A stretch of 63,831 nucleotides of DNA, filler included, from Perkinsus chesapeaki ATCC PRA-425 (taxonomy: Eukaryota > Protista > Perkinsozoa): the NCBI GenBank assembly GCA_013115145.1. It is 7 parts of 7 records of this genome, joined end to end, with 100 filler letters (N's around TTAATTAATTAA, not from the genome) between each part and the next. Parts side by side here need not be neighbours in the genome. Positions count along the whole stretch, not along the records: positions 19,721 to 26,128 come from JAAPAO010001087.1; 6 more parts are not named here. One strand, written 5' to 3'. Positions 1 through 63,831 of the stretch are shown piece after piece. Within the stretch, counting starts at the first letter, position 1. Each line of letters starts with the position of its first letter. The notes beneath the pieces were generated by a model. That model was not told where the DNA came from. It saw only the letters and a list, made by a program, of their open reading frames with translations, and did no database searches. Made by a program: the position numbers and the translations under genes.

Positions 1-614
1 GATAATGTTAACCAAGGCTCAACCATACCATCAGTAACATAGAATCCGTCAACGCGCTACACGAACGCGCGCAGAGCTTTCCGGCCTAGCAGGATTACCA
101 TCGGGCATGAAAATGATTGTCAATAACCAATATAGTAGATGCATACAACGGTATAGATTCTCATACCAGAGAAAACAAGGGTGGCACAAATGTCCTGAGT
201 ACCCCAGGAAATGTACACGATCGAATTGAACTCGGAAGCCATCCGGGATGGCCATCGGTGCTCACTAGAAATTGAACTGGTCAACCGTTCTTACTAAAAA
301 TTATTTTTAAAGAATACGTAGCTTACCCAGTTATGCCGTAGCTGCTACGGTGTGGTAGGGACCACAGATAACCGCAATCCGATCCGTAGCTACCTTCTAA
401 GCTCGGATTATCAAACCCATCCTCTATTGGAAGTTCACAATCTTGAGTTGAATTAGCGCGCGCCCTCTTGCGCTATGCGCGTCATCGTTCTTCATTGAAC
501 TGCTTTCTGGAGGCCTACAATGTCGCATTTTCTGAGTCCTCATCGCCGTTGTGGTAGGTGAGGCGCTGTTTACTTGCTTCTTTTCCGTTTGGCTAACCCA
601 ACTACCACGTCACA

Positions 615-2707
615 ATGCTAGTCCTCCTCGAAACAGCAGCCGGTTACGGTCTCTTTAAACTTCAAAAGGATAAGATCACCGACAGCCCCGCTGCCGTCGC
701 CGAAGCTCTCAGCAGCCCCGAGGGAGCTCAGAAGGTAACTCGCCGGATACTGTCCCGGGCGATCAACCGACTCGCCACGGCATCTCGAACGGGAACGTGA
801 CCGCTTGGCAGGCTCTACGTCTCGATGCCTGGTCCGCATTCAAGGATAACAAACACGCCTTGAGCGCTTGCTCCGCCCTTATAGAGGGTTCTATGGACAA
901 GAGGTACCTCCCTTATCCTATCATGTCGCAAATGTTTTTGTGACAGTTTGAAGAAGTTCTTGAAGAAGAATATCGTCGAGGCCGGTGTTGAGGACGAACT
1001 CGCCGTCGCCGATCTCAAGCTCGGAAGCGTAATGTCGCTCTTTACCGGACGTCGTTATGATGGTCCTCCTGGATAGGCAATCAGCAAGAAGTTCGGAATC
1101 CAATGCGTATCAAACGCGACCACTAACCAGCTTATGCGAGGCATTCGAGAGCAGCTATCCACTTTGGTGGAAGGCCTCGATGACAAGGAGCAACGCACAA
1201 TGGCTCTCGGTCTTTCCCATACCCTCAACAGGTATCGTCTACCTTTGGGCTGCTGCTCCAACTGATCGTTCCTGGGTGCCAGGTTCAAGCTGAAGTTCTC
1301 TCCCGAGAAGGTAGATACCATGATCATCCAGGCTGTATCTTTGCTTGATGATCTGGATAAGGAGCTCAACAACTTCGCCATGAGACTTAGGGAATGGTGC
1401 GTTCTGAAGAGGGGGGACCGAGGGGCTCCATGGGAGTCGTATCAGGTACGGCTGGCACTTCCCCGAGCTTTCCAAGATCGTCACTGATAACTACTCTTAC
1501 GCCAAGGTTGTGAAACTGTTAGGGTAGGACGGGAGGGTTACCCTTCAATTGGGCGATGTATGAGGAAGAAGCGGTATGGCGTGGGTTTATAGGTTCCGAA
1601 CAAACGCTAAGAATTTATCCGATGAGGCTTGGGCCGATATCATCCCTGATGAGCAGATCGTCGCCGACATCAAGACCGCCGCCGAGATCTCGATGGGAGT
1701 TGAGATCACCGAAGAGGATTTGGTACTTTGCCCCGGGTTCGAATCCCAGCCCCTCCATTTTGTATCATCAGGCTCACATCCAAGAGCTTGCCGATCGCGT
1801 TCTCGAGTTGACCGAGTACCGCGGAGCTCTGTCCGATTACCTTCACCACCGTATGGAGGCAATCGCTCCCAATCTCACCTATATGGTTGGAGAGCTCGTC
1901 GGTGCCCGACTCATCGCCCACGCTGGTTCATTGATGACCTTGGCAAAGCATCCCTCATCCACTGTGCAGATCCTTGGCGCGGAGAAGGTAGGTTGGGACT
2001 GCGAAGTCGTTGTACTTGTAGGCTCTTCTAGGCCCTCTTCCGTGCCCTCAAGACTAAGCAGGACACTCCTAAGTACGGTCTCATTTACCACGCTTCCCTG
2101 GTCGGCCAGGCTCAGCCCAAGTTCAAGGGTAAGGGGATCGGTTATAAGGCAGGCGGCGGCGGGTCATGATGATCTGTGTAGGTAAAATTTCGAGAGTGCT
2201 TGCCGCCAAGCTTTCCCTTTGCGCAAGAGTTGATGCTCTTGGTGATCAAACTGAAGTCACTGTTGGCGAAGGTTACAAGGAATACGTCGAGAGGAGGTGA
2301 CATAGCACCGCATTATCTCCTGCCCGCATTATTGTCATTCTTTAGACTGCGACAGCTTGAAGGTGGCAGTGTCGCCCAGGCCACCAAGGACTACTCCAAG
2401 CCGGCTACTCAGAAGTCTGTAGATTGCTCTTTTCCATGGGCATCTTCCGGTTCAGGTACACCAAGCCGGCTGGTGGTGCCCCCACGTATAACACCGAGGC
2501 CGACGCTGTAGTGTCGGATGAATCTTCCCACAAGAAGAAGCGTAAGCATGAGGAAGTTGATGACGATGAGGTAGTAGGGGGGCGTTGGTTGGTGTTGGAG
2601 TGGTTACTTAGGTTGAGGTTGATGTTGAGGTGGTGAAGACTAAAAAGAAGAAGTCTAAGAAGCATCACAAGAAGGCTGCAGCTGAGGAGGAAGAGGATGA
2701 GGAGTAG
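615..2707 (+). CDS. NOP58: Nucleolar protein 58 (box C/D snoRNP core), multi-exon
   Basis: Spliced across short GT-AG introns: [18 protein letters not shown]..., [10 protein letters not shown]...[110 protein letters not shown]. The Lys/Glu-rich tail ends with TAG at 2705-2707. Confidence 0.95.
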
Positions 2708-3153
2708 AGCTGCTGCTCCTCTTCGAGTCCTGTGCTACTAGACCCTCGCTGGGTTAACGTCTCATTACCATCTAACGTATAACTCTTCCTCCCTTTATCT
2801 CTACCATTCGGATTCATCACCACCAATGAATGTAACCATAGAGCTACCAGTATCCTACCAGACTAGTTGGTGCTGTTGTTGTATTGGACTAAGCAGAGTC
2901 TCTGGAAGGAAGCGCGCCACCGCCAAAGTCAAGTCGTTTTTTGAGTTCATCAGTTGTCAATTTGTAGAGGCAACATCCTGGCCCGGAAAATGCCGTAATG
3001 GCAACTATAGCGTTTTCGTCAGCGACCAAGTCCGCCTCGGCTCGGGAGCCTCTGCGGAGGTCTATGATGCATGCATCGATGTCGTCCTTGGGGGTAGGGG
3101 AGCGCTGATAGTAGGGAGCAGCAGGCGCTCAATTACAGGCGGAGGATTCATTT

Positions 3154-3740
3154 GTGATGGCGGCAAGGTCCCCTCGGAATGGCGGGACATGGCCGGGCTT
3201 GGGCAGTTACCAAAGCTTCTCGACAGTGAGAGCGGCGCCGGCTGCTGCTGGTCAGGGGGCCCGTGTTGGCGGTAGCTTCATAGCTTTACTGGAGGAGCTA
3301 ATGGAACGAGATAAGGGCATGAAGGATAGAACGGAAAGGAAAGAGAGGTACTATGGGGACACGGGGCGATTTTATGCCTGTGGAGGGGACTTGCTAGTGG
3401 CAGACTTGGAGGCGTTACTCCAGTGGAGGGCTCCGGTGCATGCAGTGCCTTCTCCTTGCCGCCCGATTCAGCTAGATCAACAGTATCATCAGCTCGAGGG
3501 GTAAGTACTCTCCGGCCGCAGCAACCCAACCGAGGGACGTTTCAGGGAGTTCCTCTGTCGGCCCTGCCAAAGCGCAACTCGCCTCGGATGCAGTACACCA
3601 ACAGATCAGCTCCCTCGACGGCTGGGAGTGCCCGACGGACGACCCTATACAGTCGCCCGCTCGACCTCAGAGCCTCGAGTCTTGGCCCTCCAGCAATTGA
3701 TACAGAGAGAGCTCGACATCGAGGAATATGGCAGCGTTAG
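3154..3740 (+). CDS. Low-complexity hypothetical coding region; either a separate small gene or upstream exons of the HOOK gene
   Basis: Overlapping ORFs with plausible GT-AG junctions (MAARSPRNGG...LLEELMERDK; VLALQQLIQRELDIEEYG). No recognisable domain, and the exon chain is unresolved. Confidence 0.3.
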
Positions 3741-3838
3741 GTTGTTGAAGTGTACTATATCCATCCCAGGCAGCTTCATGTCGCGTCCGGGCTGTTGGGG
3801 AGGGGGTCGGAAGAGCTCTCAGAGTTCTCTGTTACTTA

Positions 3839-6800
3839 ATGAAGGATCACCATGGCCAGCATATCGATGAAGAAGAGTCCCTCGTGGCGTGGGCTCGTGG
3901 GGCTCTTCGGCTCGGCAGAGGGTCATCCTCTCCGGTATCGATAGCAACCCTGAGCGACCTGGCCTCGACCAGAGTTGCCCTCAGGCTGCTGGCTGACATG
4001 TAGCAATCGGCAGCGTTTGAAGGGAAGTCCATTGTGCTGTAGGGACTCCAACTACTTCAATGTTTCTATGTCCGATGATGAACTCAAGACGAGCTTGTCA
4101 CGGTTTTTCGAGGAGGTTGGCTGATCTGGAGCGCCGAATGTCCAGCTCATCCGTAGGACTTCGGCAGCCCGCTGCCTTCTAAGACTCTCGATCGAGCCCT
4201 ACGCGACCCTAAGAAGCTCTACAGTCTGGTATTGGTGGTAGGGGCTAAATGCCCGCGCCATGAGGAGTAATGAAGGCCTCACTTTCCATACGGAACAAGG
4301 CCTACTCTAAGGTGGCAGGAGTTGTCTGGCTGCTTAGGTATATTACACATATGATGAGCTTGCCGGAGTCGGTCCAGGGATACATACGTCACCGAATAAC
4401 ATGGGCATCGCAGCTTTGCAGTGAGCTCTCATACCGCTCTCTCGTATAATCGTAGTAGCCTCAGATGGTGCCGCCTCGAGCAGTGGATCGGAGGACTCTG
4501 ATGAGGCTCGTTTCCATCACCATCACAGGCGGCACTCGAGGCGGTAGTACAGCTGGTGTTCGTCGGAAAGTACGATGTAGCTTAGGAGCCCTGGAGAGAG
4601 CGCTAGAAGTCATACTAGTGGGAGAGACAATACAGAGGGGAAGAAAGCGCATGCCTGGTACTAGGGGGTGACTAGAGCACACTAATAGTTGGGTCAGGCC
4701 ACGGCCGGGGGAAGTTAAAATTGCCATGGCGGCCACCAATGCAGCAGCAGCGAACGCCTCTCTTTCCCAGCATTTGATAGACTCGCTCCAAGATGAAGTT
4801 GAGAGGCTTCAGGTGAGGTGGGGAGACAGTTCCGAGAGGGGAAGATGGTGAGCAGGCCGACAAGATCCGGTTGGAGGGGGCGTTGGCGGACGCCCGGAGT
4901 GAGCTACAAAAGGGCCATCAAGCGCTATTGGACACCAGCCATCAGAACGTGGAGAAAGTGGGCTGGTGGCTGCGGCTTGAGTTGGAGCAGCTGCTGTGCA
5001 GGACATGGAACGAGAAGAAGAATTTGAAAGGGAAATGGCCAAAGTAGTGGGGGAGAAGGCAGCATTGGAGAGAAGAATAATGGAGGAGAAATCGAGGCAC
5101 GAGAATGAGACCTCTGGACTGCGAAGCCAGCTGGAGGCGAAGGCAGAGACTGCGGCTATGGTACTAGGGGATCTGAGGGAGGTATGGTATGGCCTGGACA
5201 GGTGCCTGGCTTGGAAAGGACGATTAGGGCACTCCGAGAGCAGACGGCTGAGATGGATACATTAAAAGAGCGCAATCGAAGTCTAATGAAAAGGGTTGCC
5301 GATTTCGAGCAGCTCGTCGCCAGTGAGGAGGAAGCCGCGGCTTGGTGAAGTTTGGTGGTGAATAGGTGCCTCCAATGGAGATAGCAGTAAGGTAGCAGTT
5401 GAAGCCCTTAAGCAGGAGAACAGGAATCTCAAGTCTGAGCTGGCAGAGATGAGGGCGTTAAGGCAGTCTGTGCAGGAGGATAGTGAACACACTGCAAGGG
5501 AGCTTGGTATGGAACACTCCAGGGAGGGCCAAAGCGTTACGATGGAAGGGATATCAATCCTTGGACCTATCAGATAGATCCATTGGAGCGTAAAATCCTG
5601 TAATATTCCAATTCTTCACAGTCTGTTCGCTCTACGTCGGCGGCGGCGGCAGTAGTCTATATATGGGTGCAGTCGGTACGGTGCGAGTGAGACCGTGTTC
5701 GGTAAGGTATGGAAGCTGCCGTCCATCAGTCTTGAAATGTTATCTATTCAAACGAGGAGGGCATCGATCCAAGCTCGAGGATCGCCCTTACTGCGAAAAT
5801 ACAACTTGTTGAATAGAAATTTCGGTACGAAACGTGTAGAGCGAAAGGAAAATGCCTGATGTTCCTCTATGACACTCTGATGTGTCCAAACCACTTAAAG
5901 TGCTTATGGGCTGCTTTACGTCATATTCTGTCAGCTGCAGTCAGAGAGGAGTTGGCGCGGACGAAGGAGGACCTGTTAGCTGTTAAGGCAGAGAAAAGGA
6001 TTCATTCTGATGGCCATTCAGGAGAGGTCCCAAAAGAGGTACCGGTGGTCGGGCTGGGTGAGGGTGGCGACCGTGCAGTTCAGCTGCTGGCACGGTTGGA
6101 ACGGGAAAACGAAACACTTCGGGAATTTGCCGAAGCGAAGGAACCCGGATCGTCGATGTTGGTGACGAGGATCAGCAATTTGCAGGAGGAAAACGAGCGG
6201 TTAAGTGGGGCACTTGGAAAAGCGCTGGATGAGGTGAGGGTTGCTGGCCCACCATGGAGGATGGCGGTGGGCAGGTCAGACAGCTGGAGGAGGCGGTTCG
6301 GAAGGCAGAGGCCTCGGAGACTGGAGGGGCCAGCTCGGAGCGAGTTGAGAAGCTCACTGATGAGCTGTTGGCCGCAAAGGACACCAACTACACTCTGAAG
6401 GCCGAGCTCAACAACCTGCAGACTCAACTGGCAGTGAAGGAAAAGGAGCTTGAGGTGGAGTGATGTGGTATATAGGGAGATCGGATACGTTGTGAACAGT
6501 TGGCGCTGGCGAATGGGGGGAGCGCAGCGTCGTCATCGGAGAGAGTTACGGAGCTTGAGACGCAGAATGAGGCGTTGGTAGAGCTGATGCAGACTTTGAA
6601 GGAGCAGGTCGGAGGGTGGCGGCGGCGGTGATTTGAGGACTGGACGATTCTGATAGATAATCATTCGAGAGGAGGAGACGCAAATTTACAGACAGCAAAG
6701 GCACGAGGAATCAGAAAGTCAAAGGAAGGAGGAGAGGCTTCTGGTGACGGCACTTTATGAACTTGGTTTGAGGTGCTGCTGGAATCGGTTTGCCGATCTT

Positions 6801-6932
6801 CATCTCTTCATCATCATCAGGTACCATTATTTGCGACTGACTCCTTGCCAGCGATGTGGCGAACTTGCTGATTCCTGTGTGACGAGTAGTAGAAGTGGTA
6901 GTAGCTCTGGTCAGTATTCTATGTCAAATTAA
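3839..6932 (+). CDS. HOOK-family coiled-coil protein (dynein adaptor-like), multi-exon
   Basis: Reassembled exons give EEESLVAW...LSDLASTRVALRLLADMDSNYF and KKLYSLVLVVGAKCPRHEE/YITHMMSLPESVQ (cf. HOOK N-domain LLQLILGCA..C..KQEHIQNIMTLEESVQ). A long heptad region follows, then the C-terminal RKEERLLVTALYELGLRYH (cf. HOOK EEKLI.SAWY..G). The start at ATG 3839 is tentative. Confidence 0.75.
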
Positions 6933-7027
6933 AGACGTATCATTATGAATACATTGCTTTGAATTAACGCAAGTCAATAATGGAGATAAGGAACACTAAT
7001 GTATGATATACAAATGATGACGACGAC

Positions 7028-8557
7028 CTACAGTCTATCACACTTGGGAAATGGTCGACAGTCTCCTTTCGGTCCAAACATATAGCTCGCACAGTGCTTA
7101 CCCGCAATTCGCCCGAACACGACACAATCGAGCAGGGCGCTTCCGCCAAGTCGGTTGCTGCCGTGGATGCCACCAGCGACCTCACCAGCGGCGTAAAGGC
7201 CGTTCACAACACGCTGGCGGCTGCTGTCATTCAGCCGCTTAACTTCAGCATTCTCGGAGATAGCCAACCCGCCCATACAGTAATGAACCGACGGGGTTAC
7301 CACTAAAACATGGAGTTTGTCGGCTGCAGCAATCGGAGCATTAGGGAAGTACATCTTGCCGAACTGGTCCCAACTGCCACCACTGGCGAAGGCAGGATAG
7401 GGTCCTCCAGCGGGAGAGGATGCACTCTTCGATGCTGCCGTGGAATAGACTTTGAAAGTCTTCTCCAGTTTGCCGGCAGGGATGTGCATTTCTTCCGCCA
7501 AGTCAGCAGCCGAGCCAAACTCCTGCATGAGTTGCAGATTCTGATAATGTCGGCAGTGCATTTCGACGTCTCTGGCGGCCTTGGAGTTGAGGACCAATCT
7601 GAACGGTCCTTGATGCCTCCACATCTCGCTCACAATATAGTCCCTCCTGCCCAGCTCGTTACAGAACCTTTCACCCGACTGGTCGATAAGAATGCCACCA
7701 GCGCCGCGTAAGGCCTCGGCGGCGAGGAACTTAACTCGAGCATCGGGGTTTCGTGGATCGATGATGCCGGTCGGATGGACTTGAACCCACTCCATATCAA
7801 CTGTACTGGCGCCGACGTTCTCCGCAATTTTAATGCCATCACCAGTCACCTGGACGGCGTTGGTGGTCGGCAAGTGTAGCAGATCGGGCCTGTGCTTGGC
7901 AATGAGAGATGAACCGGAGAAGTCAGCGCCGAAGCCTCCAGTGGCCAGAATCACCGGGCCGTATTCAGCATACTCCTTGCCGTTGCTATCTACGTATTTA
8001 ACACCAATCACTCTCTCATGATCGGGCGACCGCAACAGCTCAGTTACTTGCGCATTGGTGATGAGCCGCGCTTGAGAGTTCGCTTGCTTAGTCAACTTTT
8101 CAAACCTGTCCAGCAGAGGGTACGTGATTGCCACACCCGGGAAGAACTGTTTCGCCCGATGAGTCCGCGGCTGGGAGTGGCCCCCCATTCGAGATACTAT
8201 CGGCAAATCGACACCAAAACTCATTTTGAGCCATCCGAGGGCATCTGCGGACTCTTCGCAGAGCTCGTGGACCAGCTCGGAGCGCTTCGCCCCGCCGCGC
8301 ACGGTATCGTCCTCGAAGCACTGGACCGAGTCCTTGATGCCTTCACTCGCCTGGGCGGCTGTCGGGACGGCATTCATACCACTCTTCGCTTTCATCGAGT
8401 TTCCTCCGCAAATGGGAGCCTTCTCTATTATCAAGCATCGGCCTCCCTCCTGCATGATAGTGTGTGCAGCGGTCAGGCCGGCCAAGCCGCCCCCAACCAC
8501 GATGGCCTGGTGAGCTGGGTAGACGTGGGGCGCTGAGGCCATGGGATCAACTTCCAT
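7028..8557 (-). CDS. Soluble flavocytochrome-c-type fumarate reductase (Frd1/Osm1-like), intronless
   Basis: FAD-binding IVVGGGLAG, GGNSMKA.SG.NA, GGHSQPRTH, VILATGGF, VQVHPTG, AEALRGAGG, HYCMGG, GEVAGGIHGSNRLGGSALLDCVVFG. The start is ATG 8557 or 8542. Confidence 0.92.
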   Translation of the reverse strand: MEVDPMASAPHVYPAHQAIVVGGGLAGLTAAHTIMQEGGRCLIIEKAPICGGNSMKAKSGMNAVPTAAQASEGIKDSVQCFEDDTVRGGAKRSELVHELCEESADALGWLKMSFGVDLPIVSRMGGHSQPRTHRAKQFFPGVAITYPLLDRFEKLTKQANSQARLITNAQVTELLRSPDHERVIGVKYVDSNGKEYAEYGPVILATGGFGADFSGSSLIAKHRPDLLHLPTTNAVQVTGDGIKIAENVGASTVDMEWVQVHPTGIIDPRNPDARVKFLAAEALRGAGGILIDQSGERFCNELGRRDYIVSEMWRHQGPFRLVLNSKAARDVEMHCRHYQNLQLMQEFGSAADLAEEMHIPAGKLEKTFKVYSTAASKSASSPAGGPYPAFASGGSWDQFGKMYFPNAPIAAADKLHVLVVTPSVHYCMGGLAISENAEVKRLNDSSRQRVVNGLYAAGEVAGGIHGSNRLGGSALLDCVVFGRIAGKHCASYMFGPKGDCRPFPKCDRL

Positions 8558-8615
8558 CCCGGAAAAGGAAAACTGACTCTACGATGCGCCAGAAATAACA
8601 CAGAACTGATTGGAT

Positions 8616-11080
8616 TTAATAGGGAAAATAACTGCTGACATTCGCGGGGAGTTGATCGGCCATGCCAGGGACCATGGTGAAATATGTAACCATGAGCATG
8701 TTGCACAACGATTGGCTGGAATAGATTTTACAGCCGCTAAAGGACACAATGAAGTCTCCCTCTTCGTGAGCTGAGGAGGAGGACAAGTGGCTGGCGCAGT
8801 CCGGGGGATTGCTCACCAATGTGAGTCTTGAGCATACTAGCGACCACTGGAGGGTAGACGTTGAGCTGCTTCTGAGGTAGGAAGTGGACAGCTGGTATGT
8901 GACCGAGGTTATCACTGAAAAGTATACGAAGGGGAGTTGATGGGAGGGCCGCCGGGCACCAGGTATTATACAAGCACTGTAATGGTAAACAGGAAATATG
9001 TTACGAAAGAGGCGCCTACACAGAGTCGATCCTGGTTTACCTTATGCACCTTTAGCGGTTGATAGAGACCACAGTACTGGTTAAAGCGTGCATCACAACA
9101 AATGGCTTTGGGTGTAACCACATCTACACCAATGCCCCTCTAGGCTATATGAGGACTACGATGCGAGCAAAGTGTGGTAGAAATATTAAGCGGTAGGAGA
9201 AAAAAGGAAAATAAATTCATGGTAATACGGAAGGGTGCCACGGTGGTAAGTATCTTTGCGCAGCCGGAAGATTTTCTAAAGTCCGGCCAAGATACTACTC
9301 CTTATCATTGTAGTCTCCTTCCAATGTGCTGTTAGCATCAGCAAAGGCGGCAAGCTGGACCGGGAGTGACAGCCACCACATGACTCCGGTCTGGTCCCAC
9401 CAAGGATGAAAGGTCATCGGGGAGCGATTGAAGGTCATAGAACGAGTCTAAAGGGAGAAGCGTTATACAGTGCAGAGCGTATCGATAACCTTATGCATGA
9501 ACCAGTAGCCCCACGGGGTGGATTTAATGAAGAAGATGCCGGTGTTGAGCATAAGGCCGTCCTCGCTGGTGATGAGCTGAAGGCCTTCCTCCTTGCCGAG
9601 TAGAGCAGGGATGTCAGAGTCGGCAAGGAGAAGCTGAGACACTCGCCTCGACACCTGCGGATGGTCGCCAGTCTAAAAGGCTGGACGAAGAGATGCTGAC
9701 CGAGAGCGGCCGCACCTCCAACCGTTCCTCCTCTACGATCTTCTCAACTAAGTTGTCAAATTTACGCATTAGTTTGCTGCGTGTTGTAGTAGTATTTGAT
9801 GGGCGCCATGCAGCAAGCTTTCTAACTCTCGCCTTGGTGCGTTCGCTTGGCTTCAGCTGTCCAGCATTGCCGCCCTATCAAAAGTCTCGTCATCTTGAAT
9901 ACAGTGTAACATTACAGAATGCTCAGCCGCGGCCAATGCCAAGACATCTTCGAGGCGAACTTCAGGGGTCATGAAGTAGCTATCACAATCCATCCACATA
10001 ACCCAGTCATAATGTCCACTACCAAGAGCCTGACTACACCATCTAGCAGTTGGCACAGCTTTGGCGAGGCTACCTCCATCACGGCATCGATCTTGGACCA
10101 CGCTGGGGGCCGGGAAGGGTAGATATCTGCTATATCTGTGAAAGCATCGTGATGCATAGGGGACTTCGTGTGAACTATAAGATCGTATCTAAGGGGCTTG
10201 CATCGTAAACCATACTAGTTGCTGCGGTGCACACCCATGCAGGTCAGCATAGGCCTTCTTGTTCCGTTTGCTGAGCTCTGCCAGGGGGGTAGCAGCAGCA
10301 TTGTAATCGCATACAGACACTATAGCGATCTTCAAGTCCTTCTGGGACACTACTCCTGCGGATCTGACTCTCCGTTGCCTTCTCATCCATACTGGACTGA
10401 GCCTACTTTATGGCCTTCCTAGTGGGCTCCCGAGACCAAGGGTGCCGTCGATCCTCTATGGTGCGCATTACAGCCGCCTTGGTAGTCAGCATGGATGATA
10501 TTGTGTCCTCCCAACGCAAAGGCCACTGGGATTGGTCTATATATTCCTAAGTGTTGTGTCAACTGTCCCCCTTGCCACCAGATAGTACCTCCCCCTTCAT
10601 CTGGTAGTCATAGCTTGCCAAGATGCTGGTCCATTGTCTTTGCCGTAGAGCCCTAACAGGCATGCCCGAGGCCTCGAAGCAGTTGGCTAGGACCTAGGGG
10701 GCCCTATAGGGTAGGTGTAGTGCAGTGGCACCTGTGAAGCTGCGGCCATCCCTGTGGAGCACTCGAAGGCCCCCTCGGAACTCTCGATTGGGAGGAATTG
10801 ATCTCGCATGGCTTTGCCGAGCAACGTGATGCAAGCAGGAAAATCATATTCATTGTGTCTGAGACTATATGACGCGCTTCAACCTAAGATATTACGCTTC
10901 AACAGCCTGGGCAAGATTGGCATAGAACCGTTCCCATCGGGGCCCTCCACAGTAATCTCGGCCGATGAAGTCCTTCATGCCCTCCGGCATGCTAATACCT
11001 GCTCCACTGCCCGCGGCGAGGCCCTGTGCGTCACCGCGCCTCGAGAGTGCTGCTAGAAGGAGAAGAACTGCCGACGTCAT
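8616..11080 (-). CDS. Glycosyltransferase family 34 (MNN10/GMA12-like), multi-exon, N-terminal signal/anchor
   Basis: MTSAVLLLLAALSRRG...; IAIVSVCDY...NKKAYADLHG; WVMWMDCDSYFM (DxD motif); EDGLMLNTGIFFIKSTPW; WWDQTGV; VHFLPQKQLNVYP; GDFIVSFSGC. Stop at 8616. Confidence 0.8.
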
Positions 11081-11261
11081 AGATGCTGGTTAAAATCGCC
11101 ATGCTTCAGCGGCGGGCGGGCGCTAATGCTAAATGAGGCTTACATGCAGCTTGCAAGAAAAGAGTATGATTCGCCGCGCCCGCGTGCGACCGTTTCACGC
11201 AGCCGCCGGCGAAGCTTTGGTGTTATCATCAACAACTTGCTTGTTTAATTTATTAATCATT

Positions 11262-11906
11262 ATGAGCGCTACTGTCCAGGCAACTGCTCAGCCTACTACT
11301 GTACCTGCTGCTACTACAGCTCAGCTACCTAATTATGTACAGCCCAGCACTACATCACAGATACAACCTCCTCAAGGGCCTATGATTGATGAGAAGATTG
11401 TTCAGAAGCAAAAGGAGAAGGCTTTGAGGGAGTTGGAGTCTCGAGTGAAGCTTGCATTGCAGCAGCATGAGCAGATGTATCAGCTACAGCGGTCCCACAT
11501 CATGGCCGACCACGACAGGCAAGTAGAGTACACCAAGGCCACCATTGAGAAGGAAAGACAAGCTGCTATGTTCGACTTGGAGAGCCAGTACCAGACTAAC
11601 ACCCGAGGCCTTGAGCAGTCTGCTATTCAGCAGCGCATGCAGATTGAGACTACTGCTATGCAACTTGACATTCAAGCTCATCAACAGAAGATGATTCAAG
11701 AGCATCAAGAGCGGGAAAAGAAGTGGACTGGTCAGCCTGCTGCAGCCCAGACCATCGCCGCCCCCCAGCCCTACGTTGCTCCCGCTAGCTATAGCGCTTT
11801 CGGACAGCCTGGCGTCCAACCTGCTGTGACCACAACTTACACTACTACTGTCCAGCAGCAACAGCCCCAGGCGAGTGCCGCCGATGCTGCCGCTCAACAG
11901 CAGTAG
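11262..11906 (+). CDS. Gln-rich coiled-coil hypothetical protein, intronless
   Basis: Clean ORF with biased codon use. P/T/Q/A-rich termini flank a helical core (KQKEKALRELESRVKLALQQHEQ...LEQSAIQQRMQIETTAMQLDIQAHQQK). ATG at 11262. Confidence 0.8.
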   Translation: MSATVQATAQPTTVPAATTAQLPNYVQPSTTSQIQPPQGPMIDEKIVQKQKEKALRELESRVKLALQQHEQMYQLQRSHIMADHDRQVEYTKATIEKERQAAMFDLESQYQTNTRGLEQSAIQQRMQIETTAMQLDIQAHQQKMIQEHQEREKKWTGQPAAAQTIAAPQPYVAPASYSAFGQPGVQPAVTTTYTTTVQQQQPQASAADAAAQQQ

Positions 11907-12598
11907 GAATGTAGAGCATGATAATACGTTTATGGCAGATGGTTCAAGAAGTCTTGGACGGTTCTTTGTAGCCATTCAAGCTGAACCATTCTACCATTGG
12001 CTATTGCTTCTAAATTAATTGATTTGTGTTGTTTAGTTAAAGTGCAGAGAAATGGTGGACTGTCCACTGCGACACTAGTAGTGCTATAGTATCGAAGCTA
12101 GATGTTCATTATGTAACAGACTGTTACGTGTCTTTGAACACGGTGACTGTTTGTATGTTGCAGGATGATACACAAAGAGACATTGCATCATCATGATTAT
12201 TTAGGGAAGCACGTATGCTTGGAGGTATGGCTCGAGTCACTTTAGTATTTGTGTAGCCATACACCAATCTTTCTCTTTCTCTGGCGTGTTGCCAGCGGTC
12301 GATTGGCGACTGGATATGTATATGTGGGTATTATGTGTTTATATATATCGATGCCTATCTTGTCTGTCAGACACCACACGAACTGCTTTAACCAGATGAT
12401 TAGCCCATGCACACGTCTTACTGTTGTGATGTTGATACTGTCACTCGCAAATGTATTCGTAGGCAGAACAAGCGGGATGTGAAATGACTTTGGTCCTTCG
12501 CGTTTAGACTCATTCAACACAAGAAAGCTGTTCATTATGGTTCATAAGAAACGATTTAGGAAACTTGTTATGTGATGAAATTGGCAAACTATTGGTAT

Positions 12599-14831
12599 TC
12601 AGGAAGGAGGCGGTCTCGCCCAATCTTCATCTATCGGTGTATCATCTTCTACTATCTCTCTATGATAGCTCCACACTGATTTAATAGCATCAGCAGTCCC
12701 TAGGCCAGCAGCTCTTGGATCACCACCAGGGCCTAGCCAGTGATGGCTTGGACCAAGTGCAAGGGCAGATCGAAGGCCAACATAGGTGGTGCCGTTAACC
12801 GTGGCACCGAGTACAGCATGCCTCACTTGAGGATCATCGGTTACCAGGCCAGCAGTGAGATGCGAGTCCAAGTTCTCGATGATGTCCAATAATTGCGGGA
12901 ACTGGCTGTCGCTGTATTTGGTGCAAATCTGAATGGGCGCGAGTGTCTCCTTGCTGCACAAAGCGAGGGCATCAGGGTTGCCGCTGAGCTGTTCCAATGG
13001 CACGTATAACGCAGTAGGCTCAATGAGGCCGTACCGGCGGGCAACAGAGTGATCCTCGAGGGCGCGGCCGCCGAACAGCAATCGCGCGCCTGGTAGCTTG
13101 AGTATTTGCTTAATGTGATCCAAGAGCCAAGTTGTGGAGTGACTGAGAACCGGCCCAATTGTAAGATCTGCCAAGCTTCGCTCCGCTGCGAATTTCTCCA
13201 TCTTTTGAAAGAGGCCAGCTTGAACCCAATCTTGATGAGCGAATAGCACTCCTTGAGCTGAGCAGCTCTGACCGCTGTAGGCGAAGGCATCCTCGTCACA
13301 CGCCCGGGCGACGTGATCGAGTTGGGCCGGCAGGTTCTTCACAGGGCCTAAAATCTTCCAGTCCAGCCCTGAAGTGGACACTTTAATGCGCCCATTGGTG
13401 GCCTGAATGAGACAAGGTTTACGCGACTTCTACCAAACTTCGGATCTTGCCTTAGTGAGCCGCTGGGCTGCAGCATTGGAGCCTGTGAATTGGGTCAGTC
13501 TGGGATGAGCTTTTGTCACTAGCTGCTCAGCAACACGCCGATCGCTGTGCAAGAGGTCAACATCGGTCTTGGGTGCTCCGACCTAACCCAGAAGATATAG
13601 CAACGCCACGGTGACTATCAGTTCTACACTGAGCATCAGCCTGATCCACTCCTCCATCACAACCGATGCGATGGAGGAGCATTTCAGAGTTACGTGGTTG
13701 CCCATGTAGAGGGCGCCCATCAATTGAAGGACAGGGATTGCCAGAGGGAACACGTAAGGTGTTATTAAAACTAATACGAAAGTGCCGACTGTGGGATTCG
13801 AACTTGCGACCTACCAGTAGAACCAAACGGCCATCGGTAACCTCGAGTTTCCTGTCCAACAAGGTCTCCCGGAGTAGTAATTCCCCGAGCCAGGAATCGA
13901 ACCTGCGCCCTTGATCATAACAATGACAGAACATATCCACTCACCTGATCGCCCGAGAAGTTGTCCAGGAAAACTCTGACGGTGTCGACCTCGTTAAGAC
14001 AACTCGTCCAGCTTTTAGGCGTCACTCGCTGAATGCACCTATGGGAGCTTCACAAAAGGATATCGAGCTGCTCGAGCTCACTTCGCGAAATGGTTCCTGA
14101 TTTCGGGAATCCTCAGAGCTGATGCCAGTTGACATGACACTTTTCCGTAAAGTCTATAGCGCTCCAAATGCCTCTGAAAAAGGAAGGTGCAGAAAGAGCA
14201 CAGAAGAGGCCGTCCTTACCAATGGGTTGTGTAGACCACATTTAGGCACGCTCTTCATAGATTCCAGGAACGGCTCCAGCTCAGTCTCATTGGTTTGAGG
14301 CATCTCTGCCATCACTTCACCGTTCAAAGGGTCAACCACGCTTTTGTGGGATTCTGCCCTGAGCCACTGACCGTCGACAAAGTTGTGCCTGAATGAAAGA
14401 CAACCTAGAGATTATAAATTAAAACCCGAAAGCATATGCACCAAACCACACAGATGGGAAAATGTTCCTCGGAGGCGTGGCAAATCATCGAGATAGACTA
14501 CGCTCAACAAGGTCAATATTTTATAAGAATCTCTACGTCGAATTTCTGGTTGAAATTAGAAATACTCGTAAGCCGCGAATCTTGTCACGTACAACTTCAC
14601 AGGCTCCCCACCGACTCGGAAGGGATCGAATATACTGAAACTGAGAACATCTGGTCTGGTCTCTCGCCGCTTGTGTCGTGGAGTGCTCTTCTTCTTGGCG
14701 GCATTCACACCCTCCTCCGCCTTCTCCACCTGCTTGACCGCGGCAACTGTTGATAGTTGTCGTATAAGAGGTTGACGCAGTGACGCTGATAAGGGAAAGA
14801 GTGCTCGAGTGGTTGATAGTGTATATAGCAT
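12599..14831 (-). CDS. P5CDH: Delta-1-pyrroline-5-carboxylate dehydrogenase (ALDH12 type), mitochondrial, multi-exon
   Basis: Basic/hydroxylated N-terminal presequence, HNFVDGQW, VVDPLNGE, spliced VRFLARG..PGD..GQ...GYRWPFG..VLITP..FPLAIPVLQLMGALYMGN, catalytic DAFAYSGQSCSAQ, and NGTTYVGL...P.HHW.GP.GDPRAAG.GT. Confidence 0.9.
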
Positions 14832-14943
14832 TTGTAACTGATGAGGACTTGGTCAAGTAATGAAGAAGAACACAGCCAGGAATTTGTTAGGAAACTTGAT
14901 TGCAACATATGAATGGATAAGGCTTTCATGAAGGCTACTAAAT

Positions 14944-16416
14944 CTAGTATAGCAGCAAAGTGCTTGCATTATTACGAGCTACATCAGAGTCCAGGTATCC
15001 ACCAGCGTTGGCGCGTACCACAAAGGCGCTACGGTGCATGATGGATATCAAGTTTGCGGAGGAATCTATTATCTCAACACCGTGCGTTGGTTCTCTTCTC
15101 ATATTACAAATGCGCTGATAAGCCATGGTGAGCCTTTTAAAGTCATTAAATTCGTTCTCGATTTCATGGAGACCATGACCCGGGTAAGAGTATGATGTAC
15201 GTCCTCGAGGAGCGTCGGGTAGTGTGACCCTCTTGGACCACAAACCGTGCAACAGAACTGACATCGACGTGGTGACCCCAGTCCGCATGAGGTCGAGAAA
15301 AGTTATATTAGGAGAGCTCTCAAGAAGGTCCAATAGCATACCTTCCATTACCATCCACCCTGCTATTTTCAAGACACGTAAAGGCGCAGGGCTGATAGTC
15401 TGGAGAGCGGCAAAGTAGGCCTCTAGAAAACAACTGTCAGATATATCAGTGATATCCGACAAGTCAAGCCATTGCAGTCGAGGGTTCGAGCCAAGCCACT
15501 GGAATGTATGCAACATCTCCTCATCAGACATAGCCAAGTGAACTCCCCGAATCTCAAGTTTGACAAGATTGCTGCAGGGCTTCAGACTACACTGGACGAA
15601 GTGGTCGGACATGCTGTAATTTTCAAGGCTGAGAGATGTTAATGTTGCAGATAGTGCAACGTCGAGTGGAGGTATGCCAGAAGGCGCATTAACCGTGATT
15701 GCATGCATGGAGCGCAGGCTGCGACACTCCTGAACAGACTGCTGAAAAAGGCGAAGTCCATGAAGGCTGTCTTGCTCATAAGTGATCGTAAAGCCAAGGT
15801 CCTGTAAAGAATGTCTTGTGATCGGGGAACAGCAAACAGCTGCTACCAAGGGTATAGGGACCTTCGTAAGATCTAATCGGAGAACTCTCCACGGCCTCAG
15901 CTGAGTCTCATCGTCCAACCAACCATGGCCCTCAATTGAAATACAGGTCCAGGACAGCAACAGCTCTACAAGGTTTGGTAGCTTCGAACAGCACAAAGAC
16001 ACACCGTCATCGTCGATTTCTTCACAGAATGAGAAATTTAATCGAACCAACTTAACAATGTTATCCAAAAGCCTTTCGGATGGTCTCATGTAAGGTGACG
16101 TGATGCTCTTGAGGTTCGGGTAATAACCACTTCCCACAGCCTCTTCAAGCTCTGCTTCACAACCACCCCACAGCACAGCAGCCTCGCCTATAAAGCCGCC
16201 AAAAGTCTCCAACAGGGCCACGGGTAGCTTTCCAGTGCTTCTACACACAGTGAGTTTCAGCACACCATAACCATCTCGACATCGAAAGTGTAGATGGTTC
16301 AAGACAGACCGTCGCCAACTTTGACAAACCGATGATAACCAAACTGCATCGGAGACATCCTCGACAAGCCAAGGGAGGATACAACCAATGAGGAGTTCGT
16401 CGTGGAGCTGCGACAT
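14944..16416 (-). CDS. F-box/leucine-rich-repeat protein, paralog 1, intronless
   Basis: N-terminal F-box-like MSQLHDELLIGCILPWL...SSVCQSWR, followed by RNI-like LRRs (LVRLNFSFCEEIDDDGV, LQWLDLSDITDISD, ITFLDLMRTGVT). The Met start is at 16416; the ORF track extends to 16500. Confidence 0.8.
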   Translation of the reverse strand: MSQLHDELLIGCILPWLVEDVSDAVWLSSVCQSWRRSVLNHLHFRCRDGYGVLKLTVCRSTGKLPVALLETFGGFIGEAAVLWGGCEAELEEAVGSGYYPNLKSITSPYMRPSERLLDNIVKLVRLNFSFCEEIDDDGVSLCCSKLPNLVELLLSWTCISIEGHGWLDDETQLRPWRVLRLDLTKVPIPLVAAVCCSPITRHSLQDLGFTITYEQDSLHGLRLFQQSVQECRSLRSMHAITVNAPSGIPPLDVALSATLTSLSLENYSMSDHFVQCSLKPCSNLVKLEIRGVHLAMSDEEMLHTFQWLGSNPRLQWLDLSDITDISDSCFLEAYFAALQTISPAPLRVLKIAGWMVMEGMLLDLLESSPNITFLDLMRTGVTTSMSVLLHGLWSKRVTLPDAPRGRTSYSYPGHGLHEIENEFNDFKRLTMAYQRICNMRREPTHGVEIIDSSANLISIMHRSAFVVRANAGGYLDSDVARNNASTLLLY

Positions 16417-16760
16417 GAGTCTAAGACTGAAAGAGTACAGCAGCATTCGACGGTTGAATAACTCTCCAGTAGGTAGGGGGCTGCAAGGCTTGCAGTGCAA
16501 GCCTGTGCAATGAAAGTATGGTCCCGGTACTGAGTGAATCTCGCTGAGCGGAATGGTTTCATCAATAGAGGGAGATTACAAATCACATGGACTGTGTACT
16601 TGACTGAGAGCTAGAGCTAGAACCAACATGAACACGAACAGCAGATAGTTATGAAAGTGGATTATAACGGAGTATCGGCTGATGCCATCTCTAAACAATA
16701 ACGCTGGTAATCCATGTTACATTTACGGTAAGATATGCCGACACGCGCAGACTATTAAAA

Positions 16761-18239
16761 TCAATACTGTGGAATAGAGGTCGATAAAGAGCCTATCTTC
16801 GGGGCTAGATGCCCTCTACTGCTAGTCGGCAAGACAATGGTCCGCATCGTCCCTTTACACGACGAAGCTATCAAGTTTCCAAACGAATCGATTATCTCCA
16901 CGCTGTGGGTTGGTTGTCTTCTCATTGCTCGAATGTCTCGATAAGCGACTTTGAGCCTTTCATATCCATCGGTAACTTCGTTCGCAATCTCTTCTGCGCC
17001 ATGAATAGGACAAAGGAAGGATGTACGGTCTCGAGGAGTGTCGGACAGTCTAACTCTCTTGGACCACAAACCGTGCAACAGAACTGACATCGACGTGGTG
17101 ACCCCAGTGTGCATGAAATCAAGGAAGGTTATATTAGGAGAGCTCTCAAGCAAGCTCAAAAGCATATCTTCCGTTATCTTCAATTCAGCTACTTTCAAAA
17201 CACGCAAAGGCGTTGGGCTGGCGGTCTTGAGTGCCGCGAAGTAGTGTCCTAGAAAGGTACTGTCAGATATACCGCGAACATCCGACAAGTCGAGCCACTG
17301 TAGTCGAGGGTGCGTACCAAGCCACTGGAACATGTCTTGAAGCTCTTCAACAGACATCATTAAACGAGCTCTTGGCAGCTCTAGCTTAACAAGGTCGTCA
17401 CAGAATTTAAGACCATGGTAAAAGAAGTTATGCGAAACCTTGATGCTGGCAAGGTGGAGGGTCATGAGGGTGATGGGCACCGCTATCTCTACATTCGGCT
17501 TCCGGTAGAAGCCCCCATTCAGCCCGAACACGTGCAACGATTGCAAGTTGCTGCAGGTTCTGAGGGAATACTGCAAGTGTCGGAGCTCAATAGGATTGTA
17601 TTCATCATGGATGATGTCGAAGCCAAGCTCCACCAAAGATATCTTCGTCACTGCGTAGCAACAAACGGCTACTATAAGCGCCAAAGGAACCGAAGTGGCG
17701 TCTAACCGGAGCACTCTCCACGGTCTAATCGTGGTGTCGCCGTCCAACCAACCAAGGCCGGTAACGTTGGTCCATGACACCAACAGCTCTAGAAGGTTTG
17801 GTAGCTTCATACAGCACAGTGTTACATCGTCATCGTCGACGTCTTCACAGAATGACAAATCTAATCGAACCAACTTGACTATGTTGTCCAACAGCCTTTC
17901 AGACAGTCGTAAGGTTTCGGATGCGATACTCTTCAGGTTTGGACAATAACCATTTTCGATAGCTGCCTGAATCACCTCAGAATCACCATCCATTAGGACG
18001 GTCACTTCGCCTACCAAATCACCAAAGGCTTTCCATAGGCTGGCTGGCGGGGTCTTTAGATGTGCACCCAAAGTGAGTTTCAGTACACCATAACCATCTC
18101 GACATCGAATGCGTAGATGGTATAAGATAGACTGTCGCCAACTTTGACAAACCGATGATAACCAAACTGCATCGGAAACATCCTCGACAAGCCAAGGGAA
18201 GATACAACCAATGAGGAGTTCGTCGTGGAGCTGCGACAT
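16761..18239 (-). CDS. F-box/leucine-rich-repeat protein, paralog 2 (tandem duplicate), intronless
   Basis: Colinear with 14944-16416, with a near-identical F-box N-terminus and the same LRR register. Confidence 0.8.
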   Translation of the reverse strand: MSQLHDELLIGCIFPWLVEDVSDAVWLSSVCQSWRQSILYHLRIRCRDGYGVLKLTLGAHLKTPPASLWKAFGDLVGEVTVLMDGDSEVIQAAIENGYCPNLKSIASETLRLSERLLDNIVKLVRLDLSFCEDVDDDDVTLCCMKLPNLLELLVSWTNVTGLGWLDGDTTIRPWRVLRLDATSVPLALIVAVCCYAVTKISLVELGFDIIHDEYNPIELRHLQYSLRTCSNLQSLHVFGLNGGFYRKPNVEIAVPITLMTLHLASIKVSHNFFYHGLKFCDDLVKLELPRARLMMSVEELQDMFQWLGTHPRLQWLDLSDVRGISDSTFLGHYFAALKTASPTPLRVLKVAELKITEDMLLSLLESSPNITFLDFMHTGVTTSMSVLLHGLWSKRVRLSDTPRDRTSFLCPIHGAEEIANEVTDGYERLKVAYRDIRAMRRQPTHSVEIIDSFGNLIASSCKGTMRTIVLPTSSRGHLAPKIGSLSTSIPQY

Positions 18240-18434
18240 GATTGAAAGACTAAAAGGCCAATTACGTATCAACACTGAAACAGTAGTTGGTAAGAAGCTG
18301 TGAGCCAATACGATAAATGAAAGTAAGATACGACATGGTCGCAGAATAGATAGGCCGATCGCGCCTATCAGTCACCATGTACAAGAAGAAACTCTTGATT
18401 GATTATTCAAATAATCACAATACTTTAACATGGA

Positions 18435-18864
18435 TCACTGCTCTGCAGGTTTGGCCTCCTCCTCCTTCTCCTGCTGCTGTGATTTCTCGGGGGTTGTTCC
18501 GCTTGCAGCTTCCTGTACTTTACCAGCAACCTCGCCGGCTTTAGCTGCAGCTTCGGTGACCTTCTCGGCAGATCCCTCGCCACCTGAGATGATGATCTCC
18601 ATGCAAACCCGCCAGCAGAGTTGCTAACCTATTGCATCGACGGCCGTCTTTGCCTTATCATCTTGCATGACCTCACCAGCATCTAAAAGATGACCCTCAA
18701 AAGACATAGAGAGTTCACATGCACCCACTGGCAGCAGCCTCCTTAACTTCACCGGCCTTCTGAGCAACCTCGGCAACCTTCGAGGTTGTATCTTCAGTGG
18801 CCTTGTCGGACGAACTGCTGAAGAGGTTCTTGATGCTTTTAGTGAACTTTTTGAACGCGTCCAT
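18435..18864 (-). CDS. Small hydrophilic LEA-like protein (~113 aa, 3 exons; absent from the ORF track)
   Basis: Spliced over two GT-AG introns: MDAFKKFTKSIKNLFSSSSDKATEDTTSKVAEVAQKAGEVKEAAASDAGEVMQDDKAKTAVDAIGGEGSAEKVTEAAAKAGEVAGKVQEAASGTTPEKSQQQEKEEEAKPAEQ*. Confidence 0.75.
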
Positions 18865-19371
18865 TTGCTGATATACCAGAACTACCAGAACTTCGTCGGG
18901 GAGCGTTCGGTCACTCTCTATCGAGTATAGTTCAATTTAATAAGGATGGTCGCGTGCGTGACAATCGGATGCGAATAATCAAATCAAGCAGTTTCCCAAT
19001 CATATACTAATTTAGTAACAGTAATTTTTAAAGCAATGAAGAGCGCAATGACGCACTGGATGTACGCATAAAAATGCTCTGAAAGGCACGCCAATGCAGA
19101 AACAATTTAAACGAATGTTTGAGAAAGAAAACCAAAAATAGGCACAATGCAAGGAACAGGTACAACTTGCCGACTTTGCAACCTAAGATATTCTTCCCTT
19201 CCTTATTTCACAAGCTTGTTACACAACATAAAGGTGCGGTGAAAGATTATATCGATTCGGATTATGTGAAATGAATGTGACCTAATAATGGTCAGATGTG
19301 TATATTAAAAGGCGGTTACAGAGCCTCAAAGGAGGCTTCAAGACTGCCTGGAACACCAAATACGGAGATAA

Positions 19372-19620
19372 TTAATTGGAGGAATCTTCTTCACGACGCC
19401 CACGTCCAAACATTCTTCTCGGCCGCTGACCATCACCTTGATCCTGCTGGTCACCAAAGCCTCCGTCCTGCTGTTGCTGATCATCGGTCTGGTCCTGTTG
19501 TTGGGCACGGAAACGGCCACCAAAGCCACCGTCTTGCTGCTGCTGGTCACCAAAGCCACCGTCTTGCTGCTGCTGGTCACCAAAGCCACCGTCTTGCTGC
19601 TGCTGGTCACCAAAGCCACC
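19372..19620 (-). CDS. 3' end of a Gly/Gln-rich repeat protein (GGFGDQQQQD units), truncated by the contig edge
   Basis: 30-nt tandem unit GGTGGCTTTGGTGACCAGCAGCAGCAAGAC. The frame reads (GGFGDQQQQD)3-GGFGGRFRAQQQDQTDDQQQQDGGFGDQQDQGDGQRPRRMFGRGRREEDSSN*. Confidence 0.65.
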   Translation of the reverse strand, partial: GGFGDQQQQDGGFGDQQQQDGGFGDQQQQDGGFGGRFRAQQQDQTDDQQQQDGGFGDQQDQGDGQRPRRMFGRGRREEDSSN

Positions 19621-19720
19621 NNNNNNNNNNNNNNNNNNNNNNNNNNNNNNNNNNNNNNNNNNNNTTAATTAATTAANNNNNNNNNNNNNNNNNNNNNNNN
19701 NNNNNNNNNNNNNNNNNNNN
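19621..19720. other. Artificial contig linker
   Basis: 44 N + TTAATTAATTAA (stops in all six frames) + 44 N. Confidence 0.97.
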
Positions 19721-20118
19721 TGCAGTGGTAGTAGCGACAGAAGATGTGGTCGTCGTGGTAGTGGAAGATGTGGTCGTAGTGGTAGTAGAAGATGTGGTCG
19801 TAGTGGTAGTAGAAGATGTGGTCGTAGTGGTAGTAGAGCACGTGGTCGTAGTGGTAGTAGAGCACGTGGTCGTAGTGGTAGTAGAGGATGTGGTCGTAGA
19901 GGTAGTAGATGTGGTCGTAGTGGTAGTAGCGGATGAGGTCGTAGTGGTAGTAGAGGATGAGGCCGTAGTCGTAGTGGTCGTAGAAGATGAGGTCGTAATG
20001 GTAGTTGATGTGGTCGTAGTGGTAGTAGAGGATGAGGTTGTGGTCGTACTGGTAGTAGAAGATGTGGTCGTAGTGGTAGTAGATGTGGTCGTAGTGGTAG
20101 TAGAAGATGTGGTCGTAG

Positions 20119-20119
<1 letters not shown>
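19721..20119 (-). repeat. Thr/Ser-codon minisatellite; downstream half of the mucin-like ORF
   Basis: Units of ~21-24 nt (ACTACCACTACGACCACATCTTCT) encoding TTTTTTSS variants. Confidence 0.9.

Positions 20120-20150
<31 letters not shown>
20118..20150 (-). repeat. (AAC)11 3' tail of the LINE
   Basis: (GTT)11 on the + strand, directly between the 3' UTR and the target repeat. Confidence 0.85.
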
Positions 20151-20158
20151 GGAGTTTT

Positions 20159-20192
20159 ACGTCCGACGCCGAAAAACGGCTTGGTCAGACGT
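20159..20192 (-). promoter_or_regulatory. 3'-UTR stem-loop of the LINE
   Basis: ACGTCTGAC-CAA-GCCG-TTTTT-CGGC-GTCGGACGT: a 9-bp outer stem (one G-U pair) plus a 4-bp inner stem, 8 nt upstream of the tail. Confidence 0.6.
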
Positions 20193-20282
20193 CCCTCCCC
20201 TATCCGCCAAAACGGCTTCAAGGGAAAACAAACCAAGAATACGAAATGCCATCAAGTAAAAATTTCAAGATAGATGCTCAGT

Positions 20283-23200
20283 TTAGTTTCTTGCTTGTAC
20301 AGATCTTTCTAAATGGCAAGCAAATTTTAGCATATCCTTTATTCTAAGCTCGCTCACCGTAAGTTGTCGAAAACTACCGAGAGGTTCAACCCAAGCAGGG
20401 CGCTGGCTAGCTCGAGGCTCAGCGTCACAAAAGAAGACAGCATGCCTCACATTGTCTAATTGCATACAAGTATCACAGAGATAGCTCCGATGACCGGGTC
20501 TATACTTGTAAGAGTTCAGCGCAGTAGTATGACCAACCAACAGGCGACAAAGAGGGCCTCCGTCAGACCGATGATGTACCACTTTCAGCAAATTATTAAG
20601 CTGAAAAGGTGTCGCCAAAGCCTCAGCAGTATCTCCAGATAGGCGACGAAGTCGTTCACGTTTGGACCTTTCAAAATAATCCAGTATGTAATCCTTCGTG
20701 CATGAGATACTGGAAGGAAGCTTAGTAATACACGGCAAAGATCTGGCTTGATTTGCAAGCAAGTCAACCTTTTCATTGCCTTCAGAACCAGAGTGTCCTG
20801 CAATCCAGTAATAAGATACCTTTATACCACGGGCAGAGCAAATAGTGTCCAGATTCCTTATTTGGTTAAGTAAGTCAGAAGTTCTGCACGTTTGTAAAAG
20901 CTGCAGACCAGACCTACTATCACTAAATAAGGTCACCTCACAAGCGCTAAGATTATCAACAATCCATCTCAGACACATGCTGATGGCCATAAGTTCAGCA
21001 TGCATGATGGAGATGTTAGTAGAGAGTCGTTTCCCTTCAAAGTGGGAAGCCCCATCCTCCTTCTTAATGAAGAAAGCGGCCCCAACTGAGAGCGCCATTT
21101 TTGAATTATGCCTGATCATAGAACCATCAGTATATGCCTTCCATGGGGTTAGCACTTGTTTCTCCCGTTCAAGGGTGGAGGTTTTATCATCACCAATTAC
21201 TATACGAGAGACCAAGTCACATGACATATACGGATCAGCGCCAAGCCTATCTCCACGGTAGTCGGGGGGAAAGCCAAAGGCAGCCAGGATCTTGTCAATC
21301 TTTGCTCTTTTAACTACCGCTCTTTTACCAATCATATCATTAAAGGAAGCCTTATGGTAGTGGATAGTAATAGCTTTACCCAGCAGAATATCACTTAAAG
21401 GGGGATAGCCCGATAGGATATATACATAATCTAGTGGAGTGGAGCGCCTTAACCGAAGAGCCCCCCTTAGGAAGGTATTGGCAGCTGTATCAATAAAATC
21501 CCTCAGGTAGGACATACAAAGAGAGGCACCATAGACTTCAATGCCATAGCTAACTCTAGGTATAAATATCTTTTCACAAATTTGGAGGCAGCGGAAAGGC
21601 GTTAATCCAACTTCTTGCTTAATATATCTAAGTACAGCCGAGTTCAGCTGCAAAGCAAGCAGAACTCTGTGTCTAAGGTGTGGAAGGAAGCCAAGCCTCT
21701 GGGTCAAGATGACTCCCAGGACATTTAATTCCTTCACTAGGCCAGTAATATCACGAAGATACAAGCTGCGGATATTGGACATAACATGACACTTCGAACG
21801 CTCCAGGCTCAGATTTGACACCTGAGCTTCTTCTTTAATAATATTGTAGGCTGACTCGATATCTGCTGCAATTTGTTCTGCAGAGACGCCTGATGACCAG
21901 GCTAGAAGAAGATAACAGTCGTCGGCATAGCATATCCACTTCCATTTCACATTTTTAAATCCACGTATCAACCTCTCATTCACTCTCTTGGGGATATCAC
22001 CCGAGCCAGAGATGAAGAGGAGAGGCGAGAGGCCACCCCCTTGAGGACATCCTTTATCAGGCGCTGACTTTTTAAATATAGTTCGCCCACCATATCTGAC
22101 CCTGGCGCCACGATCACCTAACCAAGACCTGATCCAATTAACTATATAGCTACAGGCGCCAGCTCCTTCAAGGGCCCGCACGATATCAATATGTCGTATT
22201 TCACCAAAAGCATTACTGTAGTCAGTGCCAAGAACAGCCCAGCGTGCATTAGAAGTAATCCAGGATATGATATTCTGAACAACTCCAATAGTACCCCGAC
22301 CTTTAACGAAACCAAATTGGACACCGTTATCATAGAACTGCTTACTCACTGCAGTCAATCTATCAAGTATCAGGAATTCGGCAGCTTTACCTAAGGTATT
22401 GGTTAGGGAGATGGGCCGCACGGACTTTATGGAGCGAGGGTCTTTACCATTCTTATTAATAAAGACTACCTCGGAGAACCTCCAGGCCGGAAGCACATAC
22501 CCACTCGCAACCGAGTAGGAAATAATGCGAAGCAACTCGTCTACGAAGCAGGTCGGCAGATTTTGCAGACACCGCAGCCTTATACCATCTTGACCTGGCA
22601 TCTTATCTTTTGACGCAAACCTCATTTTAACCACCTTAGTAAATTCCTCATTCTTAAAGGGGGGAAAGTCTGTATCGGAGACATCAGAACCAAGGCGCGT
22701 ATCACCTTCTGAGATTGTATTAAAGAAAGCGTCATAGTCCAGATCCACAGCGCCAACATATGTAGAAGCCAAACGGCTCAGAGAGGAGTCCAGATCATAG
22801 TCACCTTCGAAAATTCTACAAGGAGGAGAGGGTGCTCTTCTAATCTTATTATATAGTTGTCGGTCTTGGAGATCAGATATACCAGATATATACGAGCAGA
22901 AGGCCTCATGCTTCTTCATGTTAATACTCCTACGGTACTCATTCCTACAGCACCGATATTCCTCATATCGTCCTTGACGATGCAGCCGTTTTAGCTTCTT
23001 TCTCAGGTTACAGAGCTCGTCGTCCCACCAAGGCAGTGTATTACCCTTTCTAGCTTTTGCTCTAGTGCCACTAGGACGAAGTGGACACGAGCTCTTAAAA
23101 GCACCCTGTATTAATTTAACCAGCAAGTCATAGCGATGACGCAGATCTCGAATATTAGCTATGTCGTCCTTGCAAAGCAGATATTCATTATTCTTCAAAA

Positions 23201-23954
23201 TATCACAATATCTGGTCCAGTCGCAAGAGTAATACTGATAGTCATATAGGTCATGTTCCTGTATAGGGGACAGGGGGGCATCAACATTACCTTGAATATT
23301 GAAGAAGATAGGGTAGTGATCCCATAAACCATCCTCTTCTAGAACATGCCAACCAGAGCATACTACATTACCACTACTAAATGTAACATCGATGAAGGCT
23401 TTTCCTTCATTTCTATTCCTACTTACAATAGACTTGTTGCAGAAGGTGGGTGTATCGCCACAGCACTCACATGTACAGTTACGACCAGTTAAGTGATAAG
23501 TCAACCATTCTCCTCGTAAACGTTGTTCTCTAGTAGTAACCATATAGTCCGGACACCATAACGGAGAAACTCCATTAGAATCACCACCAATGATAAGGTT
23601 ATTAGCATTAAATTTGTCTAGACAGTCAAAAAAGGAGAGCATATGGAAGCTATTAAAATTAGGAGGTATGTAGAAGGAAGAGACTAAAATATTTTTATAG
23701 TACATTAAAGTGATATAGTCGGAATCATCAGGGATATAGCAGCAGTCATTTAGAATCTGAGTAGACGCTAAAATAGCACATTTGCTGTTTATGTCCTTGC
23801 GAAACGTACGAAAGTTAGGAATATAAAATTGCTTAGGAGGTTCGGAGATAAGAACAATATGTACAGAGATATCCAGCTCATAGAGCAGACCAAAGAAGGC
23901 TGATAGTACATCAGAAGAGCGCCTCGAATTACATTGCAAGACTTTTAAAGACAT
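20283..23954 (-). CDS. LINE ORF2: APE endonuclease - reverse transcriptase - RNase H - CCHC
   Basis: APE motifs LKVLQCN, LISEP, IIGGDSN, FIDVTF, WDHYPI. RT motifs PGQDG, RPISLT, QFGF, DYSNAFG, GCPQGGGLSPLLF, YADD, VLGV. RNase H motifs YTDGS, AELMAI, FSDS, WIAGHSGSEGNEKVD. C-terminal CDTC-x7-H-x4-C. Confidence 0.95.
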   Translation of the reverse strand: MSLKVLQCNSRRSSDVLSAFFGLLYELDISVHIVLISEPPKQFYIPNFRTFRKDINSKCAILASTQILNDCCYIPDDSDYITLMYYKNILVSSFYIPPNFNSFHMLSFFDCLDKFNANNLIIGGDSNGVSPLWCPDYMVTTREQRLRGEWLTYHLTGRNCTCECCGDTPTFCNKSIVSRNRNEGKAFIDVTFSSGNVVCSGWHVLEEDGLWDHYPIFFNIQGNVDAPLSPIQEHDLYDYQYYSCDWTRYCDILKNNEYLLCKDDIANIRDLRHRYDLLVKLIQGAFKSSCPLRPSGTRAKARKGNTLPWWDDELCNLRKKLKRLHRQGRYEEYRCCRNEYRRSINMKKHEAFCSYISGISDLQDRQLYNKIRRAPSPPCRIFEGDYDLDSSLSRLASTYVGAVDLDYDAFFNTISEGDTRLGSDVSDTDFPPFKNEEFTKVVKMRFASKDKMPGQDGIRLRCLQNLPTCFVDELLRIISYSVASGYVLPAWRFSEVVFINKNGKDPRSIKSVRPISLTNTLGKAAEFLILDRLTAVSKQFYDNGVQFGFVKGRGTIGVVQNIISWITSNARWAVLGTDYSNAFGEIRHIDIVRALEGAGACSYIVNWIRSWLGDRGARVRYGGRTIFKKSAPDKGCPQGGGLSPLLFISGSGDIPKRVNERLIRGFKNVKWKWICYADDCYLLLAWSSGVSAEQIAADIESAYNIIKEEAQVSNLSLERSKCHVMSNIRSLYLRDITGLVKELNVLGVILTQRLGFLPHLRHRVLLALQLNSAVLRYIKQEVGLTPFRCLQICEKIFIPRVSYGIEVYGASLCMSYLRDFIDTAANTFLRGALRLRRSTPLDYVYILSGYPPLSDILLGKAITIHYHKASFNDMIGKRAVVKRAKIDKILAAFGFPPDYRGDRLGADPYMSCDLVSRIVIGDDKTSTLEREKQVLTPWKAYTDGSMIRHNSKMALSVGAAFFIKKEDGASHFEGKRLSTNISIMHAELMAISMCLRWIVDNLSACEVTLFSDSRSGLQLLQTCRTSDLLNQIRNLDTICSARGIKVSYYWIAGHSGSEGNEKVDLLANQARSLPCITKLPSSISCTKDYILDYFERSKRERLRRLSGDTAEALATPFQLNNLLKVVHHRSDGGPLCRLLVGHTTALNSYKYRPGHRSYLCDTCMQLDNVRHAVFFCDAEPRASQRPAWVEPLGSFRQLTVSELRIKDMLKFACHLERSVQARN

Positions 23955-25069
23955 AAGTATGCAGAGAAAGGACCACAAAGGGGGGGACCATCAGGAGTAT
24001 AGTCAACCTTCTCCAGTTTAGAACGTAAAGCCTCAATCTTCTTCATACAGGGAGGTCCGTTCAGCACACAATGACTTTTCTCTCCACATAAAGAGCAACA
24101 CATACCTTCCTTATCAGTCTTCCCTTTGTGGGGGCAGTCAGCAAGTCTGTGGCTATGGGCACAATACAGACATTTCTTATCTTCAGAGCATTTCATATTT
24201 CTACCATGTAGAGCACCACAATCATAACAATAGCTGACTGATATATAATCATGACACCTTAACTTCCTACAGTCTACAAATAAACCATCATTCTTAATCA
24301 TGTAGTCTCTGTCTTCTGAAGGAACTCTAAATACAATATAGTTTTCCTTAGTAATAACTTGTTTCCATTTATCAACTGACAGACAGCTAGCTAGCTTAGA
24401 GCATTGGTCAGTAATATCAGCCGGGGATAGACCTTCACTGCGTATCAAGACTTCAGGCATTAACTTGTCTTGAGCTTTAACCGCGAAAGCACCATTTTTC
24501 GAAGCAGACTTTAAACAGCTCAGAACTTCTTGGGCATGCTCAGAGGAGACAAGCACAGCCACATCAGTCTTACGCTGCATAACCTTATTAACTGGTAGTT
24601 TAGAGGAAGTCAATGTTTCGCATACTTTACCACAGATTCGTTCAACCGAACTCTTCATACTGGAATCCGTAGAGGGTTGGTTCCCAGACTTTCTTACCGA
24701 AAGAAGAACATTTCTTCTATTAGGAGGGACTACGGCTCTTTGGCCAGTGGGTATACCAGAAACCAGGGCGTTACGATAAGAGGGACCCAAAGAAAGATTA
24801 GATCGGTTCAACGGTATATTTCTTGTAGCATCCAGTTTTGTTCGAAGCTTACGGTTCTCTTCAAGAACACCAATGTAGGCAGACTTTAACTTTCCAACCA
24901 GAGAGATAATATTTTCCAACAGGGCCTTGTCATGAGAGGCCGAGACTTCGATTAGATCAATAATACTGTCGCAATTATCAACAAAACTGTTAGTCACTTC
25001 TTCACTGTCGTCTGCCCAGTCGCTGCCGTCGTGAGATTGCTGCCCGCTGGGGATGCGGGGGGGAGGCAT
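23945..25069 (-). CDS. LINE ORF1 (gag-like, three zinc knuckles)
   Basis: N-terminal coiled coil, then CYDCGALHGRNMKC, CLYCAHSHRLADC and CSLCGEKSHCVLNGPPC. Its stop overlaps the ORF2 start. Confidence 0.88.
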   Translation of the reverse strand: MPPPRIPSGQQSHDGSDWADDSEEVTNSFVDNCDSIIDLIEVSASHDKALLENIISLVGKLKSAYIGVLEENRKLRTKLDATRNIPLNRSNLSLGPSYRNALVSGIPTGQRAVVPPNRRNVLLSVRKSGNQPSTDSSMKSSVERICGKVCETLTSSKLPVNKVMQRKTDVAVLVSSEHAQEVLSCLKSASKNGAFAVKAQDKLMPEVLIRSEGLSPADITDQCSKLASCLSVDKWKQVITKENYIVFRVPSEDRDYMIKNDGLFVDCRKLRCHDYISVSYCYDCGALHGRNMKCSEDKKCLYCAHSHRLADCPHKGKTDKEGMCCSLCGEKSHCVLNGPPCMKKIEALRSKLEKVDYTPDGPPLCGPFSAYLCL

Positions 25070-25102
25070 TTGGGATTAGAAGGGATAAAAATAAAACAAA
25101 CT

Positions 25103-26000
25103 TGTGGTCGTAGTGGTAGTATAAGATGTGGTCGTAGTGGTAGTAGAGGATGAGGTCGTAGTCGTACTGGTAGTAGAAGATGCGGTCGTAGCGGTAGTAG
25201 ATGTGGTCGTAGTGGCAGTATAGGTGGTCGTAGTGGTAGTATAGGATGTGGGCGTAGTGGTAGTATAGGATGTGGGCGTAGTGGTAGTAGAAGATGTGGT
25301 CGTAGTGGTAGTAGAGGATGTGGTTGTAGTGGTAGTAGAGGATGTGGTTGTAGTGGTAGTAGAGGATGAGGTCGTAGTGGTAGTAGAGGATGAGGTCGTA
25401 GACGTAGTGGTAGTAGAAGCCGAAGTCGTAGTGGTAGTAGAAGTTGCGGTCGTAATGGTAGTAGATGTGGTCGTAGTGGTAGTAGTGGTAGAAGATGTGG
25501 TCGTCGTGGTAGTAGAAGATGTGGTCGTAGTGGTAGTAGCGGATGAGGTCGTAGTGGTAGTAGAGGATGAGGCCGTAGTCGTAGTGGTCGTAGAAGATGA
25601 GGTCGTCATGGCAGTTGATGTGGTCGTAGTGGTAGTAGAGGATGAGGTTGTGGTCGTAGTGGTAGTAGAAGATGTGGTCGTAGTGGTAGTAGAAGATGTG
25701 GTCGTAGTGGTAGTAGATGTGGTCGTAGTGGTAGTAGATGTAGTCGTAGTGGTAGTAGAAGATGTGGTCGTAGTGGTAGTAGAAGATGTGGTCGTAGTGG
25801 TAGTAGAATATGTGGTCGTAGTCGTACTGGTAGTAGAAGCTGTAGTCGTAGTGGTAGTAGAAGCCGTAGTCGTAGTGCCAGTAGTCGTAGCAGAAGCCGT
25901 GGTCGTAGTGGTAGTAGAGGATGTGGTCGTAGTGGTAGTAGAGGATGTGGTCGTAGTGGTAGTAGAAACCGTTGACGTACTGGTGGTAGTGGATGAGACC

Positions 26001-26060
<60 letters not shown>

Positions 26061-26128
26061 AATGTGGTTGTAGTAGTGGCAGAAGAGGTTGTCGTAGTGG
26101 TAGATTGTGCGACCGTAGCATCAATAGA
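25103..26128 (-). repeat. Thr/Ser-codon minisatellite; upstream half of the mucin-like ORF interrupted by the LINE
   Basis: Open frame from the contig edge (SIDATVAQSTTTTTSS...) to TAA at 25076 inside the element. Includes a perfect (GTA)20 at 26001-26060. Confidence 0.88.
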
Positions 26129-26228
26129 NNNNNNNNNNNNNNNNNNNNNNNNNNNNNNNNNNNNNNNNNNNNTTAATTAATTAANNNNNNNNNNNNNNNN
26201 NNNNNNNNNNNNNNNNNNNNNNNNNNNN
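26129..26228. other. Artificial contig linker
   Basis: N run + TTAATTAATTAA + N run. Confidence 0.97.
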
Positions 26229-26229
26229 T

Positions 26230-27039
26230 GGTCTACCAATGGAACAAGTGGAGGTTCTCTACGGTGACAAGGCTCTGGATGGTGACGGCCCTCTCTCTGA
26301 GTATGTAACGGCCCGGGTTGATGTCGCTACTCAGCTGCGTTTGAAAGGCTATGTTAAGGTCTTTATCGAGACTCAAGCTGCTGAGGGTTTCGTTCAACAC
26401 GTGGAGATAACTACTACAGTCCGACAACTGAAGAAAGCAGTCGAGCAAGCCTCTGGTATTCTAGAGAAGTATCAGAAGCTTTTATATTGCGGCGTAGATA
26501 TGCAAGACGGTCAGACTCTAAGTCACTACTTTGGTAACGGTAGCTCGGACCACTATGCCGTGTTCTTATCTTATGGTGATGCTGTGAAGGTTGAGATTGA
26601 TGGTGGGACTCTAGGCAGAGTAACACTCTGCGCTGAGAGCTCCGATACTGTTGCTGCTTTGAAAGAACTATTACGGGCAAAGAGTGCCGAGTACAAGGAC
26701 ATCGGACTTCTCGGTGGTGATGGTGCGGAGATGGTTAATAGCCGCACGTTGGGATCGTACAATGCTGCTCAAGCGTTTGTGCTCAACTTGACTATGAAGT
26801 CGCCGCTGATGAACGTTAAGTTCAGAAACCGAGCGACGGGAAGTACGTACGACCTAAGTTTGAGCATCTCGGGGAGTGGCAAAGACCTTCGGGATGCCGC
26901 GATCAAGAAAGGCTTTGCTGATAACTACCGTTCAAGCGGATATTATATCAAATTTAATGGCCAACAAGTTGCAGATTCCACTCTTCTATCGACCTACGGT
27001 ATTACCGAAGGCTCGACTGTCGAATATCGGCACTACTGA
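26230..27039 (+). CDS. Tandem ubiquitin-like-domain protein A (5'-truncated by the contig edge; ~3.5 UBL domains)
   Basis: GLPMEQVEVLY..., TTVRQLKKAVEQASGILEKYQKLLYCGVDMQDGQTLSHY, SSDTVAALKELL, IKFNGQQVADSTLLSTYGITEGSTVEY. No C-terminal di-Gly. Confidence 0.8.
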   Translation, partial: GLPMEQVEVLYGDKALDGDGPLSEYVTARVDVATQLRLKGYVKVFIETQAAEGFVQHVEITTTVRQLKKAVEQASGILEKYQKLLYCGVDMQDGQTLSHYFGNGSSDHYAVFLSYGDAVKVEIDGGTLGRVTLCAESSDTVAALKELLRAKSAEYKDIGLLGGDGAEMVNSRTLGSYNAAQAFVLNLTMKSPLMNVKFRNRATGSTYDLSLSISGSGKDLRDAAIKKGFADNYRSSGYYIKFNGQQVADSTLLSTYGITEGSTVEYRHY

Positions 27040-27621
27040 CTTCTAGATTGCCTACCTCCTACGCTTTGCCGTAGTCGGGAAGCTCACCTTATGTTTCACT
27101 CAACGTGCCGCGTTGCGTTTTTTCACACTGCGACTGTTTTGTGACGTACAAGTCCATTATGGTGATGGTCGTAATCTTCCATCTGCCTGCGCTTGTCGTG
27201 CTGCTCTATCAGATCTCGGCCTTTAAATGTTCAGCTTGCACGCAGTTAATCAGTAGTCTTGTTCTGTACCAGATTACTTCGAAAGAGAGTGTGAATGGTC
27301 ACAGACTAATCTTCAAGGGATGTGCATTATTCGTCTATTGTAGTCCATCGGATTCCCCAGGCTTAGCTGCAGGACTTGTTAGCGCATGCCTGCGACGAAA
27401 GTCAGAGATCAATGATATTCGGCAGTGATGGCGATTCAAAGATCACGATTGGAGTTGCCTTCTCTGTCAAAGCAACGTGTATGTGCTAACGTTTTTGTAT
27501 ATTCACGGTTAAGTCTTTCAAGGGTAGATGTTGCAATTTGTTACTCCAGCAATCTTCATTATCGCAGCCATGCTCCTTCACCCATCCCTTCTGATGCATC
27601 CAGTTGGTGTTTCATTACCAT

Positions 27622-29013
27622 ATGCCAACCCACCTCTTTCTTGGCGATGCTGAAAGGGTCATACCTGCGGTAACTATCGATGCTGAAGTATCGACGACAA
27701 TCGACAAGATCAAGGATGAACTAACCAAAGGCATTGGTTTCTCGGGCTTCGAGGAACTACTGTACCTAGATGAAGCTCCTCTCCATGATGATAAAGCTCT
27801 ATCTGAAATCAACCAGGGCAATGCGCAAGACCTTCACTTGGCTTACCGAGAATGTGGCGAAGTCAGCGTCCCTGTTAAAAGGCTCAACGGTGAGGCTGTT
27901 ACTATCTCTATTCGTGGTTCTGATACGGTAGCGACTATTAAGGATAAGATTGAAGGTGTTACAGGCATTCCTCCTGGAGAACAAGTTATAGCTGTTGCTG
28001 GTAGCATCAGACAAGACGGTCAAGCCATTGCCGACTACCTCAAAAGGCAGTTGACTCGTCACGTCATCGTCCACCAGTTCGCTACCGTAACCATCCATCA
28101 GAGGCCTCTGACATACGGTGACCGCGATATCGCATTTGATGTTACTCCGTCAACTACTATTGGGCAAGTTAAACGCATACTCAAGGACAAGTGGAACGTT
28201 CCGTTAACTCGACAAAAGATCAGTTCAACTAATGGAGAGCCTATCTCCGACTCTGTTACTGTGAGAGACTGCGGCATCGAAGATGAGGGATTCTTGATTC
28301 TGAACCTGAAGGCCAGGGGTGAGCTCCATGCACATGCTGAAGAGTTGGGTGGAGGATGGGAGTCGGTCTCCGTCATGCCCTCTCACACAGTTGATATGGT
28401 GAACGAGGCTGTGGAATTAAGTACGGGCTTCCCTGCTCGCAATCAGAGGATAATGTTCGGAGGGAAAGAGGTCATTAGTGGACGGCTCTCCGACTACATA
28501 CCCGAGCAGTCCGCCTCTGTCTACCTCGGCATCAATCGGCCAGTGCGAGTCAACATCACTGACTTATCTGATAAGAAGGTTTTCGTGTCGATCAAACCGT
28601 GGGGTCGCATTGAAGAAGTTAAACGAGAACTGTGGAGGAACGGCTATCGTATAAAGTCTCAGCTATTCTATGATGGTAAAGAGCTCGACGATTGCGTACG
28701 CCTGTCTGATGGAAAACTGAGGCAGGTGCGTCGAGGGGCTCAGTTGAGGCTGTTTGAGAGCGTGCGTGGTCCTCGACGTATCGTGAACCTCAAATCTCTT
28801 TGGGGTCAAATTACATCTGTGGGCTGGTATGAGCATGATACAGTTAAGGACCTGAAGCTTAGGATTCATGATGCAACAGGGAAACATCCACAGATGCAAT
28901 CGCTGGTGTTCAAAGGAAAAGAGCTCCGAGATGGCGCGCTGCTGAGAAGTTGCGGACTTCGAAATAATGAAACCGTCCATCTGGTTATAGTGTTGCAAAG
29001 ATTCTCTCCGTAA
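27622..29013 (+). CDS. Tandem ubiquitin-like-domain protein B1 (~6 UBL domains), intact, intronless
   Basis: Repeated beta-grasp motifs: SDTVATIKDKIEGVTGIPPGEQVI, STTIGQVKRILKDKWNVPLTRQKI, HDTVKDLKLRIHDATGKHPQMQSLVFKGKELRDGALLRSCGLRNNETVHLV. No di-Gly. Confidence 0.88.
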   Translation: MPTHLFLGDAERVIPAVTIDAEVSTTIDKIKDELTKGIGFSGFEELLYLDEAPLHDDKALSEINQGNAQDLHLAYRECGEVSVPVKRLNGEAVTISIRGSDTVATIKDKIEGVTGIPPGEQVIAVAGSIRQDGQAIADYLKRQLTRHVIVHQFATVTIHQRPLTYGDRDIAFDVTPSTTIGQVKRILKDKWNVPLTRQKISSTNGEPISDSVTVRDCGIEDEGFLILNLKARGELHAHAEELGGGWESVSVMPSHTVDMVNEAVELSTGFPARNQRIMFGGKEVISGRLSDYIPEQSASVYLGINRPVRVNITDLSDKKVFVSIKPWGRIEEVKRELWRNGYRIKSQLFYDGKELDDCVRLSDGKLRQVRRGAQLRLFESVRGPRRIVNLKSLWGQITSVGWYEHDTVKDLKLRIHDATGKHPQMQSLVFKGKELRDGALLRSCGLRNNETVHLVIVLQRFSP

Positions 29014-29878
29014 TCTTTTCTTTTCGTTTCTGATTTGCTATAAATTACGACTTTTGGTCTAAGGGTAGAAACCGATGTTTACTCAGTCAATAGACGTGGT
29101 GTTGAAAGTGGCACTAATTACATCAGGAAGGATTCTAGTGATTTTTAAAGATGTCAAGATCATCCTTTATAGATCCTTTATGATCCACCACTTCATAGAT
29201 CCTCTATGTATTTTATTATTAAACGTCAATCATTCGAAGAACGGCGACGTTCATGGTTTCAACATGGATAAGAACTGCACTGCACTGACTCTGCCATCTC
29301 AACCCTAGGTGTATCGAGCGAGCTTTATAGCTGTACAATATAACGGCACCCAACTGCTGTTTTCTTCGATGGGTTCTGATTTACATGTCGTTCATGACAT
29401 GATGCTTATGCCTCTTTCCTTTGCTCACGCGTTGGCGTGGTTTACAAACTAATTTCGGGCGACGTTACAGGGCTGAAACTCGTCACGCATGTGAGATTCT
29501 CATTTGTCTCTCTGATGCAATCGGATTAAAAATGTTTTGACATACTCTTAATCACAGTAGCCTCCAGCGAGCTAGGGTAGACGAATTTGCATTAGGCGAG
29601 GGAAATAGCTGCGTGAGTTAGTGTTTGAAGCGTTGGAATTGTCTATGGCGGTATGTGGTATCCGGTGATGTAATGATAATTCTGCGCTTGCCCAGATAGA
29701 TAATCTAATCAAGGGACGTAATGACCGAGCGCGTTGGCCGTATTGAATCACCCTACATTGGGGAGAATTCTACTACAGCGTAGTAGATATTCTGAGGAAT
29801 ACTTTAGCAACTTCATCATCGTGGTCACGCTCTGTCTTCGATTTCTGCCTACGCAGGCTGTTGGTGCTTCGATACCGC

Positions 29879-31269
29879 ATGCCAACCCACCTCTTTCTTG
29901 GAGATGCTGAGAGGGATATACCCGCTGTAACTATCGATGCTGAAGTATCGGCTACCATCAACGACATTAAGGATAAACTCCAGAAAGCTACTGGCATGTC
30001 GCGCCTCCAAGAACTGCTTTCTCTAGATGGCGGTCCTCTCCGCGACGATCAAGTCCTGTCGGGTATCAACCACGGTGATGAGCAATATCTTCAGCTTGCC
30101 TACCGAGAGCGCGGCAGAGTAATCATCCCCGTCAAAAGGCTCAACGGTGAGGCTGTGCATATCTCTATTTGTGGTTCTGATACGGTAGCGACTATTAAGG
30201 ATAAGATTGAAGGTGTTACAGGCATTCCTCCTGGAGAACAAGTTATAGCTGTTGCTGGTAGCATCAGACAAGACGGTCAAGCCATTGCCGACTACCTCAA
30301 AAGGCAGTTGACTCGTCACGTTATCGTCCACCAGTTCGCTACCATAACAATCCAACAGAGGCCTCTGACATTCGGTGGCCGAGATATCGCGTTCAATGTT
30401 GTCCCGTCGACTACTATTGGGCAAGTGAAAAGGATGATCAGAGACAAGTGGGGAGTTCCTATTGCACAGCTGAGAATTGATGATAACACGGGAGAACCGA
30501 TCCGCGACTCTGTCACTATGAAAAGCTGTGGTATTGAGAAAGAAGGATTCTTGATTCTCAAGTTCAAGGCTAGAGGTAAACTCTATGTGAAAGCGGATAA
30601 GCTGGACGGAGGATGGACATCTATCTTCGTCACGCCCTCCCATACAGTTAAACTCGTTAAGGAGGCTGTGACACGGGAGACCAGCATTCCTTGCGGCCAT
30701 CAGAAGTTAATGTTTGGTGGTGAAGAGATTATTGGTGGACGCCTTTCTGACTTTTTACCAGAAGAGTTGGTCACCGTCTACGTTAGTCTCAAACAAACAC
30801 TGAGAGTCAACATAGTTGACTTATCCAATAAGAAAGTTTCTATATCTGCTAAACCTTGGACTCGTACTGTATAAAGGAAATAAAGCGGAGACTTTGGATT
30901 AAAGGCTATCCTTTTAATTCCCAGCTGCTCTTGGATGGCCAAGAGCTCGACAAAAATGCACATTTGGCCGATGAAGAAATGCGATTGATTCGTCGCGGAG
31001 CTCAGGTGAGGATTAATGCGCACGTGAGCGGCCCTCGCCATGTTCTGTACATCACATCGCTTGTGGGTGGAACCAGGCGTTTATTCTGGTATCACCACGA
31101 CACTGTTCTAGACCTCAAGTACAGAATTCGGGATGTCACACAGATTCATCCCATTGTGCAATCGTTGAGTTTGCAAGGAAAGCAGCTTTAGGATGAAATG
31201 TTGCTCAAAAGTTGTGGACTTGAGAATGAGGGGAAGATCCACCTTTACGTGAAGCTTCAAGGTTCCTGA
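29879..31269 (+). pseudogene. Tandem UBL protein B2, disabled paralog of B1
   Basis: Colinear with B1. It carries a 5-nt frameshifting insertion near 30865-30872 (WTR..IKEIKRRLW vs WGRIEEVKRELW) and an in-frame TAG at 31189-31191. Confidence 0.85.
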
Positions 31270-31607
31270 TGTGATATCTGTGATATCATAGCTTGCCCCA
31301 CATAATGCTGCGACTACTAATCTTATTTTCATTTCATTATCTAATTCCAGGTTTCATCACAACTACAAGTAGCAATAGGCGAATGTTTTATTGCTAAGTG
31401 TTTCGTTCAAAGTGAGATCAATATTTTCAGAAGGTAATCCCATAGATTCGCATGATCCGGCTCTGGCATTCTACTGCCTCCAATATACATGAAGCTCACT
31501 GGGGCTTCATCCACCGTAGCTGCGTCGAGGCTCTGTAATGAGCCGTGTCGGCTCGTTTTCACACCACAACTTGATTCCTCGACTTATGCTGGCGTATTGG
31601 GTATTTT

Positions 31608-31860
31608 CAACTACGAAGTCGCCGCTGATGAACGTTAAGTTCATGGACCGAGCGAATGGAGGTACGTACGAACGAGTTTGAGCATCTCGGGGAGTGGCAA
31701 AGACCTACGGGATGCCGCGATTGAGAAAGAAGTAGCTGATGACAACAGTTATGCTGGATATTATATCAAATTTAATGGCAAGCAGGTTGTAGATTCCACT
31801 CTTCTATCGACCGAAGTATTGCCGAAGGCTCGACTGTTTAGTATCGACAATACTGGCTTT
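31608..31860 (+). pseudogene. Relic copy of the last UBL domain of gene A
   Basis: High nucleotide similarity to 26790-27040 (gaagtcgccgctgatgaacgttaagttca; gagcatctcggggagtggcaaagacct; gattccactcttctatcgacc) with indels. Patches of the downstream spacer are also duplicated. Confidence 0.8.
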
Positions 31861-32611
31861 TTAGCTTGTCTACCTTCTTGATGCACAGCTTTGTCGTAGT
31901 CGTCAAGCGTGCCATGTTGCGTTGTTTTACCCACTAGGACCGTTTCATGGGCTATGGTCATCGTGCCAAGTCAGCACCATTAAAGGTTACTCTAGCTTAT
32001 CTTTGCCTTTAAATGTTTTAAACATTTAAAGGTGGCAACGATGAGTGTTTAAACATTATGTTTAGCTGATGTGATATTGCAACATAGGCAAGGGCCATGA
32101 TGCACATATAATCAGTAATCTTCTTTTGTGCCAGATTAATCCAAATTAACGTGTGAAATTCACACTCACTATTCACACTGTGAATGGTCACAAACAAATT
32201 GTTCGCATTATTCTCGAGCCTTGCCGATATCATGCGTTTATCCAGACAGTGAACTGTCGCGTACTTGTATTCGACAGTGCGGTCTAGGTTGTTGCGGTGA
32301 CCCTGGCCCGCCGACGGTGTCTGTGGCCCTCCTTTGGATCTCTCTTGCAGGCTGCAGGTATTTTCAGCGCACATCTGCGAAGCGCTGCCCCATCAGTTAT
32401 TGATTGTCAATATATCCAAATCTACCTGGCACTCTGTGCCACACTTCGCCCTCGCGGCAGGACTGTGTACTTCAATGCCTTTTAAGTAGTGGAGAGTCAC
32501 CTGATGCATGTCATCGCAAATTTCTATTTGCCACTTTACACATCATTCACTGGCTAACGGAGCAATCCTTAACCATTGTACCCACATTAAGATTCGCGAT
32601 TCTTGTTGAAA

Positions 32612-44123: not shown

Positions 44124-46463
44124 ATGAGTATCAATGAAGTATATAGTAATGCAGAAAGTGGAGGTGTAAATAATAAAGAAAGATTATCTCAATCAGCAAC
44201 AACAACATTGCAGCAGACAAAGACCAAGAGACCTTATTTAAAGAAGGGTAATTATTATAAGGGTATATTAGTATAATAATGGTATTAACATCATATAGGC
44301 TCAAGAATGATAAGGAGTTATATACCTAATAGGAATATTAATGGAAATGATAATAATAAATATAAGGTATGTGATAATNNNNNNNNNNNNNNNNNNNNNN
44401 NNNNNNNNNNNNNNNNNNNNNNNNNNNNNNNNNNNNNNNNNNNNNNNNNNNNNNNNNNNNNNNNNNNNNNNNNNNCCTAATAGGAATGATATTAATGGAA
44501 ATGATAATAATAAATATAAGGTATGTGATAATAATAGGAATGATATTAATGGAAATGATAATAATAAATATAAGGTATGTGATAATAATAGGAATGATAT
44601 TAATAATAATGGTATATCATCATCATCATCATTATTAAATGATATTACAAATGATGATAATTATTATATGGAAAATTATTGTATTAACAAAGAAGATAAT
44701 AATAACAATAATACATTAATAAACAATAATATAGAGAAGGATAATATAAAGATGCAAGTTAGCATGGAGTCAGATATAATTATAAATAATAACGAAAAGA
44801 TAATAACAAGATCGTCGTCGTCGTCGACACATTGGCGGGAAGGAGATGCAGTAGCTAAATTGATATATGGTGGCAACAACAATTATGCTAATAATAATAA
44901 TATAAAAAATATTCATAATAATGATGGTGTTAATAACAATTCTGATCTACTAGCTGCTGCTGATGCTGCTGATGCTGAAAGAGAATTATTAAAAGAAAAA
45001 CTGACATTATTGGATAAACAAATTGAAAGGTTATATATATTATAATTAAAGATATTAGATTATATTTATGATAATGATGATAATAAGTTTTTAATAATAA
45101 ATAGGTTTAATAAAGAAAATGAAGTATGTAAAACATTACGTATAGAACGGGATAATTTATTGAGTGAAGCTATGAGAATAAAGTAGTAGATGTTGATGTT
45201 GATGTAATTCGAGATATAGAAATCAGGGAAAAAGCAGAAGATGAAGCTAATAATATGATAAAGAATATTGATATAGAAAGAGCTCAACTACGTAAAGAAC
45301 GAAGAAAATTTGAAGATGATAAAGAAAGGCAACGTGAAATAAGGAAGGATGAGGTAGTGGTGTTGTTGGTGTTAGTGTTGTATGATGATGATGTTAAGGT
45401 GATGATTATAGTTTAGGTTAAATGGAGGGATGAAGAATGTAAATTAAGAAATAAAATAAGTATATTAAAAAATGAAATAAATAATAATAAAAAGAAGAAT
45501 GATACAGAAATAAGACGATTAAATAATATAATAACAGAATTACAAAAAAAGAATAGATATTTAAATGACGAGGTTGTAATACATCAATAAGTAATTGAAT
45601 CTCTATTATTAGATTAAAAGATATAAAAAAAGATGGTTAAATGATAATAATATATTAAAAAAGAATGATCTTAATAATAGTAACAAGGATGATGATGATG
45701 ATGATGAATCAGCAGCATTAACAGATTATAATAGTGGATATATGGGGTAGTAGTATTATTAAAATGTATGTCACATCCCTTGCAGATCGATAATAATGAA
45801 TAATGTATATAACGATAATAAAATGATTGCATGTAAATTAGAGAATGAAGATAAGGCAGCAGTAGTAGCAGTAGACCAAGTAAAGCAGCAGCAACACTGC
45901 TGTAATAATAATATAACAAATGTAAATGATAATAATAATATTGATGATGATGATGATGGTTATTACTATGGTTATAATAATAACGATGATGATAATGAGC
46001 TTTCATTATATAATATAATATCCGAAGATATCAGTAAAGATGGTAAAAGAATTGATAGGGTTTATAACAATGGTACAAAATGTGTTATATTTTCTAATGG
46101 TTTAAAAAAGATTATTTATCCATCAAGAACATTGTTATTAGAGCCTGATGGTGATGATGATGATGGTGAAACGATATCATCATCATCATCAATAAAAATA
46201 ATATCACGTACTTATCTTCCTAATGGTGATATTAGAAGTAAGTTAAATAATGGTATTGAATTATATTGGTATTATGATGGTGGCACAAAACAGAAAACAC
46301 TTAAAGATGGTACTGATATATTTATATTTAATACTGGTCAAAAGGTGTTAATAATAATAATTAATATAATAATAATTATTATTATTATTAGGAATATCAT
46401 TATAAAGATGGTAGAAAAGAGATACATTTTCCAAATGGTATAATTAAAATTATTAATAATTAA
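44124..46463 (+). CDS. SAS-4/CENPJ-like centriole protein (Tcp10_C domain), multi-exon, spans an N gap
   Basis: N-terminal KRPYLKKG (cf. KRPFLK.G), central coiled coils, and a Gly-periodic C-terminal domain: RVYNNGTKCVIFSNGLKKII..., YLPNGDIR, DGGTKQKTLKDGTDIFIFNTGQKEYHYKDGRKEIHFPNG. Confidence 0.8.
44325..44600 (+). repeat. 54-nt coding tandem repeat (NRNDINGNDNNKYKVCDN) spanning a 97-N scaffold gap
   Basis: One copy before the N run at 44379-44475 and at least two copies after it. Confidence 0.85.
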
Positions 46464-46534
46464 TATAATATCAATTGTGTTTATTAATAAAAACTAAACA
46501 ACAACTTATTGTAAATAGAACTAACGTGTGACGT

Positions 46535-49500
46535 TTAATGATTATATGATGATGATGATGGTGGGGGTGGAGGTGGGGGTGTTCTTCTATAATGACCATA
46601 GTATTGTTGCTGCTGATGCTGATGCCATTGTTGTTGTATTCTATTCGTATTATCATTATATGGTTCCTCTTTTTTAACCATTATACCTCCTCGTTCAGCA
46701 ATATCCTATAATAATATTATATGGATTATTATTATAATGTATTACATTTCTGCCTATATTCCCTCTTAATGCTTCGCTTGTTACTGCAATAGCAGCCGCT
46801 ACTGCTGATGATGATGATCTTGTTTGGTCATCATGTTGTTCATCGTTCATGTCATTATTATCATTTCTTAATATACCATTACCTCCTGCTGCTGCTCCTG
46901 CTGCTGTTGTTGTTGATGATGATGCTTTCTTATTAGCTATACGATAATCTGCATTTTGACGAGTGATACGGTCAATCTATCAGCATCATCATCATCAAGA
47001 AGAAGAGGAAGAAGTATTAAAATAAATTATTATTATTACATCAATTAATATATCATCATCAACACTATTGAGCAGAGGTATTGCTTTAACAGTTTTACCA
47101 CATTCTTCAGCTACAGATTGATAATTACCTAATGATAATAGTAACTAGTAGTAGTAGTAGTACACTTGTTGTTACTATTTTCGTTGCTTATTACTTGTCA
47201 TTAAATCTCTTTTTGGTAATACTTGTAATAGAGTTTGAACTATCATAGGTATATTATTAATAATATTGTGTTCTTCTTGCTGCTGCTGCTGCTGGTTGTC
47301 ATATTGTGTTATTCCTTTATTTGATAATGAAGTTATTTGATTATTATTATTGCTCATACCACTGGAAATGATAGACCCTGTCGTTGTCGTTGTCGTCGTA
47401 CTACTACCACCAGTGAGTATTTGATCTTCTTGTGTATTATATCTATCATTATTAATAATATTATAACTAATTATATCATTCAAAATATCATTACGGCAAC
47501 ATTTTAGTTATATCTGGTCTAGATATATGATGTAAGTCCATATCATTATCATTATTATTATGATGATCGCCGCCACCACCGCCTCTCATATCATCATCAT
47601 CAGCAGCAGCAGTAGCGTCTAATAATAATGTAGCGGCTAAATCACCTTGTAGTATTTTATTATAATCATAATCATAATCATAAACGACATTTATCCCTCC
47701 TCCTCCTCCTCCTGCGTCTGATGATGATGATGATGACTGTATTGATTGTTGTTGTTTTTGGTATTGTTGTGATAATACTAAATATGAATATATAATTATC
47801 ATTTAATAGTACAATATTAATATTACATTTATTATTATTATCATCATTAAAATATTCTAATAAAGCAGTATCTGGTATTAAGGTATTACCAATCTTCAAG
47901 TGTCTTAGTGCCTATTATATATATCACTATTATCACTAATGTACCACCACCTCATTAATAGATGGTTGTGATTCAAACCAACTAACGGCCTTCGATGCAT
48001 TAATATCTTCTTCTTCCTCTGCTGTTAAATGATATACTGCATCATCATTAGATGATGATGCTGCTGCTTGTTGTTGTGGTGGTTGTTGTTGTTGTCCAGT
48101 AGTATTGGTAGCTTTATCTGCTGCCAATGTTGTTGTTGTTGTAGTGGTAGTAATATTATTATTACATTCATATTGTTGTATATGATGTATTTGTGATAAT
48201 AATGATGCTACTGTTGTTGGTCTACTTCTATCAATTGAACCACAGTGTCTCAAGTACTCTCGATGGATAAACTAACAACAAAAACAAAAACAACAATAGT
48301 AACTTAATAATATTATTATCATTGCTGCTGCTACTACTATTACTTGCATTGATTTAATTGTTTGAGCATCAGAATTGAAATCTTTATTAATAATATCATC
48401 CCATCTATTCCATACTATTTTTCGTATTTTATCCAGTTTATTATCCGTACTTGGTGATATATTATTAATACAGGATGACAGATAGAATTGTTCTAATAAT
48501 AATAATAACAATAATAATAATGAGATATAATACGTAATATTACTATTACCAATATCAACAATTAATTTGGATAATTGTATTAAAGCTGAATCCTTATCAT
48601 TATTACAATATACCAGTAAATCAATTAATGCTAAATCAATCTCACTAACTTTATATAATAAATAATGCTGTATTGATAATACATGCATCATATTATTATA
48701 TCCACCAACACTGCCACTGCCACTACTACTGGTTAATAATAGTAATTCATTATTATTAATAATATTATTCTTTTTTATTTGTATTTGATAATCATTATTT
48801 AATAATGCTGTTGTTGTTGTTACAGCAGCAGCAGCAGCAGCAGCATTCAGTGATGATGTTGATGTTGATGATGTAGCATAGAGTGATTGAGTATTAGGAA
48901 TATGTAAACCTTCACGTAACCTAATACTATTACTACTATTAATAATAATGTATATTATTTTATTAATCTTCATTATTATTATTACCTTTTACTCCCTTTT
49001 CTTAATACAGATATAGCAATATTAATATTTCTATTTCTATTATTGTTATTGTTATTACTATTATTATTGCTATAATAACTACTACCACCACTACTATTAC
49101 TACTACCACCACCAGCATAACATATAATAGAATATGCTATACCAATATACACTTCTGATGTTAATAATTCAGATTCGGCTACGAATAGGTAATATTATTA
49201 ATAATACTACTAAATTATTGATATTATTACATTCATATAAATCGGTAAATATTTCAACTGCTCCTTTTATACCTTTATTTCTTTGTATAAATTGTAAATA
49301 ATGTAATAATGCTAAAGGTGGTAATAATGTTAATGATACTACATCATCTTCATCATCTTCATCATCATCATCGTCAGCGTTATTGATTCTATTATTCGAT
49401 TCTCTGTTATTATTATTATTAGATATTCTTATTCCCATTTTCCTATTGGATAATGATGTTGTAGCGAAACTGTAAATAATAATAATAATACGAATAATCA

Positions 49501-50006
49501 TACGAATAAGTATTAACCGTAGTAGTATTATTATTATTACTCTATCAATTCTTGATATTTTTCTTCAATATTATCATATAACATTATAACATTATTATAT
49601 TCCATTACATGACATTGTAATAATCTTAATATAAATGATGATGATGATTTTACAACATAATTACGTTTGATAATACTAAACAACAGAAGTAATAATAATA
49701 ATATCATTATTACTAATATTAACATTATTATTACATATCAAGTAATCTATCACATCTATCATTTATAATTATTATTTTATCATTATCTTCACCTTCTTGT
49801 CCTTTTCTATCATCATTATTCTCATCACCACTGTTCATATATATATTATACCAGAATTCAACATCAGATAATGATGATAATAATACTTCATAATCATAAT
49901 CATGTTTTTTAATAATATTATCCTTATTATTACCCACCACCTTACTATTAAGTATCGCCTTTTCTATAACCTCTCGTGCCTCCTTTGATGATAATGTTGA
50001 TGGCAT
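46535..50006 (-). CDS. HAT/Suf-domain protein, CstF77/RNA14-like, multi-exon with low-complexity insertions
   Basis: LALLHYLQFIQRNKGIKGAVEIFTDL (cf. [20 protein letters not shown].IF), helical repeats ending KIVWNRWDDI, ISRPDITKMLP (cf. PDT.QM.PF), and a Pro/Gln-rich tail. Confidence 0.55.
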
Positions 50007-50163
50007 ATCTATCCCTGTTCTTATTTTAATATAACAACGTGATGATGATGGTGATGGTTGTTGTTGTTCTTGTTGTTGTTTATTATCATCAACATTATGT
50101 AGGTTACATATACTATTTAATACATTAGATACATTAATATAGAATACAAAATTATCATCATCA

Positions 50164-50165
<2 letters not shown>

Positions 50166-50236
<71 letters not shown>
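50166..50236 (+). repeat. (TTA)n microsatellite at the contig edge
   Basis: Seen directly. Confidence 0.9.
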
Positions 50237-50336
50237 NNNNNNNNNNNNNNNNNNNNNNNNNNNNNNNNNNNNNNNNNNNNTTAATTAATTAANNNNNNNN
50301 NNNNNNNNNNNNNNNNNNNNNNNNNNNNNNNNNNNN
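50237..50336. other. Artificial contig linker
   Basis: N run + TTAATTAATTAA + N run. Confidence 0.97.
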
Positions 50337-52425
50337 TGCGTGAGCTTCTGGCGTAGGACTGTGGCTGACGGCTCTTCTTGGCGATCCATGTGTTGGTTAA
50401 GGAGAGTGCCAGTCATGGCTCTCACTGCAGTGTGGTTGAAGATGAGCGCCATCTCGAGAGCACGAAGACCAGAGACGCCGAGGATGAAGTCGGGAACAAG
50501 TTGACGTGTACAATGAACTCTCAAGCGCTTGCTGCCAATTTTACGTTGAGGAGAATATACAGTGAGGATGGCGACCTTGTCGATCTTGATTTTAGTACCG
50601 TTGGCGCAACCAGGCTCTTGATCAGTGCTAGTGGGTGATTGCCATGAGAGTTCTATGTTGGGGTCGGCTTTAGCTAGCTCTTCTAGTTTGTCAGTGTTGG
50701 CGTAGCAGAGACCGGCTCCGGAGTCTAGTATGGCCTTGATGGATGTGTCGTCGGAAAGGGCTAGGGTTGCACGGATTGGGTAGCTTCCAGCTTCGCAGTA
50801 GGCGTCGACTTCTGGGTTAGCGGGGGAAATAGAAGGGACGGTAGACGACATCTGGATATGGTAACAGGAGTCGAGCAAGTAGTCGATGTTGACGTCGGTG
50901 TAGCCATCATGGATAAAGTTATTGGTTTCGGTAGGTTTGCCCTCAGTTGTCGGAGGCGTAACATCAGGAGTTTGCTTGTGCACGATAGAGCAACACATAC
51001 CAGCTCGGTGCCCAAATGCTTGACACCTCTCGCACTGAATTTTGCTGAAGTCATAGAGGCATTGCTCCTTGAGGTGTTTCGAAGAGCCACAAGGACACCT
51101 TGTTGCTTGGTTCTTTGGCCTATCTGCCCGGCAAGACGGGGCTCGGTGGCCCTGGTTGTAGCATCTCGAGCAGAAATCTTTTTTCCTCTGACCGCGGTGA
51201 TGTACATTGTTTTGGCGGCGTTGAGAAGGTTGAGTCTCTTGGGAAGACTGAGCAGCAGGATTGGCTTTGTTGTCAGTGGTGGTAACCGTGCGGCCTTCAG
51301 TTGGAGGTAGGACAGGTTTGGCAGGTGGTGTGGGTGGCGTAAGTGCTTGGAGCGGTTGTGAGCTGAGCTCGTTGATGTTGAAAGTAGCTGTGACCGGAAG
51401 AACTTCTTCTGCTTGAGGGTGGTCGATTAATCGGGACCGATCCTTCATTTCTCTGAAGACTGATAGCAATTGGGAAATAGATGACAAGCCGCGTGGATCA
51501 ACTTGCTTACATGAATTGTAGAACCAGTCGCTGTAGGGATGGCGAAGACCGCGTAGAATAGAAAGGTACAAGTGGCTTATGTCCACGTATTCCGAACAGC
51601 ACTGGATTTCCAGCAAATCATCTGTAATCTTGGCTAGGAACTCACCGATAGTAGAGGAGCCTTGGTGACAGTCGTATATGGACTTCATGAGTGTGATGAC
51701 GTCATTCTCAAACCGGTAATAGGACAGCAAGTAGCTAACAGAGTAGTGCCAGAGTAGGTAATAGAAGTGACGAGACGAAAGATCTGTCTCGATCTGGAAG
51801 GATTGACGATCTAGGACTTCTTTGGCAAGGTCCTTCCCCAGGGCTGCGGAGATAAAAGCTCTGACCGCAGTGGGAGCCGTTGGTGTTTGCCATTTCACCT
51901 GACAAAAACGTTCCCAACGTCTAATCGTGCTAGTCACGGTGGTGTTGTCATTCTCGTCACCGCAGAAGGGCTTGTTATGCTTCGACCAGGCTTCTGCTAG
52001 CCGCAAGGTTTGCTCCTCAATGCGGCTCAGCTCGGCCTCTTTGATGTGGTCGTTAGGGCTCGAAGAACGTAGAGGTAGCCTATGCCAAGTGCCTTTCAGG
52101 GATAGAACAGTGATCTCCTCATCTAGCGTATTAGGACTCGTGTCGGACTGACTTTGGGGATGGTCGTGTGCAAATGAGAATTCAACCGGAACAGTTGGTC
52201 TCAGCCTCGAAGTTTGTGTGTTAGTAAGATGGTCGACTTCGTTGGTTGGTGAAGTATGTGAAGCATCAGTTGTGAAGTTGTTCGTGTTAGAGTCGGCGAT
52301 AGTATGATAATCAACAGAGTACTCGGAGTACATATCCAAGTCGTCTGGTGTGGAGTGAAGGCCGTGGGCTGCGTTATCGATTTGTGCTGTACCAGGGGAA
52401 GGTGCACGCGAGAGGAGTAAACCTG
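50337..52425 (-). mobile_element. LTR-retrotransposon gag-protease fragment (open at both contig edges)
   Basis: Retrotransposon-gag helical region (TIGEFLAKI), three zinc knuckles (CSRCYNQGHRAPSC, CPCGSSKHLKEQC, CERCQAFGHRAGMC), aspartic protease AILDSGA and DFILGVSGL. Confidence 0.85.
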
Positions 52426-52525
52426 NNNNNNNNNNNNNNNNNNNNNNNNNNNNNNNNNNNNNNNNNNNNTTAATTAATTAANNNNNNNNNNNNNNNNNNN
52501 NNNNNNNNNNNNNNNNNNNNNNNNN
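52426..52525. other. Artificial contig linker
   Basis: N run + TTAATTAATTAA + N run. Confidence 0.97.
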
Positions 52526-53435
52526 TTTGTAGGGGCCCTTGGTAGACACCAACATAAGGACCGTCATCAGAGACCATTTCTTGCATCCACTCGAGGACAG
52601 GCTTATCATCTACTTTTATAATAACATCGCCGTCCTTATGAGTGATTGCTGCTTCGCCGTAGACTTCAACATATCGAGGATCCGCAAATCGAGTGATATT
52701 TACTGTGACTACCTGGGCCCCACCTTGCATACTTGATCCGAAACGGATCGGCAGGATATACACGAAGTCACCAAATGGGGGGAAGTATAAAGTGTGGGCA
52801 TCGTTCAGACGACTGAATTCCCTTTGCAATGGGAAATGGAAGAAGGCCGAAGGTATGCTTTCCCTCAGGAATGCCTTCTGCTCGTCACCAGTCATTCTAT
52901 CCAAGACACTCGCGAACTCCTCGATTTCCTCATCAAGGAAGCCCTTTATGTCGACATCCAGAGAATGCTTTTTGAATCCGCAGTTATTAGACTCTACAGA
53001 GTTCTGAAGACCGTTAGCAACATCAACAAAAGCGTAAGTTTCAGCTACACCATACTTGAGGTTGTGAAGGGTAAAGAGAGCGTTGAAGTTGCTGATGGTG
53101 AGAGAATTTAAGCATCTATTGACATCATCCATTTTAGCCCACATATAATCCTTACTAGAATCGTCAGGGATATACTGCCATACAGCTGACTGACTGAGTT
53201 TAGAGCACTCATCAACAGCTGGCGGGGAAGGCGTTACATTAGTTGTGTTAACTGGACCGCAAGGGATAGGAGGATCGCTACCATGGCATACTGCAGCATG
53301 TCCAAGCTTATAGAACATACAGTACGAGTTGGCATTCACCGCGTTACGACAAGGCTCATCCCATTGCTCAGAACTTGGGGATTGGCTTACAACCAGACCA
53401 GCTAAAAAGGAGCAGAAGCTTATGAGCTGTATCAT
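52526..53435 (-). CDS. Secreted peptidase S41/CPAF-like protein, paralog 1 (3'-truncated)
   Basis: Signal peptide MIQLISFCSFLAGLVVS, Cys module C-x7-SYC-x9-VC-G---C, RCLNSL, LDVDI, FHFPLQREFSRLNDAHTLY, PDZ-like VIIKVDDKPVLEWMQ. The catalytic region lies outside the contig. Confidence 0.6.
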
Positions 53436-54699
53436 TACAAGTAGAAGTTGACAACGGGATAAAATACTAAAAAACCCTCAGTTGATTCATCCTACTCGGA
53501 GTCGCACAGTGTGCGACGCACACCGGGTGGGATGAATAAAGCCACTTGTGATGGTTATTCACACAACTTGTCTTACACAAGGTTGATGGTTATTCTCAAC
53601 TATTGAACAATGTTCAATGTTCTCGACTGGATAGTTCAAAGTTGAGGAGAATGAAAGTTAACAAATGTTGAGAACTGTGCGGCGGATCACATCGAACATA
53701 CCGGAACAGCCACCGCCTGCGTGCCCCTTCACTTGCACGCATGAACATGAATTTTGTCGTTCCTTACCGAATAAGAGAAGACTGGTTAAGACTTGTTTAG
53801 GACTTTGATTCTAGACTAACAAGCTGCTGACGACACGACGCTCCTTCTCGAGGGCGGCACATGTCTCGTTCTTGTGGCGTTTCGTAAGCTTAGTGCACAC
53901 GGACTGCGTGCAACTAGAATCTTGCGCTATCTCAAGGGTCTTAAAGTCGCCGAGCATTAATAGCACAAAGAGCGTCCAGCCTCAGACCCGTGGGCGGGCT
54001 CCGGGCTCACCCGCAGTCTCGTTTTGGTTCGAGTAGGAGAGTTGGGAATCATTATTGGATCCGGCGGCGAGTCACACCGGAGTCGGCAGTCGGCAGGTTC
54101 TGGAAGCTGATGCTATGTTCAACATAGCTGAACATCTACCATGAAGCATAGTTTTTTCACCAGTATCTGCGAAATATAAATGTTGTGATTACCTAAATGC
54201 CCCTATGCAGTTTACATTTCCTCGTGTGGCATCTGAATAGAGCCAAGTTGTACTACAACTTGTAACGCTTGTCCAACTTGTGGCTTTTAGAACCATGAGA
54301 AAGGCTATTCGATCGAAATCAACGGCGTTGGAGTTGCTGACGTTGCGTTTGAAGTTGCAGTAAATAGTGTATGCTGTACAACGGTGTAAGTCTTGGTGTC
54401 GTTGGTTGGAAGGGTCTATTTTTTACCCCGGATAGTTGTCAATAATTGTATGAAGTGTTGTTCAGTTAAATATGATACGCGATTCAGTGTATCTTGACAT
54501 ATCAACTTGGAATGAACAGAACAGATGAAGCATCCGAAAAGGCAGTAATTGGAGACTGAACACTGTAAATACTTCGTTAATCATCTAGCCAAATAGGCCA
54601 ACCTTGGTATTCTCATTCGCTCGGCTTACTGAATCTTCTTCTGACTGCTTGCACCTAACTAATGTTCAATCACTATTCCGTCACATCAGCACGGGAGCT

Positions 54700-56700
54700 C
54701 ACTTATCATCTGTATTAGACACTTGGTGTAATAATCCTTTCTTTGTTTCAACAGTCTGTGATCGACTTCTACCAGTCGCTGTACTAGTAATAGCACTACC
54801 ATCTGCCACACTTGGATTCAATCGTCTTTTTACAACATGACTGGTGTCGATACGATAGAGCTGAATGGCAAGGACACCATTGTACAAAGATATTCCATTA
54901 GGTTGTGGCTGAGGCGAATAAGTAAAGTAAGGGTATCGAATCTCAACCTACCATCGGCCTGTACATTATACCTGCGTCATCATCATTACTCCCTCCAGAC
55001 TTCGCTGTCCCGGATCTGTTGCCAAGCCAGAACCATTGATGCACCGTCCCATAGGCTATAGTATTCTCTGTAAAGTTGAGACGGCTTCGCATATTCTCCG
55101 GTAAGGGTTTCATCATCTACAACATGATAATTATTTATGGTTAATCAATTTAATCTTTACCGTGCACGACAGCCATTCTCGCTTTACCACCGACACTTCA
55201 ATATCATCAAAAGACACTCCAGGCTGAAATACAACGCCACTTCGCTATTCTTATCAAACTGCTGCTAAGTACGGCTTCAATGTCGATGTGTTTTATAGTA
55301 GTTCTTCCATCGTTATCAATAGTCTCATACACACTACTTCTTGGAATCAACGAGGGTTCACCGAACATGAGGCTTTGGGATGTCGGAATGACTGAAAGAA
55401 TTAGAATCGATAATACCTATTTCTAATCTGCCCACCTTCGGCTGAATTTCGCGTGTTTGTGGAACTGACAGTGAGATTGGCGATCTGTTCCTGGCGAGGA
55501 GCTGAAATGAGTAATGCAATAGCTGCCTGGGATCTGATGACGCTACATTGTGTTATACCAAACTTCCGACAGATTCTGTCTTTCCACGACAACTTTTCTT
55601 TACAATCAGTTTTAACAACATTAACCATGATCATATCACGATTATCATCATCATCATCATCGCTATTAGCATCAGAATAAGTCTGAACACCACCAATGAA
55701 GCTAGAACACCTCCAACAATCCGAGCTACTTCTTCGGCCTCCGTCGAATCCTCAACTTTGGTCACAACAGCACAGTATCTAAAACGACTAACAGCAATGC
55801 AGTGAATTCAGCAGCTCACCCCATAAGCGTCTTCTGAAGACCTTTTCTGATAATATCAATTGGTGTGATATAACGAGTGGGACCATCCGAATCCATGGGA
55901 GCCTCAGCGTCCATGAATGCTCTCTCGCATTTGGATGCACCCAACGCTGTAACGCCACGCAGTAATATCATCATTTCACTTCTGATTTGTCGAATTGCCT
56001 AAAGATTCTCCATTTGGGAAGATCGAAGACACTGATACCTCCGAGGAGCCTGATTCCGGTGATATGGCGTAGTGCCTTGCTAAGAATGATCTGCGATGAG
56101 TTGTCGAAGATATCATCGTCGTGGATGGACAACATGCAGCACAGAAGGCATAATCTTTATAAGGGGTAGGATGAAGATAAGATGACGCCTGAGCACCCGA
56201 AATAACTCCCGTTGATGGAACATCGAACCACGTTATCTTCAGCGGCATGTGGCCGGTAGATGCAATCAAGTTGATGCTGGAAAGCTGCAAGGAGGTCGTC
56301 CATGGTTTTACAACCTGTAAAAGACACAAATACTGGCCCATGGATCTCGTCGTGACTATATCATTTTCCGACCACTACACGGTGAAAATATCATTCGTAA
56401 GCGTAGCCTCCGAGAGAGGCAACTCCTTCATCACCATCATTCGCCACCGATCCTCACCTGGTATTATATGAAGCGCTGTCACAGGTGTGTTAGTCTTCGA
56501 TGCTCTCGTTAAGACCTCCTCAAGAGCATTGTGCTCTTCGATGGTCAACGATCCGATAACAAAAAGTATCTTGACGACAAGTAGTATTACATAATAAAAG
56601 CACAGTTCCGCGTTACATGGTCGGAGTTGGTCGAAACCACTTTCCTCAGAGCCTCGGATGCTTCCAGTCTTTCCATCGCCGATACTGATGGCTGTTGCGA
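54700..56700 (+). pseudogene. Heavily decayed LTR-retrotransposon pol relic (BEL/Pao-like)
   Basis: Motif remnants in RT-RNaseH-integrase order: YKDIPLGCG* (54883-54912), RVF-x32-IP (~55450-55560), and GMWPVD...TCKRHK.WPMDLV...SDHYT...SPGII (~56245-56470), with many stops. Confidence 0.35.
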
Positions 56701-59700
56701 GCCACTGCAGTACGGATGCCATCGGCTGGGACTCTGATGAAGCTCACCTCTGTCTCCCAATTGTGTTATTGATACATCCTCTAGCACGCAGGAGCATCAT
56801 ACCGACTTGCTCCCCACAAGATGAGTCATGTCGGTCGATGTCTCTTTTTTGCGGGGTCCCAGATGGGGACGTTACGGGAGAATCAACGATGAACTATTAA
56901 AACGGAGAATAGGAGGCGTAACAGAGAGTTTATCCCTCACCGGATTGGTACTTATGTCCGCCTGTAGGCCAGTGTGACCACTACTGCTGCTGTTGTTGTT
57001 GGTTGATGGTTGATAACCAAAGAGAAGAGATAATGCCTTGTCCTGAGGATACCAAAGTCATCTATTCAAGCTAGCAAGGGTATTTTTTACGTGGATAACC
57101 TTCTCGTCGCGTAAAAGATAGGGAACCGTTAATTCAATTGATGACCGAGTAATATTGAAGGCAATCAAGGTCTTAAAAGCCTCGATGTTTCCAATGGTAC
57201 CTTGGCCAGTTGGATACTACGATAGAGCTCAAAGATACCCGTAATCCGGCGCATGCACCGCTTCGTGGTGTCAACAAGGAAGAGCGATACTCTTGGATAT
57301 CGGTTTGAACTCACATCAGCGTTTTAAACATCAAGTGGTGTTAAATTGAAGGGATGAAGTCTAAGAAGGATCTTACCACAACTATGTCATCACCCATCAC
57401 TCCAACTATACATCCTATTCTAGATCGTTCCCAGAATGAATCATCGACAACGGCTTCAATAGGGGCACCATTCGAGCATAGTTGGGCAATAGATGGTATG
57501 GGTATGAACATCGATGAAGAGAAGATGGTGTTCCTAATGGTCATATCAGCTTGAATCATATCACTTTCCTTACCATATGGTAGCTCTATGACTTCTACGA
57601 TGACTTGTTGCTACCATCAATACCACACTACCGACACCAAGGGTAGTAGCGAGTAGAACAGCAGGAGCGTTAACACCCAACTTGTCGCGCACTGAAGATG
57701 ATTTAGGTTACGAACTGACTGTAGTTCCGCGATGTTTACAGCCATCCAATTCTGGCGTTAAGGGCAGCGTATAAAATCTTAATTATGTCTCAAAAAATAC
57801 TACCACATTTCAAGAACAAAAATGCATGATAGTTCCCGAGATTCGCTTTAGTGGTAAGTGTCGAACGCCCCCGGAATTTTCATAGTGTCATGTATCGCCG
57901 ACGGCTAAGGTTGCATTAATCCGCTTATGTTACTATTATCAGTAAGTTGCCTTAATGCTTTTGTGACTTGTTCTTTCCCTTTTACAGCGGCTTGTGTTAT
58001 GGCATCAGATGCACTATTCAGGGAGCGTGAGATCTCAGCAGTCTCTGGGGATACTATCCTCTCAATTGGGGGAACTGCTTCCATTTGATAATGAGAATGA
58101 AATGAGCTGCTCGAATGAATAAATATAATAGAAGATAATGGGTCCGTTCAATAAACCTATTTCTAAATTCAGAATCGATTCCAGGACTGCTTTTTACACT
58201 TTAAATGCGATGCTACAATCGATTCTGAATCCCAGAATTGATTTGACGAACAAGAGGAATTAATAGTTACTCATTCGGCTCATTCATTAGACTTTGATAA
58301 AAGTGGTTCTGGAACTGGTTTTCAAAACCGATTTTGAGAACTAACAATTTCAGTAGTAAGCTTTACTCCCAGGTTCGATCCCAGGTAGAAGGTATTTTCG
58401 GGTAATTTATTTCCATTGCGCAGGTTGCTGAGTCGAGGTTAAGAACTTCAATAAGGGACGCAGAAGCATTCTGACTGGAGTTGTTGAGAAAATGCTGTCA
58501 TCACCGAACTCAAGCATAGAAGGTCTTGAAAAATACACGACGAGCCAATCCACACACAGATTGCCTCCTAGGTAATAAGCAATCGAACAACTACATTAAA
58601 ACCAGTCTATTAGTTACACTTGGGCAACCGCGCCGAGATTCAAAGCTGATACTAAGAAGCCGGGATCGTAAGATAATGCTTTTAGACGGTTTTACACAAC
58701 TGGACTTACCTGAGCTCTTACATGATTTGCCGCCGCTGCAAGTGTTAAACATGGACAGGGTCTGGTAGGTTGAATATCGGTGAAACGAAGAGCCAGAATG
58801 CTGCCGCTAGTGCGGTTCCTCCAGTCGGAACATATCGTGTTGGACGGCAATGGGTTGAATATGATGACGATGAATATTGTATTGACTCATAGTAAGGTAT
58901 AAGTTGATCAATGCAACGACCGATTGTCTTAATCAGTGGACCATCGATACCCAGTTATAGCATTGGCTTATCCGAGAGACCCGGTATATTCAACCCACAT
59001 TCAGTGAACCCTTTGAGTATGTCGCGAAGTGAATCTCATTTGCTGACTGCCATGTTTGGCCCTAAGTGATTCCCATTTAAAGTGTGCCGGTGTCTCATTT
59101 AATCTTTCAGAGCTCAGAAGGTCCGCGGACGCTATCCTGACTATTCATTTGCACGCGCTTCACGCTTCTTGGAGAGGCGCGAATCAAGATCGAACCGTCG
59201 CCCCGATCCAGGACAATACCGAGCGTAACGGCGATGTGATCGACTGCAGGTTGGTTGGATTTTGTTGACAGATTCACGCTGTTTGAACCAAACCCAGAAA
59301 AAGAAGAGTTTTACATCGCCGCTGCAAGACGAGCACGAGAACAGAGTACGGTTAGCATAGAAAAGTATGCAGTCTGACTTTATTAGGCCATCCATCGGAT
59401 GAACGTGAGCTTTCTAAGATGTTGTCTAGAGATGCTAGAAGATTCAATTCAATTGCATGAAAATGTTACTTGTCTACCTAGTGCTGTGCTCTTTCGTTTG
59501 TCATTATTTCGACAATGATTCAAAAAGGCGAATTGGCATACCGAAGCCACCGCGATGCACTGATGCAGGCGAGAGTTATCGCTTTATAGAAAGACACTAA
59601 TAGTTGGTAAAGGACGAAGGTCCACATGCAAACAGAAGAACGAAAATAAATAATATATTGACAATACCCGCCGGAAATGAAGGCCGAGTCCCATCAACCC

Positions 59701-60448
59701 TGGACGGCAAATGATATATGACGAGATAACCAGTATTGTCAATGTCAACTAACGCAAAATGGACGTGGCGTGAATCTTACACTGATTCAAGAATGTAACA
59801 TCGCACTACTACTGATGTAACTACTGATAATAATCAGCACAATATACTATATATATAAGCTATTAACGATTACTCCGCTTCAAAGTAGGAGCTGTGTCCT
59901 ATAAAGAGACGCGTAACAACGCTAAGCTGAGCCCAGTAATATCACTACGTAAGGACAGACAGCATTTGTGACGCAATAGAAAGTTATACTTTTTGTCATA
60001 TGAGTGTTTAAAATACAATCGTGTACTCATCAGGGTTACTGAAGTAACTCGAACAAGTCTGCAATTACTGTAACCAATAATTTCCAGCCATTACAATCAT
60101 GGACAGCTTCGGCTACATCGGCCTGGCCGATTCGGCCAGCGCCCGTTTTCGCTATACCACATAGCTATATTGTGGTGCGTTCTTGTCACACCCAGTGGGA
60201 CATACCTCAAGACGTTACATGCTTAAAGAAGGTTGCGGGCAAGCTAGCATCATTCTCACTTGTATGGCAGGATGTGGTACAATACTTAACGTCTGCTCTG
60301 CTAAGGCCCTCATGAATTTGTATCCCCTCGCGTACTTAACTTGCAATCACCCGTCGCAGGCATATCCTTTGACGCGGTGACGGCGTCTAATCGATGAAAT
60401 GCTGGAAACATCATCGATAGTATGGATAAAACTCACAGACAGAACATC

Positions 60449-60640
60449 ATAGCCATATCTTTAATCAGCTCTGTGCCCACATGCCTGCGAGCATAGTACA
60501 TATAGAACATACAGATAGAACATGATAGCCATATCTTTAATCAGCTCAGTGCCCACATGCCTGCGAGCATAGTACATATAGAACATACAGATAGAACATG
60601 ATAGCCATATCTTGCATCAGGTCAGCGGCCACATGCGTGC
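60449..60640 (+). repeat. 76-nt tandem repeat, ~2.5 copies
   Basis: The ATAGCCATATC unit starts at 60449, 60525 and 60601. The first two copies are nearly identical; the third diverges. Confidence 0.9.
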
Positions 60641-60833
60641 TAGGGTAGTGCTGGTAGGAAGTACGATTGGGATCCCCCGCGGGAGCTAAAACCTTCGTTT
60701 GGTATTGATTTGAGCTCACTTGAGCTGACTCACCGTCAATCCGTGAGCAGATCGCCTTCAGTTAGGTTGAAGAGACCATTATCATCTCCCAGAAACGTAG
60801 CGACCTCGATTTCAGGAATAATTCTGTTTTGTA

Positions 60834-61957
60834 ATGCTTCGCTTCCTCGCCGTGTGGTGCCTTTCGGTACAGCTGGTTACAAACCAACCCCCAAGTTCTA
60901 AGCAATGGGATGAAGCTTGTCGTGAAGCGGTGGATAACAACTCGTACTGTATGTTCTATAAACTTGGGCATGCTGCAGTATGCCATGGTAGCGATCCTCC
61001 TATCCCTTGTGGTCCAGCTAACACAACTAATACGACAACTTCCCCACCAGCTGTTGATGAGTGCTCCAAACTCAGTCAGTCAGGCGTGTGGCAATACCTA
61101 CCATATGACAAGGATAAGGACTTCATGTGGGCAAAGATGGAGGATGCCAGCCGATGTCTGAATTCCCTGACTATTACCAACTTCAACGCTCTCTTCACGC
61201 TTCACAACCTCAAGTATGGTGTAGCTGAGAACTATGCTTTTGCTGATGTTGCTAACGGTCTTCAGAACTCTATAGAGTCTAACAGCTGCGGTTTCAAGAA
61301 GCATTCTCTGGACGTCGACATAAAAGACTTCCTCGATAATAGAATTCGAGATTTCGCCGGAGTCTTGGGAAAAAGGAGTGGCGATGAGCAGAAAAAGCTT
61401 CTACAAAAGACTATCCCGTCGGCATCGTTCCACTTCGCGTTGCAACGGGAGTTCAATCGTTTGAATGATGCTCATACATTATATTTCCCTCCCTTTGATG
61501 GGTGGGCGTATGGCCTGCCGATTCGCTTTGAGTCTAACATGAAAGAAGGGACTCAAGTTATCACCATGAATATAACCCCCCTCGGAGCTTCTCGTTATCC
61601 TGAGGTTTACGGGGAACCCGTAACCTCTCATAGAAACGGCGATGAAATCACGAAAGTCGATGATAAGCCCGTCCTCGAGTGGATGCAAGAGATGGTCTCT
61701 GATGACGGTCCTTATGTTGGTGTCTACCAAGGGCCCCTACAAAGACTCAACAACGTTTTCTTCGTGCGAGAAAATGTTACCAGAGATCTTCGACTTCACC
61801 CACCTCCAATGGAACCACTGAGGATCACTTTCGCTGATGGAACTACAGAATCGGTGAATTGGCTGGCTCGATTGCCTAATTACACAAAGTCAGCCGGGGA
61901 AGGTGCTATCAGTTGGCAGTTCTATAACGCTCTCACAAATCGGAACCCACTATTCCA
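60834..61957 (+). CDS. Secreted peptidase S41/CPAF-like protein, paralog 2 (3'-truncated)
   Basis: Signal peptide MLRFLAVWCLSVQLVT; colinear with 52526-53435; RLNDAHTLY; EITKVDDKPVLEWMQ. Confidence 0.6.
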
Positions 61958-62057
61958 NNNNNNNNNNNNNNNNNNNNNNNNNNNNNNNNNNNNNNNNNNN
62001 NTTAATTAATTAANNNNNNNNNNNNNNNNNNNNNNNNNNNNNNNNNNNNNNNNNNNN
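61958..62057. other. Artificial contig linker
   Basis: N run + TTAATTAATTAA + N run. Confidence 0.97.
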
Positions 62058-63831
62058 ATAAAATTTAGACTGAGCACATGACGGATTGGAACGGAGTAAG
62101 GAGCTGACATGAACACATTCTGGATCTCCACTCTGAGCCACTTGAACTCGTCTCCTGAACTCATAAAACCAAGGTGAACTATCGTCAACATTGGCAATAG
62201 CACATTCTGGTGAGTTCATCACAGTAAAAAGAATCTCATCATCTTCTTCAATAGTATCAATAACATTAAGAACATCAGCATTAAGACTATCAAATGATAC
62301 TTCAAAATGCATCAACGTTTCATTCTGAAAATGGTTAGTTACAGAGGACCAATCAATATTACTATCACACAGTAATGAGCATGGACGAGTTAATCTATCT
62401 GCAACGTTCCAAGTAGAAGCACTATGACGGAACTCCAAAACCATACAACGGTTCTCCTGCAACAGAGAATAGACTAGATCATATATATGATTCAGTCGCC
62501 GTTGTTCTGGTTTACCAAGCTTTTCCATCTTAGATGAAGTACCGTGGAACAAAAGTACATGTCGTACTCTATACAAAGTAATCATGGAATCACTCACGAT
62601 GACACATCTATAGACAGAAATACGATTATTAATAGACTTAGTCAATTGTTTAACACTTAGTACACCCATTCTCAGGGCTTCCAATTCACGCCGCGGTATA
62701 GTACCACCACTGTGTGTACTCAACCGGCTGAAAATCCGAGATCCATCACCTCTACTACGACAATCAACAGACATAGCATAAGAACTGGCATCAGTGAAGA
62801 CTACTATATCACTCATATCAACAAATCTTGCAGGTAGCAATCTATTAGAATTAATAAAATCGTTACAAGCCTGCACCTTCTCTCTGACCACTGTTGCCTT
62901 CTCATCATCAATAATATCCTTATAAATTATACCTTTTTTACGTATACCAAATCCTTGCTCATGAAGTTCTCGAACTATAGCTCTGAATTCCAATGTAATC
63001 TCATTCCATAACCCCAAAGGATCAAATAACCTTGCTAAAACTGATCGTAAATTTGTCATAGTTAATGGAACTTCCAACTCCAACATTGGCCTCTTTATAT
63101 CCATAACATCAACAGTTCTATCGACCAACCACTTATAACCCAACCATGTATGCGTCCAATCCATACCACTAATATCACTGCAGTACACAGGCATACCAAT
63201 ACTCTCTTCGTCAGTATCCAGATTATGAACCCTTTTCCTTGGATTGGTCAAGAATCCTCGGCTTTCTAATGCTGGTAATATAGCTCCTCGGTATCTATTA
63301 ACTTCACCTTTAGTAGTACCAGATATACATAAATCATCAACATAATAGTCAAGGCTGGTCTTGACTTCATCATCATTTATCCCATCAACTGCTACTTGGA
63401 TTCCATAGGATAGTGCCCAAGGACTCCATCCGCAACCAAACGGAACTCTACTCCATCTAGCAATGATACTAGGTAACAAGATCATTCCCAAGAATCTTCG
63501 ATCACCCTCAATGATTTCAACCTGCCAAAATGCCTTACATATATCTTCACACGATACCCACTGCATTGATCTCCATCGTAATATTGATGCATATAAATCC
63601 ACTTCTCTTGGAATAACATCACCATCCTCTTTACCTTTAGTATCAGTGTAGGAGTTGAGTGGACGTGCATCCAAACATAATCTGCATTTAGTACTTAGTC
63701 TGGAATCATCAATAACGGGTGTAATAGCCGTATAAAAAGAAGCAAACTTTTGTGTGTAAGTTGAAGACTCTCGCCTGAGAGTGTTCAGCTAGGTAAAATG
63801 CACAGTGAGCGTCAAGTGACCTTCTCTGGCG
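62058..63831 (-). mobile_element. BEL/Pao-type LTR-retrotransposon pol fragment (RT + RNase H)
   Basis: YTAITPVI...STKCRLCLDA, DICKAFWQV, WSRVPFGCGWSPWAL, YYVDD, LARLFDPLGL, VFTDASSYA, TIPRRELEAL, SDS, NVADRLTR. One in-frame TAG at 63789-63791 lies upstream of the RT core. Confidence 0.85.

What the first reader, a model, noticed from the sequence alone, without database searches (positions are those of the whole stretch)
19721..26128. Intact LINE sitting in a Thr-codon minisatellite: candidate repeat-targeted retrotransposon of mucin-like genes
Seen: a 4983-bp element with uninterrupted ORF1/ORF2 and recognisable APE, YADD and RNase H motifs. It is flanked on both sides by the same ACTACCACTACGACCACATCTTCT-type repeat, with a 12-bp direct repeat at both junctions, and it is co-oriented with the Thr reading frame. 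Known: APE-type elements such as SART/TRAS (telomeric repeats) and Waldo (AC repeats) are repeat-specific. Inference: this may be a family specialised on protein-coding Thr/Ser repeats of surface mucins, a target class I do not recognise as described. It could also switch off or diversify surface-antigen genes.
Basis: partly seen in the sequence, partly recalled or inferred. Interest (0 to 1): 0.82.

Follow-up and report, generated by a model that had tools for sequence, protein, structure and literature searches.

The report
Perkinsus LINE favouring threonine-codon repeats
An intact jumping gene (LINE) of the shellfish parasite Perkinsus sits inside a threonine/serine-coding repeat, and its relatives in three Perkinsus species do so far more often than chance, so the lineage seems to prefer, but not require, such repeats.

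Summary
On the minus strand, 20120-25102, lies a 4983-bp non-LTR retrotransposon. ORF1 has three CCHC knuckles. ORF2 is uninterrupted and carries endonuclease, reverse transcriptase (YADD) and RNase H. The 3' tail is (AAC)10-11, and a 12-bp duplication flanks the element. It lies inside a co-oriented 24-bp Thr/Ser-coding array.

The host is Perkinsus chesapeaki or a very near relative. A 96.7% identical 5'-truncated copy lies in a P. chesapeaki assembly, in non-Thr intergenic DNA with an 11-bp duplication. The family is therefore not strictly repeat-specific.

I could read at least one junction for about ten independent insertions of this Perkinsus-only LINE clade. Four abut Thr-codon arrays, always in sense: this window, two loci in P. 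olseni and one in P. marinus. A fifth lies in a 46-bp array at an ACC/ACT run. Such runs cover about 0.1% of the other flanking DNA sampled.

Two further traits are shared across the clade:
- a 3' hairpin supported by covariation;
- 5' ends carrying 2-14 nt of the Perkinsus spliced leader, which implies trans-spliced, probably promoter-less RNAs.

Verdict: a target preference, not strict specificity. The mechanism is inferred, either pairing of the tail with the target or an endonuclease motif. New variant of a known kind.

The parts
25103..26128 (-). Upstream part of the host Thr/Ser-coding 24-bp array (342 open codons: 70% Thr, 21% Ser)
   Evidence: TRF. Frame analysis. Codon usage: all four Thr codons, and both TCN and AGY Ser codons.
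25103..25114 (-). 5' copy of the 12-bp target-site duplication ACTACGACCACA
20120..25102 (-). Full-length non-LTR retrotransposon (4983 bp, a multiple of 3)
   Evidence: Identical contigs in public runs.
25070..25102 (-). 33-nt 5' UTR. Its first AG (up to CAAG if flank letters are counted) matches the 3' end of the Perkinsus spliced leader. The host frame stops at TAA 25076-25078, and the ORF1 ATG is in the same frame three codons later.
   Evidence: Spliced-leader sequence from PMC3101222.
23945..25069 (-). ORF1, 374 aa. No Pfam hit. 30% identical over its full length to ORF1 of a P. chesapeaki LINE.
24047..24229 (-). Three CCHC zinc knuckles of ORF1
   Evidence: The Cys/His positions are conserved in L001.
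20283..23954 (-). ORF2, 1223 aa, uninterrupted. Its ATG lies 7 nt before the ORF1 stop.
23304..23690 (-). AP-endonuclease domain (GGDSN and WDHYP motifs). The best solved relatives are the R1Bm and TRAS1 endonucleases.
21708..22457 (-). Reverse transcriptase domain, YADD at 21918-21929
20745..21137 (-). RNase H domain (YTDGS, AELMA, FSDS and NEKVD motifs)
20427..20477 (-). C-terminal CX2CX7HX4C motif of ORF2
20159..20192 (-). Conserved 3' UTR hairpin: a 9-bp stem, a 3-nt bulge, a 4-bp stem and a 5-nt loop. It is followed by AAAACTCC and the tail.
   Evidence: Alignment of 8 elements. Pair counts: 93% paired, 6 pairs with changes on both sides, 0 of 500 shuffles as high, slid controls at most 41%.
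20120..20150 (-). (AAC)10A tail, or 11 units if the ambiguous AC of the duplication is counted. It reads as ACA (Thr) codons in phase with the host frame.
   Evidence: The same kind of tail is seen in L002, L004, L006, L009 and L010.
20108..20119 (-). 3' copy of the 12-bp target-site duplication
19721..20119 (-). Downstream part of the host Thr/Ser array (133 open codons), cut by the edge of the piece
19907..20080 (-). Distinctive variant block of the array, 171/174 identical to 25517-25690. This is a higher-order duplication inside the array.

Best explanation
This is an intact, probably still mobile LINE of a Perkinsus-specific clade. The host is P. chesapeaki or a very close relative.

Insertion. 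The element entered by target-primed reverse transcription into a Thr/Ser-coding minisatellite of a mucin-like ORF. It lies in the sense orientation and made a 12-bp duplication.

Target choice. The clade has a marked but not exclusive preference for runs of Thr codons (ACN). I infer two possible causes, which may act together:
- The (AAC)n tail, which reads equally as (ACA)n, can pair with the nicked antisense strand (NGT)n at two of every three positions. Every readable 3' junction shares an AC with the target.
- The R1-like endonuclease may favour a C^AC / ACTACC^AC-type site.

Expression. The 5' ends of family members carry truncated spliced-leader sequence. I therefore infer that the RNA is cut out of a host read-through transcript by spliced-leader trans-splicing at the AG at the element's 5' end. 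A sense insertion in a transcribed gene would then supply the promoter that the 33-nt 5' UTR lacks. The conserved 3' hairpin is the likely handle for the reverse transcriptase.

Shown: the anatomy, the duplications, the enrichment in Thr arrays, co-orientation, spliced-leader relics and hairpin covariation.
Inferred: the cause of the preference, trans-splicing of this particular copy, and activity.
For: Anatomy and intact ORFs.

Host:
- The best relatives are all Perkinsus.
- A 96.7% identical 1.46-kb truncated copy lies on a P. chesapeaki contig.
- That copy's two 3' UTR indels are the second variant seen in the same public runs, at equal depth: 90.5 against 88.9.

Duplications at other copies: 11 bp in L002 and 8-9 bp in L004.

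Thr arrays at junctions, all co-oriented:
- window;
- L006/L008, both sides;
- L009;
- L007;
- L004, which sits in a 46-bp array right after an ACC ACC ACT ACC ACC run.

Background: ACN runs away from LINE junctions cover 36 nt of about 47 kb of flanks. At a generous 1% background, 4 of 10 has a binomial probability of about 2e-6.

The arrays code for protein: all four Thr codons and both Ser codon families are used, and Cys-rich modules follow the array in L006.

Other shared traits:
- The clade is monophyletic (100/100), and Thr-array copies fall in three deep branches.
- The 5' ends match the 3' end of the spliced leader over 14, 14, 9, 6, 4, 4 and 2 nt (leader sequence from PMC3101222 and PMC9399869).
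- Hairpin covariation.
- The endonuclease is nearest to R1Bm and TRAS1 among solved structures.
Against: - The only other copy of the same family (L002) is not in a Thr array. L003, L010, L001 and L005 have unique flanks. The preference is therefore partial, and it rests on about ten insertions fetched by protein similarity from fragmented assemblies.
- The background frequency comes from only 47 kb next to LINEs, not from whole genomes.
- Pairing of tail and target is only 2 of 3 positions, and the shared AC is short. L005 has a (CA)4 tail.
- In the window the spliced-leader match is only 2-4 nt, two of them ambiguous with the duplication.
- No RNA data were examined.
- The 3' junction of the window copy rests on the assembly alone.
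- Read-depth data suggest only one full-length and one truncated copy of this family, so recent activity is unproven.
Confidence: 0.6

Rival explanations
1. There is no integration bias. The LINE inserts anywhere. Copies are kept, or stay active, mainly where they are harmless and transcribed. Length-variable Thr/Ser arrays of dispensable mucin-like genes tolerate sense insertions and supply transcription for a promoter-less, trans-spliced element.
For: - The 5' UTR is short, and spliced-leader relics imply dependence on upstream transcription.
- All Thr-array copies are in sense.
- Non-array copies include old or degenerate ones such as L003, which has frameshifts and no tail.
Against: - The 5'-truncated, hence dead-on-arrival, copy L006/L008 is also inside Thr arrays.
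- L004 is in a non-coding array, exactly at an ACN run.
- Selection for transcription would predict sense insertions in any gene, not specifically in ACN runs.
Confidence: 0.2
2. This is an ordinary generalist LINE that landed in a repeat by chance, and the association in relatives is a sampling accident.
For: - The same-family copy L002 and several relatives lie in other DNA.
- The sample is only about ten insertions.
Against: - Four independent co-oriented Thr-array insertions in three species, against a background of about 0.1%.
- The only two arrays of period 20 or more in 52 kb of other loci end exactly at LINE 5' junctions.
Confidence: 0.1
3. The arrays derive from LINE tails. Long (AAC)n = (ACA)n tails decay and expand into Thr-codon-like arrays, so LINEs sit next to arrays that they or earlier copies created.
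For: - Tails reach at least 24-25 units in L009 and L010 and read as Thr codons.
- LINE tails are a known source of microsatellites (PMC3812793, listed, not read).
Against: - The arrays also lie upstream of the 5' ends.
- They have structured 15-30-bp units with Ser, Ala, Pro, Lys and Arg codons and both Ser codon families.
- They continue into Cys-rich coding modules and start from unique coding sequence in the window.
Confidence: 0.05
4. Assembly artefact: the element and the repeat flanks were joined wrongly in a repeat-rich short contig.
For: - The piece is only 6.4 kb.
- The 3' junction cannot be crossed by k=31 contigs.
- A 174-bp block of the left flank recurs in the right flank.
Against: - An identical 3678-bp contig in an independent study's run crosses the 5' junction by 50 bp.
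- The two blocks differ at 3 positions, so they are distinct loci.
- The same architecture occurs in independent assemblies of other species.
Confidence: 0.04

Closest known systems
Microsatellite- and telomere-repeat-specific APE-type LINEs (Waldo, Mino, Kibi, Koshi; SART1/TRAS1 of Bombyx).
   Same: - An APE-RT(-RNase H) LINE with a CCHC ORF1 that is inserted in tandem repeats in one orientation.
- The endonuclease is nearest to the R1Bm and TRAS1 endonucleases among solved structures.
   Different: - Those targets are 2-6-bp non-coding repeats, hit with near-absolute specificity.
- Here the targets are degenerate Thr-codon (ACN) runs inside 15-30-bp protein-coding units.
- Only about 40-50% of the sampled copies are in them.
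- The tail (AAC)n is not a copy of the target.
Drosophila I factor and the I / R1 / LOA supergroup
   Same: - ORF1 with three CCHC knuckles.
- ORF2 with APE, RT, RNase H and a C-terminal Cys-His motif.
- A trinucleotide-repeat tail: (TAA)n in I, from my own knowledge.
- The nearest named outside relatives are arthropod proteins.
   Different: - Clade membership is untested, because no curated reference set was at hand.
- The Perkinsus elements form their own clade (100/100) against the best outside hits.
- The I factor has an internal promoter and no repeat preference.
Retrogenes with relict spliced leaders in dinoflagellates and Perkinsus (Slamovits & Keeling 2008, cited in PMC2868825; PMC6050394 listed, not read)
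   Same: Truncated spliced-leader sequence at the 5' end of a retrotransposed unit. It shows that the template RNA was trans-spliced.
   Different: - Here the trans-spliced template is the LINE's own bicistronic RNA, not a cellular mRNA copied in trans.
- I found no report of this in the searched library.
Promoter-less, co-transcribed site-specific LINEs (R2/R1 in rDNA) and ingi/RIME in trypanosome RHS genes. From my own knowledge.
   Same: - Sense insertion in a transcribed multicopy or repeat target.
- A very short 5' UTR.
- Probable dependence on host transcription, followed by RNA processing that defines the 5' end.
   Different: - R2 uses a self-cleaving ribozyme. No Rfam family matched here, and trans-splicing is inferred instead.
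- The RHS site is a fixed 12-mer, not an amino-acid repeat.

Membership tests
APE-type non-LTR retrotransposon (LINE) | ORF2 with an N-terminal AP-endonuclease and a reverse transcriptase with the YxDD box | tested here: met
   Pfam Exo_endo_phos_2 and RVT_1 above their cut-offs. YADD, GGDSN and WDHYP motifs present.
APE-type non-LTR retrotransposon (LINE) | No terminal repeats, a simple-repeat 3' tail, target-site duplication, and 5'-truncated copies | tested here: met
   - (AAC)n tail and 12-bp duplication in the window.
- A 5'-truncated copy with an 11-bp duplication in L002.
- An 8-9-bp duplication in L004.
I / R1 / LOA supergroup (RNase H-bearing LINEs with a CCHC ORF1) | RNase H after the RT, and an ORF1 with CCHC knuckles | tested here: met
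   Pfam RNase_H. Three knuckles.
I / R1 / LOA supergroup (RNase H-bearing LINEs with a CCHC ORF1) | RT phylogeny placing the element inside a named clade | tested here: inconclusive
   - No labelled reference sequences were available.
- The tree only shows a Perkinsus-only clade, distinct from the best outside hits.
- Named outside hits are arthropod proteins.
- Endonuclease matches in the PDB are to R1Bm and TRAS1, with E = 1e-3 to 5e-2.
Sequence-specific (target-specific) LINE | Essentially all copies of a family lie at the same target sequence | tested here: not met
   - The same-family copy L002 is in unrelated intergenic DNA.
- L003, L010, L001 and L005 have unique flanks.
Sequence-specific (target-specific) LINE | Fixed orientation relative to the target repeat | tested here: met
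   All four Thr-array insertions lie on the ACN strand.
Spliced-leader trans-spliced transcript of Perkinsus | Spliced-leader sequence ACCGTAGCCATCTTGGCTCAAG at the 5' end of the RNA, or a relic of it in the retro-copy | tested here: inconclusive
   - Relics of 14, 14, 9 and 6 nt in relatives L009, L010, L001 and L007.
- Only 2-4 nt in the window copy.
- No RNA reads were examined.

The most novel reading that the evidence does not exclude
A whole LINE lineage of Perkinsus lives without a promoter. It aims at the sense strand of Thr-codon repeats in expressed mucin-like genes by pairing its (ACA)n RNA tail with the antisense (NGT)n strand. It is then released from the host pre-mRNA by spliced-leader trans-splicing at its own 5' AG. 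This would be the first retrotransposon lineage aimed at an amino-acid-coding repeat. It may also make or expand tandem arrays at its 5' junctions, and so drive length and copy variation of parasite surface mucins.
Probability: 0.3. Interest if true: 0.85.

Novelty: new variant of a known kind. Interest (0 to 1): 0.68.

Why it matters
Target-choosing LINEs are known for rDNA, small RNA genes, telomeric repeats and microsatellites. A lineage biased towards protein-coding Thr-codon repeats would be a new target class. It would also offer a natural test of how far tail-target pairing alone can steer target-primed reverse transcription.

The spliced-leader relics suggest a way for a LINE to do without a promoter in a trans-splicing organism. 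They may also explain the 'SL-like genomic sequences' reported in P. marinus in 2011.

For the parasite, which is an important pathogen of oysters and clams, such elements interrupt Thr/Ser-rich, probably extracellular proteins and might reshape them. Polymorphic insertions would make handy strain markers.

Tried and rejected
Searches that gave nothing:
- Exact look-up of ORF1 found nothing.
- The word search with ORF1 found no homologue in its length range.
- Two metagenome scans found nothing: by ORF2 and by the 3' hairpin pattern.
- Rfam at E up to 1 found no family in the piece, so there is no recognisable HDV-like or other ribozyme at the 5' end.

Limits of the public-run contigs:
- They are too short to show the flanks of other copies or an empty site, and they break at the (AAC)n tail.
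- No single-copy depth baseline was available. Copy number (one full-length plus one truncated copy) is inferred only from the equal depths of the two 3' UTR variants.

Readings considered and rejected:
- I considered a very long (627-bp) target duplication, because 19907-20119 is 98.6% identical to 25517-25729. I rejected it. Beyond that block the left flank matches other consensus-unit runs just as well, and the last 39 bp before the junction are plain consensus units.
- Naming the RT clade failed: cluster look-ups of outside hits gave almost no names.

Uninformative loci:
- L011 was uninformative, and the 3' end of L007 is hidden by a gap of N.

Tools not used because no claim needed them: structure prediction, complex prediction and the third word search.


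Full report
WHAT IS THERE

The piece 19721-26128 holds one non-LTR retrotransposon on the minus strand, at 20120-25102. It is 4983 bp long.

- 5' UTR: 33 nt.
- ORF1: 23945-25069, 374 aa. It has no Pfam hit but carries three CCHC knuckles at 24047-24229.
- ORF2: 20283-23954, 1223 aa. Its ATG lies 7 nt before the ORF1 stop.
- Pfam on ORF2: Exo_endo_phos_2 (E = 6e-8), RVT_1 (4e-24) and RNase_H (4e-11).
- Catalytic motifs all present: GGDSN, WDHYP, YADD, the four RNase H motifs and a C-terminal CX2CX7HX4C.
- 3' UTR: about 130 nt, followed by a tail of (AAC)10-11 at 20120-20150.
- The 12-mer ACTACGACCACA stands on both sides, at 25103-25114 and 20108-20119.

Both flanks are one 24-bp minisatellite.

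- Its Thr/Ser frame lies on the element's strand.
- The frame is open for 342 codons upstream and 133 downstream.
- It is restored in phase when the element and one 12-mer are removed.
- The array uses all four Thr codons and both Ser codon families. That argues for constraint at the protein level.

The strand and the tail are my additions.

IS THE ASSEMBLY REAL

Contigs of public runs from two studies hold the element.

- One run carries an identical 3678-bp contig spanning 21475-25152. That contig crosses the 5' junction.
- The runs of the other study match the whole body without a single difference.
- The 3' junction cannot be crossed, because the tail is longer than the assembler's word size.
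- A 174-bp variant block of the left flank recurs in the right flank at 171/174. I read this as a higher-order duplication within the array, not as a misjoin or a giant duplication.

WHOSE GENOME

- The word search found only a 32% identical protein of Perkinsus chesapeaki.
- The exhaustive search found a 486-aa protein 96% identical to the C-terminal 443 residues of ORF2. It lies on a P. chesapeaki contig, L002.
- At the DNA level, window 21610-20136 equals L002 10134-11608 at 96.7%. This is a 5'-truncated copy of the same family.
- Its two single-base indels in the 3' UTR are exactly the second variant seen in the public runs, at a depth of 90.5 against 88.9 for the window type.

I conclude that the host is P. 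chesapeaki or a very near relative. In that strain the family has about one full-length and one truncated copy.

The L002 copy ends in (AAC)5 and has an 11-bp duplication, ACCCATGTGAT. It lies between genes in DNA that is not a Thr array.

I then fetched every relative I could, using all 12 contig look-ups. All of the best hits are Perkinsus.

| Locus | Species | Flank at the readable junction(s) |
|---|---|---|
| Window | P. chesapeaki-like | Thr/Ser array on both sides |
| L006/L008 (one locus in two assemblies) | P. olseni | 5' flank: 5.2 perfect 30-bp Thr/Ser units; 3' flank: 12.3 units of an 18-bp Thr/Ser array starting right after the tail, running on into an ORF with two Cys-rich modules |
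| L009 (a different copy, 90.7% identical) | P. olseni | 5' flank: a pure Thr-codon array |
| L007 | P. marinus | 5' flank: a 27-bp Thr-rich coding array |
| L004 | P. chesapeaki | Inside a non-coding 46-bp array, directly after an ACC ACC ACT ACC ACC run, with an 8-9-bp duplication |
| L002 | P. chesapeaki | Non-Thr intergenic DNA, abutting a 30-bp x3 array |
| L003, L010, L001, L005 | P. olseni, P. chesapeaki | Unique flanks |

- All four Thr-array insertions are co-oriented with the Thr frame.
- Away from LINE junctions, ACN runs cover 36 nt of roughly 47 kb of fetched flanks.
- Even at an assumed 1% background, four of ten has a probability of about 2e-6. At 5% it is still about 1e-3.
- Assembly breaks at repeats should work against seeing arrays, not for it.
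- On an RT tree the Perkinsus elements are one clade (100/100). The Thr-array copies sit in three deep branches. The habit is therefore old, or it has arisen more than once.

OTHER SHARED FEATURES

1. A 3' hairpin just before AAACTCC and the tail. Across eight elements, 93% of cells pair, six pairs change on both sides, no shuffle of 500 reaches the observed score, and slid controls pair at 41% or less. This is the likely binding site for the reverse transcriptase.

2. Every readable 3' junction shares an AC between tail and target.

3. The 5' ends match the 3' end of the Perkinsus spliced leader, ACCGTAGCCATCTTGGCTCAAG (PMC3101222 and PMC9399869).
   - The matches run 14, 14, 9, 6, 4, 4 and 2 nt in seven elements.
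   - Each relic is preceded by unrelated DNA. The leader is therefore part of the retrotransposed unit, not a target gene.
   - A primer that Zhang et al. designed on 'SL-like genomic sequences' of P. marinus is identical over 22 nt to the 5' terminus of L009 and L010.

HOW IT PROBABLY WORKS

Shown: target-primed insertion with 8-12-bp duplications, a clade-wide excess in ACN runs in sense orientation, and template RNAs that were trans-spliced.

Inferred:

- The (AAC)n tail reads equally as (ACA)n. It can pair with the nicked antisense (NGT)n strand of any Thr-codon run at two of three positions, in register. This would stabilise priming there, much as poly(A) does on T-rich sites for L1.
- Alternatively, or in addition, the R1-like endonuclease prefers a site such as ACTACC^AC. 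That sequence is shared by the window and L004 targets.
- The 33-nt 5' UTR leaves little room for a promoter. In the window the host frame stops 8 codons into the element, and the ORF1 ATG follows in the same frame. A sense insertion in an expressed gene would supply transcription, and trans-splicing at the element's AG would supply the cap and define the 5' end.

For the window copy itself the leader relic is too short (2-4 nt) to stand alone.

WHAT IT IS NOT

It is not a strict site-specific element like SART, TRAS, Waldo or R2. It has no recognisable ribozyme. I could not name its RT clade.

NOVELTY

Full-text searches found no description of Perkinsus LINEs, of their target habits, or of spliced-leader-bearing LINEs. 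The library misses many journals and Repbase Reports, so prior description cannot be excluded.

I file it as a new variant of a known kind: a repeat-preferring LINE, with a new target class and a probable trans-splicing life style.

UNEXPLAINED

- The only two arrays of period 20 or more in 52 kb of loci L001-L005 are perfect, and they end exactly at LINE 5' junctions. They may be chosen targets, or arrays made or expanded by integration.
- A sister family about 10% divergent in ORF1 is about six times deeper in one study's runs and absent from the other's.

Noticed in passing
L002:10043-10134 and L004:3961-4172: Perfect (100%) tandem arrays end exactly at the 5' junctions of LINE copies: 30 bp x3.1 in L002 and 46 bp x4.6 in L004. 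They are the only arrays of period 20 or more in 52 kb of loci L001-L005. They could be chosen targets, or arrays created or expanded by integration.
   Followed up: partly
L009:174-187, L010:824-837, L001:90-98, L007:236-241: The 5' ends of the LINE copies carry 14, 14, 9 and 6 nt of the Perkinsus spliced leader. A published primer for 'SL-like genomic sequences' of P. marinus (PMC3101222, PmaSL-L1-like-F1) is identical over 22 nt to the L009/L010 terminus. Those unexplained sequences may be LINE 5' ends.
   Followed up: partly
window 19907-20080 and 25517-25690: A distinctive 174-bp block of variant repeat units occurs in both flanks at 171/174 identity. It is the only long near-identical block in the array, and indicates higher-order duplication inside the minisatellite.
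   Followed up: yes
window 23806-24206 and 24606-25096 (public-run contigs): A sister family about 10% divergent in ORF1 has contig depth about 6 times that of the window element in runs X2-X4. It is not seen in X1. A short shared stretch of the 3' UTR (20175-20232) shows the same excess in X2. Strains appear to differ in LINE load.
   Followed up: no
L006:4128-4580: Downstream of the Thr/Ser array the same frame encodes two copies of a Cys-rich module between Thr/Ser linkers. The module pattern is C..DA[FY]CDS..P.SYCM.W..P..CHG. This looks like a modular mucin-like extracellular protein that is not annotated in that assembly.
   Followed up: partly
window 25067-25078: The host Thr frame ends at a TAA eight codons into the element, and the ORF1 ATG follows in the same frame after two more codons. 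The element length (4983) is a multiple of 3, so the downstream array also stays in the host frame. This may be chance (1 in 3), or it may be relevant to reinitiation on read-through RNA.
   Followed up: no
L005:4290-4300: A more distant Perkinsus family has the same 3' hairpin but a (CA)4 tail instead of (AAC)n, and a unique flank. It would be a useful natural contrast for the tail-pairing idea.
   Followed up: no
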